Part shown: in pieces, positions 1 to 64,000 of the stretch
Position numbering within the stretch: the first letter of the stretch is position 1
Layout of the letters: each line of letters opens with the position of its first letter
Assembly (NCBI RefSeq): GCF_044647545.1
Contig: NZ_CP172818.1
Source: Escherichia coli
Lineage (GTDB): Bacteria; Pseudomonadota; Gammaproteobacteria; Enterobacterales; Enterobacteriaceae
Reading direction: 5' to 3' (one strand)
DNA: 64,000 bases
Position numbers and translations under genes: made by a program
Notes under the pieces: generated by a model
What the model saw: only the letters and a program-made list of their open reading frames with translations
Told to the model about the DNA's origin: nothing
Databases searched by the model: none

Positions 1-1
1 G

Positions 2-937
2 GAGTACGGCTTCCGCCTGCCATCAGCGCTGGATAACCGTCCGCTGAAATTTGAAGAGTTCGAAGCATTAGCGCCGCAAACCATCTATGTTTCGGCGACG
101 CCGGGTAATTACGAGCTGGAAAAATCCGGCGGCGATGTGGTGGATCAGGTGGTGCGTCCAACAGGCTTACTTGACCCGATTATTGAAGTGCGTCCGGTAG
201 CGACACAGGTCGATGATCTTCTATCGGAGATTCGTCAGCGAGCGGCAATTAACGAACGCGTACTGGTTACAACTCTGACCAAGCGGATGGCGGAAGATCT
301 CACTGAATATCTCGAAGAACACGGTGAGCGCGTGCGTTATCTTCACTCAGATATCGACACCGTCGAACGTATGGAGATTATCCGCGACTTGCGTCTGGGT
401 GAGTTCGACGTATTGGTAGGGATCAACTTACTGCGCGAAGGTCTGGATATGCCGGAAGTGTCGCTGGTGGCGATCCTCGACGCTGACAAAGAAGGCTTCC
501 TGCGTTCCGAACGTTCGTTGATCCAGACCATTGGTCGTGCGGCACGTAACGTTAACGGTAAAGCGATTCTCTACGGCGATAAGATCACCCCATCAATGGC
601 GAAAGCGATTGGCGAAACCGAACGTCGCCGCGAGAAACAGCAGAAGTACAACGAGGAACACGGCATTACGCCGCAAGGCTTGAACAAGAAAGTGGTCGAT
701 ATCCTGGCGCTGGGGCAGAACATTGCCAAAACCAAAGCGAAGGGCAGAGGAAAATCGCGCCCGATTGTTGAGCCAGATAATGTGCCGATGGATATGTCGC
801 CTAAAGCGTTGCAGCAGAAGATCCATGAACTGGAAGGGTTGATGATGCAACACGCGCAGAATCTGGAGTTCGAAGAAGCGGCGCAAATTCGTGACCAGTT
901 GCATCAGCTGCGTGAGCTGTTTATTGCCGCGTCGTGA
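2..937 (+). CDS. uvrB: Excinuclease ABC subunit B, C-terminal part (5' end lies outside the window)
   Basis: Open frame from window start; translation matches the UvrB C-terminus ending ...[12 protein letters not shown]; stop at 935-937. Confidence 0.95.
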
Positions 938-943
938 CAAGAA

Positions 944-970
944 CGAAGCCGGAATATTCTTCCGGCTTCG
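944..970. terminator. Bidirectional stem-loop between convergent uvrB and ybhK
   Basis: Inverted repeat cgaagccggaa / ttccggcttcg with 5-nt loop, directly after the uvrB stop and 3 nt before the ybhK stop. Confidence 0.6.
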
Positions 971-972
971 TG

Positions 973-1941
<969 letters not shown>

Positions 1942-2139
1942 TTAACCTGCCAATATTGAGGATACAAACTATTTTCTTCTACCTCTAAAGGACGATGTAC
2001 GCTATGCCTTCCTGATGATGTATATCAAAGTAAAACCGCCATTTTCCCTTATTCTGTAGCGAAATAGCACGATCATGACGCTATATACATGATTACATAG
2101 CGAAAGTGTGGATGGTAAAAATCTCATTTACACGCTAGT

Positions 2140-2277
2140 ATCGGCTTAACCACTAAACACTCTAGCCTCTGCACCTGGGTCAACTGATACGGTGCTTTGG
2201 CCGTGACAATGCTCGTAAAGATTGCCACCAGGGCGAAGGAAGAAATGACTTCGCCTCCCGTATCTGGAAAGGTGTAC
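2140..2277 (+). ncRNA. Molybdenum-cofactor (Moco) riboswitch in the moaA 5' leader
   Basis: About 140 nt structured leader immediately upstream of the moaA ATG; position matches the known E. coli moaABCDE Moco RNA element; boundaries approximate. Confidence 0.55.
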
Positions 2278-3267
2278 ATGGCTTCACAACTGACTGATGC
2301 ATTTGCGCGTAAGTTTTACTACTTGCGCCTGTCGATTACCGATGTGTGTAACTTTCGTTGCACCTACTGCCTGCCGGATGGCTACAAACCGAGCGGCGTC
2401 ACCAATAAAGGCTTTCTTACCGTCGATGAAATTCGCCGGGTTACGCGCGCCTTCGCCAGTCTTGGCACCGAAAAAGTCCGTCTGACGGGCGGTGAGCCAT
2501 CTTTACGCCGCGACTTTACCGATATCATCGCCGCTGTGCGAGAAAACGACGCTATCCGCCAGATTGCGGTCACCACCAATGGTTACCGTCTGGAACGCGA
2601 TGTGGCGAACTGGCGCGATGCTGGACTTACTGGCATCAACGTCAGCGTTGATAGCCTTGACGCTCGCCAGTTTCATGCCATTACCGGGCAGGATAAATTC
2701 AACCAGGTCATGGCAGGGATCGATGCTGCATTTGAGGCCGGTTTTGAGAAGGTCAAAGTCAATACCGTGCTGATGCGTGATGTTAATCATCATCAGCTCG
2801 ACACCTTTCTGAACTGGATCCAGCATCGCCCTATCCAGCTGCGTTTCATCGAATTGATGGAAACGGGCGAGGGCAGCGAGCTCTTCCGTAAGCATCACAT
2901 CTCTGGTCAGGTTCTGCGGGACGAGCTACTGCGTCGCGGCTGGATCCACCAATTACGTCAACGCAGCGACGGTCCCGCGCAAGTCTTTTGTCATCCGGAT
3001 TACGCCGGAGAGATTGGCCTTATCATGCCGTATGAAAAAGACTTCTGCGCCACTTGCAACCGCCTGCGCGTTTCCTCCATTGGTAAACTCCATCTCTGCC
3101 TGTTTGGTGAAGGCGGCGTTAACCTGCGCGATCTGCTGGAAGACGATACCCAGCAACAGGCGCTGGAAGCGCGTATTTCAGCGGCGCTGCGGGAGAAAAA
3201 ACAGACCCATTTCCTGCATCAAAACAACACCGGTATTACGCAAAACTTATCGTACATTGGTGGCTAA
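2278..3267 (+). CDS. moaA: GTP 3',8-cyclase (radical SAM), molybdopterin biosynthesis
   Basis: 329 aa from ATG at 2278; CxxxCxxC radical-SAM motif (CNFRCTYC). Confidence 0.95.
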
Positions 3268-3288
3268 AACGTCAAAAGGAGAGATCAG

Positions 3289-3801
3289 ATGAGTCAGGTA
3301 AGCACTGAATTTATCCCGACCCGTATTGCTATTCTTACGGTTTCTAATCGTCGCGGTGAAGAAGACGATACCTCCGGTCACTATCTGCGCGACTCGGCGC
3401 AAGAAGCGGGCCATCACGTTGTCGATAAAGCCATTGTGAAAGAAAACCGCTACGCTATTCGCGCTCAGGTATCTGCGTGGATCGCCAGCGACGATGTACA
3501 AGTGGTGTTGATTACGGGTGGTACTGGCCTGACGGAAGGAGATCAGGCTCCCGAAGCGCTGCTGCCGTTGTTCGACCGTGAAGTTGAAGGTTTTGGTGAA
3601 GTGTTCCGGATGTTGTCGTTCGAAGAGATTGGCACTTCCACGTTGCAATCTCGTGCGGTAGCGGGCGTCGCTAACAAAACGCTGATTTTCGCCATGCCGG
3701 GTTCGACCAAAGCGTGCCGTACCGCATGGGAAAATATCATTGCGCCGCAGCTGGATGCCCGTACGCGTCCGTGTAATTTCCATCCACATTTGAAGAAATA
3801 A
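3289..3801 (+). CDS. moaB: Molybdenum cofactor biosynthesis protein B
   Basis: 170 aa ORF, operon position after moaA. Confidence 0.95.
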
Positions 3802-3803
3802 GT

Positions 3804-4289
3804 ATGTCGCAACTGACCCATATCAACGCCGCTGGCGAAGCGCACATGGTGGATGTCTCCGCCAAAGCGGAAACCGTGCGTGAAGCGCGCGCCGAAGCCT
3901 TTGTCACCATGCGCAGCGAGACGCTGGCGATGATTATTGATGGTCGCCACCACAAAGGCGACGTATTTGCCACTGCGCGTATTGCCGGTATTCAGGCGGC
4001 AAAACGCACCTGGGATCTGATCCCGCTGTGTCACCCGCTGATGCTCAGCAAAGTTGAAGTCAATTTACAGGCTGAGCCGGAGCACAATCGGGTACGTATA
4101 GAAACCTTATGCCGCCTGACCGGGAAAACCGGTGTCGAAATGGAAGCATTAACCGCGGCCTCCGTGGCGGCGCTGACCATTTATGACATGTGCAAAGCGG
4201 TGCAAAAAGATATGGTGATTGGTCCGGTACGTTTGCTGGCAAAGAGCGGCGGCAAATCAGGTGACTTTAAGGTGGAAGCGGATGATTAA
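3804..4289 (+). CDS. moaC: Cyclic pyranopterin monophosphate synthase
   Basis: 161 aa ORF, expected length. Confidence 0.95.
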
Positions 4290-4527
4290 AGTTCTTTTTT
4301 TCGCCCAGGTGCGCGAGTTGGTGGGAACAGATGCAACCGAAGTAGCTGCGGATTTCCCAACCGTTGAAGCGTTACGCCAACATCTGGCTGCGCAGAGCGA
4401 TCGCTGGGCGCTGGCGCTGGAAGATGGCAAATTGCTGGCTGCTGTCAACCAGACGCTGGTGAGTTTTGACCATCCGCTGACTGACGGCGACGAAGTGGCT
4501 TTCTTCCCGCCGGTAACCGGAGGTTAA
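4282..4527 (+). CDS. moaD: Molybdopterin synthase sulfur-carrier subunit
   Basis: 81 aa from internal Met ([13 protein letters not shown]...), C-terminal GG; overlaps moaC end. Confidence 0.9.
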
Positions 4528-4528
4528 G

Positions 4529-4981
4529 ATGGCAGAAACCAAAATTGTTATCGGCCCGCAGCCGTTCAGCGTAGGAGAAGAGTATCCGTGGCTGGCGGAG
4601 CGTGATGAAGACGGTGCGGTAGTCACCTTTACCGGTAAGGTGCGCAACCATAACCTTGGCGACAGCGTCAAAGCATTAACCCTCGAACACTATCCGGGGA
4701 TGACTGAAAAAGCACTGGCAGAAATTGTCGATGAAGCGCGTAACCGCTGGCCGCTGGGGCGCGTCACGGTGATTCACCGCATCGGGGAATTATGGCCGGG
4801 CGATGAAATCGTTTTTGTCGGTGTCACCAGTGCGCATCGCAGCAGTGCGTTTGAAGCCGGGCAGTTTATTATGGATTATCTCAAAACCCGCGCACCGTTC
4901 TGGAAGCGCGAAGCCACGCCGGAAGGCGACCGCTGGGTCGAAGCTCGGGAGAGCGATCAGCAGGCGGCAAAACGCTGGTAG
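4529..4981 (+). CDS. moaE: Molybdopterin synthase catalytic subunit
   Basis: 150 aa ORF starting 2 nt after moaD stop. Confidence 0.95.
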   Translation: MAETKIVIGPQPFSVGEEYPWLAERDEDGAVVTFTGKVRNHNLGDSVKALTLEHYPGMTEKALAEIVDEARNRWPLGRVTVIHRIGELWPGDEIVFVGVTSAHRSSAFEAGQFIMDYLKTRAPFWKREATPEGDRWVEARESDQQAAKRW

Positions 4982-4991
4982 TTTTTTGTTA

Positions 4992-5019
4992 GCCGGATAA
5001 GGCACCGCTGCGTCCGGCA
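4992..5019. repeat. REP (repetitive extragenic palindromic) element after moaE
   Basis: gccggataaggcaccgctgcgtccggc, typical REP palindrome. Confidence 0.7.
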
Positions 5020-5117
5020 ATTTCACCGCTCAGTATATGCGTTTACGCTGCGTCGATGCACAGCCTCATCATTTTGCAGTATCCTTAAGATATTCCTTAT
5101 ATCTTCAGGAGATCGTC

Positions 5118-5822
5118 ATGGACAGATTCCCACGTTCTGATTCAATCGTACAAACCCGAACTGGCCTGCAAACCTATATGGCACAGGTCTATGGCTGGAT
5201 GACAGTAGGCTTGCTGCTTACTGCGTTTGTTGCCTGGTATGCGGCTAATTCCGCGGCCGTTATGGAGCTATTATTCACCAACCGCATCTTTTTAATTGGT
5301 CTGGTAATAGCACAATTAGCTCTGGTTATTGTGTTATCAGCGATGATTCAAAAGCTGAGCGCAGGTGTAACGACGATGCTCTTTATGCTTTATTCCGCGC
5401 TGACTGGCCTGACGCTTTCCAGTATTTTCATTGTCTATACCGCTGCTTCTATCGCCAGTACTTTCGTCGTTACTGCCGGGATGTTCGGCGCAATGAGCCT
5501 GTACGGTTACACCACGAAGCGCGATCTAAGTGGTTTCGGCAATATGCTGTTTATGGCGTTGATCGGCATTGTGCTGGCATCGCTGGTCAACTTCTGGCTG
5601 AAAAGCGAAGCGTTGATGTGGGCAGTCACATACATCGGCGTGATTGTCTTTGTCGGATTGACGGCGTATGACACCCAGAAACTGAAAAATATGGGTGAGC
5701 AGATTGATACCCGCGACACGTCGAACCTGCGCAAATATTCCATTCTTGGCGCGTTGACCTTGTATCTGGACTTCATCAACCTGTTCCTGATGTTGCTGCG
5801 GATCTTCGGCAACCGCCGTTAA
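5118..5822 (+). CDS. ybhL: BAX-inhibitor-1 (TMBIM) family inner membrane protein
   Basis: 234 aa from internal Met (MDRFPRSDS...); multi-pass hydrophobic protein. Confidence 0.9.
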   Translation: MDRFPRSDSIVQTRTGLQTYMAQVYGWMTVGLLLTAFVAWYAANSAAVMELLFTNRIFLIGLVIAQLALVIVLSAMIQKLSAGVTTMLFMLYSALTGLTLSSIFIVYTAASIASTFVVTAGMFGAMSLYGYTTKRDLSGFGNMLFMALIGIVLASLVNFWLKSEALMWAVTYIGVIVFVGLTAYDTQKLKNMGEQIDTRDTSNLRKYSILGALTLYLDFINLFLMLLRIFGNRR

Positions 5823-5841
5823 TTCTTTTTTCACCATCAAT

Positions 5842-5868
5842 ATCCCGGCCTGGTGCCGGGATTTTTTT
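5842..5868 (+). terminator. Rho-independent terminator of ybhL
   Basis: cccggc-ctggt-gccggg hairpin followed by a T7 run. Confidence 0.8.
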
Positions 5869-6028
5869 CTTACTAAAAACGACACTTAACAAGTACCAGG
5901 TATAAAATATGCCTTATGGCCGAGCGGAAGTGTTTTCTGTATCCATAAATGCAAAAGTATTTTGTATGCGTGGTTTTAAATTTATTGATGGTGAATATTA
6001 ATGTTTTTTTCTAAGGACAACAAAAAGA

Positions 6029-6742
6029 ATGGAATCATTCTCACAAAATAGCAATAAATTAGATTTTCAGCACGAAGCCAGGATATTAAACGGCATATGG
6101 CTCATTACCGCTTTGGGTTTGGTGGCAACCGCAGGGCTGGCCTGGGGCGCTAAGTATCTCGAAATTACGGCAACAAAATATGATTCACCGCAAATGTATA
6201 TTGCTATAGGATTATTATTACTTTGTATGTATGGCTTAAGTAAGGATATCAACAAGATAAATGCCGCCATCGCAGGCGTAATATATCTGTTTTTAATCTC
6301 TTTGGTGGCGATTGTCGTTGCGAGTTTAGCGCCTGTATCTGCCATTATCGTCGTGTTCAGCACTGCGGGATCGATGTTTTTAATCAGTATGCTGGCAGGT
6401 CTATTGTTTAAATTTGATCCTGGTTCTCACCGTTTTATCATTATGATGACGTTGGCAGGGTTGGCCCTGGTAATCATCGTGAATGCCACATTAATGAGTG
6501 AACGACCCATTTGGGTAATAAGTTGCTTAATGATTGTCTTATGGTCAGGCATTATCTCGCATGGACGAAATAAGCTCCTTGAATTGACAGGAAAAAGCCA
6601 TAGTGAAGAATTATGGAGTCCGGTTCGTTGTGCTTTTATAGGTGCATTAACACTCTATTACTATTTTATCGGCTTCTTTGGGATTCTTGCCGCTATAGCT
6701 ATAACGCTTGTCTGGCAAAGGCATACGCGGTTTTTTCATTAG
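6029..6742 (+). CDS. ybhM: BAX-inhibitor-1-like inner membrane protein
   Basis: 237 aa hydrophobic ORF. Confidence 0.85.
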   Translation: MESFSQNSNKLDFQHEARILNGIWLITALGLVATAGLAWGAKYLEITATKYDSPQMYIAIGLLLLCMYGLSKDINKINAAIAGVIYLFLISLVAIVVASLAPVSAIIVVFSTAGSMFLISMLAGLLFKFDPGSHRFIIMMTLAGLALVIIVNATLMSERPIWVISCLMIVLWSGIISHGRNKLLELTGKSHSEELWSPVRCAFIGALTLYYYFIGFFGILAAIAITLVWQRHTRFFH

Positions 6743-6777
6743 CCGTAAATGCACATACTAAAGAACTTAACTATACT

Positions 6778-7734
6778 TCACATCGCCGCTTCATTTTTCG
6801 CCCGCAGCTTCTTCGCCTGGCTTTCCAGTACCAGATAGCAAACCAGCGCCAGCAGCAGCGGGATAAAGTAATACAGCACACGGTAAGCGAGTAGGGCGGC
6901 GATAATTGTGCCCTTGGATGTATGCTCCCCAGCCAGTAGCGCGATAAACACCGCTTCCAGCACACCAATCCCCGCTGGAATATGCACGATGACGCCAGCA
7001 ATACTACTAACCAGTAACACGCCCAGTACAAAGAAATAGTTCACGCTTTGACCAAGTAACAGCCAGATAATCGCCCCCATTACCATCCAGTTAACACTGG
7101 AAATCAGCATTTGGGCGAGGGCGAATTTCCATGAAGGCAGCACCAGTTTTTGTCCTTTGATGGTCATATGGCGGTGCTTCGCGAAAGCGCAAAACCACAA
7201 ATAAACCGCGATAATCATCAGTAAGCCAATGCCGAGAATGCGCAGCGTGGTTTGATCGACATACCAGTGGTCCGGCAACTCCACCACGCCTGCGGTAAAG
7301 ATAACCCCCGCTAGCAAAATATAGCCTAGCCAGTTGGTGGTAATACTGAGCGAAAAAATCCGCGTAATAGTGCTGCCCGGTAACCCCAGTCGGGAGTACA
7401 AACGATAGCGCATACCAATGCCGCCGACCCAGGTACTGAGTGTCAGGTTGAAGGCGTAGCAGATAAACGACACCAGCATCACCTGGCGCTTCGCCAGTTT
7501 GTGACCGCAGTAGAAACGGGCGAGCAGGTCGTAGCAACCGTAAATCAGATAACTGACGACCACCAGCCCGACCGCACTAAGCAGCGCAACGCGATTGTAG
7601 TCGCGGATGACCTTCCAGACCTCTTCCCAGTCCACTTTTTTGGCGTAGACCACCAACAACACAATCACCGCGATAAAAAACAGCCAGGTGAGGAGTTTCT
7701 TTGCTAAGCGCCAGCGTGGGTGTGATTTACTCAT
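6778..7734 (-). CDS. ybhN: Inner membrane protein (lysylphosphatidylglycerol-synthase-like TM region family)
   Basis: 318 aa ORF; start shares one nucleotide with the clsB stop. Confidence 0.9.
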   Translation of the reverse strand: MSKSHPRWRLAKKLLTWLFFIAVIVLLVVYAKKVDWEEVWKVIRDYNRVALLSAVGLVVVSYLIYGCYDLLARFYCGHKLAKRQVMLVSFICYAFNLTLSTWVGGIGMRYRLYSRLGLPGSTITRIFSLSITTNWLGYILLAGVIFTAGVVELPDHWYVDQTTLRILGIGLLMIIAVYLWFCAFAKHRHMTIKGQKLVLPSWKFALAQMLISSVNWMVMGAIIWLLLGQSVNYFFVLGVLLVSSIAGVIVHIPAGIGVLEAVFIALLAGEHTSKGTIIAALLAYRVLYYFIPLLLALVCYLVLESQAKKLRAKNEAAM

Positions 7735-8975
7735 CAGGGTTTTACCCCCGTGTTTTCAGTTTCTACCCGATCCTGCGTTTCCATTGTCGGTTGTGCGGGG
7801 GGATCAACCTGCGCCAGACGTGGCGTGTGTGCCGGAAGCCAGCCAACCAGCGCCGGGAAGTGGCGTAAAAAGTGGAACGCCAGCACGCTTTTAGTCAGGT
7901 TCCACCAGGTGCGTTTGGGCAGCATGGTTTCATCCACCTGCTGACAATCTGCGGCGATGATGCCGTTCAGATTATCGCGCAGCGTCTGGTTAAAATGACG
8001 ATCGTGGATGATGACATTTGCTTCGAGATTCAGTGACAAACTGAGCGGATCGAGATTACTGGACCCTACTGTCGCCCAGTGATCGTCCATCAATGCTACT
8101 TTGCCGTGGAGCGGGCGGCGGCGGTACTCAAAAACCTGAACGCCGCCTTTAACCAGATAGTTATACAGCAAACGCGCACCGACTCTGACAATCGGCATAT
8201 CCGGTTCGCCCTGAATGATCAGTTTGATCCGCACCCCGCGCCGTGCCGCTTTACGCAAGGCGTGTAAAAATCGATAGCCGGGGAAGAAGTAGGCGTTGGC
8301 GATAATCACTTCTCGCCGCGCCTGAGTGAGCATTTTCAGATAGTGACGTTCAATATCATCGCGATGTTCTTCGTTATCGCGCCAGACCAGCAATACCTGC
8401 GCTTCTCCCGGCTGGCGGTTCTCTTCCGCTTTGTGATGACGTCGCCACCAGCGTCGTGCCGCGCTCTGTCCTGGCAGGTTTTCCAGTTCAAATTGCAGAA
8501 TATCTTCGACAATCGGCCCTTCAAGGCGCACCGCGTAATCCTGTTTAGCCTCTGGACCGTAGCTGGACATATGCTCGGCGGAGTAATTCAGCCCGCCAAT
8601 AAAGGCGATAAGCGCGTCGATCACCACAATTTTGCGATGCATCCGGCGAAACACATTGGTGCGCATACCAAAAAGGCGCGGGCGGGGATCGTAGTAGCGA
8701 AATACCACGCCAGCTGCCGTCAGTTCATTGACAAACTCATCGCTGAGATCCGGCGAACCGTAGCCATCCAGCAAGACTTCCGCTTTCACCCCGCGTTGCG
8801 CTGCTGCCAGTAGCGCCGCATGCAGCTGTTTGCCGACGTCATCCTCAAACCAGATAAACGTTTCAAGAATGATGCGTTCTTGCGCCTCGCCAATCGCCTT
8901 AAACACCGCGGGATAATATTGCTCGCCGTTTTCCAGCAACTGGATCTTATTGCCTTCGCGCCAGCTACATTTCAT
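7734..8975 (-). CDS. clsB: Cardiolipin synthase B (phospholipase D family)
   Basis: 413 aa ORF with HxK-type PLD motifs; overlaps ybhP. Confidence 0.95.
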
Positions 8976-9733
8976 AAATGAATCTCCGCACTTAAAGGGG
9001 CATGATCAGAAAGGTGTCGCCATGTCCGCAGCGGCAACGCGGTTGGCGCGCTGGCGCTGGCATTTTTGACGTAGATCCTGTCCAGTCGTAGTAGAGGAAA
9101 TTGCACCGGAAACGTGCGCGCCGGGCGTCCGTGGGCGCGGGTAAAAATCTCATCCAGTCCGGCCTGCACTTTTAACGGATGATTAGCTTTTTGCCGCCAG
9201 TCATTGAAATCACCCGCCACCAATACCGGTTCGCCGTCCGGTAGCTCATTCACCCATTCGGCGAGCATCGCAAGCTGCGCCTGACGGTGCGCCTCACGCA
9301 GGCCCAGATGTACGCACATCACATGAATCGCTTTCCCGGTCATCGGCGGCACAATGCGGCAGTAGAGCACGCCGCGCTTTTCCGCACCATCGACCGAAAC
9401 ATCACGATTCTCATAATGTTCAATGGGATAACGTGAAAGAACCGCATTACCGTGATGTCCTTCCGGGTATACGGCATTGCGACCGTAGGCGAAATCGCTC
9501 CACATGGTGTCGGCGAGAAACTCGTAGTGCGAGGTATCGGGCCAGTTTTCCACATGCAGCGGATGAACTTCGTGCGCGCCCATCACTTCCTGCAGGCAAA
9601 CAATATCGGCACTGACGGTACGCACGGCGTCGCGAAGTTCCGGCAAAATGAAGCGTCGGTTAAACGCGGTAAAGCCTTTGTGAATATTGATGGTGAGCAC
9701 CTTGAACGAAAATTGTTGTGTTTGATCGGGCAT
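8972..9733 (-). CDS. ybhP: Endonuclease/exonuclease/phosphatase family protein
   Basis: 253 aa ORF, first gene of the ybhP-clsB-ybhN operon. Confidence 0.9.
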
Positions 9734-9865
9734 AATTTTCCTGTCTTTGCCTCTTATCTCATTGAAATAGTGTAGTCGGCGTCACAAAAAGGTGCGGTCT
9801 TACGGAATTTTCCGTAAAGTTCGGTACTCTGAATAAGTAGAGATAAATTCTTCAGGAGAGAAGCC

Positions 9866-10276
9866 ATGAAGTGGCAACAACGTGTTCGTGTCGCAACGGG
9901 TCTAAGTTGCTGGCAGATTATGTTGCATTTACTGGTAGTGGCGCTGCTGGTGGTGGGCTGGATGAGTAAGACTCTGGTTCACGTCGGCGTGGGATTATGC
10001 GCACTGTATTGTGTCACGGTAGTGATGATGCTGGTGTTTCAGCGCCACCCCGAGCAACGCTGGCGTGAGGTGGCAGACGTGCTGGAAGAGCTGACCACGA
10101 CCTGGTATTTTGGTGCAGCGCTGATTGTGCTGTGGCTGTTGTCCCGCGTACTGGAAAACAACTTTTTGCTGGCAATTGCAGGGCTGGCAATCCTTGCTGG
10201 CCCGGCGGTAGTGTCTTTGCTGGCGAAAGATAAGAAGTTACATCACCTTACGTCTAAACATCGCGTACGCCGCTGA
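9866..10276 (+). CDS. ybhQ: Inner membrane protein
   Basis: 136 aa hydrophobic ORF; 3' end overlaps convergent ybhR. Confidence 0.85.
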
Positions 10277-11344
10277 CCCTGTCGTGGCCGTTATCACCAG
10301 TAGCGGCCACAAACTATTCCACACAATATCCAGACTCGCATCCTTCAAATAAATCTGCTTGGTAATGTCCGTAAAGTGGCGAATAGGGTTAATCCACGTC
10401 AGATTTTGCAGCCACACTGGCATGTTTTCCACCGGCGAAACGTAACCGGAAAGGAGAATGGCGGGCATCATAAAGACAAACACGCCGATAAACGCCTGCT
10501 GTTGTGTCGAGCAGAGTGATGAAATCAACAGACCGAAGCCTACCAGCGATAAACCGTAAATCACCATCGTAAAGTAGAACAGCGCCAGCGATCCGGCGAA
10601 GGGGATTTGATACGCCCAGATACCAATCGCCAGCACAATGGTGGCCTGGAAGGTGGCGACAATTAATGCCGGTACGGCCTTGCCGATGAATATCTGCCAG
10701 GTGGTGAGCGGCGAAACCAGTAACTGATCGAGCGTACCTTGTTCACGTTCGCGGGCGACGGAAAGTGAAGTGACGATCATTACGCCGATAGTGGTGATCA
10801 TGGCGATCAGCGACGGCACCACAAACCATTTGTAGTCGAGATTCGGGTTATACCAGTTGCGTACCACCAGCTCGCTGTTGTTGGGTTTCGGTTTTCCTTC
10901 CAGCAGCTCCTGCTGATAATTTTTGACGATCTGTTGCAGGTAGTTGGCGGCAATTTGCGCACTGTTGGAGTTACGCCCGTCTAGGATCAACTGTAACGGC
11001 GCGGTCTGGAAGGTATCCAGTTTGCGCGAGAAGTCAGCCGGGAAACGCACCAGGAGTAACGCCTTTTGTGTGTCGATGGTCGGGCGGATCTCCTGCGGGC
11101 TTTTCAGCAGCAGCACATGGGTAAAGGCGCTGGCGCGGGCAAAACGTTGGGTCAGCTCCACCGAATGCTCGCCGTTATCTTCATCGTAGATGGCGATGGT
11201 GGCGTTAGTCACTTCCAGCGTGGCGGCGAACGGGAACAGGATCACCTGAATCAGCACGGGTAAAATAAGAATCGCACGGGTTTGCGGTTCGCGCAGCAGC
11301 GACTGCAACTCTTTGCGGATTAACGTCCATAAGCGATGAAACAT
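10238..11344 (-). CDS. ybhR: ABC-2 type efflux permease
   Basis: 368 aa ORF. Confidence 0.9.
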
Positions 11345-11354
11345 GCTCTTCTCC

Positions 11355-12480
11355 CTAATCCAGCCGACGTTTGGTTTTCAGCCACGTCAGGCCGATAAAC
11401 ATCACCGCCGAAGCGATCAAAAACAGCACGTTTACCACCAGCACCACTGGAATATTCCCGGCGAGGAACAGGCTTTGCAGGGTGCTGACGAAATAACGAG
11501 CGGGAATAATGTACGTCACCGCGCGGATCACCGCGGGCATACTGTCGATCTGAAAAATAAAGCCGGAAAGCATAATCGACGGCAGGAACGCGGCGTTCAG
11601 GGCGACCTGAGCGGCATTGAACTGGTTGCGGGTAATCGTGGAAATCAGTAGCCCCATCCCCAGGGTACTGAGTAAAAACAGGCTGGAGATAAAAAACAGA
11701 ATCAGCAGCGACCCGCGATACGGCACGCCGAGAATAAACACCGACACCAGCATACACAGCAACATCGCCAGCATCCCGAGAAAGTAATAAGGGATCAGCT
11801 TACACAGCAGCAGCTCCGTGCGGGTAATCTCCGTAGAGAGCAAAGCCTCCATGGTGCCGCGTTCCCATTCTCGCGCCACCACCAGCGAGGTGAGAATCGC
11901 ACCGATGACCGTCATGATAATAGTCACCGCACCGGGGATAATAAAGTGCTGGCTTATCGCCGCCGGGTTAAACCAGTAGCGGGTTTGTACATCAATAAGC
12001 GGTTCAAAAGTCTGCCCGTTATCCTCCGCGCGCTGCATTTGCCAGATCTGCCAGATCCCTTCGACATACCCCTGCACAAAGTTAGCGGTATTCGGCTCAC
12101 TGCCGTCGGTGATCACCTGAATCGGTGCAATGGCGTTGGCGCGCTCCATCTGTTCGGCGAAATCCACCGGAATAACCACCAGACCGCGAATTTTCCCCGC
12201 CTGCATTTTGGCGATCAGTTCCTGACGGTTATCGCTGATGGTGGCGTCGATGTAGGGCGAACCGGTCATGGTGTGGGTGAAATCCAGCGCCGCTTCGCTA
12301 CGCTGTTCCAGTAAAATCCCGACCCGCAGCTTGCTGGAGTCGAGGTTAATGCCGTAACCAAAAATAAACAGCAGTAGCAGCGGGATCACCACCGCAATCA
12401 GCCAGCTACTCGGATCGCGAACGATCTGCCGCGTCTCTTTGACGCACAGTGCCCGCACGCGACGCCAGGACAGGATCGGA

Positions 12481-12488
<8 letters not shown>
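11355..12488 (-). CDS. ybhS: ABC-2 type efflux permease
   Basis: ORF 11355..12494; start trimmed to give the expected 377 aa. Confidence 0.9.
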
Positions 12489-15879
<3,391 letters not shown>

Positions 15880-16107
15880 CGCACAGTCCATTCTTAATCA
15901 AATGATTGATTAAGATTATGACTCCATAGGGGAGTTGTCCAGTATGGCTAAGAATTTTAGCTACGCCAGTCACAGGGATAATTTATGCGCTGCGTCACAA
16001 AAACTGCTACACTCCGCTCCCTCATGACATTGTGGTTTTTGTCATTTTCCTTTTCAGTATCTCCCTGAAAACTACACCGGTAACGGTCGGGGCGGTTCGG
16101 AGTAGTT

Positions 16108-17469
16108 ATGTCTTTCGATTCTTTGGGTTTAAGCCCTGATATCCTGCGCGCCGTTGCCGAGCAGGGTTACCGTGAACCCACCCCTATTCAGCAGCAGGCG
16201 ATCCCTGCGGTGCTGGAAGGCCGCGACCTGATGGCCAGCGCCCAGACCGGTACCGGCAAAACAGCGGGCTTTACGCTGCCGCTGTTGCAACACCTGATCA
16301 CTCGCCAGCCGCACGCCAAAGGGCGTCGTCCGGTACGTGCGCTCATTCTTACCCCAACCCGTGAACTGGCGGCGCAGATTGGCGAAAACGTCCGTGATTA
16401 CAGCAAATACCTGAATATCCGTTCGCTGGTGGTGTTTGGCGGTGTCAGCATTAACCCGCAGATGATGAAGTTGCGCGGCGGCGTTGATGTGCTGGTGGCA
16501 ACGCCGGGACGTCTGCTGGACCTGGAACATCAGAATGCGGTGAAGCTGGATCAGGTTGAAATCCTCGTCCTCGATGAAGCTGACCGCATGCTCGACATGG
16601 GCTTTATCCACGATATCCGTCGCGTGTTAACAAAACTGCCAGCGAAGCGCCAGAACCTGTTGTTCTCCGCGACCTTCTCTGACGATATTAAAGCTCTGGC
16701 GGAAAAACTGTTGCACAACCCGCTGGAAATCGAAGTGGCACGCCGCAATACCGCGTCTGATCAGGTGACCCAGCATGTTCACTTTGTCGATAAGAAACGC
16801 AAACGCGAATTGCTGTCGCACATGATTGGGAAAGGGAACTGGCAGCAGGTGCTGGTGTTTACCCGTACCAAACATGGCGCTAACCATCTCGCTGAACAGC
16901 TCAATAAAGATGGCATCCGTAGTGCGGCGATCCACGGTAATAAATCGCAAGGTGCGCGTACTCGTGCGCTGGCCGATTTTAAATCGGGCGATATTCGTGT
17001 ACTGGTGGCAACTGACATCGCTGCGCGCGGCCTGGATATTGAAGAGCTGCCGCACGTGGTCAACTATGAACTGCCAAACGTACCGGAAGATTATGTCCAC
17101 CGTATCGGGCGTACCGGTCGTGCGGCTGCTACCGGTGAAGCGTTGTCGCTGGTGTGTGTTGATGAACACAAACTGCTGCGTGATATCGAAAAACTGCTGA
17201 AAAAAGAGATCCCGCGCATTGCGATTCCGGGGTATGAGCCGGACCCGTCAATCAAAGCCGAACCGATACAGAACGGTCGCCAGCAACGTGGCGGCGGTCG
17301 TGGACAAGGCGGTGGTCGCGGTCAACAGCAACCACGCCGTGCGGAAAGTGGTGCGAAGTCTGGTAACGCGAAGCCCGCAGAAAAACCGTCTCGTCGTCCC
17401 GGCGATGCCAAACCGGCAGGCGAACAACAACGTCGCCGCCGTCCGCGTAAACCTGCCGCTGCGCAGTAA
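16108..17469 (+). CDS. rhlE: ATP-dependent DEAD-box RNA helicase
   Basis: 453 aa ORF with Q motif, Walker A (AQTGTGKT), DEAD and SAT motifs; basic Gly/Arg-rich tail. Confidence 0.95.
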
Positions 17470-17474
17470 TCTTT

Positions 17475-17621
<147 letters not shown>

Positions 17622-17702
17622 TTTCACAACAAGCACTTGTCAGCAATTTGAGAACACGGGAAAAAATTTCTCTGTTTTACCTCCCATAAGCCACCCGAGA
17701 CG

Positions 17703-18185
17703 TTACTTCTCTATAGCCAATTGTTCGCGCAACTCCATTAAAAGGTAGCCCAGTCGATTCTTGCCCTTACCATTACCACCGTCTCCCCAGTAAGCATCAT
17801 TTTCCGTATGCTCAACCAGTTTTGCGGGCGCGGTTGCCAGCAAGAGCGCACGCAGTTCTGCATGCTGTTCGAATTTAGCGCGAAGTGCTTTTCGCATCAC
17901 CTGTTCTTTGACCGACTCCCAGTTTTTACGCAGAGGCTTAGAACGATCGCGCCCCATGCGTGCGGCGACCATAGGGGAAGAAACCCGACGGATCTCTTCG
18001 CGGTATTTTTCATCAAGGAATTTTTGTGCCTGAAAATAGTGTTCTGAGGTGGGCCAGGTTTTCCCGTCAACCTTGATGGGCCAGGCGGCAAAGTTAGAAA
18101 AATCACCGTAGTCATCGCCGGTGCTGTAGAAATTTATGATGGTGTCTTGCATGACGTGTTGGATCCTTTGTGCTCGAACGGGCAT
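17703..18185 (-). CDS. ybiA: N-glycosidase acting on riboflavin-pathway intermediates
   Basis: 160 aa ORF. Confidence 0.9.
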   Translation of the reverse strand: MPVRAQRIQHVMQDTIINFYSTGDDYGDFSNFAAWPIKVDGKTWPTSEHYFQAQKFLDEKYREEIRRVSSPMVAARMGRDRSKPLRKNWESVKEQVMRKALRAKFEQHAELRALLLATAPAKLVEHTENDAYWGDGGNGKGKNRLGYLLMELREQLAIEK

Positions 18186-18270
18186 TAAACCGCATTATGT
18201 TGATGGTTATTGCGAGCCGCTTTCCAGAAACAGAAAAACCATTACCCCTGAAAACCGAAAAATGCCACAA

Positions 18271-18290
18271 TATTGGCTGTTTATACAGTA
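18271..18290 (+). promoter_or_regulatory. LexA (SOS) box in the dinG promoter
   Basis: tattggCTGTttatACAGta, CTGT-N4-ACAG core, 15 nt upstream of the dinG ATG; spacing is shorter than the canonical CTGT-N8-ACAG SOS box and the dinG operator is known to be non-canonical. Confidence 0.8.
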
Positions 18291-18304
18291 TTTCAGGTTT
18301 TCTC

Positions 18305-20455
18305 ATGGCATTAACCGCCGCGCTTAAAGCGCAAATTGCCGCCTGGTATAAGGCGCTTCAGGAACAGATCCCCGACTTTATTCCCCGTGCGCCGCAGCGG
18401 CAGATGATTGCGGACGTCGCCAAAACGCTGGCCGGAGAAGAAGGGCGGCATCTGGCGATTGAAGCACCCACCGGCGTTGGGAAAACGCTCTCCTATTTGA
18501 TCCCCGGCATCGCCATTGCCCGCGAAGAGCAAAAAACGCTGGTGGTAAGTACCGCCAACGTGGCATTGCAGGATCAGATCTACAGCAAAGATTTACCGCT
18601 GCTGAAAAAGATCATTCCCGATCTTAAATTCACTGCTGCTTTTGGGCGTGGGCGCTACGTTTGCCCGCGTAATCTGACGGCGCTCGCCAGTACTGAACCC
18701 ACGCAACAGGATCTGCTGGCGTTTCTTGACGACGAGCTGACACCGAACAATCAGGAAGAGCAAAAACGTTGTGCGAAGCTGAAGGGCGATCTCGACACTT
18801 ATAAATGGGATGGCCTGCGCGATCATACTGATATCGCTATAGATGATGATCTCTGGCGTCGTTTGAGTACCGACAAAGCCAGCTGCCTCAACCGCAACTG
18901 TTACTACTATCGCGAATGCCCGTTTTTTGTTGCTCGTCGGGAAATTCAGGAAGCGGAAGTGGTGGTGGCAAACCATGCGCTGGTGATGGCGGCGATGGAA
19001 AGCGAAGCCGTATTGCCTGACCCGAAAAATTTACTGCTGGTGCTGGACGAAGGTCATCACCTGCCAGATGTGGCGCGGGATGCGCTGGAGATGAGCGCCG
19101 AAATCACCGCGCCCTGGTATCGACTACAGTTGGACTTGTTCACGAAACTGGTCGCTACCTGCATGGAGCAGTTTCGCCCGAAGACCATCCCACCGCTGGC
19201 GATCCCTGAACGTTTGAATGCGCATTGTGAAGAGCTGTATGAGCTTATCGCCTCGTTAAACAACATTCTCAATCTCTACATGCCTGCCGGGCAGGAGGCA
19301 GAGCACCGTTTTGCGATGGGCGAACTGCCTGATGAAGTGCAGGAGATCTGCCAGCGGCTGGCAAAACTCACCGAGATGCTGCGTGGCCTGGCGGAGTTAT
19401 TTCTTAACGATTTAAGTGAGAAAACCGGCAGCCATGACATTGTACGTCTGCATCGGTTGATTTTGCAGATGAATCGCGCGTTGGGGATGTTCGAGGCGCA
19501 AAGCAAACTCTGGCGGCTGGCGTCTCTGGCGCAATCTTCCGGTGCGCCGGTGACCAAATGGGCGACGCGGGAAGAGCGCGAAGGGCAGCTGCATCTCTGG
19601 TTTCACTGTGTGGGTATTCGTGTCAGCGATCAGCTGGAAAGGCTGCTGTGGCGCAGTATTCCGCACATTATTGTCACCTCCGCAACCTTGCGTTCGCTGA
19701 ACAGTTTTTCGCGTTTGCAGGAGATGAGTGGTCTGAAAGAGAAAGCGGGCGACCGTTTTGTGGCGCTGGATTCCCCCTTCAACCACTGCGAACAGGGCAA
19801 AATTGTTATTCCCCGGATGCGCGTTGAGCCTTCTCTCGACAACGAAGAGCAGCATATTGCCGAAATGGCGGCCTTTTTCCGTAAGCAGGTGGAGAGCAAA
19901 AAACATCTCGGTATGTTGGTACTGTTTGCCAGCGGACGGGCGATGCAGCGCTTTCTCGACTATGTGACGGATTTACGTCTGATGTTGCTGGTGCAGGGCG
20001 ATCAGCCGCGTTACCGTTTAGTTGAACTGCACCGCAAACGCGTCGCCAACGGTGAGCGCAGCGTGCTGGTGGGCTTACAGTCATTTGCCGAAGGGCTTGA
20101 TCTGAAAGGCGATCTGCTCAGCCAGGTGCATATCCACAAAATCGCTTTTCCGCCCATCGACAGTCCGGTGGTGATCACCGAAGGTGAATGGCTGAAAAGC
20201 CTCAACCGCTATCCGTTTGAGGTGCAAAGCCTGCCGAGCGCTTCGTTTAACCTGATTCAGCAGGTTGGGCGACTGATTCGAAGCCACGGTTGCTGGGGGG
20301 AAGTGGTTATCTACGACAAACGCTTGCTGACCAAAAATTATGGCAAGCGACTACTGGATGCATTACCGGTATTTCCGATAGAGCAACCGGAAGTCCCTGA
20401 AGGTATAGTTAAAAAGAAAGAAAAAACGAAATCCCCACGCCGTCGGCGGCGTTAA
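18305..20455 (+). CDS. dinG: ATP-dependent DNA helicase DinG (damage-inducible, Fe-S)
   Basis: 716 aa from ATG at 18305 (MALTAALKAQIAAWYK...); the 761 aa ORF-track entry is an upstream extension. Confidence 0.95.
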   Translation: MALTAALKAQIAAWYKALQEQIPDFIPRAPQRQMIADVAKTLAGEEGRHLAIEAPTGVGKTLSYLIPGIAIAREEQKTLVVSTANVALQDQIYSKDLPLLKKIIPDLKFTAAFGRGRYVCPRNLTALASTEPTQQDLLAFLDDELTPNNQEEQKRCAKLKGDLDTYKWDGLRDHTDIAIDDDLWRRLSTDKASCLNRNCYYYRECPFFVARREIQEAEVVVANHALVMAAMESEAVLPDPKNLLLVLDEGHHLPDVARDALEMSAEITAPWYRLQLDLFTKLVATCMEQFRPKTIPPLAIPERLNAHCEELYELIASLNNILNLYMPAGQEAEHRFAMGELPDEVQEICQRLAKLTEMLRGLAELFLNDLSEKTGSHDIVRLHRLILQMNRALGMFEAQSKLWRLASLAQSSGAPVTKWATREEREGQLHLWFHCVGIRVSDQLERLLWRSIPHIIVTSATLRSLNSFSRLQEMSGLKEKAGDRFVALDSPFNHCEQGKIVIPRMRVEPSLDNEEQHIAEMAAFFRKQVESKKHLGMLVLFASGRAMQRFLDYVTDLRLMLLVQGDQPRYRLVELHRKRVANGERSVLVGLQSFAEGLDLKGDLLSQVHIHKIAFPPIDSPVVITEGEWLKSLNRYPFEVQSLPSASFNLIQQVGRLIRSHGCWGEVVIYDKRLLTKNYGKRLLDALPVFPIEQPEVPEGIVKKKEKTKSPRRRRR

Positions 20456-20482
20456 TGATGTGAGTCAGGTAAGGAGTCGTAA

Positions 20483-21445
<963 letters not shown>

Positions 21446-21451
21446 TTCTTT

Positions 21452-22671
<1,220 letters not shown>

Positions 22672-22677
22672 AAAAAA

Positions 22678-22699
22678 GCCCGTCCAGTGGCGGACGGGC
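22678..22699 (-). terminator. Stem-loop between convergent hcxB and ybiJ
   Basis: gcccgtcc-agtgg-cggacgggc hairpin; the U-run lies on the minus-strand side. Confidence 0.55.
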
Positions 22700-22809
22700 A
22701 AACAAGGGTAACATAGGATCAATGAGGGTTAGAGCATATGCGTCTGTCGGCAAACAGACAGGGAAATACTTGTGCTGAACGTAGCGTAACCGCCTGATTA
22801 GCATACGAA

Positions 22810-23070
22810 TTACTTATAAATTACCGCAGTACCGCTTAATTTATTGTTGTTGGTGGCAGAAGTGATGCTGTATCCACTGGCACCGGCCGCCGCGGCTTTC
22901 TCAGCCAGTTTCGCTTCCAGGGCATCGAGGGTGGATGCGCCATCGGCAGAAACCACGCCGATTTTATTCATGTTCTGTGCCTGGGATGCCGTTACCGGTT
23001 CCGCCGCGAACACGCCAAATGACAGAGTTGAAAGAGCCATAGCAGCAACAACAGTATTGATAGTTTTCAT
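22810..23070 (-). CDS. ybiJ: DUF1471 (YhcN-family) small periplasmic protein
   Basis: 86 aa with signal peptide, ends GTAVIYK; paralog of mcbA. Confidence 0.9.
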   Translation of the reverse strand: MKTINTVVAAMALSTLSFGVFAAEPVTASQAQNMNKIGVVSADGASTLDALEAKLAEKAAAAGASGYSITSATNNNKLSGTAVIYK

Positions 23071-23334
23071 AATTAATCTCTCGCAGGTGATTTTTGTATA
23101 AGTGACGTTGTTTCGTCGATGTGATGAGTATCACGTTTTTTTACGAGAGATAAAATCGAAGAGAATTGACCGCCTTGTTCAAATAAATTGATTGATATCT
23201 AACATACTGATAAACCATTTATTTGTTGTACTTATGGACTTGTTTTATACCGCGTGGCAGTCACGGTAGCGTTAAAGGCACGGAATGCCACGCAAAATAC
23301 AAATTATACTCGCTATACATCCCGCCAGTTGTAG

Positions 23335-23601
23335 TTAACGTAACTGGCTGTCTTTCGAACCTCTGCGATTATATCCTGTATAAGCTGGTTTTTGTAAATC
23401 TTTCTCCTGCTGACAATGAATGCATAAGCGCACGCCAGGAATGGCTTCCCGACGGGCCTGCGGGATAGGGGCACCGCACTCTTCACATTCATACAGGCTT
23501 TCGCCATGCGGAATTTCACCCCGAGCGCGGGCAATCGCATCTTCAATTGTACTGTTGATCTGTTCGTTGACGGCGTCATCATTAGCCCAACCGGATGCCA
23601 T
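23335..23601 (-). CDS. ybiI: DksA/TraR-type C4 zinc-finger protein
   Basis: 88 aa with CxxC...CxxC (CEECGAPI...CIHCQ). Confidence 0.9.
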   Translation of the reverse strand: MASGWANDDAVNEQINSTIEDAIARARGEIPHGESLYECEECGAPIPQARREAIPGVRLCIHCQQEKDLQKPAYTGYNRRGSKDSQLR

Positions 23602-23674
23602 ATCGTCCTCCCCATATCAATGCTTGTACAGCTAAGTGTAGCTAATATAGGGACGAACTCGGGCAGTTCAAGCG

Positions 23675-24352
23675 TCAGATCTCCGACCATTCCCGCAGCA
23701 GATTATGATAAAGATTGAGCAGCGACAGGATCTCTTCACTTTCGCCATGGCGGCTTTTCAGCGACTGAATATTGGTGTCCAGTTCGAACAGCATGGCGCG
23801 CTTTTTATCATCGCGGATCATCGACTGGATCCACATAAATGATGCCACCCGTACGCCACGGGTTACGGGTGTCACGCAGTGCAGGCTGCTGGAAGGGTAC
23901 AACACCAGATCGCCTGCCGGGAGTTTTACCCGATGTTGCCCGAAGGTGTCATTAACGACCAGTTCGCCGCCGTCGTAGCTTTCTGGATCGCTTAAAAACA
24001 GCGTGGCAGAAAGGTCAGTGCGCATCCAGCCGTTTTGTGGATGGCTGCGTACTGCGCCATCCACATGGAAACCATAGGTTTCATTGTTCTGATAGCGATT
24101 AAACAGCGGCGTGGAAAGGGTACGCGGCAAGGCCGCGGCAAAGAACAAAGCATGTTGATTAACCGCGTTCAGCACCTCATTTTGCAGGGCGGCGTATAAC
24201 GTGCTGCGGGTGTCTACCTGTTGATTGTTCTTAACTTGCGCACCTTGTGCGCCGGTGGTGACGCGTCCATCCACCCATTCGGCTTGTTCCAGTTGTTCGC
24301 GAAACCGGGCGACGTCCTTTGGCGATAGCACGCCGGGAATGTGGTACATCAT
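23675..24352 (-). CDS. ybiX: PKHD-type Fe(II)/2-oxoglutarate-dependent hydroxylase
   Basis: 225 aa from internal Met (MMYHIPGVL...); directly downstream of fiu. Confidence 0.85.
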
Positions 24353-24393
24353 ACAAGTTCTCCAAAAAATGGGGCCTGCGCCCCACATCTGAA

Positions 24394-26676
24394 TCAGAAA
24401 TGCATATTGGCCGTGAGCAAGAAGGTTCTTGGCTCGCCCGGGTGATAACGGTAGCCGCTCTTGTTGATTGAGGCGACGTAATCGGTATCAAACAGGTTGT
24501 AGACGTTTAGCTGGAAGTCGAGATTGCGATTAACCCGATACCCCAGTTTAGCGTCGGCGACCCAATAACCTTCGGTAAACGCTGGCGTTCCCACCGCGCC
24601 GTCAGAACCTTTATGCATACTGCCGATATACCGTGCGCCCGCACCAACGGAAATATCATCGGTTGCCTGATATTGGCTCCATAAGGTAAAGGCGTGCTCC
24701 GGCGTATAGGGCAGCGATGAGGAACCATCTTGGGCAACATCTTTGCCGTTTTTGATGGTTGCTTTTTGCTGGGTATAGCCGCCAATCACCTGCCACGCGG
24801 GAGTGATATTCCCGGCCACGGATATCTCATAGCCTTCGACGCGTTTCTTACCGTATTGCGAGTAAGTTCCGTCATCATTTTGCTCAACTTCATTTTCGAT
24901 ATCAGTACGGAACAGCGCGGCGGTGAGCAACAGGCGTTTATCCAGAACCTGCCATTTGGTGCCAATCTCGCTGGTGTTGGCTTTTTGCGGTTTAAAATCG
25001 GTGCGGTTGGCACTGTTACCGCTGCCAGACTGCGCAAGGGCGAAGTTGTTGCCGCCCGGCGGCTGCTGGGAAACGGCATAGTTAATATAGACATTGCCGT
25101 TTTCCGTCAGGTGATACAGCGCCCCGGCTTTCCAGTTCACCAGATTGCCCGACTTGGCGGTATCGACGGTGGTGACCGGAGAACCTTTTGCCACGCCAGC
25201 AGGGCAGGTGATGGCACCGCGTCCGCTGCCGCCGCAGGCGGTGGCACTGTCATATTCAGTATGATAATTATCCAGACGGATCCCGCCGTTCAGCTCAAAA
25301 TCACGGGTGATTTGCAGCGTATCGAAGGCGTAAATTGCGAAGGTATCCGTCTGACCATTGGCGTTTGCGCCGTTGCGCGTCAGGCCGCCGGGATGAATGC
25401 TGCTGTCAGGATGATAAATATTTACCGCAGGTAACGTCACCGGATTAACGCCGTAGTTAGTCTGCGTTTCACGGGTAAATTCCACGCCGGTACTGACATC
25501 ATGACCGATAGAACCGGTATAGAACGTCGAGGTCAGGTTGGTCTGGTTGGTGAGAATTTTATTACTCACATCTTTAGTATTCGCCGTGCGTGACCAGGTC
25601 CAGCTATTCACATCGCTGGTGGGCTGGGTAATATTCGACGCCCCGCCCATAATCGCCGTCATCAGGTAATCCTGCTTCACGCGCGACCAACGGGTAGTAT
25701 TGCGAATGGTGGTGTTATCGTTGATGTCGTGCTCAAAACGCATGGTAGCGGTGTCGGTGGTCGAATCGTCGTAATCGGAATCCGTGCCGTAAAAGTTATG
25801 CGTATCAACTTTTCCGGAATGATTCAGGGCCGCCGTTCCCGCAGATGGGGCAGAATAACCCGGTAAACCGATGGTCGGAATGCCGCCGTCTGGCGTGTTG
25901 TGCTGGGTGACATGCAGATAATTAAGATACAAACGATTCGCTGTACCAAGGCCAAAAGCGACAGAAGGGGCGACGCCGTAACGCTCATTTTTGACTTTGT
26001 CGCGTCCGGCATCGTGCGTTTTTTCGCCCATCACGTTCAGGCGCACCGCAGTGGTATCACCAATGACCTGATTGACGTCCAGCGTGCCGCGGCGGAACCA
26101 GGCGCTGCCAATACTCGCGGAGGCGTCAATGCCCGAATCATTGCGCGGCTGCTTGCTGATCATATTGATCGAGCCCGTCGGCGCGCTGCGCCCGTAGTCG
26201 GTGCCGGACGGCCCTTTAATTACTTCGACCTGCTCGGTATTGAAGGTGTCGCGCGAGACGCTGCCGATATCGCGAATGCCATCAATATAAATACTGTTAG
26301 AAGTATCGGCACCGCGCATATAAATGGCGTCGCCAGTGGTGGAGTTACCGTTCTCACCCGCAAAAAACGCACCCACGCCGGGGACGTTTTTGAGCGCGTC
26401 GGTAAGGTTGGTTGCGCCCTGATCTTTAATCACTTGTTCAGAAATCACCGTCATCGTGCGGGTAGTATCCGCTACCGGACGCGAGAATTTCGGATCGGCA
26501 GATTGTTGTGGCGCATAAAGCGAAGGCGTTGATGCTTCGACAACCAGCGTGTCATCCGCGTTAGTTTGCCCTTCGGCGGCGAGAGCCTGAGCCACAGGCG
26601 TGATGCCAATACAAAGACCGGCAAAGAACGTGAGCGAATGAAATTGTCTGGCAGGGAAATTGCGATTGTTTTCCAT
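24394..26676 (-). CDS. fiu: TonB-dependent catecholate siderophore receptor
   Basis: 760 aa ORF with signal peptide and C-terminal aromatic residue (ends ...ANMHF). Confidence 0.95.
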
Positions 26677-26780
26677 TTTGCAGGTGACTTTTTCTTATAT
26701 GTTGAAATTTTCACTGCCACGAGAAAGCATCTCTGCGGATGCGATGCCACTGTTAATCTCGTGATAGCGTTCGTGCAAGT

Positions 26781-26806
26781 GATAATAATTTTGATAAGCA
26801 TTATCA
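26781..26806 (-). promoter_or_regulatory. Fur box in the fiu promoter
   Basis: gataataattttgataagcattatca, close to the GATAATGATAATCATTATC consensus, about 100 nt upstream of the fiu start. Confidence 0.75.
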
Positions 26807-26940
26807 CTTAGCGCGATTTTCTATCACCCATTGCGCGAAAAAGAAATACATTTATTTACATTGCGTTCATATTTGATGTTTTTTGCTTACAAATCGGACG
26901 AAAACTGCATCCAGAGGCGAATGCAGTTACGTTGGTGGGG

Positions 26941-27201
26941 TTATTTGTAGATGATTGCAGTACCGAACATCTGGTCATTTCCGCCTGCGGAATTAATGAC
27001 ATAACCTTTCGCGCCTTGTTCGCGCGCTTTTTCTGCCAGTTTATCCTCCAGATCGCTTAGGTTTGATGCGCCAGTTGCCGAAACGGTACCGGCGGGCCGT
27101 AGCTGACCGCTGTCCAGGTTACTCATCGGTTGCGCGGCATAAGCCGTGAGAGAGATTCCGCTCAGGACGGTGGCAATCAGTAGTGTGAGGCACTTTTTCA
27201 T
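26941..27201 (-). CDS. mcbA: DUF1471 (YhcN-family) periplasmic protein, colanic-acid mucoidy/biofilm regulator
   Basis: 86 aa from internal Met (MKKCLTLLIAT...), ends GTAIIYK. Confidence 0.9.
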   Translation of the reverse strand: MKKCLTLLIATVLSGISLTAYAAQPMSNLDSGQLRPAGTVSATGASNLSDLEDKLAEKAREQGAKGYVINSAGGNDQMFGTAIIYK

Positions 27202-27476
27202 AATGACATCCTCATAAATACAACGGGTAGTGCCTGATAAGTGTAGGTCGCCTGGGCGATGAAAATGACGCAAAAAATTGACAGAGATGTGCTTGTTTTT
27301 TGAACGATATATTTTTACAAAACAAGACAAATCAATGATATGCATAATGCTGACTTTTATGATGAATTGCCATAAACCATAGCCATGTGAAGGTTTATAG
27401 AAATGATAAACGCAGCCAGATATTTACCCTGTCGCGTTATGCGGGTATCTTACGCCGCTGCTTAAAGGAGAATGCT

Positions 27477-28403
27477 ATGTCCGCCCAGAAACCGGGGTTG
27501 CATCCGCGCAACCGTCATCACAGCCGCTACGATCTCGCCACGCTTTGTCAGGTCAATCCTGAACTCAGGCAATTCCTCACGCTTACACCCGCCGGGGAGC
27601 AAAGCGTAGACTTTGCCAATCCGCTGGCGGTGAAGGCGCTCAATAAGGCGTTGCTGGCCCATTTTTACGCCGTAGCGAACTGGGATATCCCCGACGGTTT
27701 TCTCTGCCCACCAGTACCGGGCCGGGCGGATTATATTCATCACCTTGCCGATTTACTGGCAGAAGCAACAGGATCAATTCCAGCTAATGCCAGCATTCTG
27801 GATATCGGCGTTGGTGCGAACTGTATTTATCCGCTGATTGGCGTACATGAATATGGCTGGCGTTTTACTGGTAGTGAAACCAGCAGCCAGGCGTTAAGCA
27901 GTGCGCAGGCGATCATCAGTGCTAATCCGGGGCTTAACCGCGCCATTCGTCTGCGTCGGCAAAAAGAGAGTGGGGCGATTTTTAACGGCATCATCCATAA
28001 AAACGAGCAATACGACGCGACCTTGTGTAACCCGCCATTCCACGATTCCGCCGCTGCGGCACGGGCAGGTAGTGAACGTAAACGCCGTAACCTGGGGCTA
28101 AACAAAGACGATGCACTGAATTTTGGTGGTCAGCAACAGGAGTTGTGGTGTGAAGGCGGTGAAGTCGCTTTTATTAAAAAGATGATTGAAGAGAGCAAAG
28201 GCTTCGCGAAGCAGGTGATGTGGTTTACCTCGCTGGTATCTCGTGGTGAAAACTTACCGCCGTTGTATCGTGCCCTGACGGACGTGGGCGCGGTGAAGGT
28301 GGTTAAAAAAGAGATGGCCCAGGGGCAAAAGCAGAGTCGCTTTATTGCCTGGACCTTTATGAACGACGAGCAGCGCCGCCGTTTTGTCAATCGCCAGCGT
28401 TAA
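27477..28403 (+). CDS. rlmF: 23S rRNA (adenine1618-N6)-methyltransferase
   Basis: 308 aa from internal Met ([12 protein letters not shown]...); NPPF motif. Confidence 0.9.
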
Positions 28404-30625
28404 AGCGTTGGTTCCCCCGGCGGCAACGGTTCAGCCGGGGTCGCGCCCGGAGCAGGCAGCACCTGATAAGTCTGCACTGGCGCGCGAACGCCCGCCAGGT
28501 CGAAATGTTTTTTCACCTGGCTGTCGAGGGCAAAGCGGACCGTCCACTGTTTGAGTGGCAGCGTGGTGAACGAAACACGCAGTGTAAACGCGGTATTGCT
28601 TAAGCCGACAATCCCGGCAAAATTCGGTTCACCAATAATCAGCCCGCGAATTTCTTCGTTTTCCATCAATTCCGCTACCGCATCTTTCAGTGCCTGATTG
28701 GCTTTATCAGCATCTTCATGGCGATCAACATCGTAATTTGCCACCACCGAACCAATGCCGCGGACGAAGTTAGCAAAGGTAGTTATAGAAGACCACGGAA
28801 TGATGTGATACGCCCCGGTATCCTGACGCACGCCCACGGAGCGAATCGACATCCGTTCCACAGTGCCGGTCAACGGCCCGATAGTCACCAAATCTCCAGT
28901 GTTCATACCGTTTTCAAACTGAATAAATACCCCGGTGATAATATCTTTCACCAGCGTTTGCGAACCAAACGAGATAGCCAGACCTAATGCCCCGGCACCT
29001 GCCAGCAATGGCGCGATATTGACGCCGATTTCCGACAACACAATCATGATGGTGATGGTACTGATAATCACCGCCAGCGCGTTACGAAACAGCGTAAGCA
29101 GGGTACGCGTGCGGGCGCTGGGTAGCGGGCGGCCATGAATATCCGAAGCCAGCCGGTTTTCGATCAAACTGGCGAGCACCGTCCAGCCAACCGCCGAGAA
29201 GAAAAGAATGAGTGCGATACGGATCAGGATATCTACGGTTTTCTGCCCCGCACCGTTTTGCAGCCAGTTCCAGAAATCGAACAATCCCCATGCGCTCAAC
29301 AGCAGCATTACCGCCACGCAGACGGTCAGAATACGCGCCGTTTTCAATGCCGCCGAAAGCCAGCCGTTCAGCCGTTTTTGCAGCTCCGGATAATTTCGCT
29401 GAGTATGTGGCGAGAGGGTGATGGTTTTCGCCAGCCAGCGGGAAAACATACCGGAAACAAATGCTGCGATACCAATAATCGCCAGGCTACGCACCGTTGC
29501 ACCCATCATAAATTTCAGGCTGTTGCCCGGATCGAACAACGAAAAGAAAAACAGCACGATAAAATAGGCGCTTGCCAGCCAGTGCCACACCAGCGCAAAG
29601 GCGCGGATAAACAGGCTGAAAAAGGCCAGCGAATGCTCCGCGAAGTTGAGCAAATGCTGGGTAATCTCTTTTTTATTACGAAAGATCAGGTACAGCGCCC
29701 AGACCGTCATGCACAGCATAATGATGACGTTCGCCAGCGCACCTATCTGTACATTCACCTGATTAGAGATAATCGGCACAGCCACAATCAGACCATAGCC
29801 AATCAGGCTGCTTAACCAGCTCAGGCGACGACTCCAGTAACGGGCGGTCTCGTCATGAATCGTGAACGGGCGCAGTTCAGCCACGTTTGGGCAAAAAATC
29901 AGGCGTAGTACGGCTTTGAAAAATTCAATCAGGGCAAAGGCGTTGAGAAACAAACTTTGTTGGAAAGCGATGGTGCGACTGCCCGCATTCAGGTTGTCGC
30001 TTAAAACCTGACCGACAAATAATGTCAGTGCCAGTAACAGCAGGTCGATAATAAACGCCCCGATAATCATCGCCGGAAGCTGCAACCAGTTACTGCGCTC
30101 ACGATTTTTTTGCCGCGCCCACTGGCCCATTTTGCGATACAGCGGAAGTGCGCACAGGCGAATCAGCCAGTAAAAACCAAACACTAATACCGCTAACATT
30201 GAAAAATGGGTCAACGCATTGCTGAAGGTTTGTGGATTAAACGGCTTATGCGGGGAGCCGGTGATATTGCGATAAAGTTGCCCGAAGCGGGCGGAAAGGG
30301 CTTCACCATAATGGCGGCTGACTTCGGTGACCTTTTGCAGCACGGTTTGCTCTTCAACCAGCGTCGGCGGCACGATCTTCGGTACGGGTTCTGCCGGGGG
30401 CGTCGCGGCGACGGTGCGCAACTGGTCGATCAACTCTTTACGCGAGGTGTCATTATCCAGCACATCCGCCAGTGCGCCATAGGCCGCTTTTTTTTGTTCG
30501 ATATCCGGTTCCGGGGCCGGTTCAGTCGTTGAGTCCGTTGTCGTTGTGGTTGTAACGCCGGGTATGGATACCGCGTGGGCAGGTGCGCCCAGCAGGCAGA
30601 AGAGGATGAACAGGATCCACCGCAT
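28400..30625 (-). CDS. ybiO: MscS-family mechanosensitive channel with large periplasmic N-terminal domain
   Basis: 741 aa from internal Met (MRWILFILF...) with signal peptide; MscS-like C-terminal core. Confidence 0.9.
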
Positions 30626-30707
30626 GACTCCTCCAGTGAGAAAACAGAGCAAAAAGATAAGTATAGATGCTGGGGGAGGAGCGATTTTAAATGAGAGGAA
30701 TCTGGTG

Positions 30708-30732
30708 TGCCTCCCTTTCGGGGAAAGGGAGG
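30708..30732 (-). terminator. Stem-loop after glnQ (end of glnHPQ operon)
   Basis: gcctccctttc-ggg-gaaagggaggc perfect 11-bp stem just downstream of the glnQ stop. Confidence 0.55.
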
Positions 30733-30737
30733 CTGAG

Positions 30738-31460
30738 TTAAGAGACGTGCTGCAAAAATTCCTGCAAGCGCTGGCTCGGTGGGTTCTTGATCAACACCTG
30801 CGGATCGCCATCTTCCGCAATCCGGCCTTTGTCGATAAAGATCAGGCGCGAAGCTACTTTCTCGGCAAAACCGATTTCGTGTGTCACGATCACCATCGTC
30901 ATCCCTTCTTCAGCCAGATCCTGCATAACCTTCAGCACTTCATGGCGCAGTTCCGGGTCAAGAGCGGAAGTCGGTTCATCAAACAGCATCATTTTCGGCT
31001 TCACCGCCAGCGCGCGTGCGATCGCCACACGCTGCTGTTGACCACCAGAAAGTTCGGAAGGGTAGTGATGTGCACGTTCTGCCAGACCGACTTTCGCCAG
31101 CAGCTCACGCGCCAGTTTTTCCGCCTCTTCTTTGTTCGCGCCACGCACGCGTAGCGGACCAAACATGACGTTTTCCAGCGCCGTCAGATGCGGGAAGAGG
31201 TAAAACTGCTGGAACACCATACCTGCTTCCTGGCGAATCAGGCGCTCGTCAACTTTCGGATCGTTAACCTTCAGGCCATCGACAATCAGATCGCCGGAAG
31301 TGATTTCTTCCAGTTTGTTGATGCAGCGCAGCAGGGTCGATTTACCGGAACCGGACGGCCCGATAATCACCACGACTTCGCCCTGAGCAATGTTCAAATC
31401 GATATTGTGCAGCACCTGGGTTGGACCAAAATGCTTGGAGACGTTTTTAAATTCAATCAC
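30738..31460 (-). CDS. glnQ: Glutamine ABC transporter ATP-binding protein
   Basis: 240 aa with Walker [10 protein letters not shown]. Confidence 0.95.
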
Positions 31461-32116
31461 AGGATTTTCATCCTTCTTTCCAGACGACGCAGAATAAAGC
31501 TCAGCACCAGGGTAATAATCAGATAGAACACCGCCACGGCGCTCCAGATCTCAAGGGCGCGGAAGTTACCGGCAATAATTTCTTGCCCCTGACGGGTCAG
31601 TTCCGCCACGCCGATAACAATAAACAGCGAGGTGTCTTTAATGCTGATGATCCACTGGTTACCCAGCGGCGGCAGCATACGACGCAGTGCCAGCGGTAAA
31701 ATGACGTAGCGAATGGTTTCCCAACGTGAAAGACCGAGCGCCAGTCCTGCTTCACGAAAACCTTTATGAATAGACAGCACCGCACCACGCGTGATTTCCG
31801 CAATGTACGCGCCAGAGTTGATCATGATGGTGACCACCGCCGCAGTAAACGGGTCGATGCGTAAGTCGTTAAACGCCATCGGCAGGGCGAAATAGATAAA
31901 CATCACTTGGACGACGATAGGTGTGCCGCGGATCACTTCAATAAAGACCAGCGCGACGTGGTTGGCTATCCAACCACCGAAGGTGCGTGCAAAACCTGCC
32001 AGCAATCCGATCACCAGGCCGCCAGCCAGACCGAGGACCGAGATCCACAGGGTCATTTTGGCACCTTCAATCAGAAGCGGAATGGCAGGCCAGATGGCAC
32101 TCCAGTCAAACTGCAT
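31457..32116 (-). CDS. glnP: Glutamine ABC transporter permease
   Basis: 219 aa ORF. Confidence 0.95.
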
Positions 32117-32200
32117 ATGTTGTTCCTGTTACCGTGGTGTAAATAATCAAATTCAGGGTAATTAATGGCCCCGGAGCGGGTTTGCGCCCCTCACCCTAAT

Positions 32201-32221
32201 CCTCTCCCCAGAGGGGAGAGG
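32201..32221. repeat. Intra-operon stem-loop/REP-like element between glnH and glnP
   Basis: cctctcccc-aga-ggggagagg perfect 9-bp stem. Confidence 0.5.
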
Positions 32222-32254
32222 GAACTGCCAGTGCGCCTTACAGGCGTAGCGTTA

Positions 32255-33016
<762 letters not shown>

Positions 33017-33055
33017 CTATCCACGGGACGATCCCCTGCGTGACATTCACATATA

Positions 33056-33071
33056 TGAAAAAATCGTGCCA
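33056..33071 (-). promoter_or_regulatory. Sigma-54 (-24/-12) promoter element, glnHp2
   Basis: Minus strand reads TGGCAC-gattt-TTTCA about 55 nt upstream of the glnH start. Confidence 0.55.
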
Positions 33072-33342
33072 GTTTTGCAACTCATTGATTTATCGAGATG
33101 CGGTAAAAACGTGATGCACGATTTATAGGGCAATACCCTGAAGATGCACCATTCTGGGGCACCAAACTGGTGCGCTAAAATTGTGCACTCAACACAGTGA
33201 TTATTTAGCGTAAAACCTGATGAAAAAACAATCTTTATGTAACGATTGTGTGATGATGTGGATACAAAAAATTTACTTAATCAGCTGGAGATAGCAGATG
33301 GATGCACTAAATAAGTGCGTTGAGGTGGGCTGCAAAACAAAA

Positions 33343-33363
33343 CGGCCTCCTGTCAGGAAGCCG
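33343..33363 (-). terminator. Terminator hairpin downstream of dps
   Basis: GC-rich hairpin flanked by T-runs on both strands, about 45 nt after the dps stop. Confidence 0.6.
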
Positions 33364-33404
33364 CTTTTATCGTGTACTAAAGTTCTGCACCATCAGCGAT
33401 GGAT

Positions 33405-34081
<677 letters not shown>

Positions 34082-34206
34082 TTATTTGCTCGCCAGGAAT
34101 TTTCGGAATAAATATGCTTTTGCATAATTCGATATATAAAGACGGTGTAGAGGAAAAGTAGCGAGAAAATCTGCATGGTTATGCATAACCATGCAGAAAT
34201 GTAAAT

Positions 34207-35094
34207 TTAATTTATATCTAATTCTTTTATTTTGCTCTCTTTGCGTACTGTCAGCGTAGAACCCATTGAAGCGGCGATGATAGCGCCGAGCGCCAGCAGC
34301 TGTATGGGTGTCAGTGTTTCTCCGAGGAAAATCATCCCGGAAACGGCAGCCAGCGCAGGTTCCATGCTCATTAGCGTACCAAATGTGCGTGTTGGCAAAC
34401 GGGTGAGGGCAATCATTTCCAGCGAATAAGGCAGAGCGGTCGAGAGAATAGCGACCGCCAGACCCAATGGAATAACCGACCAGTGCCAGAGTGCTTCACC
34501 AGCCTGAAGCGCTCCAATTGGCACGAAAATTAACGCTGCAATCAACGAACCAATTGCCACCGTCGCAGGGCCATGTTCCGCTCCTGCGCGTTGCCCACTT
34601 AAAATGTAAATAGCCCAACAAGCCCCGGCGCCCAGAGCCAGCGCACAGCCGGTTAAATCGACATGGGAAACGTCTTGCCCCAGCGGTAGCAGGAACCACA
34701 GACCAAGAACCGCCAGAACAACCCAGACGAAATCTACCGGGCGACGAGAAGAGAACAGCGCCACCGCCAGTGGTCCGGTGAACTCCAGCGCCACCGCAAT
34801 ACCCAGCGGTACCGTCTGAATAGAAAGATAAAAAAGATAATTCATCCCCCCCAGCGAAACGCCGTAAAACAACAGCGGTAACCGCTGCTCTTTGGCAAAG
34901 CGCAGTCGCCATGGCTTAAAGAACGCGATGAGGATCAGCGTGCCTAATGCCAGACGCAGCGCAGTGACCCCCGGTGCGCCCACCAGAGGAAAAAGTGACT
35001 TAGCTAACGAGGCTCCACTCTGAATAGACGCCATGGCAACGAGCAATATGACTATTGGTAACCAGACCGGCATTTTACGTAATGAACCAGGCAT
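34207..35094 (-). CDS. rhtA: Threonine/homoserine exporter (DMT superfamily)
   Basis: 295 aa from internal Met (MPGSLRKMPVW...). Confidence 0.9.
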   Translation of the reverse strand: MPGSLRKMPVWLPIVILLVAMASIQSGASLAKSLFPLVGAPGVTALRLALGTLILIAFFKPWRLRFAKEQRLPLLFYGVSLGGMNYLFYLSIQTVPLGIAVALEFTGPLAVALFSSRRPVDFVWVVLAVLGLWFLLPLGQDVSHVDLTGCALALGAGACWAIYILSGQRAGAEHGPATVAIGSLIAALIFVPIGALQAGEALWHWSVIPLGLAVAILSTALPYSLEMIALTRLPTRTFGTLMSMEPALAAVSGMIFLGETLTPIQLLALGAIIAASMGSTLTVRKESKIKELDIN

Positions 35095-35446
35095 CCTTTC
35101 TCCCACAAATATCTAAACCTAAGTAAAGCGTGGAGTGTACTGGATATACCCAATGCTGGTTGAGCATTTGTTGAAAAAATTTTCCCCCGTTTTGACTAAA
35201 ATGCGCCAGGATTGATGGAATCATTAGTCTGGTGATTAGGAATAATCTGGATGAATGACAGGGAAAACATGCGTAATACTTACGCAGTTCTCTGAAAAAG
35301 TGATTTAAATTTAGATGGATAGCGGTGTATGGAAACGTTCTGTTACATGAAATGGCCCGTTAGACATCACAAATCGCGAAGAGTTTCCCATTAATTTTTG
35401 ATATATTTAAAACTTAGGACTTATTTGAATCACATTTGAGGTGGTT

Positions 35447-35962
35447 ATGAAAAAAATTGCATGTCTTTCAGCACTGGCCGCAGTTCTGGCTTTCACCGCA
35501 GGTACTTCCGTAGCTGCGACTTCTACTGTAACTGGCGGTTACGCACAGAGCGACGCTCAGGGCCAAATGAACAAAATGGGCGGTTTCAACCTGAAATACC
35601 GCTATGAAGAAGACAACAGCCCGCTGGGTGTGATCGGTTCTTTCACTTACACCGAGAAAAGCCGTACTGCAAGCTCTGGTGACTACAACAAAAACCAGTA
35701 CTACGGCATCACTGCTGGTCCGGCTTACCGCATTAACGACTGGGCAAGCATCTACGGTGTAGTGGGTGTGGGTTATGGTAAATTCCAGACCACTGAATAC
35801 CCGACCTACAAACACGACACCAGCGACTACGGTTTCTCCTACGGTGCTGGTCTGCAGTTCAACCCGATGGAAAACGTTGCTCTGGACTTCTCTTACGAGC
35901 AGAGCCGTATTCGTAGCGTTGACGTAGGCACCTGGATTGCCGGTGTTGGTTACCGCTTCTAA
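35447..35962 (+). CDS. ompX: Outer membrane protein X
   Basis: 171 aa with signal peptide and C-terminal Phe. Confidence 0.95.
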   Translation: MKKIACLSALAAVLAFTAGTSVAATSTVTGGYAQSDAQGQMNKMGGFNLKYRYEEDNSPLGVIGSFTYTEKSRTASSGDYNKNQYYGITAGPAYRINDWASIYGVVGVGYGKFQTTEYPTYKHDTSDYGFSYGAGLQFNPMENVALDFSYEQSRIRSVDVGTWIAGVGYRF

Positions 35963-35980
35963 TCACTTCGGTGATATAAA

Positions 35981-36012
35981 AAATCCGCCTCTCGGGGCGG
36001 ATTTTTGTTTTT
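35981..36012. terminator. Bidirectional rho-independent terminator between ompX and opgE
   Basis: aaatccgcc-tctcgg-ggcggattt hairpin flanked by A-run and T-run. Confidence 0.85.
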
Positions 36013-37594
36013 AAGGTTTCGGGTCGAAAATATCGGTTCCGAGATGGTTGTAATCTACCTTCTGTAACTGGAAGTTGGTGATGTATATCGGCCCGGCTTT
36101 CTTCTCAGATATAAACGGGTATTTGATGTTAATTTCCTTCGCTTTAATTCCCGTCCACTGGGAGAAAAAACCTAAGAAGTCATTGGCTGAGCGGCGGGCT
36201 TTAATCACCCGATGCGCTTTATCGTCGCTCGAAATGACCATAAAAGGCACCTGGAAATTCTGCTGATATTTATCATCATGGGCAAGGTATTGCACGTCTT
36301 TGCCGCGCTCTTTAAAGGCCAGACCGTGGTCAGAAAAGTAAACCAGCGAGAAGCTGCTGCCGCTGTTGCGTAACTGATCGTACAGCTTACGCAGTAAATC
36401 GTCCGTTTGCGTCATGGTATAGAGATAGCACGACGTTTCTTTCGATTGCACAAAGGTTTCGTATTTGCCTTGTGTCCGGTCGCAGGCCTGCGGATGTGAG
36501 CCCATCAGATGTAAAACAATCAGCTGCGGTTGCGAGTGCTCTTGCGCCAGCACTTGAGCGGTCATATCCAGTAACGCTTCGTCTTTCGTGTTTTTATCTG
36601 CTTCAAAATTACCTTCTTTCAGGAAGTACACTTCATCTGCACGTTTGGCGATGCTGGCGATAGCGGTATCGTATTCGCCGATTTGCCCCTGGTTGGAAAA
36701 CCACCAGGTCTGGAAGCCCGCGCGATTTGCCAGGGTGACAAAGTTATCCTGAAACTGTGGTTTGCCATCGACAACGCGATTGAGCGTTAAGCCAAGCGAT
36801 TTCTGCGTGGAGCCACTGGCGGCAATGTAGTCAGCAAATATCAAACCGTTAACGCTGCTGGCAAACGGGGTATTGTCCCAGTGACCGCCAAAGGCACCGA
36901 GGGCATCGCGACGCGCGCTTTCACCGATCACCACCACATAGGTCTGATACTTCGGCTTAACGGCAGTGACCGTCCAGGTATCTTTCATTCCGGAAAGTTT
37001 TGCCATCCGTTCTTGCTCTTCAATCACCTCGTTATTATTGACGATGACATCCTTAGCAAAACGAAATACCGGATAGCCAGTATCTTTCAGTTTAAATACG
37101 CCGCCCCAGGCCAGGTTTTGCACGGGAGCAACAAAAAATGTCGCCACACTGAATACCAGACACAGGCTGTCGAAGGTATTCCAGCGCGCTTTTTCATTCT
37201 CTTTTTTTCGCCTGATTGCTATTACGCCGAGCGCAAAAATAAATAAGCCGACCAGGTAGCTGTACCACGGAAAAATCGTCAGGATTTCGGTCGACTCTTC
37301 CATATTGGTGGAGTGCAATGCCAGCAATGTATTGAAATTAGGCGCGCCGTAGGCCTGAGCAAAAGGGAAATAACAAGCCGCCACCAGCGAACTGACACCG
37401 ACCAGAACTTTTTGTACGCGAGGCAATGTTCGCCATAGCAAAAGCAAAATAGCCGTAAACGCAGCGGTGTAGAGCAAACTGAAGGGATAACCTAAGCCGA
37501 GGTTAATTAATAGCGACTGTAAAAAGTAGAACGCAGTCCACGGGCTAAATACCCGGCTACGGGTAACAAGCGATTCTTTGAGGGTTAAATTCAT
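36011..37594 (-). CDS. opgE: Phosphoethanolamine transferase for osmoregulated periplasmic glucans
   Basis: 527 aa ORF (ybiP). Confidence 0.9.
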   Translation of the reverse strand: MNLTLKESLVTRSRVFSPWTAFYFLQSLLINLGLGYPFSLLYTAAFTAILLLLWRTLPRVQKVLVGVSSLVAACYFPFAQAYGAPNFNTLLALHSTNMEESTEILTIFPWYSYLVGLFIFALGVIAIRRKKENEKARWNTFDSLCLVFSVATFFVAPVQNLAWGGVFKLKDTGYPVFRFAKDVIVNNNEVIEEQERMAKLSGMKDTWTVTAVKPKYQTYVVVIGESARRDALGAFGGHWDNTPFASSVNGLIFADYIAASGSTQKSLGLTLNRVVDGKPQFQDNFVTLANRAGFQTWWFSNQGQIGEYDTAIASIAKRADEVYFLKEGNFEADKNTKDEALLDMTAQVLAQEHSQPQLIVLHLMGSHPQACDRTQGKYETFVQSKETSCYLYTMTQTDDLLRKLYDQLRNSGSSFSLVYFSDHGLAFKERGKDVQYLAHDDKYQQNFQVPFMVISSDDKAHRVIKARRSANDFLGFFSQWTGIKAKEINIKYPFISEKKAGPIYITNFQLQKVDYNHLGTDIFDPKP

Positions 37595-37865
37595 ATGCCA
37601 CTATCGTAACAAACGCCATGTGCTTACCCTGGCGTCAAGGGTCAATACCTGCAAGAGTGCGTGGAGAGGGGAAAGGGGTCCGCATCCGCGAGCCGCAATA
37701 TACGCAGGGCTGCAAGAAGATAGAGCGAGCCGCCGTTCAGGTCAACTACTGACGAACAAATCTTTTGCGAAGGGGATTGCAAATCCGACAAAAAGTGGGG
37801 TTTTTCAGACCAAAACGCGTTGTGCCTGCATAAAAGCAGGAGTGAAGCGGCGTACCGCGACGCCG

Positions 37866-37994
37866 CTATTTATCGGAAGGTTTATCTTGCTGCGGTTTGT
37901 TGTTGACCATATCGCACAACATAGAGAGCAGCATTAACCGTACTTTAAAGGGAGAATGACTAAACACGCGCATACACCTCTTGAACTCATTCAT
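37866..37994 (-). CDS. mntS: Small protein MntS, manganese homeostasis (within the RybA transcript)
   Basis: 42 aa: MNEFKRCMRVFSHSPFKVRLMLLSMLCDMVNNKPQQDKPSDK; absent from the ORF track (below its length cutoff). Confidence 0.85.
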   Translation of the reverse strand: MNEFKRCMRVFSHSPFKVRLMLLSMLCDMVNNKPQQDKPSDK

Positions 37995-38052
37995 AAGACC
38001 TCCTGACTTGCTAATCCCGTCGATCCTTGAGGGATGATTGCATTACATACAG

Positions 38053-38087
38053 ATATAGCACAGGCTATATTATATAGCTATTGCTAA
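38053..38087. promoter_or_regulatory. Putative MntR operator (two adjacent palindromes) between mntS and mntR
   Basis: ATATAGC-acag-GCTATAT followed by ATAGC-tatt-GCTA, 60-90 nt upstream of the mntS start. Confidence 0.6.
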
Positions 38088-38179
38088 AACGTTAATTTTT
38101 TGTACCTTCGCAACTCTGGTTTACAATGTGCGCACGAAATGAGAACGCTATGTATGCGTCACCATAATGAGGAAGCACA

Positions 38180-38647
38180 ATGAGTCGTCGCGCAGGTACG
38201 CCAACAGCAAAAAAAGTGACGCAGTTAGTGAACGTGGAAGAGCACGTTGAAGGGTTCCGCCAGGTCAGAGAGGCGCATCGGCGCGAGCTTATTGATGATT
38301 ACGTTGAGCTGATTTCTGACTTGATCAGGGAAGTGGGGGAAGCTCGTCAGGTAGACATGGCTGCTCGTTTGGGAGTTTCGCAACCGACGGTGGCTAAAAT
38401 GCTTAAGCGACTGGCAACCATGGGGCTGATTGAAATGATCCCCTGGCGTGGCGTGTTTTTAACGGCAGAAGGAGAGAAGCTGGCGCAGGAAAGCCGCGAG
38501 CGACATCAGATAGTCGAAAATTTCTTGTTGGTGTTGGGCGTCAGTCCGGAAATCGCCCGTCGCGACGCGGAAGGCATGGAGCACCATGTTAGTGAAGAGA
38601 CGCTCGACGCTTTTCGTTTGTTTACCCAGAAACACGGTGCCAAATGA
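38180..38647 (+). CDS. mntR: Mn(II)-responsive transcriptional regulator (DtxR family)
   Basis: 155 aa ORF. Confidence 0.95.
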
Positions 38648-39762
38648 GCCTGCCTTTTTTAAGCACGCTGCAAGGCGATCGTTTTTTTCAGTTATTAATT
38701 CTTGTTGGCATCGGATTAAGCTTTTTCGTTCCCTTTGCACCGAAATCCTGGCCTGCTGCTATCGACTGGCACACCATCATCACCTTAAGCGGCCTGATGC
38801 TGCTGACCAAAGGTGTCGAGTTAAGCGGTTATTTTGATGTGCTGGGGCGCAAAATGGTGCGCCGTTTTGCTACGGAGCGTCGGCTGGCGATGTTTATGGT
38901 ACTGGCGGCGGCGCTGCTTTCTACCTTTCTGACCAACGATGTCGCGCTGTTTATAGTTGTTCCGCTGACTATCACGCTAAAAAGACTGTGTGAGATCCCG
39001 GTTAATCGGCTGATTATTTTTGAGGCGCTGGCAGTCAACGCTGGTTCGCTACTGACGCCAATTGGCAACCCGCAAAATATTCTTATCTGGGGACGTTCTG
39101 GTCTTTCGTTTGCCGGATTTATTGCCCAAATGGCACCGCTGGCTGGCGCAATGATGCTGACACTCCTGCTGTTGTGCTGGTGTTGTTTCCCTGGAAAGGC
39201 GCTGCAATACCATACGGGGGCGCAAACGCCGGAGTGGAAACCGCGGCTGGTGTGGAGTTGTCTGGGGCTGTATATCGTTTTTCTGACGGCGCTGGAGTTC
39301 AAACAAGAGCTGTGGGGACTGGTGATTGTGGCGGCCGGCTTTGCGCTGCTGGCACGTTGCGTGGTGCTCAGTGTGGACTGGACGCTGCTGCTGGTGTTTA
39401 TGGCGATGTTTATCGACGTCCATTTACTGACCCAGCTTCCAGCGTTGCAAGGCGTGTTGGGTAACGTGAGTCATTTATCTGAACCCGGGTTATGGTTAAC
39501 GGCAATCGGTTTATCGCAGGTGATCAGTAATGTGCCGAGCACGATTTTGCTGCTCAATTATGTGCCACCGTCTTTATTATTGGCATGGGCGGTAAACGTA
39601 GGTGGCTTTGGTTTATTACCCGGATCGCTGGCAAATTTGATTGCGTTACGGATGGCGAACGATCGCCGTATCTGGTGGCGTTTTCATCTTTATTCGATAC
39701 CGATGCTGTTGTGGGCGGCGCTGGTGGGATACGTTTTATTCGTTATGCTCCCGGCCAACTAG
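38644..39762 (+). CDS. ybiR: Anion permease family inner membrane protein
   Basis: 372 aa; start overlaps the mntR stop. Confidence 0.9.
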
Positions 39763-39775
39763 GGTCTGGCCAAAT

Positions 39776-39808
39776 AAAAAAGGCGGATGATGAGTCCGCC
39801 TCTGTTTT
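39776..39808. terminator. Bidirectional terminator between ybiR and ldtB
   Basis: aggcgga-tgatgag-tccgcct hairpin flanked by A6 and TGTTTT. Confidence 0.8.
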
Positions 39809-39820
39809 ACGTTTTGACGA

Positions 39821-40741
39821 TTAATTCAGACGAACCGGCATCCCAGAACGATTTTTGATCGCTTCATCAAGAACAACCTGGTCAACATCTGGCTGACCGG
39901 TCACTGTCTGCACGCTCTTCGTCAGGGTAATTGGCACAATTTCCTGACCTTCAAACTGGGCTTCGGTGGTAGACAGCGGATTATGGACTTCAATATAACG
40001 GCTGCCGTCTGGCTCGGTGGTCGCTTTTACCGGCTCATCAATAAACTGCACGCGAGTACCGACAGGCACTTTCTCGAACAGGAATTTAATGTCTTCGTTA
40101 CGCAGACGCACACAGCCATGACTTACACGCAGGCCGATACCGAAGTTGGCGTTGGTGCCATGGATAGCGTACAGGCGACCGATGTAGAGTGCATACAGAC
40201 CCATCGGGTTATCCGGACCTGCCGGAACGACAGCCGGAAGCGGTTCGCCCGCAGCGCGGTACTCTGCGTGCATTTTGGCGGTCGGCGTCCAGGTCGGGCC
40301 TGCTTTCTTACGCTCAACTTTGGTGGTCCAGTTGATAGGCGTGTCTTTGCCTAACTGACCAATGCCGATGGGCAGCACGATAACGGTGTTGCTGCCTTTC
40401 GGATAGTAATAGAGACGCATCTCTGCGCTGTTAATGACAATGCCTTCATGAACGGTATCCGGCAGGATCAGCTGCTGCGGAATGTTCAGTACAGTACCGC
40501 CTTTCGGCAGGAAGGTATCCACACCCGGGTTAGCTTCCATCATGTTGGAAAGACCCATCTGGTACTCGGCGGCAAAATACTCCAGCGGCTGAGTGTTACC
40601 TTCAGGAATGGTGATTACCTGATTCTGACCAACCAGGCGACTCCCGTCGGTTGGCAGAGGATAAGTTACCGCAGAGGCGGTACTGCAAAAGCCGACAACA
40701 GCGAAGGCCGCTGCGAATAATGTTTTCAATTTCATATTCAT
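39821..40741 (-). CDS. ldtB: L,D-transpeptidase (links Lpp to peptidoglycan)
   Basis: 306 aa with signal peptide; catalytic Cys in ...RVSHGCVRL. Confidence 0.9.
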
Positions 40742-40959
40742 GTTAAGCGAGATTTTGTGCCTGGCAGGCCATTGGGTTGAGAATATTAGAGTATTGGAAG
40801 CGCATTATAAGTTCATTCCAGCTCACAGTGAAATCAGATGTGTACGAAATCACATTTTTTGCCTTTGGGAAGAGTGTAGACCTTAAGCGGGGGACGGGAT
40901 CTTCTTTCAGACTTATGGCATAATACGCGGTTTGTCATATCTCTTTTCAGGATACGCCT

Positions 40960-42552
40960 GTGTTAGTTTCCAGTAACGTCACCATGCAGTTCGGCAGTAA
41001 GCCGTTGTTTGAAAACATTTCCGTCAAGTTTGGCGGCGGCAACCGTTACGGCCTGATTGGCGCGAACGGTAGTGGTAAATCCACCTTTATGAAGATCCTC
41101 GGCGGCGACTTAGAGCCGACGCTGGGTAACGTTTCCCTCGATCCCAACGAGCGCATTGGTAAGCTGCGTCAGGATCAGTTTGCCTTTGAAGAGTTCACTG
41201 TGCTGGATACGGTGATCATGGGGCATAAAGAATTATGGGAAGTGAAGCAGGAGCGCGACCGCATCTATGCTTTGCCGGAAATGAGTGAGGAAGACGGCTA
41301 TAAAGTGGCCGATCTGGAAGTGAAATACGGCGAAATGGACGGTTACTCTGCGGAAGCTCGCGCCGGTGAACTGTTGCTTGGCGTGGGAATTCCAGTGGAA
41401 CAGCACTACGGCCCGATGAGTGAAGTTGCTCCTGGCTGGAAGCTGCGTGTGCTGCTGGCGCAGGCGCTGTTTGCTGATCCGGACATTCTCCTGCTCGACG
41501 AACCGACCAACAACCTCGACATCGACACCATTCGTTGGCTGGAACAGGTGCTGAACGAGCGTGACAGCACCATGATCATCATCTCGCACGACCGTCACTT
41601 CCTTAACATGGTTTGTACCCACATGGCGGATCTGGATTACGGCGAGCTGCGCGTTTATCCGGGCAACTACGATGAGTACATGACGGCGGCGACCCAGGCG
41701 CGTGAACGTCTGCTGGCTGATAACGCCAAGAAGAAGGCGCAGATTGCTGAGCTGCAATCTTTCGTTAGCCGCTTTAGCGCCAACGCCTCGAAATCTCGCC
41801 AGGCAACTTCGCGCGCGCGCCAGATTGATAAAATCAAACTGGAAGAGGTGAAAGCCTCCAGCCGTCAGAACCCGTTCATCCGTTTTGAACAGGATAAGAA
41901 ACTGTTCCGTAACGCGCTGGAAGTGGAAGGTCTGACCAAAGGGTTTGATAACGGTCCGCTGTTTAAAAATCTCAACCTGCTGCTGGAAGTCGGTGAAAAA
42001 CTGGCGGTACTGGGTACCAACGGCGTCGGTAAATCAACGCTGTTGAAAACGCTGGTGGGCGATCTGCAACCGGACAGCGGCACCGTAAAATGGTCTGAAA
42101 ACGCGCGCATTGGTTACTATGCTCAGGACCACGAATATGAGTTTGAAAATGATCTGACCGTGTTCGAATGGATGAGCCAGTGGAAGCAGGAAGGCGATGA
42201 CGAGCAGGCGGTACGCAGCATTCTCGGTCGTTTGCTGTTCAGCCAGGACGACATTAAAAAGCCAGCTAAAGTGCTTTCCGGTGGGGAAAAAGGGCGGATG
42301 CTGTTTGGTAAGTTAATGATGCAGAAGCCGAACATTCTGATCATGGACGAACCGACCAACCACCTGGATATGGAATCTATTGAGTCGCTGAACATGGCGC
42401 TGGAACTGTATCAGGGCACGCTGATCTTTGTTTCACACGACCGTGAGTTCGTAAGCTCCCTGGCGACCCGTATTCTGGAAATCACCCCGGAACGCGTGAT
42501 CGACTTTAGCGGTAATTACGAAGATTATCTGCGTAGTAAAGGGATCGAGTAA
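40960..42552 (+). CDS. ybiT: ABC-F family ATPase with two nucleotide-binding domains, no membrane domain
   Basis: 530 aa; Walker [10 protein letters not shown] and GTNGVGKST. Confidence 0.9.
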
Positions 42553-42637
42553 CTGTTGATCTCGTTTCCCAGATCCAGCAGCTGCTGAGGTTGTCATAAA
42601 ACAGGCCGAAGCTAAACGTCATTGCGGCGGGTGATGG

Positions 42638-43205
42638 CTAATGGAATGTGTTGTACAGCGGGTCAGTACTCACGGCGTTGTAGCCCATCGCGTCGAGGTT
42701 ACGCATCTCGTAACGTTTACCGTTGCGTTGCAGGTCGCCGGCTTTATCTCCGAGGCCATAAAAGCGTTCATCTTTACGACGGCTCTGATAGTGCGCCACA
42801 CCGTCACCGTGGGCATTCAGCAGATAAGCGCTGGTCGGTCGGTCATTCACTAACGGCAGCCATTTCGTCTTCGTTGTTACTATAGTGCCACTCCAGCCAC
42901 AGCGGCTGGTGAACGGTGGACCAGTGACTCGGTGGCGATAACCACGGCGTTGTTGTGCTGGTTCAGGTTCATGCGGGCAGGCCAGCCGCTGGACATTTTG
43001 CCGGCCGCGCCCTTCCCGATGGCACATCCTGCTGGAGCAATGCTCCAGGTGCGATCCAGCGCCAGCTCGCCTTTGCGTTTTAACAGCACGCGGAACAGAA
43101 TTCCAGCACGTACAGACGCAATACGCCCGCCATCGACCAGCAGTTCAACGTGGTGGGCAGACTGTTTGAGGTCCAGTTTTTCAGCGTTTCGACGTTGCAC
43201 ATCAC
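42638..43205 (-). pseudogene. Glycoside hydrolase family 31-like N-terminal fragment, frameshifted and 3'-truncated
   Basis: Two consecutive frames: ...HHVELLVDGGRIASVRAGILFRV...NQHNNAVVIATESL then ...RFYGLGDKAGDLQRNGKRYEMRNLDAMGYNAVSTDPLY-stop; same motif spacing as YicI ([23 protein letters not shown]); about 190 aa retained of an expected 700+. Confidence 0.55.
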
Positions 43206-43207
43206 TC

Positions 43208-44445
43208 TCAGGCGCGTTTTGCGCGACGTTCAGCAATAAAGGTGACCAGGAAGAAAGCGCCAATCAGGTCAAAGAAGCCCATGGCGATAAACAGGGCTTA
43301 AAGCCGATTTTGTCAGCAGTAACCCCGATAATCAGGGAGAAACAGGAAACTTGCTATCGACGCGGCAGAACCGCGCATGCCGTTACAGTGGCCATCTGAC
43401 CTTTGTCGAGGATTCCACTACTAATGCGCTAAGCATGCAGGAGATGATCTGGTCAACCGAAGCCGCCTATGGAAGATAAGGACGATGGCGATATGGGTTA
43501 TCCAGAAAGGCCATCACCGCCAGCGAAACCATCAGGAATGCGCCACTGACCGATCTATGCGCAATGGAGTTCACACTGACTCAGCCCAAACAGGCGGGTG
43601 TAAAGTTTGGTCAGATAGCCGCTGGCAATACTGCCAAGATCAGCGGCGAAGGAACGGCAACCAGGCGAAAGAGTGCGATCTGCTTCAGGTCGATGCCATA
43701 GGCATCTGGACAGGTATAGCGGAACCCAGAAACTCATCACCGCCCACGCCGGTTCTGCCATAAAGGCTGGGATAGTGATACCGTAAAAGCGTTTATTTTT
43801 GCCCACGGTTTTCAGTGCGGTCAGAAAGGGTAACTTGACCGGGGAGCTTCGTTATCCTGGCGGAGCAACCAGCTTGGCTTCGCTGAAGGTCAGGATGCTT
43901 ATCCGGGTTGCGATAAAACCCACCACAGCACCACCCACAGCATCGCCAGGATGCCAGTGGCATAAATGCGCCCTGCCAGCGAATGAAGCGTGGGCAAAAT
44001 AGATAATCGGTGGGGCCAGCATGGCACCGATGGAGTCTACGTCTGCCCAGCGGCGATCGGGCGTTGCGATTTTGGAAACCATTCACCTCATAGTTTTGGG
44101 GTTTGCCGGGGTGGCCGCGGCTTCCGCACCGCCCGATAAAGAAGCGCAACAGCGCCAGATGTACCCAGTTTCCCGCCCCCGCATGCATCAGACAGGCCAG
44201 CGCCCACAGCCCCTGTGCAGATCAGAAGCCCAGTTTGAGGCCAATGACGTCAATGAGCCACCGCATAACGGTTGAAATAGGGTATAGGCGAGTTGGAAAG
44301 CACCTACAATCCAGGAATATTGTTTTGTGCAATCCCCAGGCTGCTTTTCAACTCGGCGTACACCCAGCGAATTACGTGTGATGTAGTTGACAGTAACACC
44401 GAGCAAAAAAAGGACCAGCATCCACCAACGCAGATTTTTGAACAC
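43208..44445 (-). pseudogene. ExuT-like (anion:cation symporter family MFS) sugar-acid transporter, multiply frameshifted
   Basis: Fragments in at least four frames align in order along ExuT: N-terminus MFKNLRWWMLVLFLLGVTVNYITRN...KQYSWIVGAFQLAYTLFQP, then WRCCGWCCGGFYRNPDKHPDL, then KNKRFYGITIPAFMAEPAWAVMSFWVPLYL, then C-terminus IGVTADKIGFKP...FIAMGFFDLIGAFFLVTFIAERRAKRA. Confidence 0.7.
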
Positions 44446-44779
44446 CGGCGTGGTTTACTGGCAGTCATATCAATCGATACCCACTGATATGCACTCCACA
44501 GAATGGTATAGGGGGGCGGCAACGTCAGACGGAGTTGTCACACCACTTTTAACCTTTTGATAAATAAAGTCTTTATTGTCTGTTTTTCCATTGTTCTTGT
44601 ACTGGAAGTTGTTGTCACATTTTTACAGTAAGAGACACTAAAAGCGAAAAAGAAAGCGGGTTTTGTGCACGTTTTTCCATGCGGCCCATACATTACTGAA
44701 ATGGATTTAATGCCAGACAGAATGGGCTTTTTTTGCTCATGAAAATTCTGTCATTTCCGAATTAGAGGACATCAGAAAT

Positions 44780-45830
44780 CGGCAAAGAGCTTAAATTGCC
44801 GATATCGCCGCACGTACCGGATTATCGCCGATACGGTTTCGCGGGTGCTGCTGGCAAAGCGAATACCAGTGCACGCGCTCGCGAACAGGCGCTGGCCTGC
44901 GCGTGAGTTGGGCGCGATGGATGGCATGGCAGCAGGTCATGTTGCTGAATACAACTCATCATTTTGCGCCGCAACGCGCGTTTGACCAACGATCTGATAT
45001 CTTTTATTACCTGGTGTGATCCAGCATCAGCAAAGCGTTATCGCCCGCATGAAGTGCGGCTGCGTTACTGCGTGTTAAGGTAGTTCTACAGCTGATCCCT
45101 GGCGTGATCTGGCGGCATGAATGAAGCAGATACGCAGGCGGCGATCCTGCTGGGGATCGACGATCCGCACATCCATGATCTGGCCGCCGATCGCTAAGCC
45201 TTGCGCTGATCGACTGCTGGTGATGAACGAATGCGCCTCCCGACGATTGCGCCGGACCATCGGTTAATCGGCGTGTCTGCCGCCCGCTATCTGTTTGAAA
45301 TGGGTCACCGGGAGGTGATGAACGTTATGTGCCTGCGCTCGGCCACACTATGGAGCAGCGGTTTGCAGGGATCAAAGAATCATGGCGTCAGCATAATCTG
45401 GCCTTTCACCATGACCGTCATTTGCTGAATATCAGCAGTTTTCTCAGCGCTAAAGAAGCGGAAGAAGGTCGGAGCGCGGCCTGATGCCGCCAATGGCAAT
45501 ACGTTGCCGACGGCGTTTCTGGTCGGCGGGGATTTTTATGGCGGCGGGAACGGTAAATGCGCTACATCGTCGTGGTCTGCGCGTACCACAGGATGTCTCG
45601 GTGATGAGTATCGATGGTCTTCAATCTTGCGGCAATCGAGGATGTTCCCGACGGCTGTGACGTGCCACGCGATCAGCTAAGGGTTAAGTGGTGCAAATGT
45701 TGCAACAGCGGCTGATTCGCCGGATGTCTGCGGTGGGCTCGCTGCTGCTGCACGGACGATTAGCGGTGCGGACGCGCGGCGGTTGCCCAGGAAAAGGGAA
45801 CACCGCCGTGGAACGGGAAGGGCTGTACGA
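44780..45830 (+). pseudogene. LacI-family transcriptional regulator, multiply frameshifted
   Basis: N-terminal helix-turn-helix spread over three frames (IADIAARTGLSP / TVSRVL / GKANTSARAREQALACA); sugar-binding-domain fragments PDHRLIGVSAARYLFEMGHREV and ALHRRGLRVPQDVSVMSIDG; boundaries approximate. Confidence 0.65.
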
Positions 45831-45833
45831 CAA

Positions 45834-47102
45834 TCATTCCATTCCCAGCGCTCGCTTACCGTGAATGTTGAGGTCGGCAAGCGTAAAGCGTCCTTCCCAG
45901 TTTGTTTCATAGTCCTCGCGCGGGAAGTCGCCCGGCGATGCGCCTTTTTCCAGTGCGGCCTTCACCTTGTGCGCGTAGGCAAGATTTTTCTCGCACATCG
46001 GTGCCGCAGGAATGTACATCACGTTGCCCCAACCCTGTTGATTTTCAACGGGGGCAACGGAATGGATGACGTCGCAGTGCCACCAGACGGAGTCTCCGGC
46101 TTCGAGTTGTGGAATGCTGGTTAATGCCTCAATCAACAGTGGATGCCATTGCTCTGATACCGGCAACACTCTTCCGGGCGCTACGCCGCACAGTTCATCC
46201 TCCGGCACATCATCAAGCAGCGGACGTAACAGCACGTACGCCATGGCTTCAGGAATGGGCACGACGTGCAGCAGTCCCTGACCAGGCAGCATATCAGAGA
46301 GCGCTGTCCAGCCCTGGAATGTCCGAAACACGGAACATTTGGTGGTGTTGTCCACCGTGTACTCTTCAACTTCTGTACGATGTGCCGCATGCCAGGGATC
46401 ATATTGCGCCAGATTGCCATTAAAGACGTTGGCGAAAACGCGCTGATACGCTGGAAGCAGCCAGCGTTCCAGTGCCCCGGAGTCGGTATGCGCTCCGAGA
46501 CCTTTGGAGGCCGTTCCGGGCGGACGGCGGCGGATACGGTCAGGGTAGATGACGCTCACATCCGGGTTAAACCATTGCTTTCCATCACTTTCAAATGTCC
46601 ACAGACGATTGAGAAACGACTGCGCATTCGCCATTTCTTCACTCTGGCGGGCCTGCATTTGCGCCTGCGACCAGTAGATGGGGTAAATCTCGGGACGTGA
46701 AGCGCTGAGCGTCCCGAAGAAATTATCGCCGGGGCCTTTGTAGACCTCATCAAAGCGGTTGCGGTCCAGATAGTCCAGCATCGACTGATCCCAGCCTAGC
46801 GCTTGTTCGCGGGGGAAATGGCCTTTTATCACCGCACAACCGCGACGTTTAATCTGTTCGCGTTGCTCTGCAGTAACATGACCTGCTTTGATATCGGCAT
46901 AAGACAGCACCGGCCAGACTGCATCGCCCTGTGCTTTGAGTGCGTTGATTTCAGCCACTCGCGTGGCAATGTCATCGCTTAGCTGATTAAAGATCTGCTG
47001 GACGTCGCCAAGCTGCGCCCGCAGCGCGTGCTTCATCTGACGGATAGCTGCTTTGTGATCGGCAGGCAATGTGTTGCTGGTAAAAGTAGAAGCCATAACC
47101 AC
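45834..47102 (-). CDS. ybiU: DUF1479 family protein
   Basis: 422 aa intact ORF. Confidence 0.85.
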   Translation of the reverse strand: MVMASTFTSNTLPADHKAAIRQMKHALRAQLGDVQQIFNQLSDDIATRVAEINALKAQGDAVWPVLSYADIKAGHVTAEQREQIKRRGCAVIKGHFPREQALGWDQSMLDYLDRNRFDEVYKGPGDNFFGTLSASRPEIYPIYWSQAQMQARQSEEMANAQSFLNRLWTFESDGKQWFNPDVSVIYPDRIRRRPPGTASKGLGAHTDSGALERWLLPAYQRVFANVFNGNLAQYDPWHAAHRTEVEEYTVDNTTKCSVFRTFQGWTALSDMLPGQGLLHVVPIPEAMAYVLLRPLLDDVPEDELCGVAPGRVLPVSEQWHPLLIEALTSIPQLEAGDSVWWHCDVIHSVAPVENQQGWGNVMYIPAAPMCEKNLAYAHKVKAALEKGASPGDFPREDYETNWEGRFTLADLNIHGKRALGME

Positions 47103-47247
47103 CTCGCATTAACTTTCATTCGAAACTATGCTGATTTGCATGTGACAATATAAGTTATAAATAAGTTAATGCAAGTTTAATGATTTGATGTGATGTACAG
47201 GATGTAAAAAGAAGGGAAAACCGGAGCGCATGGCTCCGGTAGAGAGG

Positions 47248-48063
47248 TCAGCTGTTAAAAGGGGATCTGTTATCCAGCACAGCCTGAATCACGTTCAGCG
47301 CGCCTTCATGATTATTATCATCGGTAGCATAACGGGCGATTTGTTTAATGTTTTCCGCAGCATTGCCCATCGCAAAGGAATAACGCGCCATTTTCAGCAT
47401 CTCCGCATCGTTACCGCTGTCGCCAATCGCTACCACATTTTGCGGTGACAGATCCCAGCGTTTCAGTAACCGCGAAATACCGTTTGCTTTATGTAGACCG
47501 GGAATAATCAGGTCGATAAAGCCAAAACCACTGGTGACGGGTTTCATAATGCCATCCAGCGCTATGTGCAGTTTGTCGATCACTAACGGGATTTGTTCAT
47601 CCGGCAGGTTGAGCGAAAACTTGAACAGTACGTCGTCAATCTCCTGATAATCTTTTACAGGTTTCAGGCGATGGTAGTGTTTTGCCATCAGTGCGACGAA
47701 TGCTTCGGGGGCATTTTCGCTGACATATGCACTTTGCAGACCGCAAGCGACAAAATTGAGTTGCTTATCTTTTAGCAACTCGCCAATAACAATCCGCGAT
47801 TCATGTCGGGTCAGTTCGCCGTGGAACAACTGCTTGCCATGTTCGTAAACCAGTGCGCCGTTTTCCGCGACAAAAGAGATCTCATCCTTTAGCTCAGGAA
47901 AGAACGAAATAAGCTGGTAATACTGATTACCGCTGGCGACAACGAACTCAATGCCGCGCTTTTTCAGTTCCTGATATTGCGCCATAAAACGTGGTTGGTT
48001 GTACGTTTTGGCGTCGTTAAGAAAAGTACCGTCCATGTCTGTGACGATAACTTTTACGCTCAT
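47248..48063 (-). CDS. ybiV: HAD-superfamily (Cof-type) sugar phosphatase
   Basis: 271 aa; N-terminal DMDGT motif. Confidence 0.9.
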
Positions 48064-48208
48064 AGGTGTGCTCCTGGCTCGAAAATGAAACCGTAACAGT
48101 GTAATAACAATGTGACGCAGAGCACAAATTATATTTCGAATGAAAGCGAGGCTGAAATTGATGATGTGAATGATTTAGCCCGGCGACGACGACGCCGGGC
48201 TGAGGAGA

Positions 48209-50641
48209 TTACAGCATATGTTCAGTACGGGCGATGATATCGTCCTGAGCGTCTGGAGAGAGCGCGGTGAAGAAGGCGGAATAGCCCGCGACACGCACTA
48301 CCAGATCGCGGTACTGATCCGGATGTTTTTTCGCTTCCAGCAGCGTTTCGCGGGAAACGATGTTGTACTGAATATGCCAGCCTTTATGCACTTCAAAGAA
48401 GGTGCGTAGCAGGATCATCAGTTTCTGCTTGTCAGATTCGTTCTCCAGCGTTGCCGGATTCAGTTTCTGGTTGAGCAACACGCCGCCGAGAATCGCGGCC
48501 GTAGGCAGTTTACCCACCGAGCCAATGACCGCAGTAGGGCCAAGATGATCAGTACCGGAGGCCGGACTAGCTCCTTCTGCCAGCGGGGTATGCGCTTTAC
48601 GTCCGTCCGGCGTTGCCATCGTCTGCGCGCCAAAGGGTACGTTAGCGGAGATAGATGACGTACCCGCGTAATAATTGCCGCCAACCGGACCACGACCATA
48701 GCGCGGGTTATGGTACTGTTTTAGTTCGTCGATATAGGTCTGATAAGCGCGAGCCAGCAGCGTATCGACAGTATCATCGTCGTTGCCGTACTTAGGCGCA
48801 CCGTTAATCAGCCGCTGACGCAGCTGCTCGTGAGTCAGGCCGTCGAAGTCATCCGCCAGTGCGGCAGCCAGCTGTTGCTGACCAATCGCGCCCTGTTCAA
48901 ATACCAGTTTCTTCACTGCCGCCAGGCTGTTGCCGAGGTTAGCAATGCCGACCTGCAGGCCAGAAACCCAGTCATATTTCGCGCCGCCTTGCTTGATACT
49001 TTTCGCTCGCTCAATACAGTCATCCACCAGCGCCGAGCAGAGAATATCGTGTACGTTCTCTTCCAGCATGGTGTCGACGACATATTCGATTTCGATTGAT
49101 TTACGCGTGTAGTAACGGATTTGCGTATCCCATGCGTCCATTACTTCATCGAAGTTGTTGAAGTTACCCGCTGACAACGCTTTTTCTTGTGGCAGGAACA
49201 CTTTGCCGCTGGTGGCATCACGACCGCCTTCCAGCGCCGCCAGCATCACGCGGGCGAAGTTGATAAAGCTCATGCCGGTACAGCGATAGCCCCATTTGCC
49301 ACCGACGGCGGTTTCGATACAACCAATCGCTGCGTAGTCGTAAGCGTCCTGCGGTTCAATACCGAGTTTAATAAATTCCGGGATGACGATTTCATCGTTG
49401 TTGAACGCCGGCATCCCGAAACCACAGCGGATCACCTGAACACAGGCATCGAGGAAATCGTTACTCATACCCGCATGGTAACGCACGCTGAGGTTAGGCT
49501 GAGTCGAACGCAGGCGACCGCAGGATTCGAGGATCGCATAAGAGAGTGGATTTACCGCGTCCATCGGTTGACCATCAACCAGATTTTGCCCGCCAATGGT
49601 GACGTTCTGATACAGCGGACTTCCCGCAGAGGCTTTTGAGTGTGAGCCGGAGCGGATTTTGTTCACTTCCAGCAATTTCAACCAGCAGCTATGCAGCATC
49701 TCGATGGCGTGTTCGCGATCCAGTGTCTGGTTCAGTTCAACGTCACGGCGATAGTATGGATAGAGATACTGGTCCATACGACCAAAAGATACTGAGTGAC
49801 CGTTAGATTCGATCTGCAATATCAACTGGATGAAGTAACACAGTTGCAGCGCCTGCCAGAAAGTCTGCGGCGGTTGGTGGGCGATAAGATCGCAGTTTTC
49901 TGCCATCGCCAGCAGTTCATCGCGACGGCTTTCGCGGGTTTCGGTCGTGGCCATTTCACGCGCCAGGGCAGCGAAACGTTCAATGTGTTCACTGACTGCC
50001 ACCAGCACGATATCAATCGCTTTCAGGAATTGCTCGCCGTGCAGATCTTCCAGTACCGTCAGATTGATGCGCGAGCGACGTTCCGCCACTTTCTCACGCA
50101 GACCATCAAGCCCTTTTTCCAGCAGTAGCGGGAAATTCACCGCCAGGTGCGCATCGCCGGAGGTCATATTGCCCTCCGCTTTAATGATGCCGGTCGCCAG
50201 CAGACCTTTTTGCTCATCGGTAAACATGCCGTAGCAGCGATCCTGTACCGTCTGACCGCGCCACCACGGGCACACTTCATGCAGAACACGTTTGTTCTCC
50301 TCGCTCACCGCAAAACCAGCACCCGGACGATCTGCCAGATCATCAATCTCTTTTTCGATCCACGAGACGGTATATTCCGGGAAGATCGGCGCGGCGCGAA
50401 CCTCGCTTGCCTGGTTGCCGATGATCAACTCATCGTGCTTGATCCAGATGGTGCGATTCGCCAGGTGATGCGCCAGTGCCAGCGCGCGACGTACCGGGAT
50501 CGGCTTATCGAGATGTTGTTGATACATCTCGGTATAGTGCTGCGCGCGCTCGGTACAGACTGGTGGTTTCACAATATGCACCAGCGCATTTTTGTGCGCT
50601 TTAATGCGGTCGCTGAGCGTGTCCAGTTTCAGTGTGGTCAT
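48209..50641 (-). CDS. ybiW: Glycyl radical enzyme (pyruvate formate-lyase-like), substrate not established
   Basis: 810 aa; C-terminal glycyl-radical signature ...VVRVAGYSAFF. Confidence 0.9.
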   Translation of the reverse strand: MTTLKLDTLSDRIKAHKNALVHIVKPPVCTERAQHYTEMYQQHLDKPIPVRRALALAHHLANRTIWIKHDELIIGNQASEVRAAPIFPEYTVSWIEKEIDDLADRPGAGFAVSEENKRVLHEVCPWWRGQTVQDRCYGMFTDEQKGLLATGIIKAEGNMTSGDAHLAVNFPLLLEKGLDGLREKVAERRSRINLTVLEDLHGEQFLKAIDIVLVAVSEHIERFAALAREMATTETRESRRDELLAMAENCDLIAHQPPQTFWQALQLCYFIQLILQIESNGHSVSFGRMDQYLYPYYRRDVELNQTLDREHAIEMLHSCWLKLLEVNKIRSGSHSKASAGSPLYQNVTIGGQNLVDGQPMDAVNPLSYAILESCGRLRSTQPNLSVRYHAGMSNDFLDACVQVIRCGFGMPAFNNDEIVIPEFIKLGIEPQDAYDYAAIGCIETAVGGKWGYRCTGMSFINFARVMLAALEGGRDATSGKVFLPQEKALSAGNFNNFDEVMDAWDTQIRYYTRKSIEIEYVVDTMLEENVHDILCSALVDDCIERAKSIKQGGAKYDWVSGLQVGIANLGNSLAAVKKLVFEQGAIGQQQLAAALADDFDGLTHEQLRQRLINGAPKYGNDDDTVDTLLARAYQTYIDELKQYHNPRYGRGPVGGNYYAGTSSISANVPFGAQTMATPDGRKAHTPLAEGASPASGTDHLGPTAVIGSVGKLPTAAILGGVLLNQKLNPATLENESDKQKLMILLRTFFEVHKGWHIQYNIVSRETLLEAKKHPDQYRDLVVRVAGYSAFFTALSPDAQDDIIARTEHML

Positions 50642-50646
50642 GGTTG

Positions 50647-51573
50647 TTATCCTCGTAAGGTCGCGGTTAACCCTTTCTGGCAGGCGTACTGCTGGGCAAA
50701 GTCGAGCAGTTCTGGCGCATCAAGCGGTTTTTCCGGGGCGTCATAGGGCAGATTAAGTAAGTGATATTTGTTGATGCCCAGCGTGTGGTAGGGCAGAAAA
50801 TGAATTTCGCCAACGTGCAGCTCGTCGGCGGCAAAATCGGTAATGGCTTTTACAGAGGTTTCGTCGGCATTAAAGCCCTGAATCAGCGGTACGCGGATAA
50901 TGATTTTTTTGCCCGCTGAGGCGAGTTTTTTCAGGTTATCCAGCACTCTGGCGGCGTTACCGTCGGTCCACTGTTTAAACGGCGCGTCGGCAACGTGTTT
51001 TAAATCGGCAAGAAACAGATCGATATAGGGCAGAGAAGGGGCGATATATTTCCACGGCACATGCAGACAGGTTTCTACCGCAGTATGAATGCCAGCCTCG
51101 TGGCTGGCTTGCAGTAGCGCCATCGCCATTTCCGGCTGCATAAACGGTTCACCGCCAGAAAGCGTTAAGCCGCCGCCGCTGCGATCGTAAAACGGTTTAT
51201 CGCGCAGAACGGTCGCCATGATCTCCTCAACGCTTTTCACTTCACCACACACGGTTAACGCCTGTGTCGGGCAGCAGTCGGTTAGCGCCGTCAGATGCTC
51301 CGGGGTTAACTTTTCCCGATGAATAAGCAAACCATTCAACGCGCGCTCAATCACGTCCGGCGCGGCCTTAGCGCACAGCTCACAGCCTTCCAGGCACAGA
51401 CGTGGGTCATACAGCAGATCCTGCGTGCGGGCGCGGCTTTCCGGGTTCTGACACCAGCGGCAGCCCAGCGAACAGCCTTTAAGAAATACGACCGTGCGGA
51501 TACCGGGGCCATCATGGGTCGAGTAGCGCTGAATATTGAAAATCATAGTTGCCTCTCTGTTTCGTTCAAACAT
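50647..51573 (-). CDS. ybiY: Glycyl-radical-enzyme activating enzyme (radical SAM)
   Basis: ORF 50647..51573; radical-SAM CxxxCxxC motif (CSLGCRWC) plus additional Cys clusters; true start may be a downstream Met. Confidence 0.85.
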
Positions 51574-51676
51574 TAAAATACTTTCGAATGAAAGTTAGAT
51601 TGATGTGCGTCAACTGTTCAGAGAGTTTTCCCGTGATAGTCTACATTCAGACAAAAAGTACATTTTGAGGATGGTT

Positions 51677-52339
51677 ATGGAACTGTATCTGGATACTTCA
51701 GACGTTGTTGCGGTGAAGGCGCTGTCACGTATTTTTCCGCTGGCGGGTGTGACCACTAACCCAAGCATTATCGCCGCGGGTAAAAAACCGCTGGAGGTTG
51801 TGCTTCCGCAACTTCACGAGGCGATGGGCGGTCAGGGGCGTCTGTTTGCCCAGGTAATGGCTACCACTGCCGAAGGGATGGTGAATGACGCGCTTAAGCT
51901 GCGTTCTATTATTGCGGATATCGTGGTGAAAGTTCCGGTGACCGCCGAGGGGCTGGCAGCGATTAAGATGTTAAAAGCGGAAGGGATTCCGACGCTGGGA
52001 ACCGCGGTATATGGCGCAGCACAAGGGCTACTGTCGGCGCTGGCAGGTGCGGAATATGTTGCGCCTTACGTTAATCGTATTGATGCTCAGGGCGGTAGCG
52101 GTATTCAGACTGTGACCGACTTACACCAGTTATTGAAAATGCATGCGCCGCAGGCGAAAGTGTTAGCCGCGAGTTTCAAAACCCCGCGTCAGGCGCTGGA
52201 CTGCTTACTGGCAGGATGTGAATCAATTACTCTGCCACTGGATGTGGCACAACAGATGATTAGCTATCCGGCGGTTGATGCCGCTGTGGCGAAGTTTGAG
52301 CAGGACTGGCAGGGAGCGTTTGGCAGAACGTCGATTTAA
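51677..52339 (+). CDS. fsaA: Fructose-6-phosphate aldolase 1
   Basis: 220 aa from internal Met ([11 protein letters not shown]...). Confidence 0.9.
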
Positions 52340-52491
52340 CCGGACGTTCTGCATCCTCATCAATTGCTGATAACGTTGTGGAGTGCACCAAGCTTCCGCG
52401 CCTGAAATTCGCCCGAACTAGGCAGATAAGGTTACGCCGATTGGGTCTGAGAAAATTATCTGCCGCGACTTATCAGGCCTGGGGCTGGCAG

Positions 52492-53241
52492 TTACTGCCC
52501 GCACACCTCACACCCCGGATTACGCATCAGTTTCATTTCGCGAAACTGACAGGTCATCGCATCGTACATCACGATTTTTCCGCTGGCCGGTTTGCCATAA
52601 CCTGCCAGCAGTTTGATCGCTTCCATTGCCTGCAACGAACCAATTACGCCGATTAACGGTGCCATCACGCCTGCTTCTACGCAGGTTAACGCGTTCTCGC
52701 CAAACAAACGGCTAAGGCAGCGATAGCACGGTTCGCCGTCCTGATAAGTGAAGACCGTGATTTGCCCTTCCATACGAATTGCCGCGCCGGAAACCAGCGG
52801 CACCTTCGCGGCAAAACAGCCTGCGTTCAGTTGATTACGTACTGCAACGTTATCCGTACAGTCGAGCACCAGATCGTGTTTTGCAATCATCGCAGCAAGT
52901 TCAGCGTCATCAAGCAGTGCATTGACTGGCGTAATCGCGATATGTGGGTTGATCCGCGTCAGGGCGTCACGGGCGGATTTCACCTTCGGTTGCCCGACCG
53001 TGGCATCGCTGTGCAGCGTCTGGCGTTGCAGATTCGAGAGCGAAACCGTGTCGAAGTCGAGCAGCGTCAGGTTGCCGACACCGGCGCTTGCCAGATACTG
53101 CGAAGCTGCGCAGCCGAGTCCACCGAGGCCGACGATCAGCACACGAGAATCTTTTAGCGCCTCCTGACCGTCAAAATCAAAACCGCGCAGAATGATTTGC
53201 CGGTTGTAGCGCAGCATCTCCTGATCGCTGAGTTCCGCCAT
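52492..53241 (-). CDS. moeB: Molybdopterin-synthase adenylyltransferase
   Basis: 249 aa with GxGxxG dinucleotide fold and C-terminal CxxC pairs. Confidence 0.95.
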   Translation of the reverse strand: MAELSDQEMLRYNRQIILRGFDFDGQEALKDSRVLIVGLGGLGCAASQYLASAGVGNLTLLDFDTVSLSNLQRQTLHSDATVGQPKVKSARDALTRINPHIAITPVNALLDDAELAAMIAKHDLVLDCTDNVAVRNQLNAGCFAAKVPLVSGAAIRMEGQITVFTYQDGEPCYRCLSRLFGENALTCVEAGVMAPLIGVIGSLQAMEAIKLLAGYGKPASGKIVMYDAMTCQFREMKLMRNPGCEVCGQ

Positions 53242-54476
53242 TACAGGCCTCCGAACAACGCGTTAAACGGTTCTACTTCCACCCATTCGCCCACTTCCAC
53301 ATTGCCGCGATCGCGTTCCAGCACGATAAAGCAGTTGCCGAGGCTAAAGGAGCTAAATATATGTGAACCCTGATGTCCGGTGGTCGTCACTTCCAGTTCG
53401 CCATCGGCGTTGCGTTGCAGCACGCCGCGCTGGAAATCAAGGCGTCCTGGCGATTTCTTCAGAGGCGATGCCGTGCGCACACGCTGGCGCGCGGGCAGGC
53501 CGCTGGCGGTATTGCCGCTTAGTTTTGCCAGCAAAGGCTGTACCAGTTGATAGAAGGTCAGCGTTGCTGAAACCGGGTTGCCCGGCAGGCCGCAGAACCA
53601 GCTATTGCTGAGTTTACCGAACGCGAACGGTTTACCTGGTTTAATCGCCAGCTTCCAGAAGGCGATCTCCCCCAGCTCTTCAAGAATGGTTTTGGTGTAA
53701 TCCGCTTCACCCACTGAAACACCGCCGGAACTGATCACCACATCCGCCTGGCTGTCGGCTTCAATAAATGCGGCGCGCAGGGCATGGGGATCGTCGCGGA
53801 TAATCCCTAAGTTGATTACCTCGCATCCCAACTGTTCTAACATCAGGTGTACGGCGAGACGGTTGGTATCGTAGATTTGGCCGTCGCCCAGCGGCTGGCC
53901 TGGCAACTGGAGTTCATCACCGGTAGAAAACAGCGCTACACGCACTTTACGAATCACCGGAACTTCGGCAATCCCCAGTGAAGCAATTACTGGCAGCTCT
54001 GCGGTAGTCAGGCGAGTCCCCGCCGGGAAAACAACCGCACCTGCAGAGATATCTTCACCGCGACGGCGAATATTTTGCCCGCTACGCACTTCAGCAGTAA
54101 AACGCACGCCATTGTCCGTTTGTTCAGTCTGCTCCTGCATCACCACCGCTTCGCAGCCTTCCGGCACCGGCGCACCGGTCATAATACGAATGCAGGTACC
54201 CGCAGGCCATTCACCATGGTACGGCTGACCGGCAAAGGATTTACCGGCAACGGGCAGCGGTTGCCCGGAGGCAATATCGGCTAAACGCACCGCGTAGCCG
54301 TCCATAGCGGAGTTATCAAACCCCGGGACATCCAGTGGCGAAACGACATCGCTCGCCAGAATACGACCAAAACACTGAACCAGTGGCAGCGTTTCCTGGG
54401 CGGTCAGTGGGGTAACGCGAGAAAGCATCTCATTAAGCGCGGTGTCGAGCGACATCAATCCGGTGGTAAATTCCAT
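53241..54476 (-). CDS. moeA: Molybdopterin molybdenumtransferase
   Basis: 411 aa ORF; stop/start overlap with moeB. Confidence 0.95.
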
Positions 54477-54679
54477 GAAAACACTCCTGCGGAGGCAAAA
54501 TCGAATTTGCCTATTATGTCAGAAAAACGCCACAGACTGTATGCCACCTCGGGCGTAGCGTTGGCTCCTGCCTTTACATGCCATATCCATCTTTCTATAT
54601 TCAAAAATTGAATGAGTAATTCATAAAAATTCTGATATTTATAGCAAAAGTGGCGAGCCACCCTTAATGGACGAATACT

Positions 54680-55645
54680 ATGGGCAAAGCAGTCATTGCA
54701 ATTCATGGTGGCGCAGGTGCAATTAGCCGCGCGCAGATGAGTCTGCAACAGGAATTACGCTACATCGAGGCGCTGTCTGCCATTGTTGAAACCGGGCAGA
54801 AAATGCTGGAAGCGGGCGAAAGTGCGCTGAATGTGGTGACGGAAGCGGTGCGTCTGCTGGAAGAGTGTCCACTGTTTAACGCCGGAATTGGCGCTGTCTT
54901 TACGCGTGATGAAACCCATGAACTGGACGCCTGTGTGATGGATGGTAACACCCTGAAAGCCGGTGCGGTGGCGGGCGTTAGTCATCTGCGTAATCCGGTT
55001 CTTGCCGCCCGACTGGTGATGGAGCAAAGCCCGCATGTGATGATGATTGGCGAAGGGGCAGAAAATTTTGCGTTTGCTCATGGCATGGAGCGCGTCTCAC
55101 CGGAGATTTTCTCCACGCCTTTGCGTTATGAACAACTACTGGCAGCGCGCGAGGAAGGGGCAACAGTCCTCGACCATAGCGGTGCGCCACTGGATGAAAA
55201 ACAGAAAATGGGCACCGTGGGGGCCGTGGCGTTGGATTTAGACGGCAATCTGGCGGCAGCCACGTCCACGGGCGGAATGACCAATAAATTACCCGGACGA
55301 GTTGGCGATAGTCCCTTAGTGGGTGCCGGATGCTACGCCAATAACGCCAGTGTGGCAGTTTCTTGTACCGGCACGGGCGAAGTCTTCATCCGCGCGCTGG
55401 CGGCATATGACATCGCCGCGTTAATGGATTACGGCGGATTAAGTCTCGCGGAAGCCTGCGAGCGGGTAGTAATGGAAAAACTCCCTGCGCTTGGCGGTAG
55501 CGGTGGCTTAATCGCTATCGACCATGAAGGGAATGTCGCGCTACCGTTTAACACCGAAGGAATGTATCGCGCCTGGGGCTACGCAGGCGATACGCCAACC
55601 ACCGGTATCTACCGTGAAAAAGGGGACACCGTTGCCACACAGTGA
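54680..55645 (+). CDS. iaaA: Isoaspartyl dipeptidase / L-asparaginase (Ntn-hydrolase)
   Basis: 321 aa ORF. Confidence 0.9.
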
Positions 55646-57503
55646 TGAACTTGATGCCGGTGATGTGCTGGCGGTTGAAAATCTGAATATTGCCTTTATG
55701 CAGGACCAGCAGAAAATAGCTGCGGTCCGCAATCTCTCTTTTAGCCTGCAACGCGGTGAGACGCTGGCAATTGTTGGCGAATCCGGCTCCGGTAAGTCAG
55801 TGACTGCGCTGGCATTGATGCGTCTGTTGGAACAGGCGGGCGGTTTAGTACAGTGCGATAAAATGCTGTTGCGGCGGCGCAGTCGCGAAGTGATTGAACT
55901 TAGCGAGCAGAGCGCTGCACAAATGCGCCATGTGCGCGGTGCGGATATGGCGATGATATTTCAGGAACCGATGACATCGCTGAACCCGGTATTTACTGTG
56001 GGTGAACAGATTGCCGAATCAATTCGTCTGCATCAGAACGCCAGTCGTGAAGAAGCGATGGTCGAGGCGAAGCGGATGCTGGATCAGGTACGCATTCCGG
56101 AGGCACAAACCATTCTTTCACGTTATCCGCATCAACTCTCTGGCGGGATGCGCCAGCGAGTGATGATTGCGATGGCGCTGTCATGCCGCCCGGCGGTGCT
56201 GATTGCCGATGAGCCAACCACCGCGCTGGATGTCACTATTCAGGCGCAGATCCTGCAATTAATCAAAGTATTGCAAAAAGAGATGTCGATGGGCGTTATC
56301 TTTATCACTCACGATATGGGCGTGGTGGCAGAGATTGCCGATCGGGTACTGGTGATGTATCAGGGCGAGGCGGTGGAAACGGGTAGCGTCGAACAGATTT
56401 TTCATGCACCGCAACATCCTTACACCCGTGCGCTGTTAGCTGCTGTTCCGCAACTTGGTGCGATGAAAGGGTTAGATTATCCCCGACGTTTCCCATTGAT
56501 ATCGCTTGAACATCCAGCGAAACAGGAACCACCCATCGAGCAGAAAACGGTGGTGGATGGCGAACCTGTTTTACGGGTGCGTAATCTGGTCACCCGTTTC
56601 CCTTTGCGCAGCGGTTTGTTGAATCGCGTAACGCGGGAAGTGCATGCCGTTGAGAAAGTCAGTTTTGATCTCTGGCCTGGCGAAACGCTATCGCTGGTGG
56701 GCGAGTCTGGCAGCGGTAAATCCACTACCGGGCGGGCGTTGCTGCGCCTGGTCGAATCGCAGGGCGGCGAAATTATCTTTAACGGTCAGCGAATCGATAC
56801 CTTGTCATCCGGTAAACTTCAGGCATTGCGCCGCGATATTCAGTTTATTTTTCAGGACCCTTACGCTTCGCTGGACCCACGTCAGACCATCGGTGATTCG
56901 ATTATCGAACCGCTGCGCGTACACGGTTTATTGCCAGGTAAAGAAGCGGCTGCACGCGTTGCGTGGTTGCTGGAGCGCGTGGGCCTGTTACCGGAACATG
57001 CCTGGCGTTACCCGCATGAGTTTTCCGGCGGTCAGCGCCAGCGCATCTGCATTGCTCGCGCGTTGGCATTGAATCCAAAAGTGATCATTGCCGACGAAGC
57101 CGTCTCGGCGCTGGATGTATCTATTCGCGGGCAGATTATCAACTTGTTGCTCGATCTCCAGCGTGATTTCGGCATTGCGTATCTGTTTATCTCCCACGAT
57201 ATGGCCGTGGTAGAGCGGATTAGTCATCGTGTGGCGGTGATGTATCTCGGACAAATTGTTGAAATTGGTCCACGGCGCGCGGTCTTTGAAAATCCGCAGC
57301 ATCCTTATACGCGTAAATTACTGGCGGCAGTTCCGGTCGCTGAACCGTCCCGACAACGACCGCAGCGTGTACTGCTGTCGGACGATCTTCCCAGCAATAT
57401 TCATCTGCGTGGTGAAGAGGTTGTAGCCGTCTCGTTGCAATGCGTCGGGCCGGGGCATTACGTCGCACAACCACAATCAGAATACGCATTCATGCGTAGA
57501 TAA
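55632..57503 (+). CDS. gsiA: Glutathione import ATP-binding protein (two fused nucleotide-binding domains)
   Basis: 623 aa from TTG at 55632 ([11 protein letters not shown]...); Walker A GESGSGKS twice; overlaps the iaaA 3' end by 14 nt. Confidence 0.85.
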
Positions 57504-57522
57504 CATTCAGGCGGAGAATAAA

Positions 57523-59061
57523 ATGGCAAGAGCTGTACACCGTAGTGGGTTAGTGGCGCTGGGCATTGCGACAGCGTTGATGGCATCTTGTGCATTCGCT
57601 GCCAAAGATGTGGTGGTGGCGGTAGGATCGAACTTCACCACGCTCGATCCATATGACGCGAATGACACGTTATCTCAGGCCGTAGCGAAATCGTTTTACC
57701 AGGGGCTGTTCGGTCTCGATAAAGAGATGAAACTGAAAAACGTGCTGGCGGAGAGTTATACCGTTTCCGATGACGGCCTTACTTACACCGTGAAACTGCG
57801 GGAAGGAATTAAATTCCAGGATGGAACCGACTTCAACGCAGCGGCGGTAAAAGCGAATCTGGACCGGGCCAGCGATCCGGCGAATCATCTTAAACGCTAC
57901 AACCTGTATAAGAATATTGCCAAAACGGAAGCGATCGATCCGACAACGGTAAAGATTACCCTCAAACAGCCGTTCTCAGCGTTTATTAATATTCTTGCCC
58001 ATCCGGCGACCGCGATGATTTCACCGGCAGCGCTGGAAAAATATGGCAAGGAGATTGGTTTTCATCCGGTGGGAACCGGGCCGTATGAACTGGATACCTG
58101 GAATCAGACCGATTTTGTGAAGGTGAAAAAATTCGCGGGTTACTGGCAGCCAGGATTGCCCAAACTGGACAGCATAACCTGGCGTCCGGTGGCGGATAAC
58201 AACACCCGCGCGGCCATGCTGCAAACCGGTGAAGCGCAGTTTGCTTTCCCCATTCCCTACGAGCAGGCCGCACTGCTGGAGAAAAACAAAAATATCGAGT
58301 TGATGGCCAGTCCGTCAATTATGCAGCGTTATATCAGTATGAACGTGACGCAAAAGCCGTTCGATAACCCGAAGGTCCGTGAGGCGCTGAATTACGCCAT
58401 TAACCGCCCGGCGCTGGTGAAAGTGGCCTTCGCGGGTTATGCAACGCCAGCTACTGGTGTGGTACCGCCGAGTATCGCCTACGCGCAAAGTTATAAACCG
58501 TGGCCTTACGATCCGGCGAAAGCGCGCGAATTACTGAAAGAGGCGGGATATCCCAACGGTTTCAGTACCACGCTGTGGTCGTCACATAACCACAGCACTG
58601 CGCAGAAAGTGCTGCAATTTACCCAGCAGCAGTTAGCGCAGGTCGGGATTAAAGCCCAGGTGACTGCGATGGATGCCGGACAGCGGGCGGCAGAAGTTGA
58701 AGGTAAAGGGCAAAAAGAGAGCGGCGTGCGGATGTTCTACACTGGCTGGTCGGCTTCAACCGGCGAAGCAGACTGGGCTCTATCGCCGCTGTTTGCCTCG
58801 CAGAACTGGCCACCGACGCTGTTTAATACCGCGTTTTACAGCAATAAACAGGTGGATGACTTCCTGGCTCAGGCATTGAAAACTAATGATCCGGCGGAAA
58901 AGACCCGTTTATATAAGGCGGCGCAGGATATCATCTGGCAAGAGTCGCCGTGGATCCCGCTGGTGGTAGAAAAACTGGTGTCGGCACACAGTAAAAACCT
59001 GACCGGTTTTTGGATCATGCCAGACACCGGCTTCAGCTTTGAAGACGCGGATTTGCAATAA
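57523..59061 (+). CDS. gsiB: Glutathione-binding periplasmic protein
   Basis: 512 aa with signal peptide. Confidence 0.95.
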
Positions 59062-59078
59062 GCAACGCAGGGAGTGGA

Positions 59079-59999
59079 ATGCTTAATTACGTTATCAAAC
59101 GCTTGCTGGGGTTGATTCCGACGCTGTTTATCGTCTCGGTGCTGGTGTTTTTATTTGTCCATATGCTGCCCGGCGATCCGGCGCGATTGATTGCCGGGCC
59201 CGAAGCTGATGCGCAGGTTATAGAACTGGTGCGTCAGCAGCTGGGGTTGGATCAGCCGCTGTATCACCAGTTCTGGCACTATATCAGCAATGCTGTGCAG
59301 GGGGATTTTGGCCTGGCGATGGTGTCGCGTCGTCCGGTTGGCGATGAGATTGCCAGCCGCTTTATGCCAACGCTGTGGCTGACCATAACCAGTATGGTCT
59401 GGGCGGTGATATTTGGTATGGCGGCGGGAATTATCGCCGCCGTCTGGCGTAATCGTTGGCCGGATCGATTGAGTATGACCATTGCGGTGTCGGGGATCTC
59501 GTTTCCGGCATTTGCTCTGGGGATGCTTTTAATTCAGGTATTCTCCGTTGAACTGGGCTGGCTGCCTACCGTGGGAGCAGACAGTTGGCAGCACTACATT
59601 TTACCCACCCTGACGCTCGGCGCGGCAGTGGCAGCCGTGATGGCGCGCTTTACCCGCGCGTCGTTTGTCGACGTTTTAAGCGAAGATTATATGCGTACCG
59701 CGAGGGCGAAAGGGGTGAGCGAAACCTGGGTTGTCCTCAAGCACGGGCTACGCAACGCGATGATCCCGGTAGTGACCATGATGGGCTTACAGTTTGGCTT
59801 TTTGCTCGGTGGTTCCATCGTGGTGGAGAAAGTTTTCAACTGGCCCGGACTTGGACGCTTACTCGTTGACTCCGTAGAAATGCGCGATTACCCGGTGATT
59901 CAGGCGGAAATTCTGCTTTTCTCGCTGGAATTTATTCTTATCAACTTAGTGGTGGATGTGCTTTACGCCGCCATTAACCCGGCTATCAGGTACAAGTAA
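59079..59999 (+). CDS. gsiC: Glutathione ABC transporter permease
   Basis: 306 aa ORF. Confidence 0.95.
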
Positions 60000-60001
60000 G
60001 G

Positions 60002-60913
60002 ATGCGACTATTTAACTGGCGACGTCAGGCGGTGTTAAACGCCATGCCACTGGTCAAACCTGACCAGGTACGTACACCGTGGCATGAATTCTGGCGACGA
60101 TTTCGCCGTCAGCATATGGCGATGACCGCCGCATTGTTCGTTATTTTATTGATTGTGGTGGCCATTTTTGCACGCTGGATTGCTCCCTATGACGCCGAAA
60201 ATTATTTTGATTATGACAATCTGAATAACGGACCTTCTTTGCAGCACTGGTTTGGCGTCGATTCACTGGGGCGTGACATTTTCAGCCGTGTCCTGGTTGG
60301 TGCGCAAATCTCGCTGGCGGCGGGCGTGTTTGCCGTGTTTATCGGTGCGGCGATCGGGACGTTGCTGGGCTTGCTGGCTGGATATTATGAAGGCTGGTGG
60401 GATCGGCTGATCATGCGCATTTGCGATGTGCTGTTTGCCTTCCCGGGTATTTTACTGGCGATCGCTGTTGTTGCGGTGTTGGGAAGCGGCATTGCTAACG
60501 TGATTATCGCAGTCGCCATTTTTTCCATCCCCGCGTTTGCCCGACTGGTGCGCGGCAACACGCTGGTGTTGAAACAGCAAACCTTTATTGAGTCAGCACG
60601 CAGTATTGGTGCCAGCGATATGACCATTTTATTGCGTCATATCCTGCCTGGGACCGTCTCTTCTATCGTGGTGTTTTTCACCATGCGCATTGGTACCTCG
60701 ATTATCTCTGCCGCCAGCCTGTCATTTCTCGGCCTCGGTGCGCAGCCGCCGACACCAGAGTGGGGAGCAATGCTCAATGAGGCACGAGCGGATATGGTTA
60801 TCGCGCCGCATGTCGCTGTTTTTCCGGCCCTGGCTATTTTTCTGACCGTACTGGCGTTCAATTTGTTGGGCGATGGTTTACGCGATGCGCTGGATCCGAA
60901 AATTAAAGGATAG
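60002..60913 (+). CDS. gsiD: Glutathione ABC transporter permease
   Basis: 303 aa ORF. Confidence 0.95.
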
Positions 60914-61089
60914 TTACGTTTGAATATTGCTTGAAAGGGTAATCACCTCACAGGAAATTATTGCCCTAAGCAAGTGTTGTAACTTTCTGCTGATTTTGTA
61001 GAATCGGGTAATTTGGTTAAAAAGCCGCAGCAAGGGACTATTTTGCAGCGGCACAGCGTTCAGACAGTTATTTTGTTAAATGTATTAAC

Positions 61090-63438
61090 ATGCTGAGTTT
61101 ATACGAAAAGATAAAGATAAGGCTGATAATTTTATTTTTATTGGCAGCACTGTCATTTATTGGTCTTTTTTTCATCATTAACTATCAACTGGTATCGGAA
61201 CGCGCGGTAAAACGTGCCGATAGCCGCTTTGAACTTATTCAGAAAAACGTTGGCTATTTCTTTAAAGATATTGAACGTTCGGCCCTGACATTAAAGGACT
61301 CACTGTATTTATTAAAAAATACAGAGGAGATTCAACGCGCCGTAATTCTGAAAATGGAAATGATGCCATTTTTAGACTCGGTGGGACTGGTACTTGATGA
61401 TAATAAATATTATCTCTTTTCGCGGAGGGCGAATGATAAAATCGTTGTTTATCATCAGGAACAAGTAAATGGACCGCTTGTCGACGAGTCAGGGCGGGTT
61501 ATTTTTGCCGATTTTAACCCATCGAAACGACCGTGGTCGGTGGCTTCAGATGACTCTAACAACAGCTGGAATCCGGCATACAATTGCTTTGATCGTCCGG
61601 GTAAAAAATGTATCTCTTTTACGCTACACATCAACGGCAAAGATCACGATTTGTTAGCGGTGGATAAAATTCATGTCGATTTAAACTGGCGATATCTGAA
61701 CGAGTATCTTGATCAAATCAGCGCTAATGATGAAGTTCTATTTTTAAAGCAAGGTCATGAGATCATTGCTAAGAATCAACTCGCTCGTGAAAAATTGATT
61801 ATTTATAATAGCGAAGGTAATTATAATATTATTGATTCTGTCGATACGGAATATATTGAAAAAACATCAGCGGTGCCAAACAACGCATTATTCGAAATCT
61901 ATTTTTATTATCCTGGTGGTAATTTATTGAACGCATCAGATAAACTTTTTTATCTGCCGTTTGCTTTCATTATTATCGTATTGCTGGTGGTTTATTTAAT
62001 GACCACTCGAGTTTTCCGTCGGCAATTTTCTGAAATGACCGAACTGGTTAATACGCTGGCGTTTTTGCCTGACTCTACGGATCAAATCGAGGCCCTGAAG
62101 ATTCGTGAAGGCGATGCGAAAGAGATTATCAGTATCAAAAATTCGATCGCGGAAATGAAAGATGCTGAAATTGAACGGGCAAATAAATTGCTCTCGCTGA
62201 TCTCTTACGATCAGGAAAGCGGTTTTATTAAAAATATGGCGATTATTGAGTCCAACAATAATCAGTATCTGGCTGTGGGGATCATCAAACTGTGTGGTCT
62301 GGAAGCTGTGGAAGCGGTGTTTGGTGTTGATGAACGCAATAAAATCGTCAGGAAATTGTGTCAGCGAATTGCCGAGAAATATGCGCAATGCTGCGATATC
62401 GTGACATTTAATGCCGATCTCTATTTACTCCTGTGCCGGGAAAATGTACAGACGTTTACCCGTAAGATAGCGACGGTAAACGATTTTGACAGCAGTTTTG
62501 GCTACCGCAATCTGCGCATCCATAAGTCTGCTATTTGTGAACCTTTGCAGGGGGAAAACGCCTGGAGTTACGCAGAAAAGCTGAAACTGGCGATTTCCAG
62601 TATCCGCAACCATATGTTCTCAGAGTTTATTTTCTGTGATGATGCGAAACTCAACGAAATAGAAGAGAATATCTGGATTGCGCGTAATATTCGCCATGCA
62701 ATGGAAATTGGCGAACTATTCCTCGTCTATCAACCGATCGTTGATATTAACACCCGCGCCATTCTGGGCGCGGAGGCGTTGTGCCGTTGGGTGTCTGCGG
62801 AGCGGGGGATCATTTCACCGCTAAAGTTCATTACCATTGCTGAAGATATCGGGTTTATCAATGAGCTGGGTTATCAGATTATTAAAACCGCGATGGGTGA
62901 ATTCAGACATTTTAGTCAGCGTGCGGTCCTGAAGGACGGTTTCTTACTGCATATTAATGTTTCGCCCTGGCAGTTAAACGAACCACACTTTCATGAGCGT
63001 TTTACCACCATCATGGAAGAAAATGGCCTGAAGGCGAACAGCCTCTGTGTTGAGATCACTGAAACCGTGATTGAGCGAATTAATGAACATTTTTATCTCA
63101 ATATTGAACAACTGCGTAAACAAGGGGTACGGATATCGATTGATGACTTTGGCACCGGTTTGTCAAACCTGAAACGTTTTTATGAAATTAATCCAGATAG
63201 CATAAAAGTGGACTCACAATTTACCGGCGATATTTTCGGTACTGCGGGAAAAATTGTGCGCATTATTTTCGATCTGGCACGCTATAACCGGATCCCGGTG
63301 ATTGCGGAAGGCGTAGAGAGCGAAGACGTTGCGCGCGAATTAATCAAATTAGGATGTGTTCAGGCTCAGGGGTATCTGTACCAGAAACCCATGCCGTTCT
63401 CCGCCTGGGATAAAAGTGGAAAATTAGTAAAAGAGTAG
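61090..63438 (+). CDS. pdeI: c-di-GMP phosphodiesterase (membrane-anchored, EAL domain)
   Basis: 782 aa (yliE); N-terminal TM segment and periplasmic region; EAL-domain motifs in the C-terminal third. Confidence 0.9.
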
Positions 63439-63445
63439 TTTACGT

Positions 63446-64000
63446 ATGTCCAGAATCAATAAGTTCGTACTTACAGTCAGTCTGCTGATTTTTATCATGA
63501 TTTCAGCAGTTGCCTGCGGGATCTACACTCAAATGGTAAAGGAACGGGTGTATGGCCTGAAACAGTCCGTTATTGATACTGCTTTTGCGGTGGCAAATAT
63601 TGCTGAATATCGGCGTAGTGTGGCAATTGATCTGATCAACACGCTAAATCCTACGGAGGAACAGCTGTTGGTTGGCTTACGCACAGCTTACGCCGACTCG
63701 CTTTCACCCTCTTATTTGTACGATGTCGGTCCTTATCTGATTTCCAGTGACGAATGTATTCAGGTAAAGGAGTTCGAGAAAAATTATTGTGCAGATATTA
63801 TGCAGGTTGTGAAGTATCGACATGTCAAAAATACAGGGTTTATCTCTTTTGATGGTAAAACCTTCGTCTATTACCTCTATCCGGTAACTCACAATCGTAG
63901 TCTGATATTTTTGCTTGGTCTGGAACGTTTTTCTTTACTGTCAAAATCGCTGGCGATGGATAGCGAGAACCTGATGTTCTCCCTGTTTAAGAACGGTAAA
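63446..64000 (+). CDS. dgcI: Diguanylate cyclase DgcI, N-terminal part (3' end lies outside the window)
   Basis: ATG at 63446, open frame to window end ([23 protein letters not shown]...); not in the ORF track because no stop is reached. Confidence 0.8.

Follow-up and report, generated by a model that had tools for sequence, protein, structure and literature searches.

The leader of Escherichia coli moaA is the known molybdenum cofactor riboswitch: exact interval, family-wide covariation and a competing lower-energy fold

A molybdenum cofactor (Moco) riboswitch is annotated automatically at moaA in nearly every Escherichia coli genome, and the underlying Moco RNA motif was described in 2007–2008 (Weinberg 2007; Regulski 2008). 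The closest described system is the element of E. coli K-12, which stands in front of moaABCDE, folds into five stems (P1–P5, including P3) with a GAAA tetraloop on P4, and carries its Shine–Dalgarno (SD) sequence in P1. In published work on this RNA (Regulski 2008), a lacZ translational fusion under a constitutive promoter was repressed more than threefold upon induction of Moco synthesis, repression was lost in a mutant that disrupts P3 (M1) and regained in one that restores it (M2), in-line probing was consistent with P3, P4 and P5, and the ribosome-binding site (RBS) was placed within P1. The same study concluded that the RNA tells Moco apart from close analogues, and it read mutations in biosynthesis genes as an indication that Moco is the ligand; instability of the compounds precluded a direct ligand-binding test (Regulski 2008). 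According to a 2024 paper, the moaA riboswitch has been demonstrated to work through translation, and the metabolite that regulates moaA is still unidentified. Two further layers of control appear in published sources: a review describes CsrA as binding two sites in the aptamer and activating moaA translation, apparently by exposing the SD, and Rho-dependent 3′ ends have been reported at moaA together with a more than twofold increase of a moaA fusion in a rho R66S mutant. A second kind of system, the Tuco-type variants (proposed sensors of tungsten cofactor), shares the junction core, P1, P2, P4 and P5 with the E. coli element.

Here we analysed the moaA leader in a 64-kb stretch of E. coli chromosome that carries uvrB, yvcK and moaABCDE (hereafter, the window). 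A partial uvrB ends at position 937 and is followed by yvcK (973–1881, minus strand), a yvcK–moaA intergenic region of 396 nt and the regulated moaABCDE operon (2278–4981, plus strand), which comprises moaA (2278–3267), moaB (3289–3801), moaC (3804–4289), moaD (4282–4527) and moaE (4529–4981), all on the plus strand; all five genes gave NCBIfam equivalog matches above the cut-off, and RefSeq agrees with these assignments. The moaA start in RefSeq is the ATG at 2278, in agreement with the alignment to the MoaA profile. Two open reading frames that span the leader (2197–3267, plus strand, opening with TTG; and 2124–2279, minus strand) were not supported as coding, given that the MoaA profile starts at residue 5 of the protein read from the ATG at 2278. 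Further Moco-biosynthesis genes, moeB (52492–53241) and moeA (53241–54476), both on the minus strand, also lie within the window; neither Rfam nor our own covariance model detected a Moco motif at moeB/moeA, and within the window only the moa operon carries the riboswitch.

An Rfam scan of the whole window at gathering thresholds returned two matches in all. One of these was RF01055, the Molybdenum/Tungsten riboswitch aptamer (Moco RNA motif), which was found once only in the 64 kb, at 2146–2290 on the plus strand. The match (cmscan) scored 103.4 bits against a gathering score of 36 (E = 1.2e-24) and covered model positions 1–135 of 135 without truncation. Our own covariance model (R1) returned the same interval (2146–2290) with 120.7 bits and no other match in the window. 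The RefSeq feature ‘molybdenum cofactor riboswitch’ likewise maps to 2146–2290, by way of a strain with a 100% identical 1900–2400 stretch; RefSeq annotation (PGAP) itself uses Rfam, and this correspondence is agreement rather than independent proof. A sequence-only reading of this DNA had proposed a Moco riboswitch ahead of moaA and had named a covariance-model search as the way to check it: the search gave a significant, full-length RF01055 match at 2146–2290, and the identification is upheld by a score nearly three times the gathering score, by the moaABCDE context and by the RefSeq label. The boundaries given there, 2140–2277, were close and shift to a 5′ end at 2146 and a 3′ end at 2290, and the leader of about 140 nt described there does precede moaA, but it also overlaps the start codon. 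The 3′ end lies at 2290 rather than 2277 because the outer P1 pairs use 2281–2284, and the element thereby includes the SD, the AUG (2278–2280) and the first four moaA codons, an overlap of 13 nt with the coding sequence. A position directly upstream of moaA (moaABCDE) and overlapping its start is the expected location for the Moco RNA motif. The leader is, in short, the known and already annotated E. coli moaA Moco riboswitch and nothing new; what the check adds is the exact interval, covariation support for P1–P5 and the finding that the rival minimum-free-energy (MFE) fold discussed below is not conserved in the family.

The stretch at 1900–2400 was found in 5,424 of 5,426 complete E. coli genomes, with the records listed labelled as ‘riboswitch’ and ‘moaA’, and in 5,396 of those 5,424 the 145-nt element shows an identity of 99% or more; only five differences separate it from its counterpart in E. 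albertii. The earlier impression of a conserved-looking leader was therefore well founded, and the core is recognisable across many phyla. Among complete E. coli assemblies, two matches to the moaA leader sit on plasmid-classed records, and a second copy is present in some genomes. Across 1900–2400, a K-12 derivative (NEB10-beta) differs from the window at three positions only: one inside the Rfam interval (2146) and two upstream of it, in the promoter region (1998 and 2010). Position 2146, a T here and an A in the K-12 derivative, is unpaired and lies at or just before the S1 transcription start. From 2147 to 2290 the two are identical, so that this is the same RNA as the ‘138 moaA’ and ‘149 moaA’ constructs of Regulski 2008.

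We mapped the Rfam consensus structure onto the window sequence to describe the anatomy of the element (all features on the plus strand). All five stems (P1–P5) are present, and 34 of the 42 consensus pairs are canonical in the E. coli sequence. P1 is an interrupted helix: its 5′ strand (2148–2162) pairs through 2148, 2149, 2151, 2157–2160 and 2162, and its 3′ strand (2271–2284) through 2271–2275, 2281, 2283 and 2284, which covers the 3′ end of the SD and flanks the start codon, with the moaA AUG (2278–2280) between the inner and outer pairs. The P2 hairpin (2165–2201; 2165–2181 with 2186–2201) has an internal loop (2168–2170/2196–2198) and a tetraloop-receptor-like bulge (CCUGGG 2174–2179/UACGG 2188–2192). 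This receptor reads CCUGGG/UACGG in both E. coli and E. albertii, compared with CCUAAG/UAUGG in the canonical 11-nt receptor, a variant onto which the P4 GAAA loop may still dock; in the family alignment described below, CCUGG occurs in 3 of 99 rows and CCUAA in 38. P3 (2203–2228) pairs 2203–2207 with 2224–2228 around a 16-nt loop (2208–2223), and P4 (2231–2256) pairs 2231–2241 with 2246–2256 beneath a GAAA tetraloop (2242–2245). P5 (2257–2267) is a mini-hairpin in which CC (2257–2258) pairs with GG (2266–2267) across a 7-nt loop; it shows no variation in the family, in part as a consequence of the search pattern, which fixed it. The junction AAA (2268–2270) follows. The SD purines, GGAAAGGUG (2266–2274), run through the 3′ strand of P5 and the AAA junction into the first part of the P1 3′ strand, and are separated by 3 nt from the AUG at 2278; in all ten gamma-proteobacterial seed sequences, GGAAAGGUG has a start codon after it at a distance within 3–4 nt. 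The conserved junction blocks are all present (AGGG, 2230–2233; CCUCCC, 2254–2259; UGGAAAGG, 2265–2272), and the interval 2146–2290 contains two GGA triplets only, one in distal P4 (2238–2240) and one within the SD (2266–2268).

The fold was further assessed across the family. An exact-pattern scan of species-representative genomes with the core GAAA…CCTCCC…TGGAAAGG yielded at least 120 loci, from Gammaproteobacteria, Deltaproteobacteria, Bacillota, Chloroflexi, Actinomycetota and others. We constructed our covariance model from ten gamma-proteobacterial leaders, carrying over the Rfam structure by way of the E. coli row. Run on 100 sources, it located 99 sites, three of them without the exact search pattern and a single one in the window. 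A MAFFT alignment misplaced the 5′ halves of distant sequences, and the model-based alignment was used instead. In this 99-site alignment, 85.5% of cells form standard pairs (37–44% when the 3′ partners are slid by 1–3 columns), a margin that is large even though fitting the alignment to the structure by the model somewhat inflates pairing. The covariation score is 0.492 (0.07–0.09 in the slid controls). Both sides change in 35 of the 41 pairs, and no shuffle out of 500 attained the observed values. The P1 pairs covary (helices 1–4), all 11 main pairs of P2 change on both sides, and P4 has 92.1% of its cells paired and 8 of its 11 pairs changing on both sides; at most positions of P2 and P4, four to six pair types occur. 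Independent covariation across many phyla thus supports the P1–P5 fold.

P3 behaves differently from the other stems, being present in 50 of the 99 sites, with about half of the sites having little or nothing in the P3 columns. This agrees with the two groups, with and without P3, that are distinguished in Regulski 2008. Tuco-type variants lack P3, whereas the E. coli element has it (2203–2228) and requires it functionally; the presence of the stem (2203–2207/2224–2228) therefore places the E. coli element in the Moco group and not in the proposed Tuco group. Several sources carry more than one motif: three in Geothermobacter hydrogeniphilus (L059; 2236–2355, 2619–2744 and 6193–6313), two in Syntrophomonas sp. 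UBA5288 (L072; 3192–3301 and 4387–4494) and two in a further locus (L044; 4813–4934 and 8202–8326), in line with the multi-copy arrangements in Syntrophomonas and Geobacter that Regulski 2008 describes.

Folding the single sequence gives a different picture. The MFE of the full-length element is −42.0 kcal/mol (z-score, −1.57; equalled or bettered by 14 of 200 shuffles), compared with −26.6 kcal/mol for the consensus pairs alone and −33.2 kcal/mol for the completed consensus fold. With this weak z-score and an MFE structure that differs from the family fold, single-sequence folding was set aside as evidence for the element. The MFE structure retains P3 and P4 and replaces P1, P2 and P5 with a set of competing pairings (2164–2167/2280–2283, 2170–2176/2270–2276, 2180–2182/2265–2267 and 2186–2192/2258–2264), the core of which is a perfect 7-bp complement between GAUACGG (2186–2192, the P2 3′ strand and receptor) and CCGUAUC (2258–2264, the P5 loop). 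The difference in energy and the perfect complement would both be expected if, in E. coli and its close relatives, the functional switch lay between the aptamer and this specific competing fold rather than between a closed and an open P1. The competing pairs also remain possible in related genera (21 of 21 in E. albertii and Enterobacter, 19 of 21 in Citrobacter), and the 7-bp complement is pairable in E. albertii, Citrobacter and Enterobacter (with one G–C changed to a G–U wobble in Enterobacter). However, the substitutions within Enterobacteriaceae are few and wobble-compatible with both folds, so that the pairs persist only through sequence conservation and through changes that suit either fold equally, and close relatives do not discriminate between the two. 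Across the 99 sites, the competing fold showed no covariation: 61.5% of cells were paired (60.7% in shuffles), and its score of 0.103 (0.100 in shuffles) was reached by 139 of 500 shuffles. It is accordingly rejected as the family structure.

The order of synthesis also bears on this alternative. Nascent transcripts with 3′ ends at 2201–2276 all have the consensus fold as their MFE structure, and the competing fold takes over only once 2280–2283 have been transcribed; the aptamer should therefore form first, and the competing fold would require P2, already formed, to unfold. The competing fold pairs the SD as well, and by itself it gives no ON state: the mean unpaired probability of 2266–2275 is 0.37 in the free ensemble and 0.21 with P1–P5 enforced, and the energy model consequently predicts no clearly SD-open ligand-free state, for which activation by CsrA may compensate. 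In favour of an alternative conformation, in-line probing of the refolded RNA disagreed with the model over much of P2 (Regulski 2008), and published DMS-MaPseq data show the refolded RNA in two or more conformations. The competing fold may lie behind both observations, as a minor possibility. Weighing these points together, we consider a functional switch between the aptamer and the competing fold unlikely. An extended version is that the leader of Escherichia and close Enterobacteriaceae has three states—a co-transcriptional aptamer, a ligand-locked aptamer and a more stable, lineage-specific trap (2164–2192/2258–2283) that also hides the SD, with CsrA at the GGA triplets at 2238 and 2266 needed to rescue translation. 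This version, if true, could explain the unstructured-looking P2, the two or more refolded conformations and the role of CsrA as an activator, and we hold it to be similarly improbable.

With the five-stem aptamer as the preferred structure, an expression platform is recognisable, in which the SD (2266–2274) is distributed over P5, the junction and the P1 3′ strand ahead of the AUG at 2278. Closure of P1 costs about +0.5 kcal/mol in the nearest-neighbour model, making P1 marginal without extra stabilisation. A terminator scan of 2146–2350 found no intrinsic terminator in or after the leader, and the likely mechanism is therefore a ligand-stabilised P1 that blocks translation initiation. Attenuation by an intrinsic terminator was rejected; the single site detected (1866–1879) falls within yvcK, which is encoded on the opposite strand, and precedes both promoters. 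Very probably, then, the E. coli moaA Moco riboswitch is a cis-acting OFF switch in which a ligand-locked P1 hides the SD and Rho subsequently ends the untranslated mRNA. Transcripts from S1 would start near 2147, on the 5′ boundary of the element, and those from S2, about 87 nt further upstream, would contain the element too. The nascent RNA would fold into the five-stem aptamer around a multistem junction, with the P4 GAAA loop poised to dock on the receptor-like bulge of P2. When abundant, Moco or a close late intermediate would presumably bind the junction and lock P1; the SD purines in the P1 3′ strand and P5 would be hidden and the AUG flanked, excluding the 30S subunit and leaving moaA untranslated. 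Rho-dependent termination on the untranslated leader mRNA would then reduce the output of all of moaABCDE. CsrA bound within the aptamer would have the opposite effect and open the SD; its two sites may correspond to the GGA triplets, a candidate contact at 2238–2240 in distal P4 (plus strand) and the second at 2266–2268.

The part played by Rho allows for another reading, in which the main output is premature, Rho-dependent termination of transcription within the leader or the beginning of moaA, instead of regulated translation initiation. The Rho-dependent 3′ ends at moaA and the more than twofold higher fusion activity in rho R66S are what this reading would lead one to expect. By contrast, the element has no intrinsic terminator in or after it, the published repression was measured with a translational fusion under a constitutive promoter, and the 2024 paper has the riboswitch acting on translation. 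Rho termination is moreover the expected consequence of an untranslated leader, and it complements SD sequestration instead of being a true alternative to it. Termination as the main output is accordingly decidedly unlikely in our assessment.

We infer that Moco itself binds the leader RNA. A structured RNA could also be conserved if Moco were sensed indirectly, with a protein or another metabolite relaying its status and the RNA serving as a platform for a protein such as CsrA. The literature contains no report of direct ligand binding to the RNA, CsrA binds two sites inside the aptamer and changes translation, and the element has exactly two GGA motifs, all of which would suit such a platform. 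The junction core, however, is shared by Proteobacteria, Chloroflexi, Actinomycetota and Bacillota metagenome-assembled genomes, many of which lack a Csr system, and this argues for a universal small-molecule ligand. No protein factor was found for the moaA leader region (Regulski 2008). The architecture (a multistem junction, a tetraloop and receptor and, according to Regulski 2008, both SD-type and terminator-type platforms) is typical of metabolite aptamers, and in that study the discrimination between analogues and the biosynthesis mutations implicate Moco. Indirect sensing thus appears very unlikely, and direct binding of the cofactor is retained as the preferred reading.

The region upstream of the element is consistent with the transcriptional control described for this operon. 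Regulski 2008, citing Anderson 2000, gives a 131-nt leader from promoter S1, a second promoter (S2) at −87 and activation of S1 by ModE; it also describes S2 as FNR-dependent. This numbering puts S1 at about 2147 and S2 at about 2060. Upstream of S1 is a palindromic ModE-type operator, CGCTATATACATGATTACATAGCG (2079–2102, plus strand). Nowhere else in the 64 kb does the ModE-type pattern TATAT-N7-TAYAT match, and 0.14 matches would be expected by chance. Upstream of S2 is an FNR-like site, ATGATGTATATCAA (2015–2028, plus strand), with 9 of 10 consensus bases; matches to the FNR pattern with one mismatch number 8 in the window, compared with 2.6 expected. A role of ATGATGTATATCAA as an FNR site, about 40 nt upstream of the S2 start placed near 2060, would fit the FNR dependence. 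Candidate −10 hexamers on the plus strand are TAGTAT (2136–2141) for S1, deduced from the sequence and the 131-nt leader, and, similarly deduced, TATTCT (2050–2055). A scan of 1850–2350 for consensus sigma-70 promoters returned nothing, as expected at S1 for an activator-dependent promoter. The S1 and S2 positions used here thus follow from the literature numbering together with weak −10 candidates, and should be taken as approximate. In E. coli strain 774 (NZ_CP183138.1; locus L002, 1779–2987), an IS4-like ISVsa5 transposase gene lies between yvcK and the moaA leader, at a place equivalent to just upstream of window position 2000. The end of the insertion sequence falls about 15 nt upstream of the FNR-like site, leaving about 160 nt to the riboswitch; the insertion could affect transcription of the moa operon in that strain.

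Other features of the window were recorded in passing. The second Rfam match is to the ES036 (CssrF) small RNA (17544–17586, minus strand; 43.3 bits against a threshold of 37.6), in the rhlE–ybiA intergenic region. Its 43 nt (…TGCAATATATTGAATTTGCA…) lie between the REP-type palindromes gcctgatgcgctgcgcttatcaggcc and ggccggataaggcgtttacgccgcatccggc, and the match looks like the spacer of a BIME-type repeat rather than a dedicated small-RNA gene. Between ybiT (40960–42552) and ybiU (45834–47102), at about 42554–45800, strain FDAARGOS_497 has intact genes for a GH31 glycosidase, an MFS transporter and a LacI-family regulator. Beyond 42.5 kb the window does not match this strain throughout, which has no bearing on the riboswitch. 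The window lacks about 1.9 kb of this island; the remainder differs from FDAARGOS_497 by about 140 indel columns and about 127 substitutions, has no open reading frame of more than 155 amino acids, and looks like a decayed island remnant. In the fsa–moeB intergenic region (52396–52461), about 25 G+C-rich bases are absent relative to the reference strain, distributed along a short segment, which may represent variation in a REP-like repeat.

Among other E. coli riboswitches, those for thiamine pyrophosphate (TPP) at thiM and thiC, adenosylcobalamin at btuB and FMN at ribB likewise act through ligand-bound occlusion of the RBS without an intrinsic terminator, and Rho-dependent 3′ ends in the leader or early open reading frame are common to the TPP, btuB and ribB riboswitches and moaA. 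The TPP, btuB and ribB riboswitches differ from the moaA element in having an unrelated aptamer fold and ligand. At moaA, moreover, the SD lies within P1 and P5 of the aptamer itself, in contrast to the separate expression platform of the other three, CsrA binds inside the aptamer, and ligand binding is deduced rather than observed directly.

Follow-up and report, generated by a model that had tools for sequence, protein, structure and literature searches.

A canonical Bax inhibitor-1 gene, ybhL, and a divergent, sensor-less relative, ybhM, in a variable region of the Escherichia coli chromosome

We analysed two adjacent membrane protein genes, ybhL and ybhM, in a 64,000 nucleotide stretch of an Escherichia coli chromosome (GCF_044647545.1 NZ_CP172818.1), referred to below as the window. 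We consider it likely that ybhL is a conserved housekeeping member of the Bax inhibitor-1 (BI-1) family and that ybhM is an accessory member lacking the family's aspartate sensor, which sits in a slot of variable gene content, is transcribed separately and has a different role. The identity of the two genes and their family are existing annotation and were already known. What is added here is the asymmetry between YbhL and the sensor-less YbhM, together with an apparently undescribed cassette slot that carries weak signatures of immunity genes. The RefSeq product name of both proteins, ‘Bax inhibitor-1/YccA family protein’, hides this difference.

Positions 4900 to 6950 of the window are 100% identical to the chromosome of E. 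coli ST648 (NZ_CP008697). The same region matches 5,424 of 5,426 complete E. coli genomes, most of them at only 90–95% identity over these 2 kb. A sequence-only reading of the window had placed two tandem, same-strand membrane protein genes at 5118 to 6742 and had called them ybhL and ybhM. These coordinates are exactly the start of ybhL and the stop of ybhM, and the names are those used in the RefSeq annotation of the identical NZ_CP008697 chromosome. The local order is moaABCDE, ybhL and ybhM on the plus strand, followed by ybhN, clsB and ybhP on the minus strand; ybhN is convergent with ybhM and a 35-bp spacer lies between them. The features of the locus are as follows.

5057 to 5085, plus strand: reported sigma70 promoter of ybhL, TGCACA-17-TATCCT; the published hexamers are present in the window
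5118 to 5822, plus strand: ybhL, 234 amino acids; the ORF coincides exactly with the RefSeq CDS of NZ_CP008697
5842 to 5869, plus strand: intrinsic terminator of ybhL, with an 8-bp stem, a 5-nt loop and a U7 tail
5879 to 5906, plus strand: reported sigma70 promoter of ybhM, ACGACA-16-TATAAA; the published hexamers are present in the AT-rich spacer
6029 to 6742, plus strand: ybhM, 237 amino acids; the ORF coincides exactly with the RefSeq CDS of NZ_CP008697
6778 to 7734, minus strand: ybhN, encoding an LPG_synthase_TM domain protein (from the ORF list and the RefSeq annotation)

Both proteins belong to the Pfam family Bax1-I (PF01027; profile length 207, curated gathering cutoff 34.1 bits). YbhL scores 211.3 bits (E 1.7e-62) over profile positions 1–207 and YbhM scores 65.3 bits (E 8.7e-18) over positions 3–205, whilst a BLASTP comparison of the two gives 25% identity over 151 amino acids (E 5e-12). 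The sequence-only reading had proposed this family assignment without demonstrating it; the profile search and the pairwise alignment that it proposed as checks both bear it out, and the profile search did not divide the two proteins between unrelated families. Its description of two proteins of similar size and topology also holds, in that a Kyte-Doolittle scan finds seven hydrophobic segments in each, at comparable positions. An AlphaFold2 model of YbhL (pLDDT 91.6) has seven long helices and one short extra helix (46–54), and that of YbhM (pLDDT 91.0, pTM 0.87) has seven helices. Presenting the pair as two similar BI-1-like proteins is therefore right as to shared family, but it conceals an asymmetry, since YbhM is divergent, taxonomically narrow and devoid of the signature aspartates.

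YbhL is, as judged from its sequence, a conserved and canonical BI-1 member. The reference for such a protein is YetJ of Bacillus subtilis (BsYetJ; PDB 4PGR/4PGW), a solved bacterial TMBIM/BI-1 homologue that acts as a pH-sensitive Ca2+ leak channel. A di-aspartyl pair holds the YetJ channel closed and constitutes its pH sensor. The pair is common to all six human TMBIM proteins, and when it is mutated in YetJ, BI-1, GAAP and RECS1, Ca2+ binding or conductance is impaired, as is function (PMC8589314). YbhL aligns to YetJ with an E-value of 1.8e-8, and the alignment brings the ‘YD’ motif of TM6 and the ‘LYLDFINLF’ motif of TM7 into register. It keeps both aspartates, as Asp185 (TM6, AYDTQ) and Asp218 (TM7, LYLDF), aligned to the YD and LYLDF of YetJ. 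Moreover, YetJ is the top structural match of the YbhL model, in a control that itself passed loosely. By homology with YetJ, YbhL would form a seven-helix bundle in the inner membrane and act as a Ca2+/H+ cation leak that is pH-gated by Asp185 and Asp218. It could reasonably serve as a bacterial model of how TMBIM channels work. The searchable literature yielded no published experiment on the function of YbhL or YbhM, a cation-leak assay of YbhL included. The E. coli and Salmonella YbhL proteins are 87% identical, and comparison of ybhL with the K-12 allele gives four amino-acid changes and a dN/dS of 0.028. The gene is thus under strong purifying selection.

YbhM presents a different picture. 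A census of the aspartate columns was carried out on an alignment of 66 sequences, comprising 47 canonical BI-1 proteins and 19 members of a YbhM-like clade. Asp occupies the two sensor columns in 40/47 and 39/47 of the canonical proteins, compared with just 1/19 and 2/19 of the YbhM-like clade. In YbhM itself the equivalents of YetJ Asp171 and Asp195 are Gly179 and Tyr212, and the TM6 sensor position is Glu in nine of the 19 clade sequences. Because both gating aspartates are replaced, YbhM is probably not a YetJ-type pH-gated channel and should not inherit a channel annotation. Loss of the aspartates is no proof of lost conductance. On this evidence YbhM belongs to the sequence family but is probably no functional equivalent of the YetJ-type channels.

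The distance between YbhM and YetJ is also evident from homology searches. A phmmer search with YbhM returned no solved relative and no match to YetJ, and a profile of the YbhM clade gave zero matches against PDB sequences, YetJ included. A fold search with the YbhM model produced no convincing YetJ match; since even the YbhL model, used as the control, passed loosely, we do not read this as a failed match. The evidence for a shared scaffold in YbhM is accordingly its Pfam match and its seven helices. The eukaryotic proteins TMBIM1–6, among them BI-1 (TMBIM6), GAAP (TMBIM4) and RECS1 (TMBIM1), have roles in organellar Ca2+ and cell death that have no direct bacterial counterpart, and YbhM differs further from them in lacking the sensor. 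YbhM would be expected to have the family scaffold, by virtue of its profile match, but not the gate. Our best guess, from residue loss and gene neighbourhood, is that YbhM acts via protein-protein contacts in the inner membrane and not via ion conduction, and that its role may be protective, strain-variable and dispensable.

The two genes are also transcribed separately. The longest mechanical ybhL ORF reaches an upstream ATG at 5037. We prefer 5118, which is predicted to be the better start because an AGGAG Shine-Dalgarno sequence lies 5 nt upstream of it and because the published promoter hexamers fall inside the 5037 extension. These hexamers come from a table of Shimada et al. (2014), in which sigma70 promoters are listed separately for ybhL and ybhM and a single ‘HNS’ flag is placed on the ybhL-ybhM spacer (PMC3946193). 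Our own consensus promoter scan also picked up the ACGACA hexamer at 5879 and did not return the ybhL site at 5057–5085. The spacer is 206 bp long with a GC content of ~0.39–0.42. The earlier suggestion that a terminator separates the genes was borne out by a terminator scan, which finds an 8-bp GC-rich hairpin at 5842–5862 followed by TTTTTTT. The terminator RNA folds with −14.3 kcal/mol (z = −3.07), and 2 of 200 shuffles fold as well. Because a terminator lies in the spacer and each gene has its own published promoter, with hexamers found in the window, ybhL and ybhM are two transcription units and do not form an operon. An Rfam scan of 4800–6950 at permissive E-values gave only sub-threshold matches, which fall on the terminator (SorX, Hrs1), and no match to the alpha-proteobacterial ‘ybhL’ leader motif. 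Therefore, we do not claim a riboswitch or leader.

ybhM looks like an AT-rich, fast-evolving and taxonomically narrow accessory gene. It has a GC content of 0.41 and a GC3 of 0.42; the GC3 of the other seven genes measured is 0.53–0.66, mostly ~0.60. Comparison with the K-12 allele (one allele pair) gives 17 amino-acid changes and a dN/dS of 0.14, which points to a gene that is constrained, yet approximately five-fold less so than ybhL. Moreover, dS against K-12 is raised over ybhL-ybhM-ybhN (0.19–0.27) compared with moa, clsB and ybhP on either side (0.07–0.13), in keeping with the 90–95% identity of most E. coli genomes over this region. Among 5.8 billion proteins, a word-indexed search turned up relatives of YbhM essentially in Escherichia and Shigella only. 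When 1.84 billion cluster representatives were searched exhaustively with HMMER, the gain was a thin tier of proteins at 25–35% identity, from Escherichia, Salmonella, Kluyvera, Superficieibacter and Pseudocitrobacter. Over all searches, the relatives at 65% identity or above are from Escherichia and Shigella, and the others are at 24–36%. Across these searches the YbhM clade appears restricted to the Enterobacteriaceae. Its members are 24–44% identical to each other, even inside one genome, and its profile retains residues that are invariant across genera (A28, W39, G114, M116, F117, G144, N152, S165, W172 and G205). Against YbhM, YbhL scores 39–43 bits and other canonical BI-1 proteins score 35–56 bits. 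Because YbhL is no closer to YbhM than the other canonical proteins are, recent duplication of ybhL is unsupported as the source of ybhM; an origin by ybhL duplication is plausible.

The slot between ybhL and ybhN contains from zero to six cassette genes depending on the strain. Both the window strain and K-12 have one gene, ybhM. In 750 of the 5,426 complete E. coli genomes a second YbhM-like gene (234 amino acids) lies between ybhL and ybhM. Other strains have a third YbhM-like gene, a DUF3969 gene or small unannotated genes in the slot, with up to six genes in E. coli GF4-3; we found no paper mentioning DUF3969. The additional 712 bp in H10 were considered as an IS insertion and proved instead to be the second BI-1-like gene. 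Sequence common to the one- and two-copy haplotypes extends through the ybhL terminator and resumes at the ybhM ribosome-binding site; between these points the two are unrelated. Therefore, they are alternative cassettes and not the result of a deletion, and the one-copy spacer cannot be the deletion scar of a two-copy haplotype. The terminator is kept in one-, two- and three-copy haplotypes, with homology between haplotypes stopping just 3′ of it. At the other end, ybhN is the right-hand border gene in the E. coli, Salmonella and Pseudocitrobacter loci, and in Klebsiella pneumoniae ybhL and ybhN have been reported as neighbours (PMC8284424). One strain has an IS91-linked deletion that runs from the 3′ end of ybhL into clsB. 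These data point to the ybhL-ybhN junction as a small and apparently undescribed hotspot of gene gain and loss in the Enterobacteriaceae. ybhM, AT-rich and with its own promoter, is in the window strain the sole occupant of this slot, where YbhM-like genes of great divergence, as well as small cassettes unrelated to them, come and go across the bacterial family.

We consider three candidate roles for YbhM. In order of falling confidence, it may protect against membrane toxins in the manner of an immunity protein, it may modulate FtsH as YccA does, or it may have no role at all, the gene being a relic. The first derives largely from Salmonella, where the first gene of a three-gene module located after ybhL is YbhM-like and is followed by genes for membrane proteins of 202 and 186 amino acids, with gaps of 23 and 7 bp. 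A second, collinear module is located downstream of guaA, with gaps of 17 and 0 bp. Compared gene by gene, the ybhL and guaA modules are 43%, 37% (E 4e-45) and 40% (E 7e-44) identical. The four downstream proteins each have four hydrophobic segments and give weak matches to the NCBIfam model NF053812, ‘immunity protein Sip4’ (E 8.2e-8, 3.4e-5, 3.5e-8 and 3.1e-4). Sip4 of Serratia marcescens is an inner-membrane protein with four transmembrane segments that neutralises the pore-forming type VI secretion system (T6SS) effector Ssp4 (PMC12669606). These matches amount to 21–34 bits over most of the model, far under its curated cutoff of 240, and the proteins are hydrophobic. A homologue search with one of the Sip4-like proteins returned just Salmonella ‘hypothetical proteins’. 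The 202- and 186-amino-acid proteins were also considered as degenerate BI-1 copies, a reading rejected on an hhalign probability of <1%, and they are unrelated to a SUKH-4-like protein from the GF4-3 slot. That GF4-3 cassette protein scores 24.7 bits on the Pfam SUKH-4 immunity protein family (PF14435), below the cutoff of 25.5. Taken together, these observations suggest that the slot gathers genes of the toxin-immunity type and that YbhM-like proteins might share this functional class.

It is possible, if unlikely, that YbhM-like proteins are orphan immunity-like proteins of the inner membrane that act against the membrane toxins of competitors, such as pore-forming T6SS effectors, and that the slot is an island gathering such genes but not the cognate toxins. 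The presence of the tight three-gene module at two Salmonella loci, the resemblance of its downstream proteins to the four-segment Sip4 and the near-cutoff SUKH-4 score all favour this. Moreover, variation in copy number, extreme divergence, AT-richness and raised dS over ybhL-ybhN would fit an exchangeable function under frequency-dependent selection. However, these are arguments from association. YbhM itself, searched against models of immunity, defence and phage families, had no match, and neither PADLOC nor PHROGs returned anything for YbhL, YbhM or eight proteins of the cassettes. The Sip4 and SUKH-4 matches are both sub-threshold and no toxin gene is present in the ybhL-ybhN slot. The likeness to the Sip4 system is one of Salmonella gene neighbourhood alone: YbhM has no homology to Sip4, the surroundings of ybhM lack an Ssp4-like effector, and in the window the slot holds ybhM alone, with no Sip4-like or SUKH cassette. 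A YbhM-like gene near VgrG in Superficieibacter was considered as T6SS evidence and set aside. An 864-amino-acid protein is encoded between the two, it is no evident effector, and it is widely conserved from Klebsiella to Cupriavidus as a ‘hypothetical/hydroxymethyltransferase’. Our literature search found no paper tying BI-1 proteins to T6SS immunity. With similar reserve we suggest that the YbhM-like clade could be an unrecognised class of sensor-less, exchangeable, orphan immunity-like proteins, derived from BI-1 and carried in an AT-rich island, with the Salmonella module as a mobile form and the window as the minimal, one-gene state. Should protection from membrane-active toxins prove to be what YbhM-like proteins provide, this would represent a non-channel bacterial role for the BI-1 scaffold as well as a class of orphan immunity genes.

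Rather less likely, to our minds, is that YbhM resembles YccA in being a substrate or modulator of the FtsH/HflKC protease, buffering membrane-protein quality control under stress without acting as a channel. E. coli YccA, of the BI-1 family, is both a substrate and a modulator of this protease; it is degraded by FtsH, interferes with FtsH and protects against SecY jamming (PMC7876416). It is of the same family and the same organism as YbhL and YbhM, is likewise an inner-membrane protein with seven transmembrane segments, and its name is part of the RefSeq product name under which YbhM is placed. A protein-binding, non-channel role would also fit the loss of the aspartates. However, yccA is at another locus, outside the window, and on the YccA equivalog model (NCBIfam NF007765, cutoff 353) YbhL scores just 23.9 bits and YbhM has no match. 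FtsH is a conserved housekeeping protein, and having it as a partner would account neither for the variation in copy number nor for the 24–44% identity within the clade; we found no data on interaction between YbhM and FtsH. The asa/TEGT paper (PMC6294744) concerns yccA and was not taken as evidence on ybhL-ybhM.

Lastly, it is improbable that ybhM arose by tandem duplication of ybhL and is now decaying, a functionless and silenced relic on its way to becoming a pseudogene: the lost key residues, the AT-richness, the ‘HNS’ flag on the spacer, the weaker constraint relative to ybhL, the truncated forms of YbhM that are common in databases and the tolerated disruptions by IS91 and, in laboratory strain RR1, by IS5 within ybhM (PMC5379014) would all suit such a relic, but this reading is weakened because ybhM is intact at 80% query coverage or above in 5,373 of 5,426 complete E. 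coli genomes, its dN/dS (0.14) is that of a gene under purifying selection and its clade has ten invariant residues, to which may be added the unsupported recent duplication and a confident AlphaFold2 model.

The gene content between ybhL and ybhN (the slot) differs between E. coli strains, as was found by comparing window 5823-6777 with the corresponding loci of other genomes (L005:3857-5523, L006:2347-5302, L008:2847-6802, L009:2818-5102 and L010). A single YbhM-type gene occupies the slot of the window, 750 of 5,426 E. coli genomes carry two, and rarer strains carry three together with DUF3969 and further small genes. One strain shows an IS91-linked deletion at the slot. Between slot haplotypes, homology stops directly past the ybhL terminator and restarts at the ybhM ribosome-binding site.

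Across ybhL, ybhM and ybhN (window 5118-7734), synonymous sites have locally diverged further from K-12 (dS 0.19-0.27, 93-95% nucleotide identity) than they have in moa, clsB and ybhP on either side (dS 0.07-0.13, 97-98.4% identity). Over window 4900-6950, identity is just 90-95% for 4,176 of the 5,424 E. coli genomes. This pattern suggests old haplotypes or recombination tied to the variable slot.

DUF3969 proteins recur in the slot at three loci, and no mention of them was found in the searchable literature. One of these loci, L008 from E. coli GF4-3, also encodes a protein of 186 aa that scores 24.7 bits against the Pfam SUKH-4 immunity protein family (E 2.8e-5), just under the cutoff of 25.5.

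L006:4708-5064, DUF3969 gene
L008:5208-5585, DUF3969 gene
L009:4508-4864, DUF3969 gene
L008:6192-6752, SUKH-4-like cassette, on the ybhN side of the array

In Salmonella enterica, an AT-rich three-gene module is found at two loci, 3′ of ybhL and 3′ of guaA. It encodes one 7-TM protein resembling YbhM, plus two membrane proteins with four segments each, both of which weakly match the NCBIfam model 'immunity protein Sip4', named for a protein that protects against the pore-forming T6SS effector Ssp4 (PMC12669606). Genes at the same position in the two copies are 43%, 37% and 40% identical.

L003:4001-5908, three-gene module
L014:5001-6900, three-gene module

YbhM-like genes also occur in other genera. 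In Pseudocitrobacter corydidari (L013:4163-6784) the slot holds one amid four further small unannotated genes (143, 135, 151 and 161 aa), whilst in Kluyvera georgiana (L011:4150-6257) ybhQ follows the YbhM-like gene directly and ybhN-clsB-ybhP is missing. In Superficieibacter electus (L012:5001-10275) the gene lies apart from ybhL, 5′ of an unannotated protein of 864 aa and a VgrG (Phage_GPD, 246 bits). This T6SS adjacency may be coincidental, because conservation of the 864-aa protein extends widely (Klebsiella, Kluyvera, Enterobacter, Pandoraea, Cupriavidus) and UniRef labels it 'hydroxymethyltransferase'.

Upstream of ybhL, by approximately 0.8 kb, lies moaC (window 3804-4289). In Pseudomonas fluorescens, moaC loss gave a modest benefit under Ssp4/T6SS attack, by Tn-seq and in-frame deletion, for which the authors offer no explanation (PMC12669606). 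We regard the proximity of moaC to ybhL as coincidence, since that effect was seen in a different organism and with an in-frame deletion. In the identical ST648 record, RefSeq annotates a molybdenum-cofactor riboswitch 5′ of moaA (L002:247-391), which would place it at approximately 2146-2290 in the window.

Follow-up and report, generated by a model that had tools for sequence, protein, structure and literature searches.

Conserved 39-nt tail-to-tail overlap of the ybhQ and ybhR genes in Escherichia coli and related Enterobacteriaceae

The ybhQ-ybhR junction

The window, a stretch of 64,000 nucleotides of E. coli DNA, contains the genes ybhQ and ybhR in convergent orientation. The list of open reading frames (ORFs) and the sequence agree that the 3' ends of the two coding regions have 39 nt in common (Table 1). 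The shared segment is read as TTA CAT CAC CTT ACG TCT AAA CAT CGC GTA CGC CGC TGA on the plus strand and as TCA GCG GCG TAC GCG ATG TTT AGA CGT AAG GTG ATG TAA on the minus strand. Throughout this segment the sequence gives an exact antisense codon alignment of the two frames. CecR represses the cecR-ybhGFSR operon, in which ybhR is the final gene (PMC12998191).

Table 1. Positions of the genes, the shared segment, the RNA hairpin and the mapped transcript ends in the window
Feature	Position	Strand	Description
ybhQ CDS	9866..10276	+	136-aa inner-membrane protein, uncharacterised; ORF list, Pfam PF11076, RefSeq
ybhR CDS	10238..11344	-	368-aa ABC-2 permease; ORF list, Pfam ABC2_membrane_3, RefSeq
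Shared 39-nt segment	10238..10276	both	ybhQ codons 125-136 and stop, antisense in register to ybhR codons 357-368 and stop
ybhQ stop TGA	10274..10276	+	complement is ybhR Ser357 TCA
ybhR stop TAA	10238..10240	-	complement is ybhQ Leu125 TTA
11-bp hairpin GTGGCCGTTAT-CACCA-GTAGCGGCCAC	10284..10310		inside ybhR CDS; begins 8 nt past the ybhQ stop; RNA fold
Dominant ybhQ mRNA 3' end	10316	+	MG1655 825080; 40 nt past the stop and 6 nt past the hairpin, inside ybhR
Rho termination region, peak (coarse)	10418	+	MG1655 825182, inside ybhR; ybhQ read-through; Rho score 3.9, p=5e-7
Rho termination region, peak (coarse)	10165	-	MG1655 824929, inside ybhQ; read-through past the ybhR stop; Rho score 3.85, p=2e-7

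The same overlap is annotated elsewhere in the species. It is identical in the RefSeq/PGAP annotation of a 100%-identical E. coli genome and also present in RefSeq for K-12 MG1655 (ybhQ 824630..825040, ybhR 825002..826108). A 1-kb query has matches in 5,423 of 5,426 complete E. coli genomes. With a 141-nt query centred on the junction, 5,423 genomes match at 95% identity or more, with both ybhQ and ybhR annotated beneath the match. Two of the 5,428 matching places of the ybhP-ybhQ-ybhR segment in this collection are located on plasmids, and a few genomes carry two copies.

The length of the overlap can be compared with expectation. In this antisense register only the codons TTA, CTA and TCA of one frame give stops in the opposite frame, and ybhR contains 14 of them in 369 codons. 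From these counts, the chance that the opposite frame reads in for at least 12 codons is about 0.63, so that in the absence of a spacer a length of 39 nt is unremarkable. The overlap length is thus as expected without a spacer; the persistence of exactly 39 nt across species is not a matter of chance.

Both genes and both 3' ends are genuine

The Pfam profile PF11076 (YbhQ) aligns to residues 1–132 of the 136 residues of YbhQ (E=2.4e-73) and PF12698 (ABC2_membrane_3) to residues 25–359 of the 368 residues of YbhR (E=3.8e-51). Rates of substitution were determined on 46 gaplessly aligned loci; in-frame indels at the junction distort the wider set. In these loci dN/dS is 0.11 for the ybhQ core (codons 1–124) and 0.04 for the ybhR body (codons 237–356). 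The main YbhQ protein cluster comprises 1,122 member sequences with a length of 136 aa. Inspection of the sequence and the ORF list revealed no earlier in-frame stop within either ORF.

A preliminary description of this DNA had proposed a convergent 39-nt overlap of the two 3' ends at 10238–10276, and the ORF list, the sequence and RefSeq bear this out. It had also considered that one of the two ORFs might end sooner. Neither does: the profiles extend over nearly the full length of both proteins and the stops are conserved across genera.

A few YbhQ variants of 160–165 aa (P0002, P0003, P0008, P0029, P0018; window 10182 frame) originate from read-set assemblies. They are explained by single-base frameshifts in the last codons, which lead into another antisense frame of ybhR and would extend the overlap to about 115 nt. 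Each has 1–5 members, compared to the 1,122 sequences of normal length. In E. albertii NBRC 107761 (L006 529-939) codon 16 of ybhQ is changed from TGG to TAG while the 39-nt junction with ybhR is intact; the gene could be a pseudogene or the change a sequencing error. The ybhR frame is broken in Leclercia adecarboxylata NCTC13032, Kluyvera genomosp. 3 and one assembly of Citrobacter amalonaticus (L023, L038 and L049). In E. coli UTAK-1 (L002 2039-3260) ybhR and ybhS are annotated as frameshifted pseudogenes. These disrupted ybhR and ybhS frames could be assembly errors or reflect a true loss of the exporter.

Junction states across species

Both stops were located in each of the 80 loci listed among 158 or more ybhQ loci, with one genome per species. 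The overlap is exactly 39 nt in 62 of these 80 loci, which belong to more than 15 enterobacterial genera (Escherichia, Salmonella, Citrobacter, Leclercia, Kluyvera, Enterobacter, Yokenella, Trabulsiella, Pluralibacter, Superficieibacter, Atlantibacter, Siccibacter, Mangrovibacter, Buttiauxella, Cedecea, some Kosakonia and others). A single locus, from Kosakonia cowanii, has an overlap of 48 nt. In 13 loci ybhQ and ybhR are separated by a gap of 2–206 nt and YbhQ carries a different, longer tail. One gene of the pair is disrupted in the remaining four.

The tail of YbhR is the same in species with overlap and with gap and ends with [VI][MA]. The tail of YbhQ varies among the overlap species, following the pattern L[HRG][HDN][LFIV][TASP][SAPT][KE]H[RHSPQ][VI][RG][RH]. 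The stop of ybhR is TAG, TAA or TGA across species, and codon 125 of ybhQ is correspondingly CTA or TTA (Leu) or TCA (Ser).

The gap loci derive from four Kosakonia-type genomes, Raoultella, Enterobacter JUb54, two Phytobacter species and the loci L056, L060 and L079. They have a long YbhQ tail in common (..[LR][PY][AP]K[SA]FGL[HQ]Q.G.AANP..HR*), which in Phytobacter is shortened to ..PSKSFKV*. The spacers of the gap loci possess their own hairpins, in some cases with a U-tract following on the side of ybhR. In two Raoultella loci (L073 3435-3619 and L078 3438-3645) the spacer between ybhQ and ybhR holds an insert of 183–206 nt with strong secondary structure. This insert includes a unit of about 60 nt (..GAGCGAGGAAGCCAACGCAGAGGCAGCC.GAACGATGACGG..) in two copies and resembles a small repetitive extragenic element.

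Asymmetric constraint in the shared segment

The two frames are constrained to a different extent in the shared segment. For the 11 shared sense codons of the 46 gapless loci, dN/dS is 0.24 in the ybhR frame and 0.69 in the ybhQ frame. In the same loci dS of ybhQ falls from 1.06 in the core to 0.36 in the shared codons, because the silent sites of ybhQ are first codon positions of ybhR. From this asymmetry and the fall in dS it follows that YbhR sets the shared sequence and that the tail of YbhQ is largely a by-product.

The stop of ybhQ is nevertheless held. In the 63 overlap loci the codon for Ser357 of ybhR is TCA in 62 cases and CTA in one, which gives an opposite-strand stop in all of them. 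In the 13 gap loci the codon is TCA eight times, TCG four times and ACA once. Among serine codons at this position, TCA therefore accounts for 62 of 62 in overlap loci against 8 of 12 in gap loci (Fisher p=4e-4, uncorrected for phylogeny). In the overlap loci the four-fold degenerate sites next to Ser357 have an entropy of 1.5–1.9 bits. The third positions of Ala358 and Ala359 are G in 63/63 and 61/63 overlap loci, respectively, and more variable in gap loci (counts uncorrected for phylogeny). These positions correspond to the first positions of the last two codons of ybhQ, both of which encode basic residues. Judging from this codon choice, the stop of ybhQ and its last two basic residues appear to be kept by selection.

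Transcript ends and Rho-dependent termination

Coordinates of MG1655 were converted to the window with an offset of 814764 taken from the K-12 annotation. The conversion was cross-checked by an entry at 824690 described as 'internal, 60'. As no DNA separates the two genes, both transcripts have to extend into the partner gene before they end. A Term-seq 3' end at 825080 on the plus strand, found under two growth conditions, is classified as 'primary ybhQ, antisense ybhR' (Adams et al. 2021, PMC7815308 Supplementary file 1). It is the dominant end of the ybhQ mRNA. Rho termination regions were identified on both strands from bicyclomycin data (Adams et al. 2021, PMC7815308 Supplementary file 2); the peak positions in Table 1 are coarse because 800-nt windows were used. 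For ybhR no discrete 3' end is listed in that study (PMC7815308). The entry at 824690 corresponds to 9926 in the window (plus strand) and is a 3' end of the class 'internal', 60 nt into ybhQ, with a Rho score of 0.6 (PMC7815308). It could represent premature termination or a processing site.

A consensus scan detected no intrinsic terminator downstream of the stop of ybhQ or ybhR. The nearest consensus match (10194–10208, plus strand) is located upstream of the ybhQ stop. A search of 8000–13000 against Rfam at E≤1 returned two chance matches only, both far under the gathering scores. The minus-strand RNA below the ybhR stop folds no better than shuffled sequences (z=+0.46). The C/G ratio is about 1.5–2 downstream of both stops, compared to 0.94 for the window. 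In windows of 80 nt the counts of C and G are 28/15 and 25/12 on the plus strand past the ybhQ stop and range from 25/16 to 31/13 on the minus strand past the ybhR stop, with a ratio of 1.67 over 10237..10165. The RNA downstream of each stop is thus C-rich and G-poor, as expected for Rho loading on untranslated antisense RNA.

Since the mapped ends lie inside the opposite genes, the two mRNAs are complementary over at least about 80 nt (10238..10316). Probably this complementarity reaches about 150 nt. The preliminary description had named strand-specific RNA-seq and 3'-end mapping as the check on the overlap, and the published data place the ybhQ 3' end at 10316, inside ybhR. Its expectation of mutually antisense transcripts agrees with this end, with the Rho regions on both strands (10418 and 10165) and with an ExcludonFinder entry. 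In that compilation ybhQ-ybhR is one of 165 convergent excludons that appear in 50% or more of the E. coli RNA-seq samples (ExcludonFinder 2025, PMC12288877).

A hairpin embedded in ybhR

The hairpin between the ybhQ stop and the mapped ybhQ 3' end is formed by codons of ybhR (..W-P-L-L-V-I-A-A-T..). It is found in all of the 56 distinct overlap sequences, and its conservation extends over more than 60 species. In an alignment of 64 sequences, 89.8% of the cells are paired, compared to 24–58% when the 3' arm is slid along the sequence. Two pairs (7 cells) are altered on both sides and many of the changes convert G-C to G-U. In the arm codons, C in the third position of GCC is found in 63/63 loci, CCG in 60/63 and the rare codon ATA in 49/63 (uncorrected for phylogeny). 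No U-tract is present beside the hairpin on either strand (flanks ..CCCTGTC and AAACTATTCC), and a consensus scan of 10277–10330 gave no terminator-like site on either strand.

If the hairpin were tied to the overlap, it should be lost in loci with a spacer. This idea was discarded, since the hairpin is kept in Raoultella, L079 and L031. Overall it is retained in most gap loci and weakened in those of the Kosakonia type. Therefore it is not claimed to exist solely for ybhQ, and its conservation may serve something besides the ybhQ 3' end. We infer that this hairpin either defines or protects the point at which the ybhQ mRNA ends.

History of the junction

In a tree of YbhR and YbhS, the loci with a gap make up at least five clades that are nested within groups with the overlap, and all of the deepest branches carry the overlap. 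This nesting suggests that the overlap is ancestral. The tree of the YbhQ core agrees with that of YbhR and YbhS. Thus the long tail was not brought in by a transferred ybhQ, and lateral transfer of the whole long-tail gene is ruled out. A long tail that is homologous among the gap loci and not imported suggests that the tail is old and that the overlap arose repeatedly by deletion. A tree of clsB and ybhP was unusable for several genera in which those genes are missing upstream.

Two readings of this history are maintained. In one of them, the long tail and the spacer would be old and the overlap would have formed several times by deletion. This is in line with a junction that varies by -1 to +3 codons among the overlap genera. 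Since the conserved tail of YbhR fixes both stops, the overlap comes out at exactly 39 nt whenever the two genes are fused in register. In the other reading the overlap would be old and the long-tail segment would have spread by short-patch recombination of the last ~150 nt.

In distant homologues of YbhQ (33–50% identity) the tail is short and basic, a separate hairpin follows the gene, and ybhR is not its neighbour. Hence the convergent pairing is specific to the core Enterobacteriaceae. The distant homologues have neither of the two YbhQ tail types, and two of the three contigs are too short to polarise the states. In one of these loci (L086 2501-2887) the gene order is moaCDE-ybhL-ybhQ-rhlE with all genes co-directional. 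In another (L085 68-460) ybhQ is followed by a canonical terminator, and in the third (L084 339-725) by a tRNA gene.

Interpretation

Very probably, ybhQ and ybhR form a genuine and long-standing tail-to-tail overlap that results from a missing spacer, is dominated by YbhR and has transcripts that end inside the partner gene with read-through stopped by Rho. With the spacer absent, the ybhQ frame would run in register through the antisense of the last 12 codons of ybhR and end at the TGA that is the complement of the Ser357 codon TCA. The C-terminal tail of YbhR would be the main constraint, and the last 12 residues of YbhQ would mostly be a by-product of ybhR codons, that is, a short basic peptide drifting with synonymous changes in ybhR. 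Lacking intergenic DNA, neither transcript would have a canonical terminator and each would finish within the partner gene. The ybhQ mRNA would end just 3' of the conserved hairpin within the ybhR coding region, and Rho would halt read-through of either strand on untranslated C-rich antisense RNA. The overlap, its conservation and the asymmetric constraint are established by the present comparison, the ybhQ 3' end and the Rho zones by published data. The arrangement itself seems to be simply tolerated and not to have been selected for a regulatory role.

Many long convergent overlaps are artefacts of 3' extension (Pallejà et al. 2008, PMC2478687), and a shorter ORF, or a ybhQ that is no true gene, would leave no overlap at the coding level. 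The YbhQ tail is nearly free of protein constraint (dN/dS 0.69), rare frameshifted variants of 160–165 aa exist in read-set assemblies, and the E. albertii type strain has a nonsense codon in ybhQ. Such an artefact is nevertheless extremely improbable. Neither frame contains an earlier in-frame stop, the ybhQ core is under purifying selection (0.11) and matches PF11076 end to end, and 1,122 sequences of 136 aa form the main YbhQ cluster. The stop positions are kept in 62 of the 80 listed species, the Ser357 codon is fixed as TCA only where it is needed as the ybhQ stop, and 39 nt is below the threshold of 60 nt above which artefacts dominate. The overlap might instead be retained since YbhQ needs a short basic cytoplasmic tail past its last membrane helix, and the antisense of YbhR ..AAYAMFRR.. 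happens to provide ..KHRVRR. Every form of YbhQ ends with basic residues (KH.VRR or KH.VRH in the overlap type, ..HR in the long type, ..RRIEKKRS and ..RRKEQR in distant homologues), and the last two ybhQ codons keep the C in their first position via third positions of ybhR alanine codons that are otherwise free. The rest of the tail drifts freely, as its dN/dS of 0.69 indicates, however, and related species tolerate tails of widely differing length and sequence. A need for basic residues would also account for the tolerance of the overlap but not for its origin, and we regard this explanation as quite unlikely.

A further alternative is a selected regulatory convergent excludon with mutually exclusive expression of YbhQ and the ABC exporter. 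CecR-controlled transcription of ybhGFSR into ybhQ, and of ybhQ into ybhR, would then lead to polymerase collision and/or cleavage of the duplex by RNase III. The pair is listed among the 165 convergent excludons seen in at least half of the RNA-seq samples, and excludon pairs in general show higher synteny (PMC12288877). The set was validated globally against p19 and RNase III datasets and not for each pair (PMC12288877). The convergent order and the exact overlap persist over many genera, and both transcripts reach into the opposite gene. Yet the literature yielded no reciprocal expression, RNase III or dsRNA result specific for this pair. At least five lineages have a spacer with hairpins of its own, some with U-tracts, so that the overlap is dispensable, and next to the more distant homologues of ybhQ the ybhR gene is missing altogether. 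Passive persistence is sufficient where, without a spacer, both stops are pinned by the conserved tail of YbhR. Selection for regulation is rather unlikely, and the caution of the preliminary description that the antisense overlap may be without regulatory consequence still holds. Similarly doubtful is a more elaborate proposal in which the hairpin at 10284–10310 would be a selected, coding-embedded 3'-end element of the ybhQ mRNA and, jointly with Rho, would set the length of a duplex that couples YbhQ inversely to the CecR-controlled ABC exporter.

For two poorly characterised membrane-protein genes, the results verify the ends given in the annotation. They also imply that a deletion or tag at the 3' end of either gene alters the partner gene and the ends of both transcripts. 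The pair is a clean and well-sampled case for teaching or modelling the evolution of tail-to-tail overlaps: one partner dictates the sequence, the tail of the other drifts with its stop held, and relatives show the spaced form. If the regulatory excludon were real, a small uncharacterised membrane protein would be linked to an antibiotic-responsive efflux operon. If the hairpin were a selected 3'-end element, about 75 nt of ybhR would carry three layers, namely the YbhR protein, the antisense YbhQ tail with its stop, and an RNA structure.

Comparison with known systems

Bidirectional intrinsic terminators between convergent genes were reportedly described by Ju et al. in 2019, a study that PMC7815308 cites. 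The hairpin in ybhR resembles them in that a single palindromic hairpin is able to form in both convergent RNAs. It differs in that the stem lacks an A-tract/U-tract pair and the consensus scan is negative; the combination of a G+C-rich stem with a U-tract on both strands is not present. Moreover, the hairpin is located upstream of the ybhR stop, and therefore no productive termination of ybhR by this hairpin can occur.

In a general model attributed to Dar and Sorek in 2018, Rho-dependent 3' ends are said to be trimmed back to a protecting hairpin. Similar to such trimmed ends, the stable ybhQ 3' end is found 6 nt past a hairpin without a U-tract. Here, by contrast, the hairpin is part of the coding region of the opposing gene, with arms made up of ybhR codons (W-P ... 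A-A-T). Its role may be either protection from trimming or weak intrinsic termination. Agreement with Rho-dependent termination extends to bicyclomycin-sensitive read-through on both strands and to C-rich, G-poor RNA past the stops (Adams et al. 2021). This untranslated RNA precedes the termination zone, as is characteristic of Rho-dependent terminators.

Convergent excludons are adjoining convergent genes with transcript overlap in RNA-seq, and the pair is in the E. coli list (PMC12288877). In ybhQ-ybhR, unlike in overlaps of UTRs alone, the shared region includes coding sequence, and mutually exclusive expression is a candidate property only.

Closest are the conserved convergent overlaps, where a pair of genuine genes in opposite orientation have their 3' ends in common (Huvet and Stumpf 2014, PMC4161906). 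There are 75 convergent overlapping pairs in E. coli (PMC4161906). Conserved tail-to-tail overlapping pairs in prokaryotes are attributed to Rogozin et al. 2002, as cited in PMC2478687. Of the well-characterised overlaps in 338 genomes 7% are convergent, and overlaps of more than 60 nt are mostly artefacts (PMC2478687). The genes ybhQ and ybhR are real, share 3' nucleotides and are conserved in at least two genomes, as defines a convergent overlapping pair. They also share with known cases an origin by shift or loss of a stop or spacer, the occurrence in several genomes and the dominance of one partner in the constraint. The overlap is thus ordinary and already known: it is annotated, its transcript overlap is listed, its 3' end is mapped and it is one of dozens in E. 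coli. The present analysis adds how widely the overlap is conserved, how unequally the two frames are constrained, with the ybhQ stop kept in place, the spaced form of the junction in relatives and the conserved coding-embedded hairpin that coincides with the mapped ybhQ 3' end. Compared to the known convergent overlaps nothing essential differs. The length of 39 nt is moderate; that it is kept exactly in such an unusually broad set of genera is due to the position of both stops within the conserved tail of YbhR.

Follow-up and report, generated by a model that had tools for sequence, protein, structure and literature searches.

The 64,000-nucleotide stretch of Escherichia coli DNA analysed here (contig NZ_CP172818.1; hereafter the window) carries an rhlE gene whose 453 aa product ends in a repetitive, basic tail. 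A sequence-only reading of the window had regarded these repeats as prone to indels and had called for a check of read support across them. We were particularly interested in whether the length of 453 codons reflects a natural allele or an artefact, and in what kind of tail would allow such a change of length.

The rhlE gene and its C-terminal tail

The coding sequence, 453 codons followed by a TAA stop, occupies 16108..17469 on the plus strand according to the ORF list and the sequence, and GGAG is found 7–10 nt 5′ of its ATG. The product matched the NCBIfam equivalog NF007882, 'ATP-dependent RNA helicase RhlE', with 975.2 bits (cutoff 743) and from end to end, residues 1–453 being aligned to profile positions 1–456 of 456. 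In every genome matched, the gene was annotated as rhlE. The two RecA-like domains of a DEAD-box SF2 helicase, DEAD and Helicase_C, were both present, domain 1 (Pfam PF00270, aa 25–196) at 16180..16695 (plus strand, E = 2.5e-50) and domain 2 (Pfam PF00271, aa 232–339) at 16801..17124 (plus strand, E = 6.5e-31). The signature motifs AQTGTGKT (aa 45–52), DEAD (156–159), SAT (187–189) and HRIGRTGR (331–338) conform to the patterns AxTGxGKT (Walker A), D-E-A-D, SAT and HRxGRxGR, and their residues fell in invariant columns of a 42-sequence alignment. The gene is flanked by cecR on its 5′ side and by ybiA and dinG on its 3′ side, and the order cecR–rhlE–ybiA–dinG is that of K-12 and FDAARGOS_497, which is the conserved genomic position of the E. 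coli RhlE orthologue. The ORF is E. coli RNA helicase RhlE.

The helicase core is followed by a C-terminal extension of 69 residues (aa 385–453; 17260..17466, plus strand), as we define it here. It consists largely of Gly (18.8%), Arg (18.8%), Gln (14.5%), Ala (13%) and Pro (11.6%). Its net charge is +13 and that of the 384-aa core +7, and 1.4% of the tail residues are bulky and hydrophobic, versus 32% in the core. The minimum 20-residue Shannon entropy of RhlE, 1.72 bits, was the lowest among the 60 window ORFs of at least 150 aa, the runner-up being at 2.29 bits, and the low complexity of the tail therefore exceeds what is expected by chance. The Gly/Arg-rich, basic and repetitive character attributed to the tail by the sequence-only reading was thus borne out by composition and charge, and the peptide quoted there was found exactly. 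The span given for it, 17261–17469, does contain the tail, but begins at the second base of codon 385, the boundary being at 17260, and includes the stop codon (17467–17469); the quoted peptide itself starts at G390 (17275).

The tail is predicted to be an intrinsically disordered, basic, low-complexity region. In the charge–hydropathy plot it fell on the disordered side (H = 0.279 versus a boundary of 0.481) while the core fell on the folded side, and low hydropathy, high net charge, low complexity and lack of predicted secondary structure, the features of an intrinsically disordered region, were found together. An AlphaFold model, computed from an alignment of 42 sequences that are at least 85% identical and used only for the secondary structure of the tail, showed by DSSP neither helix nor strand past residue 364 except for isolated one-residue bridges at 373 and 376. 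The pLDDT was 29–40 in the tail and 26–82 in the core; because the whole model was poor (mean 50.2, shallow alignment), low pLDDT in the tail discriminates only weakly. A search of solved structures returned none of RhlE itself. Among the matches listed, solved DEAD-box chains cover RhlE up to about residue 365–378, and the only chain reaching past ~378 is that of yeast Dbp2, which has a Gly/Arg-rich C-terminus of its own and runs to residue 420.

Several elements can be told apart within and next to the tail. A hinge between the core and the low-complexity block (aa 375–393; 17230..17286, plus strand) is nearly identical in the Enterobacteriaceae homologues listed. It is followed by a Gly/Arg/Gln block (aa 394–408; 17287..17331, plus strand), in which sequence inspection and a regex search found a tri-RG motif and two GGGRGQ units. 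The block contains the first glycine run, GGC GGC GGT (G395–G397; 17290..17298, plus strand), located by a DNA alignment of nine alleles, and the second one, GGC GGT GGT (G401–G403; 17308..17316, plus strand), located by the allele comparison. The conserved end of the tail is an arginine cluster, RRRRPRK (aa 442–448; 17431..17451, plus strand), seen in the 42-sequence alignment. The GGGRGQ unit occurs twice in the tail, its two 18-nt copies being identical at 15/18 bases. Tandem Repeats Finder detected no DNA tandem array inside the tail when run on 17100–17700, its sole match being the hairpin past the stop codon. The repetition of the tail is at the protein level.

The tail had also been described as RGG-like. 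Using the definitions of Thandapani as quoted in PMC9957100, the tri-RG pattern RG(X0-4)RG(X0-4)RG was matched by regex at aa 394–405, and neither di-RGG nor tri-RGG patterns, RGG(X0-4)RGG with or without a third (X0-4)RGG, were found in the tail. A single literal RGG is present, at R394, and the Gly/Arg block is ~12 residues long. These definitions make the tail a tri-RG motif and not an RGG box, so that it can fairly be labelled 'RGG-like' but not 'RGG box'. In the 455-aa O157-type allele a spacer grows to 5 residues, which breaks the tri-RG pattern.

Length alleles and tail haplotypes

The rhlE gene of K-12 MG1655 is 1365 nt long and encodes 454 aa (WP_000007101.1), compared with 1362 nt and 453 aa in the window; the suspected difference of one codon from the reference is real. 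The nine-allele alignment placed it in the first glycine run, which reads GGC GGC GGC GGT in K-12 and is short by one GGC in the window, and this codon is the sole length difference between the two genes. The K-12 protein shares locus, domain order and tail architecture with that of the window, and its coding sequence is 96.7% identical at the nucleotide level. Its tail haplotype (GEGGAKSASAK...RRLGD, versus ...RRPGD in the window) differs at 16/210 nt. The O157:H7-type allele has gained a GGT in the second glycine run and encodes 455 aa. The three E. coli lengths of 453, 454 and 455 aa therefore differ only by whole Gly codons, in both glycine runs, which agrees with the proposal that the repeats are prone to indels. 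Identity to a reference, which had been offered as grounds for dismissing the length difference, depends on the reference chosen: the window gene departs from K-12 rhlE and is identical, without any difference, to that of ST648-type E. coli such as FDAARGOS_497 (RefSeq WP_022645405.1).

The call for read support implied that a codon might have been lost because a GC-rich triplet run collapsed in one assembly. GGC runs are a known weak spot, and four RhlE entries (P0023, P0040, P0020 and P0058) lose their frame in or just past the Gly/Arg block. However, the change in the window amounts to exactly three bases, is in frame and leaves the protein ending with the conserved motif. Moreover, at least 60 independent complete E. 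coli genomes of ST648 type, including strains ST648, ECONIH1, MS6198 and IMT16316, carry a gene with 100% identity to it, about 24% of complete genomes have the short run, and alleles with this run have linked SNPs in common (codon 399 GGA, codon 401 GGC). We therefore attach almost no weight to a sequencing or assembly error, and the doubt about the assembly was not upheld.

The frequency of the length alleles was estimated in 5353 complete E. coli genomes with a 68-nt probe spanning both glycine runs, alleles being told apart by identity band. The 453-aa type accounted for 1269 of the 5353 genomes (103 exact matches and 1166 in the ungapped 95–99% band; ~24%), the 454-aa type for 3772 (one-gap band, 3 nt; ~70%) and the 455-aa type of O157:H7 for 312 (two-gap band; ~6%). 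Identity bands can misassign a few genomes, and record lengths fitted the band in 38 of 40 sampled rows, the exceptions being H202, whose partial alignment put it in the wrong band, and H199, whose clipped alignment was in the right one. These shares agree with a rank-stratified sample of 60 genomes, in which rhlE was 1362 nt long in 13, 1365 nt in 44 and 1368 nt in 3; the B2 strains ATCC 25922, NC101 and EC958 belonged to the 1362-nt set. The 453-aa rhlE is a common natural in-frame allele and not an artefact. The sequence found in the window is fixed in ST648-type genomes, and the short-run state also occurs in B2 strains. Since the tail has been described before and RefSeq already contains the allele, the finding is an ordinary one; for annotation, the 453-aa RhlE should be treated as the normal ST648/B2-type allele and be flagged neither as an error nor as a variant of concern. 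In the same genome collection, 70 rhlE-bearing genomes gave no match to the tail probe, and further tail variants may exist; 2 of 5427 rhlE matches were on plasmids, and a few genomes had two rhlE copies.

The origin of the three-glycine state was considered in a comparison of 15 alleles. All four distinct three-Gly alleles examined share GGA at codon 399, GGC at codon 401 and one tail haplotype. The tail of the window differs from the three-Gly tails of B2 strains at 3–4/210 nt and from K-12-type tails at 16–19/210 nt, whereas the cores differ by ~2.3–3% whether the window is compared with B2 or with K-12-type alleles. E. coli thus holds two deeply diverged tail haplotypes, ~8% apart in nucleotides versus 2–3% for the core, and these are unlinked from the core phylogeny (window versus L001–L014). 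The window rhlE is a mosaic of a non-B2 core and a B2-type tail. In ESBLEC_MG32 a K-12-type Gly block is joined to a B2-type downstream tail, and this allele looks like a recombinant with its breakpoint between the two.

Loss of the codon more than once, by slippage in separate lineages (ST648/phylogroup F and B2), would account for the neighbour-joining tree of the core, in which the window allele stands apart from the B2 alleles, and would be in keeping with a glycine-run length that varies freely across genera and with the O157 type having acquired its second-run insertion independently. The flanking SNPs and the tail haplotype common to the four three-Gly alleles, with the small distance of their tails from that of the window, argue against it, and the recombinant look of ESBLEC_MG32 fits a shuffling of tails by recombination. 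Recurrent slippage is therefore considered unlikely. A single deletion on one tail haplotype, followed by recombination between backgrounds, fits these data better, in what is a small sample. One could go further and suppose that glycine-run length (3/3, 4/3, 4/4) and the diverged haplotypes are not neutral and tune the RNA affinity or condensate threshold of RhlE in extra-intestinal (B2, ST648) versus commensal or O157 lineages, being kept or moved by recombination accordingly; we regard this as highly speculative and very improbable.

Constraint and proposed function of the tail

Selection on the tail was compared with that on the core in 14 alleles. The dN/dS was 0.093 for the tail and 0.007 for the core, the tail being ~13 times more relaxed, and nucleotide diversity was 6.0% and 3.1%, respectively. 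Purifying selection thus acts on the tail as a coding sequence, though much less strictly than on the core. Other-frame and antisense ORFs over the tail (17219..17572, plus strand; 17248..17430, 17252..17518 and 17322..17636, minus strand) were rejected as by-products of its 64% GC content, because dN/dS in the rhlE frame is 0.09 and the encoded tail is conserved across genera. The four frame-shifted RhlE entries named above have a normal core, continue in another frame and are 500–545 aa long, P0023 reading the same +1 frame as window ORF 17219..17572. They are probably products of sequencing or assembly frameshifts.

Among 120 Enterobacteriaceae cluster representatives, intact tails extend about 68–126 residues past the GYEPD anchor, and the net charge from GYEPD to the C-terminus stays between +9 and +16 across Enterobacteriaceae tails. 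Both the hinge and the terminal RRRRPRKP motif hardly vary at all, in contrast to the lengths of the Gly/Arg/Gln block and of the middle of the tail: glycine runs range from 2 to 6 residues across the family, and in Kosakonia and Franconibacter local repeats have expanded the middle. In the 42-sequence alignment, the hinge residues G375, D379, P380, S381, I382, A384, P386, I387, G390 and R391 were invariant, as was R447, and R442, R444, P446 and K448 were conserved in at least 90% of these Enterobacteriaceae sequences. The terminal arginine motif was visible in nearly all Enterobacteriaceae tails. The tail is thus a clean bacterial case of a disordered region whose length drifts by whole GGY codons while charge, hinge and terminal arginines are held.

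Our overall explanation, to which we give a probability of about 0.85, is that of a natural in-frame allele with tolerated Gly-codon indels and a disordered, polycationic tail that tethers RNA. The pattern of alleles suggests that the length changes arise when short triplet runs gain or lose whole GGY codons, replication slippage being the probable mechanism. The tail itself would be an intrinsically disordered polycation that serves as a nonspecific RNA tether, through which the RecA-like core may gain local affinity for RNA and unwind it more efficiently. The multivalency on which RhlE foci and condensates depend could also come from the tail. The tail would be constrained for composition and charge rather than for exact sequence, the hinge and the terminal RRRRPRKP cluster being its most constrained parts; with function resting on charge and composition, whole-codon Gly indels would therefore be tolerated, and adding or removing one glycine should have next to no functional effect.

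A role of the tail in RNA binding and condensate formation by E. coli RhlE is inferred by analogy with the P. aeruginosa proteins RhlE1 and RhlE2 and with the basic extension of RhlB. The C-terminal extensions of RhlE proteins are diverse and quickly evolving (PMC8266600). RNA binding and unwinding by P. aeruginosa RhlE1 and RhlE2, and also their phase separation, are promoted by the disordered regions of these proteins (PMC11260450), and RhlB requires its basic extension for ATP turnover stimulated by RNA (PMC3814787). Condensate-forming DEAD-box ATPases of the Hondele type are characterised by ATP- and RNA-dependent phase separation that relies on a low-complexity tail. In E. coli, RhlE is seen in foci (PMC7414142) and colocalises with condensates of DeaD (PMC12758526), and the large particles obtained by crosslinking are enriched in it (PMC13106914). 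The literature searched yielded no published experiment that addresses the E. coli RhlE tail, by deletion or otherwise. RhlE1 and RhlE2 belong to the same helicase family and likewise join a conserved core to a fast-evolving basic or low-complexity C-terminal extension, but they differ in composition, RhlE1 being lysine-rich and RhlE2 containing a long Gly/Glu-rich stretch. The window protein scored below the NCBIfam cutoffs for both, with 559 versus 750 for RhlE1 and 625 versus 925 for RhlE2.

Alternatively, the main role of the tail could be docking, with a short linear motif that recognises a specific protein or ribosomal partner such as RNase E, poly(A) polymerase or 50S precursors, rather than nonspecific RNA tethering. 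The near-invariance of the hinge and the tail end beside a drifting middle would suit such a module, both RNase E and poly(A) polymerase are bound in vitro by RhlE of E. coli (PMC1616957), and in P. aeruginosa RhlE2 the extension is both required for binding RNase E and sufficient for it (PMC11260450, PMC8266600). The RhlE2–RNase E interaction, however, is RNA-dependent (PMC8266600), and the conserved end of the tail is an arginine cluster, as expected for the binding of a polyanion. Docking and RNA tethering are also compatible with each other, and docking as the main role appears doubtful. The three natural alleles form a ready series for testing how disordered tails set RNA binding and condensate formation.

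Eukaryotic RGG/RG (GAR) motifs, such as the C-terminal RGG region of yeast Dbp2 and the tri-RG class that includes DDX4 (PMC9957100), likewise place a Gly/Arg-rich disordered segment on a DEAD-box core. The window RhlE differs from them in having a single RGG and a short block. Arginine methylation by PRMTs is a hallmark of the eukaryotic GAR motifs. Such methylation is not expected in E. coli.

DNA flanking rhlE

A perfect 11-bp inverted repeat with a 3-nt loop and no T-run (17475..17499, no strand assigned) lies 6 nt past the rhlE stop. A terminator and promoter scan identified no canonical intrinsic terminator 3′ of rhlE and no convincing promoter, and the hairpin at 17475–17499 was not called. 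In the rhlE–ybiA spacer (17470–17702), two inverted REP-like arms are located at 17538–17551 and 17587–17600. Rfam ES036 (CssrF) matched 17544–17586 on the minus strand with a score of 43.3 (gathering 37.6), and a partial naRNA4 match at 17590–17625 remained below the gathering score. The spacer looks like an ordinary REP/BIME cluster.

The 20 kb around rhlE (window 8000–28000) match at least 12 complete ST648-type genomes at every base but one, which is intergenic. This base is missing at window 22798–22799, where the window reads CCTGAT^TAGCATACG and FDAARGOS_497 reads CCTGATCTAGCATACG, between a 19-aa hypothetical ORF and the ybiJ stop. In the loci compared, the DNA just 3′ of rhlE is variable among lineages. 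An extra gene is present at about 1822–1965 in L006 (a PaaA2-family antitoxin), L010 and L012 (hypothetical protein), and the B2 genomes L005, L007 and L009 retain only a truncated ybiA/NADAR pseudogene 3′ of rhlE (about 1895–1962). The ybiA gene of the window is intact (17703–18185). The mechanical dinG ORF, which begins with a GTG at 18170, overlaps ybiA, and genomes with an identical sequence have the start annotated at what is window position 18305 (MALTAALKAQ...).

Follow-up and report, generated by a model that had tools for sequence, protein, structure and literature searches.

The genes ybiJ and mcbA, which flank the iron-regulated genes fiu, ybiX and ybiI in Escherichia coli, are an old linked pair of same-strand DUF1471 paralogs upstream of rlmF. 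What comes and goes between them as an evolutionary unit is the gene pair fiu-ybiX, together with a Fur box of its own; ybiI does not belong to this unit. The pair probably goes back to an ancient tandem duplication upstream of rlmF, whose products were later pushed apart and whose present units are independently regulated. The window analyzed here is a 64,000-nt stretch of an E. coli chromosome, and the region was found in 5416 of 5426 complete E. coli genomes. The two DUF1471 genes in it are as follows.

22810..23070, minus strand: ybiJ, 86-aa DUF1471 periplasmic protein (ORF; PF07338, 64.8 bits; NF007611, 173 bits; RefSeq annotation)
26941..27201, minus strand: mcbA (ybiM), 86-aa DUF1471 periplasmic protein (translation; PF07338, 70.6 bits; NF040473, 172 bits)

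The annotated start of mcbA, at 27201, is internal to a longer mechanical ORF (134 aa), and the RefSeq product name is 'periplasmic protein McbA'. An earlier note on this DNA had described two 86-aa paralogs on the same strand on either side of the iron-regulated genes, and the ORFs, BLASTP and PF07338 confirmed this description. BLASTP aligned YbiJ and McbA with 40 identities in 86 residues (47%), zero gaps and an E value of 3e-23, in agreement with the kinship proposed in that note. The blocks that it had quoted are also present: LEAKLAEKA and the C-terminal GTAVIYK in YbiJ, and LEDKLAEKA and the C-terminal GTAIIYK in McbA.

Residues 34-86 of both proteins matched PF07338 (gathering score, 27 bits) over profile positions 1-55 of 55. 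With a cut-off of 110 bits for each NCBIfam model, each protein passed its own and failed that of its sibling (YbiJ, 173 versus 81 bits; McbA, 172 versus 76 bits); NF007611 is an equivalog model and NF040473 is an exception model. Inspection by eye of both N-termini showed MK(T/K), a hydrophobic stretch and A-x-A before residue 23, with putative export cleavage sites at VFA|AE or AYA|AQ; residues 1-30 of McbA have low pLDDT. Each protein has 86 aa, a putative N-terminal export signal and, toward the C-terminus, one domain of about 55 residues. They are the name-giving E. coli members of the DUF1471/YhcN/BhsA-McbA family (PF07338; Eletsky et al. 2014, PMC4092069) and do not differ from it. The family is small, with 449 clusters at 50% identity (E <= 0.001) among the 1.84 billion representatives of a library without taxonomy; the matches for which the source named an organism were all from Enterobacterales.

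In the AF2 model of McbA, residues 34-86 form a beta-alpha-beta-beta domain (strand 36-45, helix 48-61, strand 66-73, strand 78-85; pLDDT about 90), and an AF2 model of YbiJ has been published (bioRxiv 10.1101/2025.02.11.637708). No solved structure of either protein itself was found. The top Foldseek matches of the McbA model in the PDB were 4EVU, 2JNA, 2M2J, 2MA8 and 2NOC; the nearest solved folds were the DUF1471 domains of YdgH, SrfN and YahO, followed by RcsF, an outer-membrane lipoprotein that serves as sensor in the Rcs envelope-stress system. According to the model, McbA would share a similar small alpha+beta fold with RcsF (2Y1B; Foldseek probability 1.00, rmsd 2.2 A over 68 columns), whereas sequence identity is only 13% and YbiJ and McbA lack the lipobox and redox-active disulfides of RcsF (PMC4092069). 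The resemblance of YbiJ to RcsF has been noted before (bioRxiv 10.1101/2025.02.11.637708), and overproduction of McbA leads to colanic-acid mucoidy, an Rcs-type output (PMC4092069).

At the DNA level, little of a duplication is left. A repeat search found two blocks shared by ybiJ and mcbA (59 nt at 71% and 25 nt at 76%), in register and 4131 nt apart, which are the same two blocks as the protein motifs. Third codon positions are only 27% identical, that is, saturated, and the flanks of the two genes have no similarity, the only significant DNA match being within the coding sequence. The assertion that a duplicated arrangement is visible directly in the sequence therefore did not hold. Since saturation is what an ancient event is expected to leave, it is compatible with a tandem duplication.

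The motifs LExKLAxKA and GTAxIYK are family-wide and not specific to a ybiJ/mcbA duplication. BhsA, encoded elsewhere on the chromosome and unlinked, carries LEEQLAQKA...GTAVIYK, so that the motifs, correctly observed, fail as a sign of this particular event. Full-length identities were 46.5% for BhsA-YbiJ, 43% for BhsA-McbA and 46.5% for YbiJ-McbA, and the sequences do not appear to single out YbiJ and McbA as sisters. Alternatively, a bhsA-like gene may have given rise to mcbA, through dispersed duplication or horizontal transfer, and mcbA may have settled beside rlmF, near ybiJ by chance or because the interval is prone to insertion. Consistent with such an independent arrival, the NCBIfam profile of BhsA gave both proteins a higher score than that of the sibling did (YbiJ, 116 versus 81 bits; McbA, 101 versus 76 bits), although this pattern of profile scores is expected under any topology if BhsA evolves slowly. 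In the neighbor-joining (NJ) tree the McbA clade lies beside BhsA-like representatives and (McbA,BhsA) received 17% of bootstraps, whereas (YbiJ,McbA) was the plurality topology with 38%; none reached 50%. The mature domains speak against independent arrival, YbiJ-McbA being the closest E. coli pair (51% versus 44% and 41%).

Synteny was compared in 80 species, with 78 Enterobacteriaceae loci used for counts of the module and DUF1471 genes. Five loci from Atlantibacter, Cedecea and a relative (L070, L071, L072, L074 and L076) have the direct tandem ybiJ-mcbA-rlmF, with the two genes head-to-tail and a spacer of about 370-410 nt. In 19 loci, only ybiI lies between the pair (ybiJ-ybiI-mcbA-rlmF). 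In E. coli, the distance is 3.9 kb with three unrelated genes, ybiI, ybiX and fiu, all on the strand of ybiJ and mcbA. As to whether the duplication precedes the fiu block, a point raised by the earlier note, synteny gave an answer: the two genes are linked without fiu in 24 sampled species, so their linkage is independent of that block. Orthologs of both genes occur on both sides of a proxy tree, a midpoint-rooted NJ tree of two proteins (RlmF+YbiO), in line with an old duplication.

The head-to-tail, same-strand arrangement at about 400 nt in Atlantibacter and Cedecea also speaks against independent arrival, as does the known expansion of the family via adjacent copies: PMC4092069 lists the adjacent DUF1471 pairs yjfN/yjfO (E. 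coli, Salmonella) and yhcN/ycfR-like (Salmonella) and reads same-strand neighboring paralogs as evidence of expansion by tandem duplication. yjfN and bsmA (yjfO) are neighbors in K-12. ybiJ and mcbA resemble these pairs in being same-strand paralogs, but only Atlantibacter and Cedecea have them side by side, and in the passages of PMC4092069 consulted they are not listed among the adjacent pairs. In favor of independent arrival, the interval does accept other insertions: Pseudescherichia carries an ABC-transporter island of 8 kb there, and many genera have a flavin-reductase-like gene. Taken together, we regard a separate origin of mcbA as unlikely, though worth keeping in mind, and an ancient tandem duplication as the probable origin.

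The genes between the pair, and the segment missing in E. albertii, are as follows.

23335..23601, minus strand: ybiI, 88-aa DksA/TraR-type C4 zinc-finger protein (PF01258; NF008243, 160.6 bits)
23675..24352, minus strand: ybiX, 225-aa 2OG/Fe(II) PKHD-type hydroxylase, partner of fiu (PF13640, PF18331; NF003972, 514 bits)
24394..26676, minus strand: fiu, 760-aa TonB-dependent catecholate siderophore receptor (plug and beta-barrel domains; NF007349, 1508 bits; RefSeq)
23692..26897, minus strand: fiu-ybiX module as missing in E. albertii, comprising ybiX, fiu and the fiu promoter with its Fur box (blastn of locus L011 against the window)

The earlier note had treated fiu-ybiX-ybiI as one block; as an evolutionary unit this block falls apart, because fiu and ybiX come and go as a pair and ybiI stays beside ybiJ in species without them. 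In all contexts examined, fiu adjoins ybiX, co-oriented and 41-62 nt apart, and the C-terminus of YbiX, HEWSEI*, is conserved. The module occurs in at least five other neighborhoods elsewhere in Enterobacterales; in Pantoea, Rouxiella, Shimwellia, Mangrovibacter and K. pneumoniae it lies in five unrelated neighborhoods, each with a Fur box and none with a DUF1471 gene or ybiI as neighbor. The receptor-dioxygenase pair is co-conserved across Proteobacteria as Fiu/PiuA/CciT with YbiX/PiuC/CciO (bioRxiv 10.1101/2024.10.16.618771). The E. coli copy is likewise adjacent, co-oriented and Fur-regulated, and differs in having ybiI downstream and DUF1471 genes on both flanks.

Loss of the module was also observed. 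In E. albertii and C. werkmanii it is absent and 3' remnants of ybiX are retained; the clean deletion in C. werkmanii kept the last 7 codons (HEWSEI*). These are secondary deletions with similar end points. At the ybiJ/mcbA locus, position and orientation of the module are identical in six clades, and Fiu identities roughly track those of RlmF, so the presence of the module here could date back to the radiation of the sampled species. These observations fit vertical inheritance with many losses and, together with the two deletions, lend some weight to the reverse order of events, in which fiu-ybiX(-ybiI) was already in place, a DUF1471 gene was copied across it, and the empty and tandem states are later deletions. 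That order requires a non-tandem duplication over about 3.9 kb and three genes, however, and fiu-ybiX is found in unrelated, DUF1471-free neighborhoods in Erwiniaceae, Yersiniaceae, Shimwellia, Mangrovibacter and K. pneumoniae. Moreover, in 44 of the 78 Enterobacteriaceae loci the module is absent although at least one of the two DUF1471 genes is retained. The tandem loci have no remnants of ybiI or fiu, which also counts against prior presence of the module, with the limit that remnants cannot separate an old deletion from primary absence. We consider this order of events quite improbable, and retain as more likely a tandem duplication that preceded entry of the module.

The candidate regulatory elements of the region are as follows.

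22678..22699, minus strand: intrinsic terminator of ybiJ, common to the convergent hcxB (9-pair stem with 7 G-C, then eight T)
23179..23191, minus strand: YhaJ-type LysR box of the ybiJ promoter, TCA-N7-TGA (-120 to -109 relative to the ATG)
23644..23671, minus strand: promoter-like site of ybiI, TTGAAC-16-TATATT, immediately 3' of the ybiX stop (consensus scan)
24369..24386, minus strand: G+C-rich stem-loop with a trailing T-run in the gap that separates fiu from ybiX (terminator-like match)
26781..26805, no strand assigned: Fur-box array of two 19-mers that overlap at an offset of 6 nt (14/19 and 15/19 consensus matches)
26901..26926, minus strand: terminator hairpin of mcbA, CTGCAT-10 nt-ATGCAG, then TTTT (sequence reading)
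27202..27476, no strand assigned: divergent mcbA/rlmF intergenic region, which holds the mcbA promoter (coordinates)

The Fur box travels with fiu. The array lies upstream of fiu, overlaps the -10 element in the promoter-like site of fiu (26800-26827), and its two matches are among the best in the window. Sites with at least 14/19 matches precede fiu in 28 of the 29 syntenic loci and in all 5 non-syntenic ones. No such site was found in the 250 nt upstream of ybiI in module-less or E. coli loci, and within the window none was near ybiJ, ybiI or mcbA. Iron regulation of fiu, ybiX and ybiI, as stated in the earlier note, agrees with the published data: fiu belongs to the core Fur regulon, and all three are in the Fur-1 iModulon (PMC10164565). 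ybiI may acquire this dependence by read-through from the module. Where fiu-ybiX is missing, the same TTGAC...CATAT element that precedes ybiI directly follows the mcbA terminator. The stem-loop at 24369..24386 could be an attenuator.

The outer genes have regulators of their own. YhaJ binds the ybiJ promoter in EMSA, and the promoter mutations C120T and T112C/T111C abolish hydroquinone induction of ybiJ (PMC5031710); the YhaJ box coincides with the positions of these mutations. Of 73 loci, 40 had the exact motif, located at -118 to -136, and the other loci inspected had the near-match TCA-N7-AGA. The mcbA promoter is repressed by McbR/YncC (Zhang et al. 2008, as cited in PMC4092069), and the terminator hairpin of mcbA is conserved 3' of the gene in 16 species, although it falls under the T-run threshold of the terminator scan. 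Thus ybiJ (YhaJ), mcbA (McbR) and fiu (Fur) are separately controlled.

This separate control bears on the idea that YbiJ and McbA are periplasmic partners or modulators of Fiu, or envelope-stress sensors, and that their position has been selected. All three proteins act in the cell envelope, and mcbA was present at 24 of 29 loci with fiu versus 27 of 49 without it (odds ratio 3.9, Fisher p = 0.015). This raw co-occurrence, the only hint of a link, disregards shared ancestry. Many genera retain both DUF1471 genes in the absence of fiu, and five other contexts have fiu-ybiX but neither of the two; the regulators differ; and the Fur pan-regulon paper (PMC10164565) does not mention ybiJ or mcbA. 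A Fiu-linked function is hardly credible on this evidence. It is much more likely that a portable, Fur-controlled fiu-ybiX module has been gained and lost recurrently at the ybiI/mcbA junction and that this module brings ybiI into the Fur regulon by read-through.

We thus favor the following history. ybiJ and mcbA most likely arose by tandem duplication upstream of rlmF, before the radiation of the sampled Enterobacteriaceae, and no DNA-level trace of the event would be left. The pair was probably parted first by ybiI and then, in a subset of lineages including Escherichia, further by the self-contained fiu-ybiX iron module, which appears to have been lost repeatedly by deletions with similar end points. 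This order relies on the midpoint-rooted NJ tree and on treating the tandem state of Atlantibacter and Cedecea as ancestral. The present E. coli locus combines an McbR-repressed promoter and own terminator for mcbA, a YhaJ-dependent promoter for ybiJ and a Fur-box promoter for fiu-ybiX, and ybiI probably becomes Fur-dependent through read-through. The bracketing would be incidental, left over from past insertion at a plastic intergenic site, rather than a functional unit.

Much of this was known. That YbiJ is a paralog of McbA is in print (bioRxiv 10.1101/2025.02.11.637708), the DUF1471 family has been reviewed (PMC4092069), Fur control of fiu-ybiX-ybiI and the fiu-ybiX pairing are published, and both genes are named and annotated in E. 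coli K-12. The finding is therefore an ordinary one, because the genes, their kinship and their iron regulation were already established; the bracketing raises no new mechanistic question and has little importance beyond bookkeeping. The modest addition is a portable Fur-box-fiu-ybiX module between the members of an old DUF1471 pair, which E. albertii and C. werkmanii have lost by deletions of similar end points and which K. pneumoniae carries at another locus. This picture may help in tracking Fiu as an entry route for cefiderocol or in annotating Enterobacteriaceae.

The region at 21.5-30.6 kb of the window is E. coli chromosome, with a 100% match to strain FDAARGOS_497, and 5416 of the 5426 complete E. 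coli genomes carry at least 80% of a 4.9-kb query. Gene names were taken from the RefSeq annotation and window coordinates from the ORF list; every gene name at the locus agrees with Pfam and NCBIfam.

Genes at the locus (window positions, strand, sources of the name)
21586-22671, + strand: hcxB (RefSeq)
22810-23070, - strand: ybiJ, small DUF1471 gene (RefSeq, Pfam, NCBIfam)
23335-23601, - strand: ybiI, zinc-finger gene (RefSeq, Pfam, NCBIfam)
23675-24352, - strand: ybiX (RefSeq, Pfam, NCBIfam)
24394-26676, - strand: fiu (RefSeq, Pfam, NCBIfam)
26941-27201, - strand: mcbA, small DUF1471 gene (RefSeq, Pfam, NCBIfam)
from 27477, + strand: rlmF (RefSeq)
beyond rlmF, - strand: ybiO (RefSeq)

The ybiI-ybiJ (23071-23334) and mcbA-fiu (26677-26940) spacers are 264 nt each; since they share no sequence, their equal length was taken as coincidence. 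RefSeq also places WP_212734157.1, a putative 19-aa hypothetical protein known from annotation alone, at 22737-22796 (+) between hcxB and ybiJ, in the convergent terminator region. When window 21000-29000 was scanned with Rfam (E <= 0.1), the 3' ends of ybiJ and mcbA matched no RNA family; an RNA element downstream of ybiJ was dismissed, the one hit there (anti-hemB, 22 bits; gathering score 49.5) being a chance match below threshold. In K-12, the small RNA BhsB is annotated over the 3' end of the unlinked paralog bhsA (3304-3403 of the bhsA locus, L002).

With RlmF as the anchor, we collected 80 species-representative loci, each with 10 kb on either side, and located the reference proteins in them.

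Gene arrangements upstream of rlmF at Enterobacteriaceae loci (the remaining loci were truncated or rearranged)
ybiJ-ybiI-ybiX-fiu-mcbA, 21 loci: Escherichia, C. freundii complex, Leclercia, Silvania, Pseudocitrobacter vendiensis, others
ybiJ-ybiI-mcbA, 19 loci: E. albertii, C. amalonaticus, C. sedlakii, C. werkmanii, Trabulsiella, Yokenella, several Enterobacter
ybiJ-ybiI, 20 loci: Salmonella, Kosakonia, Phytobacter, Superficieibacter
ybiJ-mcbA, directly tandem, 5 loci: Atlantibacter, Cedecea, a relative
ybiJ-ybiI-ybiX-fiu, 3 loci: K. oxytoca group
ybiJ-ybiX-fiu, with or without a divergent mcbA-like gene, 4 loci: Kluyvera

ybiJ was near-universal among the Enterobacteriaceae loci sampled, and mcbA was present in both halves of a proxy species tree, with several losses; a passage of PMC4092069 likewise describes Salmonella as lacking mcbA. 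The two genes were linked on one strand with or without fiu. A relaxed tblastn search for remnants of ybiI, fiu, and mcbA at the tandem Atlantibacter/Cedecea, Kluyvera, Salmonella, and Klebsiella loci gave nothing above noise, a result compatible both with old loss and with the genes never having been there.

The Kluyvera mcbA-like gene (4087-4245 in locus L031, 8955-9113 in L083) encodes a protein only 51% identical to McbA and may represent a distinct subfamily. With ...TSTTGC or ...TTTAC(A) at the end of its N-terminus, the protein may carry a signal of the lipoprotein type rather than a Sec signal. One Trabulsiella odontotermitis ybiJ (L036 7049-7258) is truncated to 75 aa with an altered C-terminus, ...GGGATSKPLTLCVD before the stop; the probable cause is a frameshift that made it a pseudogene, or a fault in the assembly.

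fiu and ybiX were found together in every context examined, and ybiI was not part of the moving unit. Fiu orthologs with 76-79% identity occur in Pantoea, Rouxiella, Serratia fonticola, Shimwellia, Mangrovibacter, and K. pneumoniae. In the five contexts surveyed away from rlmF (all of these except S. fonticola), the neighbourhood of fiu-ybiX was different each time, and no PF07338 or PF01258 gene lay nearby. The K. pneumoniae pair (Fiu 77% identical to that of E. coli) adjoins trpCBA and ompW (L090 6001-9045), whereas that of the K. oxytoca group (84-85%) is at the rlmF locus; thus, the two Klebsiella groups hold the module at different chromosomal sites. Co-conservation of the receptor-dioxygenase pair across Proteobacteria (bioRxiv 10.1101/2024.10.16.618771) is consistent with fiu-ybiX here. 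Iron genes do lie between the paralogs, but the supposed fiu-ybiX-ybiI block consists of two genes that form a module and of ybiI, which remains beside ybiJ where the module is missing.

ybiJ, mcbA, and fiu-ybiX-ybiI are under separate controls. A strict Fur consensus (at most 3 mismatches) had no match in the window, and Fur boxes were instead scored by match count to the 19-mer consensus. An overlapping pair of sites at 26781-26805 covers the -10 of a promoter-like site, and a box of at least 14/19 precedes fiu in 28 of 29 syntenic and all five non-syntenic loci. No site of that score was present upstream of ybiI in loci without the module. Two more 15/19 matches occur in the window (61396-61414 and 62118-62136). 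The Fur regulation proposed earlier is supported by the published Fur-1 iModulon, which includes fiu, ybiX, and ybiI; the study does not mention ybiJ or mcbA (PMC10164565). Because ybiI has a promoter-like site of its own but no Fur box, read-through from fiu would be the best explanation for its response to iron in E. coli. Between the stop codon of fiu and the start of ybiX (24369-24386, - strand) lies a G+C-rich hairpin followed by a T-run, which may attenuate the transcription that continues into ybiX and ybiI.

The YhaJ LysR box of ybiJ, TCA-N7-TGA, is at 23179-23191 and is kept at about -120 across the Enterobacteriaceae; mutation of exactly these positions abolishes hydroquinone induction of ybiJ (PMC5031710). 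mcbA is repressed by McbR/YncC (Zhang et al., 2008, as cited in a passage of PMC4092069) and ends in its own hairpin.

YbiJ and McbA, both 86 aa, aligned end to end without gaps, with 40 identities (47%, E 3e-23), a similarity far beyond chance. The blocks that had been quoted as visible evidence of duplication, LEAKLAEKA/LEDKLAEKA and GTAVIYK/GTAIIYK, are present, and they are the only DNA-level matches between the genes (one of 59 nt at 71%, the other of 25 nt at 76%, both in register at a distance of 4131 nt). We compared the ten K-12 DUF1471 genes all against all. Identity of YbiJ to McbA and to BhsA was the same (46.5%, 71 bits each), with McbA-BhsA at 43% (70 bits) and YbiJ-YhcN at 45.5% (63 bits). 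The same motifs (LEEQLAQKA...GTAVIYK) occur in BhsA, whose gene lies about 330 kb away in K-12; therefore, the blocks are family signatures and not marks of a private duplication. Among NCBI curated profiles, the BhsA model outscored the McbA model on YbiJ (116 vs 81 bits) and the YbiJ model on McbA (101 vs 76 bits).

A DUF1471 profile search of 1.84 billion proteins returned only 449 clusters at E <= 0.001. The 50%-identity cluster representatives, without several that were partial or chimeric, were combined with synteny-defined orthologs for tree building. Over the 63 mature-domain columns, YbiJ and McbA were nominally closer to each other than any other E. coli pair (51% vs 44% and 41%). 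Neighbor joining on these columns (300 bootstraps) did not resolve the YbiJ/McbA/BhsA/YhcN branching: the YbiJ+McbA clade received 38% and two BhsA alternatives 15% and 17%. Third codon positions of ybiJ and mcbA were 27% identical, and blastn of the genes with flanks detected no similarity outside the coding regions; the event behind the pair is therefore ancient, and a recent duplication or repeat-mediated rearrangement was rejected. An ancient tandem duplication remains a plausible origin for the duplicated arrangement, but the quoted motifs are not evidence of one.

Loss of the module is demonstrable in E. albertii, which lacks window segment 23692-26897, and in C. werkmanii, which has a clean 3.2-kb deletion relative to fiu-bearing species. 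Both retain a few C-terminal codons of ybiX (HEWSEI and the stop in C. werkmanii), a C-terminus conserved in every other context examined, and in both the sequence resumes about 43 nt past the mcbA stop, just beyond its terminator. The paralogs as recombination arms for module gain or loss were rejected because their nucleotide identity is only 49% and the end points lie outside both genes.

The two independent deletions have near-identical end points (E. albertii, L011 9336-9422; C. werkmanii, L023 about 9484-9486 vs L021 6255-9487). The E. albertii joint also holds an 87-nt filler with no match anywhere in the window. Such similar joints could reflect a deletion hotspot or a single allele spread by recombination.

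In species without fiu-ybiX at the rlmF locus, the ybiI promoter lies within 10-20 nt of the mcbA terminator hairpin. In Pseudescherichia (L055 1398-9460, also L057), an unrelated 8-kb island lies exactly at the ybiI/mcbA junction, the site of fiu-ybiX in E. coli; ORF translations suggest a LysR regulator, a Liv-type branched-chain amino-acid ABC transporter, an amidohydrolase, and a putative glyoxalase-like gene. In Kosakonia-like, Phytobacter, Pseudocitrobacter, Trabulsiella, and Kluyvera genomes, the interval from mcbA or ybiI to rlmF contains a conserved gene of about 205 codons (MYFYEPSQGHGLPHDPLNAI...; L046 9291-9905, also L027, L033, and L036) that E. coli lacks; from its sequence, the product looks like a flavin reductase.

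Most likely, an old tandem DUF1471 pair upstream of rlmF would have been separated by the arrival of ybiI, some lineages would then have gained the portable Fur-box-fiu-ybiX module between ybiI and mcbA, and the module would later have been deleted repeatedly. We infer this order from the other locations of the module, from the tandem genes of Atlantibacter and Cedecea, and from the weak two-protein tree. The kinship of ybiJ and mcbA is real but ordinary, and has already been described. The predicted model of McbA has the expected beta-alpha-beta-beta domain, with solved DUF1471 domains as the closest structural matches and RcsF next. This predicted fold fits the published idea that these are small periplasmic envelope-stress proteins (a passage of PMC4092069; bioRxiv 10.1101/2025.02.11.637708).

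Follow-up and report, generated by a model that had tools for sequence, protein, structure and literature searches.

A degenerate Box C repeat forms a hairpin at a mapped mRNA 3' end between glnH and glnP of Escherichia coli and probably protects the glnH message

The spacer between glnH and glnP in the glnHPQ operon of Escherichia coli carries a copy of the dispersed repeat known as Box C, PIT or TMECO. On the mRNA this copy contains a perfect hairpin, and an abundant RNA 3' end mapped in strain K-12 lies immediately past the stem. We consider it probable that the hairpin works in the manner of a REP element, as a barrier to 3'-to-5' exonucleases that keeps a stable glnH-only mRNA while the glnPQ part of the transcript decays. 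Both the Box C element and this type of mechanism were already known; what is new is that an unlisted, degenerate copy has been assigned to the family, that a mapped 3' end has been tied to this copy, and that unrelated hairpins have been found at the same site in other enterobacteria.

The copy lies in a 64-kb stretch of E. coli DNA (hereafter the window), in which the region ybiO-glnQ-glnP-glnH-dps-rhtA-ompX is arranged as in K-12 and the glnHPQ operon has 98.5% nucleotide identity to that of K-12. According to the ORF list and the K-12 annotation, the operon occupies the minus strand. The first gene, glnH (32255..33001; b0811 in K-12), codes for the periplasmic glutamine-binding protein and ends with a TAA stop codon at 32255-32257, after which comes a second in-frame TAA; glnP (31457-32116) codes for the membrane subunit and glnQ (30738-31460) for the ATPase subunit, and the last two ORFs overlap by 4 nt and together occupy 30738..32116. 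The same two sources gave the offset of +815003 that converts window to K-12 coordinates, and the 138-nt glnH-glnP spacer at 32117-32254 is equivalent to K-12 847120-847257. A scan of 30500-33500 found no promoter-like sites, and no repeat is annotated within the glnH-glnP spacer in NC_000913. An ORF at 32165-32665 (+), which starts within the Box C element and is antisense to glnH, was treated as spurious.

A repeat search confirmed the perfect 9-bp stem-loop that an earlier note on this DNA had described between glnH and glnP, and placed it at 32201..32221 on the minus strand, where a pattern scan and RNA folds also located it. The two 9-nt arms, at 32201-32209 (CCTCTCCCC) and 32213-32221 (GGGGAGAGG), are 100% complementary and stand 3 nt apart; on the mRNA the hairpin reads CCUCUCCCC-UCU-GGGGAGAGG and starts 33 nt past the glnH stop codon. 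The GC-rich setting that the same note had remarked on was borne out as well, with 67% G+C in 32170-32250 compared to 52% in the whole window. When folded in isolation, the minus-strand hairpin RNA had a free energy of −16.8 to −18.3 kcal/mol and accounted for about 94% of the ensemble. Even with up to three mismatches allowed, the exact hairpin pattern had a single occurrence in the window and none in 100 dinucleotide-preserving shuffles. A wider scan for perfect hairpins, with a stem of at least 9 bp and a loop of 3-8 nt, detected 10 distinct sites in the window, mostly at gene ends; with nested hairpins included these amount to 19 counts, about ten times the mean of 1.65 counts in the shuffles (n = 100). 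The glnH-glnP hairpin is therefore far beyond chance, yet it belongs to a class of structured sites. An Rfam search over 30500-33500 (evalue mode) returned nothing that reached the gathering score, and an overlap with whalefall-1 (RF01762), which scored 15.2 bits (E = 2.3) where the family requires 37, was discarded as sub-threshold noise.

Similarity to the fabI (envM) copy, together with blastn, identified the element as a Box C/PIT/TMECO repeat at 32187..32234 on the minus strand. Its 36-nt core (32187-32222) reads CCCTCTCCCC-TCT-GGGGAGAGGA-TTA-GGGTGAGGGG on the mRNA strand, and a 5' extension runs to a conserved GCAC at 32231-32234; a GCAC-N6-8 extension was seen by eye in many unrelated metagenome copies. 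The window core, CCCTCTCCCCTCTGGGGAGAGGATTAGGGTGAGGGG, and the type copy located upstream of fabI in K-12, CCCTCGCCCCTCTGGGGAGAGGGTTAGGGTGAGGGG, agree at 34 of 36 positions; the fabI copy is listed as the ninth in Table 1 by Holder et al. 2015 (PMC4666352). As described in that paper, the motif was first reported as Box C in the envM paper of Bergler et al. 1992, came to light again as PIT elements (Hoyne and Maher 2000), and was later renamed TMECO; the PIT work (Hoyne and Maher 2000, 2002) concerns the motif that the glnH-glnP copy shares, as does the G-quadruplex/hairpin switch named HPGQ by Kaplan et al. 2016 (PMC5100583). The glnH-glnP copy resembles the family in its core sequence, its three-block layout, its intergenic location, which is expected of the class, and the multiple occurrence of the motif in E. 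coli. A 65-nt query hit 78,831 places in 5,425 E. coli genomes by blastn, with a median of 15 per genome, indicating that the element is a dispersed repeat. In the literature examined, the family has been assigned no RNA-level role.

The label "REP-like", which the earlier note had attached to the context of the hairpin, did not survive this comparison, as the element is Box C and has no similarity to REP. Identity with REP or BIME (PU) elements was rejected because the sequence does not resemble the consensus palindrome of the GCCGGATG..CATCCGGC type, and both the true REPs after glnQ in K-12 and the REP-like hairpins of orthologous spacers in other species differ from Box C in sequence. In K-12, a segment of about 148 bp immediately beyond the glnQ stop codon contains two inverted REPs (L001:1455-1750; K-12 845481-845740). 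They are missing from the window strain (window 30734-30740), so that E. coli strains are polymorphic for this REP pair.

The strict Box C pattern, CCCTCNCCC-N3-6-GGGNGAGGG-N3-GGGNGAGGG, is matched by the fabI copy and by the orthologous spacer copy of one related genome (L006, see below), but the regular expression has no match in the glnH-glnP spacer of either the window or K-12. The miss is attributable to one base, since block 2 reads GGGAGAGGA, with GAGGA instead of GAGGG, and this accounts for the absence of the glnH-glnP copy from the 23 K-12 copies listed in PMC4666352. Judged by its sequence, the copy is best filed as a degenerate Box C by descent and not as a member defined by the strict pattern. 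The G-to-A change has a second consequence: the G-runs on the mRNA strand of the window copy are GGGG, GG, GGG and GGGG, the second having been shortened, so that the four runs of at least three G required for a canonical G-quadruplex are missing and the proposed triplex/G-quadruplex register is broken. The other difference from the fabI copy, a T for G in the C-arm, makes the glnH-glnP hairpin perfect, whereas most K-12 Box C copies have a stem mismatch at this position. The copy therefore departs from its family in two ways, by one base from the strict pattern and by the perfection of its stem.

A metagenome scan for the core yielded at least 120 contigs, whose flanks were unrelated and whose G+C content ranged from 37 to 73%. 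We do not regard this wide spread as new, since the motif has already been described in more than 260 genomes, including those of cyanobacteria (PMC4666352). In contigs with 42-53% G+C, a Box C-like core was found within a larger conserved unit, AGAATACCCCCCAGCTCTGCTGGGGGGATGAATGGCCT-core-GGGGAAATGATCTAATCATCACCCCCACCTTAATCCTCCCCC (L095, L099, L101, L109, L113, L114, L131, L143, L146, L155 and others, many of them from Ga0315xxx samples), which looks like a composite repeat in some organism.

Within E. coli, the Box C copy is fixed at the glnH-glnP site. The Box C spacer was present, at a coverage of 80% or more, in 5401 of 5426 complete genomes, and the alternative spacer type of L003 (described below) was found in none of the 5426. 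In an alignment of the window with four intact E. coli spacers (96-100% identity) and Escherichia lineage E69, which is a small sample, both stem arms were invariant in the five intact E. coli sequences, including the window, and in E69, while the loop (UCU, UAU or GCC), the tail and a second hairpin after the glnH stop codon varied. Between the window and K-12 the arms are identical and the loop is UCU versus UAU. The second hairpin, detected by a terminator-like scan, RNA folds and variant alignments, lies directly after the glnH stop codon at 32223..32253 on the minus strand; its core at 32232-32248 is CGCCU-GUA-AGGCG (5 bp), to which an outer helix is added. The core reads CGCC..GGCG in the window and CGCC..AGCG or CACC..AGCG in other strains, and it is disrupted in K-12 (CACC..AACG, no stem), so that this extra 5-bp GC hairpin is a feature of the window strain and not of K-12. 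A stable hairpin so near the stop codon of glnH could affect translation termination.

Three further genomes deserve mention. Two genomes labelled Escherichia coli showed only about 92% (L003, NZ_JAATUR010000020.1) and about 94% (L006, CP089930.1) identity to the window across glnHPQ, and they probably represent other Escherichia lineages; the spacer of L003 has a REP-like hairpin and that of L006 a canonical, strict-pattern Box C. In strain B2.3 (L083, NZ_CM185023.1), an IS21-family element (ISEc10, with istB annotated adjacent to it) resides within the 5' arm of Box C, at about the equivalent of window 32213-32221, where it parts glnH from glnP and leaves only CCCC of the arm.

We then compared the orthologous spacers of other enterobacteria. 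One genome per species was scanned, giving 80 loci with glnP, and the glnH-glnP spacer could be delimited in 78 of them, with lengths of 75-466 nt. Each of 80 spacers scanned, the window and L006 included, contains a hairpin of −14.9 kcal/mol or stronger, and all 79 spacers analyzed in this way (the 78 and the window) folded better than their own shuffles, with a median z of −3.4 and 92% below −2. Among the species scanned, Box C occupies the spacer only in E. coli and one related lineage (E69, L006). The hairpin types found across the spacers, namely terminator-like, REP-like, long palindromes, ERIC and Box C, are mutually non-homologous. The terminator-like type occurs in 22 of the 78 spacers, which include almost all the shortest (Kosakonia, Buttiauxella, Cedecea and others); it consists of GGGGCG..CGCCCC with a U-rich tract behind it (at least 4 U in 8), and it lies about 20-40 nt ahead of glnP. 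REP-like palindromes are present in Enterobacter, Citrobacter, Salmonella, E. albertii and E. whittamii, long composite palindromes in Klebsiella and Raoultella, and an ERIC element in one Serratia.

The last 23 nt or so before glnP (CACCACGGUAACAGGAAC..) occur as close variants in most of the 78 spacers, in forms such as ACCACGGUA .. ACAGGAA, with Serratia and some Klebsiella diverging. Against the REP-type spacers of E. albertii, E. whittamii and L003, the Box C spacer could be aligned only at its two ends, over roughly the first 10 nt, which are the stop-codon region, and about the last 35 nt. Insertion boundaries of Box C could not be drawn from this alignment, as the middle is a replacement without clear junctions. 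The finding that the same site is always occupied by a hairpin, with at least five unrelated origins across about 80 species, argues for selection on structure and not on sequence.

These comparisons also bear on the possibility that Box C is a passenger at this site, that is, a selfish repeat or one that acts at the DNA level (triplex, G-quadruplex or instability) and has settled in a permissive spacer, in which case the RNA 3' end would be an unselected by-product with no role in setting the ratio of the gene products. A passenger would fit the published picture of Box C, whose copies show no functional pattern in their scatter over intergenic DNA and have been tied to local rearrangement (PMC4666352), as well as the unrelated flanks and wide range of G+C content of the metagenome contigs, the presence of REP, ERIC and other repeats in the same spacer of other species, and the strain in which the hairpin is interrupted by an IS21-family insertion. 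However, the shortest spacers (75-88 nt) are free of repeats and still keep a strong hairpin, and the E. coli copy is fixed, with invariant arms. Furthermore, the third-strand/G-quadruplex register of this copy is broken (GGA instead of GGG) while its hairpin is perfect, which is the opposite of what a triplex or G-quadruplex function of the DNA would preserve. We regard a passenger repeat as an unlikely explanation, although it is the alternative that fares best against the protective hairpin.

The 3' ends of the operon mRNA were taken from the K-12 Term-seq study of Adams et al. 2021 (PMC7815308, supplementary file 1). Mapping of 3' ends had been put forward in the earlier note as a check, and the outcome was positive: a curated K-12 end, 847200(-), lies 4 nt past the stem and was recovered under all three conditions, with 30,332 reads in LB at OD 0.4, 130,459 in LB at OD 2.0 and 42,295 in M63. 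Transferred by homology, this end, measured in K-12, is equivalent to window 32197 on the minus strand, and the RNA would end in ...GGGGAGAGGAUUA-3'. Each entry in the sequence column of the table runs from 50 nt upstream of the end nucleotide to 10 nt beyond it, a layout that we verified on a row with a classic hairpin-plus-U7 terminator. In LB, the operon has no curated 3' end other than 847200(-), which stands alone between 838167 and 848057/848340, and in M63 its reads exceed those of the operon-terminal end 845561(-), which numbered 29,295. A stable upstream mRNA that ends at the hairpin, as would be expected with a REP-type stabilizer, is thus found in the K-12 data, with homology as the bridge to the window. 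The G-rich tail of Box C (UUAGGGUGAGGGG) and the short GC helix that follows it (GGGGCG-CAAACC-CGCUCC), placed by sequence and fold at 32173..32199 on the minus strand, fold no better than shuffles (z = 0.04); being downstream of the mapped 3' end, they are missing from the stable glnH RNA. In LB at OD 2.0 there is also a 3' end at 848057(-), or about window 33054, which lies 53 nt upstream of the glnH start codon within the glnH promoter/leader region (…TGGCACGATTTTTTCAT…). The TERMITe supplements (PMC12207403) have no entry for glnH, glnP or 8472xx.

The hairpin does not have all the features of a canonical intrinsic terminator. The tail after the stem, AUUAGGGU, has 3 U in 8 and no U-tract, and a consensus terminator scan did not call the hairpin. 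Rho-dependent termination is likewise not indicated at this site, as supplementary file 2 of PMC7815308, which covers one condition only, lists no Rho termination region at 8471xx-8472xx. A useful comparison is offered by the end of the operon, where a hairpin scan detected another hairpin without a U-tract after glnQ (GCCUCCCUUUCCCCGAAAGGGAGGC; 30709..30733, minus strand). The K-12 end 845561(-), seen in M63, is located 4 nt past the equivalent of this glnQ-distal hairpin. Close to it, at 845551, supplementary file 2 of PMC7815308 has a Rho termination region. Given the same geometry, the lack of a U-tract and the adjoining Rho region, 845561 is most likely a trimmed end, left when RNA terminated by Rho further downstream is shortened as far as the hairpin, and glnHPQ appears to end by Rho-dependent termination plus trimming. 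The glnH-glnP site is similar to a Rho-dependent terminator with a protective hairpin in having a precise 3' end immediately past a stable, low-U stem-loop, but it differs in that the Rho region is listed at the glnQ-distal end and not here. According to Dar and Sorek 2018, many steady-state 3' ends in E. coli lie directly after stable stem-loops that have no U-tract, and such stem-loops protect against PNPase and RNase II. Moreover, an earlier study summarized in PMC4666352 is said there to have found neither promoter nor terminator activity, nor an effect on RNA polymerase, for elements of the Box C family. The lack of a U-tract, the unlisted Rho region and the lack of terminator activity together favor exonuclease-blocking stabilization over termination.

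These same observations weigh against the hairpin being a partial terminator, or true attenuator, at which RNA polymerase would stop at or just after the hairpin in some rounds of transcription so that fewer polymerases reach glnPQ. Such an attenuator would produce a sharp and abundant 3' end close behind a GC-rich hairpin, as is seen here at a distance of 4 nt, and a terminator role has been proposed for G-quadruplex/hairpin elements inside operons (PMC5100583). In addition, the 22 of 78 related spacers with a terminator-like hairpin and U-rich tract suggest that attenuation may be the ancestral function of the site. The attenuator-like hairpins of Kosakonia, Buttiauxella and Cedecea share with the E. 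coli hairpin the position in the operon, about 20-40 nt before glnP, and a stability of −15 to −18 kcal/mol; unlike it, the GGGGCG..CGCCCC hairpins of other Enterobacteriaceae are followed by a U-rich tract, and they are not homologous to the Box C of E. coli. Since the E. coli tail has no U-tract, the hairpin is not in the output of the terminator scan, the family showed no terminator activity in the study summarized in PMC4666352, and the Rho region is listed at the end of the operon, we judge an attenuator at this site to be improbable. The earlier note had left open whether the hairpin is an attenuator or an mRNA stabilizer; the stabilizer gains from the 3' end 4 nt past the stem and from the hairpin in every orthologous spacer, attenuation stays unproven, and the evidence leans to the stabilizer side. 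That the site is a source of regulatory RNA, either as the end of an sRNA or sponge derived from the glnH 3'UTR or as an ion-dependent hairpin/G-quadruplex switch, is very improbable, for although a stable 3' end after a binding-protein gene recalls SroC in gltIJKL (gltI-gltJ; PMC4474525), GlnZ gives RIL-seq and MAPS signals on glnH-glnP, and hairpin/G-quadruplex switching of the Box C family was shown in vitro (PMC5100583), a short RNA from the site is unreported in the literature examined, nothing exceeded the Rfam threshold, the hairpin does not end in a U-rich 3' tail of the kind that Hfq-binding sRNAs usually have, and the window copy does not have four G-runs of at least three for a canonical G-quadruplex.

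Other Box C copies in K-12 were searched for associated 3' ends. Four other Box C-type hairpins have curated ends 4-11 nt downstream, at 164636(+), 632098(+), 3781065(+) and 4231270(-) (loci L207-L210), and these hairpins are located 48-102 nt after the stop codons of co-oriented genes (hrpB, cstA, lldD and yjbD). The cstA-ybdD copy, like that of glnH-glnP, lies between two adjacent co-oriented genes. In the tables of PMC7815308, no 3' end was found for strict type-B copies or for strict copies in the G-rich sense, and at most one for strict type-A copies with a stem mismatch; the effect therefore depends on context. The link between Box C as a class and 3' ends comes from text searches of one supplementary table in which the level of transcription is uncontrolled. 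A perfect stem is a weak candidate for the reason why a copy has a 3' end, as the mismatched Box C hairpins are less stable by only about 1 kcal/mol (−15.7 compared with −16.8 kcal/mol for the perfect hairpin). Earlier discussion of Box C was confined to DNA triplexes, G-quadruplexes and instability; that public 3'-end maps connect at least five hairpins of the Box C type with the ends of mRNAs hints at a role at the RNA level.

Returning to the exonuclease barrier, which we consider the probable explanation, the events could be envisaged as follows. The Box C hairpin, with a predicted stability of about −17 to −18 kcal/mol, would be transcribed within glnHPQ at its place shortly after the glnH stop codon. 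Longer operon transcripts would be cut, or would end, downstream in the AU-rich spacer or in glnPQ. A plausible candidate for an endonucleolytic entry site, for example of RNase E, is the AU-rich stretch AUUAAUUACCCUGAAUUUGAUUAUUUA at 32140..32166 on the minus strand, which is predicted from its sequence and the centroid fold to be largely single-stranded. PNPase and RNase II would then trim the RNA in the 3'-to-5' direction and stall at the hairpin, so that a stable glnH-only mRNA with its end 4 nt past the stem would remain and the glnPQ part would be lost. With glnPQ being separately repressed by GlnZ at the glnP ribosome-binding site, the message for the binding protein would come to exceed that for the permease and the ATPase. 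We infer the exonuclease block, the origin of the precursor ends and the effect on the protein ratio; the hairpin, its membership of the Box C family, its fixation in E. coli, the end mapped in K-12 and the occurrence of a hairpin at this site in all the relatives are observed.

REP hairpins serve as intercistronic mRNA stabilizers between malE and malF in E. coli and between hisJ and hisQ in Salmonella, as reportedly found by Newbury, Higgins and colleagues in 1987. The resemblance to glnH-glnP is close, in that a GC-rich hairpin without a U-tract is situated between the genes for the binding protein and a membrane component of an ABC importer, and in that a stable upstream mRNA ends at the hairpin. 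The two cases differ in that glnH-glnP has Box C and not a REP/PU sequence, and a single hairpin and not a BIME. The mechanism that we consider most likely for glnH-glnP would follow the logic of the malE-malF REP hairpin.

The same spacer holds the site at which glnP is reported to be controlled. A conserved block, CACCACGGUAACAGGAACAACAU, lies before the glnP AUG at 32117..32139 on the minus strand and includes the Shine-Dalgarno sequence and the reported GlnZ region. GlnZ, an sRNA from the glnA 3'UTR, is reported to repress glnP, and it pairs "just upstream of the SD" of glnP (PMC9731577; bioRxiv 10.1101/2022.04.01.486790). When GlnZ was pulse-expressed in Salmonella, glnP and glnQ decreased more than fourfold and glnH was not listed alongside them (PMC9731577), a result that fits separate fates for the glnH and glnPQ parts of the mRNA. 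The mapped glnH end is also relevant to this control, which takes place about 60 nt downstream.

If our reading is right, glnHPQ makes more message for the binding protein than for the transporter by means of a hairpin between its first and second genes, which would be the classical solution of ABC importers, built here from Box C instead of REP. A broader proposal, which we put forward tentatively and hold to be possible but less likely than the protective role at glnH-glnP itself, is that Box C constitutes a second REP-like class of hairpins that protect RNA 3' ends, and that the glnH-glnP copy has been domesticated and has replaced an ancestral terminator-like attenuator. In the course of domestication, the stem may have been perfected and the triplex/G-quadruplex register lost, and the attenuator may still be carried by other Enterobacteriaceae. 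Should this proposal be true, it would provide a function for a repeat family that has been without one since 1992, as well as an example of unrelated repeats succeeding one another in one regulatory role.

Follow-up and report, generated by a model that had tools for sequence, protein, structure and literature searches.

What does the short open reading frame divergent from mntR encode, and are the two inverted repeats between it and mntR the site through which MntR controls it? The original prediction, made from the letters of the window (the whole 64,000-nucleotide stretch of DNA analysed here, which comes from an Escherichia coli chromosome), was that a 42-codon minus-strand ORF encodes MntS. 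This ORF occupies 37866..37994 on the minus strand, runs from an ATG through 42 codons to a TAG, and translates to MNEFKRCMRVFSHSPFKVRLMLLSMLCDMVNNKPQQDKPSDK; with a default cutoff of 60 amino acids, an ORF list would leave it out. The coding assignment was borne out by several comparisons. The RefSeq mntS coordinates for strain FDAARGOS_497 coincide exactly with the ORF, the predicted protein is identical to MntS of E. coli K-12 (b4705), and it matches the NCBIfam equivalog model NF033226 (small_MntS) with 96 bits against a cutoff of 36 (E = 6.3e-28). The locus is almost certainly E. coli mntS with its Mn-MntR operator, which has already been annotated and studied.

Comparison with the annotated mntS/RybA locus of K-12, for which K-12 coordinates are converted to window coordinates with an offset of 815003, places the ORF as b4705 inside rybA (b4416). 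There is no substantial difference between the two; they are the same locus in two E. coli strains and share opgE, mntS, mntR and ybiR as neighbors. Across positions 37700-38200, two substitutions in the 3' untranslated region (UTR), one at 37822 and one at 37832, separate the window from K-12, and there are no insertions or deletions. The 1.1-kb segment 37600-38700 is shared by 5421 of 5426 complete E. coli genomes; mntS, mntR and ybiR are annotated within it. The divergent gene mntR, which encodes the manganese-sensing repressor, lies at 38180..38647 on the plus strand, is annotated as such by RefSeq, and is matched by NCBIfam PRK11050 (MntR, 269 bits) and by PDB entry 2h09 (E = 1.7e-97). 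The mntS/rybA locus of K-12 was reportedly described by Waters, Sandoval and Storz in 2011. Nothing at this locus is new: mntS, RybA and repression by MntR have been known since 2011, and MntP has been known as the target of MntS since 2023-24. Its significance is that of a positive control, showing that a gene of fewer than 50 codons is recognizable from sequence alone.

When 5.8 billion proteins were searched by word index, 136 relatives were recovered. Precomputed assignments to Pfam PF26599 were attached to 120 listed relatives, and the organisms named among these are Enterobacteriaceae. Searching MntS against our local copy of Pfam gave no match, because the PF26599 model is too recent to be included in that copy, and a sequence search of the PDB with MntS recovered no solved structure. 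Across 36 diverse MntS sequences, 16 columns are invariant and define the motif MNE..RC..VF.HSPF.VRL.L.

We fetched 80 enterobacterial loci by way of their mntR genes and examined the 78 for which upstream DNA was available. An intact, ATG-started ORF of 41 to 44 codons diverges from mntR in 77 of them. The gap between the two genes measures 180 to 191 bp in 75 of these 77 loci; the two outliers are Leclercia adecarboxylata (L040), with 432 bp, and Enterobacter sp. kpr-6 (L039), with 162 bp. In the latter, box 1 (the mntS-proximal of the two inverted repeats described below) stands 51 nt from the mntS ATG, compared with 71 to 81 nt elsewhere, so its mntS leader is shorter. The substitutions themselves follow codon structure. 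Over the first 30 mntS codons, the alignment has 14, 8 and 27 variable columns at codon positions 1, 2 and 3, respectively, and pairwise dN/dS values relative to the window range from 0.01 to 0.20. Stop codons interrupt one of the other two sense frames in 77 of the 78 sequences and the second in all 78. Initiation signals are also retained: a strong Shine-Dalgarno sequence, AGGAGG, can be read at 37999..38004 on the minus strand, four bases 5' of the mntS ATG, and GGAGG is kept just 5' of the ATG in 76 of 77 related loci, with CAGGAGTA in the remaining one (L036). In these alignments, the conservation pattern is that of a translated gene, and the predicted 42-codon ORF thus proved conserved, being intact in 77 of 78 loci with coding-type substitutions.

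Only in Citrobacter sp. R56 (L015) was no mntS present within 3 kb of mntR. There, the conserved promoter sequence stops after the first ATAGC of box 1, approximately 110 to 125 nt upstream of the mntR ATG, and gives way to unrelated AT-rich DNA, which points to a probable insertion or rearrangement junction inside the operator.

These data bear on a different reading of the locus, in which RybA acts mainly as a noncoding regulatory RNA and the 42-codon ORF is incidental. The region is annotated as the noncoding RNA gene rybA in K-12, and during peroxide stress RybA has been reported to repress aroF and aroL (Gerstle 2012, according to the accounts of that work in PMC11878033 and PMC4361602). 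Martin et al. also leave room for a small-RNA role in other contexts (PMC4361602). However, the substitutions are of the coding type with low dN/dS, and the start codon, Shine-Dalgarno sequence and stop codon are kept across 77 species. The protein itself has been observed: peptide VFSHSPFKVR (residues 10-19) was seen by parallel reaction monitoring (PRM) mass spectrometry in low manganese and was absent in an mntS deletion strain, and MntS reaches about 6000 copies per cell under low-manganese conditions (PMC12529367). Chromosomally tagged MntS was likewise detected, and frameshifts at F11 or F16 abolish the phenotype of MntS overexpression, which is independent of Hfq (PMC4361602). We consider it very improbable that the ORF is incidental. 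RybA may possibly have a dual function, but the ORF is not a by-product of the RNA.

The leader of the RNA also speaks against that reading. The RybA RNA corresponds to 37722..38061 on the minus strand (852725-853064 in the K-12 annotation) and contains mntS, leaving a 5' UTR of 67 nt at 37995..38061 (minus strand), with the 5' end G38061 taken from the K-12 rybA feature. RNAalifold applied to 71 distinct 5' UTR leaders detected no conserved structure (-1.29 kcal/mol) and no covarying helix, and a scan of the whole window against Rfam at gathering thresholds returned no family at the mntS/rybA locus. A leader hairpin predicted from the single sequence (AUCCC...GGGAU) was rejected, as it has no covariation support.

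The only conserved RNA structure that we found at rybA lies after the coding region. A GC-rich hairpin, GCGGCGT-cgcggt-ACGCCGC (37847..37866, minus strand), begins at the last base of the mntS stop codon and is conserved across genera. It is followed by TTCATTTTT in most genera and by TTCACTCC in E. coli, in which the U-tract is degraded. In most genera the hairpin and the TTCATTTTT tail plausibly constitute an intrinsic terminator. In the window, a terminator scan of 37600-38250 listed none. In K-12, seven RybA species have been described that share their 5' end and range from 205 to approximately 400 nt (PMC4361602), and the degraded U-tract of E. coli fits these multiple 3' ends. An RNA of 205 nt with its 5' end at 38061 would have its 3' end near 37857, within the hairpin, which is at odds with the reported RNA lengths. 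Further downstream, between mntS and opgE (ybiP), a segment at 37760-37800 on the minus strand, TTTTTGTCGGATTTGCAATCCCCTTCGCAAAAGATTT, shows partial conservation among genera (TTTGCAA...TCGCAAAA) and may belong either to a control region of opgE or to the longer RybA species.

Turning to the intergenic region, two adjacent inverted repeats had been predicted between mntS and mntR, and both are present as described, the second being imperfect. Box 1 (38053..38070) is an 18-bp palindrome with 100% complementarity, ATATAGC-acag-GCTATAT. Box 2 (38074..38087), ATAGC-tatt-GCTAA, has one mismatch to the core ATAGC-N4-GCTAT; only its TAGC/GCTA bases pair, and nine of the ten core positions are matched. 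The centers of the boxes are 19 bp apart. To place these sites against chance expectation, we used dinucleotide shuffling of the 64-kb window. Two perfect copies of ATAGC-N4-GCTAT occur in the window against 0.04 expected, one being box 1 and the other lying in the dps promoter. When one mismatch is allowed, four sites are observed where 1.57 are expected, and a count of four is reached in 12 of 100 shuffles, so within the window box 2 by itself is not significant.

Box 2 gains its significance instead from the comparison of loci, since all 78 sequences keep it at a constant 19-bp offset. At this offset its core is perfect in 13 sequences and carries one mismatch in 63 and two in 2, while the core of box 1 is perfect in every one of the 78. 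The one-mismatch forms of box 2 nearly always have TTAGC in place of ATAGC, and the usual box 2 is TTAGC-N4-GCTAT. Among 76 distinct enterobacterial sequences, the most conserved intergenic stretch begins at AAAAAATTAACG, takes in both boxes and ends near +23. We have not met this description of the operator (an invariant box 1, a second box at a fixed 19-bp offset, and the TTAGC variant) in the literature examined, and searching full texts for the sequences of the boxes brought up no papers.

The same core recurs at the other known MntR targets. In the regions fetched from K-12, ATAGC-N4-GCTAT is found exactly once upstream of mntH and exactly once upstream of mntP. The mntH box, ACATAGCaaagGCTATGT, lies just upstream of the start codon. 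At mntP, the proximal box is ACATAGCttagGCTATAT, and a distal box, TTAGCcaaaGCTAT, is located 40 bp further upstream. The two mntP boxes are at 2270-2283 and 2310-2323 of L004, roughly 370 to 410 bp upstream of the mntP ATG, and the distal one shares its TTAGC variant half-site with mntS box 2. The dps box is ACATAGCtggtGCTATAC. The mntH, mntP and dps boxes share with mntS the palindromic core ATAGC-N4-GCTAT and (A/T)(C/T) flanks, while the arrangement of sites varies from gene to gene. mntS has two boxes 19 bp apart directly over the -10 element and +1, whereas the two boxes of mntP are 40 bp apart and far upstream, and MntR activates there instead of repressing. For mntH and dps, one clear box was found at each, in contrast to the two at mntS.

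The dps site of the window is a perfect ATAGC-N4-GCTAT, ATAGCACCAGCTAT, at 33957-33970, 50 to 63 nt upstream of the dps ATG; it overlaps a -10-like TATACT hexamer, and K-12 retains it with a single spacer change. MntR has been reported to target dps (Yamamoto et al. 2011, as summarized in PMC5553809 and cited by title in PMC5553809 and PMC10003395). The dps box agrees in sequence with the MntR core and is in keeping with the repression of dps that has been reported for MntR.

Multiple adjacent sites have a parallel in Bacillus subtilis MntR, a DtxR-family protein that belongs to the same family as the window MntR (1on1, E = 3e-17; Pfam Fe_dep_repress and Fe_dep_repr_C) and that reportedly uses several adjacent sites at exporter genes (PMC11275975). 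The family relationship is drawn from the proteins, and the two MntR proteins have only about 30% similarity (PMC8632737).

Taken with published repression of mntS by Mn-MntR (PMC4361602, PMC9806134), these observations support the proposal that the tandem palindromes form an MntR-type operator: the core is shared with mntH, mntP and dps, and both sequence and spacing are conserved. The idea that the palindromes might be bound by another regulator such as Fur, or might represent chance symmetry, is favored by the AT-rich composition of the region, the regulation of mntH and mntP by Fur as well (PMC8632737), and the lack of significance of box 2 alone within the window. However, the exact core is common only to known MntR targets among the regions examined, and sequence and 19-bp spacing are invariant across genera. 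A Fur box was rejected for the intergenic region, the near-invariant block described below included, where the best ungapped match to the 19-bp consensus is 10/19, which is the background level. Another regulator or chance is therefore an extremely unlikely source of the palindromes. More generally, this locus illustrates how a short palindrome can be validated by its recurrence at coregulated promoters together with conservation of its spacing across species.

The position of the boxes within the mntS promoter lends further weight to MntR as their ligand. A -10 hexamer, TATAAT, can be read at 38069..38074 on the minus strand, 8 nt upstream of the annotated 5' end; it abuts the core of box 1 and overlaps box 2 by one base. 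Across species, the hexamer is mostly TAnAAT (TATAAT, TAAAAT or TACAAT). Numbered from a start at G38061 that is the 5' end of a database feature, box 1 occupies -9 to +9 and box 2 occupies -26 to -13, so that box 1 is centered on the annotated 5' end and box 2 lies over the -10 hexamer and the upstream spacer. No convincing -35 hexamer was found at a spacing of 16 to 18 bp; the sequence TTAACG is 15 bp from TATAAT and 17 bp from an alternative, TAATAT. A promoter scan listed no full minus-strand mntS promoter, because no -35 hexamer reaches four of six matches. A reporter carrying an mntS promoter fragment responds to manganese only when mntR is present (PMC9806134). Because the core recurs at other MntR targets, the boxes cover +1 and the -10 element, and both are conserved, we read them as the MntR operator, and they probably coincide with the MntR footprint.

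From this arrangement, the following circuit can be proposed. mntS would be transcribed leftward from a sigma-70 promoter with its -10 element at 38074-38069 and its start at G38061. At high Mn2+, Mn-loaded MntR dimers made from the divergent neighboring gene would occupy both boxes, an occupancy that the sequence data make very probable. Given the geometry of the boxes over the -10 element and start site, bound MntR would cover both and would be expected to block RNA polymerase sterically. In low manganese, the boxes would be free and mntS transcribed, and MntS would then block residual MntP, reducing export so that the cell keeps its manganese. This last step agrees with the report that MntS binds the manganese exporter MntP and inhibits it, as found by two-hybrid assays and reciprocal pull-downs, and that MntS toxicity requires MntP (bioRxiv 10.1101/2023.06.02.543501).

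Conservation in the intergenic region does not end with the palindromes. A near-invariant block, CTGTATGTAATGCA, lies at 38039..38052 on the minus strand (+10 to +23 of the 5' UTR), outside the palindrome. In alignments of 76 and 73 distinct sequences, every column of this block is at least 90% conserved, which puts it on a par with the boxes; it is explained neither by the palindrome nor by any detectable RNA structure. It is conceivable, though rather doubtful, that the block is an undescribed functional element, such as the -35 element of mntR, a set of extended MntR contacts, or a binding site in the leader RNA.

If the block were the mntR -35 element, the boxes would act as one operator for both directions, and the mntR operon would be repressed by its own product. 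In that arrangement, back-to-back promoters would share the boxes, Mn-MntR would repress mntR-ybiR, and the 38039-52 block would supply the mntR -35 element. A promoter-like plus-strand sequence is indeed present, with ATTACA (38042-47) separated by 18 bp from TATATT (38066-71) and a start inside box 2, and ATTACA sits in the near-invariant block that nothing else explains. However, this promoter-like site matches only 9 of 12 consensus positions in an AT-rich region, and TATATT falls within box 1 and the mntS -10 region and would be conserved anyway. There is, moreover, a second conserved candidate for the mntR promoter, TTGTAC and TACAAT separated by 16 bp (38100-38127), which is nearer to mntR and has the boxes upstream of its -35 element. 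We regard a shared operator with autorepression of mntR-ybiR as unlikely and favor the boxes as the operator of mntS.

MntS has been proposed to descend from the signal peptide of SitA, a manganese-binding protein (Wright et al. 2023/2024). Using a profile of 36 MntS sequences, we searched 1.84 billion representative proteins in one pass and obtained 34 matches at E <= 1e-3, all of them of 147 amino acids or fewer. In one of these, P0151 (E = 8.6e-4), residues 16-45 (FSHSPFRLRLMLVGMM...) align with MntS residues 11-42, while residues 31-140 match Mn/Zn ABC substrate-binding proteins; P0151 is an N-terminal fragment of such a protein. The link between SitA and MntS is thereby thinly reproduced, through what appears to be one fusion protein at E <= 1e-3 in a single-pass search. 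Compared with the signal peptides of SitA, the binding protein of a manganese ABC importer, MntS is without the AXA cleavage site and without the mature binding domain, and unlike them it stands alone beside mntR.

Three further features of the window were recorded. The dps gene (33405-33907, minus strand) is frameshifted: the A6 run present in K-12 (GAGAAAAAAGC) is A5 at 33828-33832, and a stop codon follows after 29 codons. The exact 141-nt frameshifted sequence occurs in 5 of 5421 complete E. coli genomes, and in H11, the one genome of these five that was inspected, dps is annotated as a "frameshifted" pseudogene. The A5 run could stem from an error in reading the homopolymer or from a genuine but rare loss of Dps. 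Between dps and rhtA, around 34023, the window contains one base more than K-12, which restores the coordinate offset after the 1-nt dps deletion. Elsewhere, Rfam identified a Moco riboswitch (RF01055) at 2146-2290 on the plus strand with 103 bits and the ES036 (CssrF) small RNA at 17544-17586 on the minus strand, with 43.3 bits against a gathering score of 37.6.
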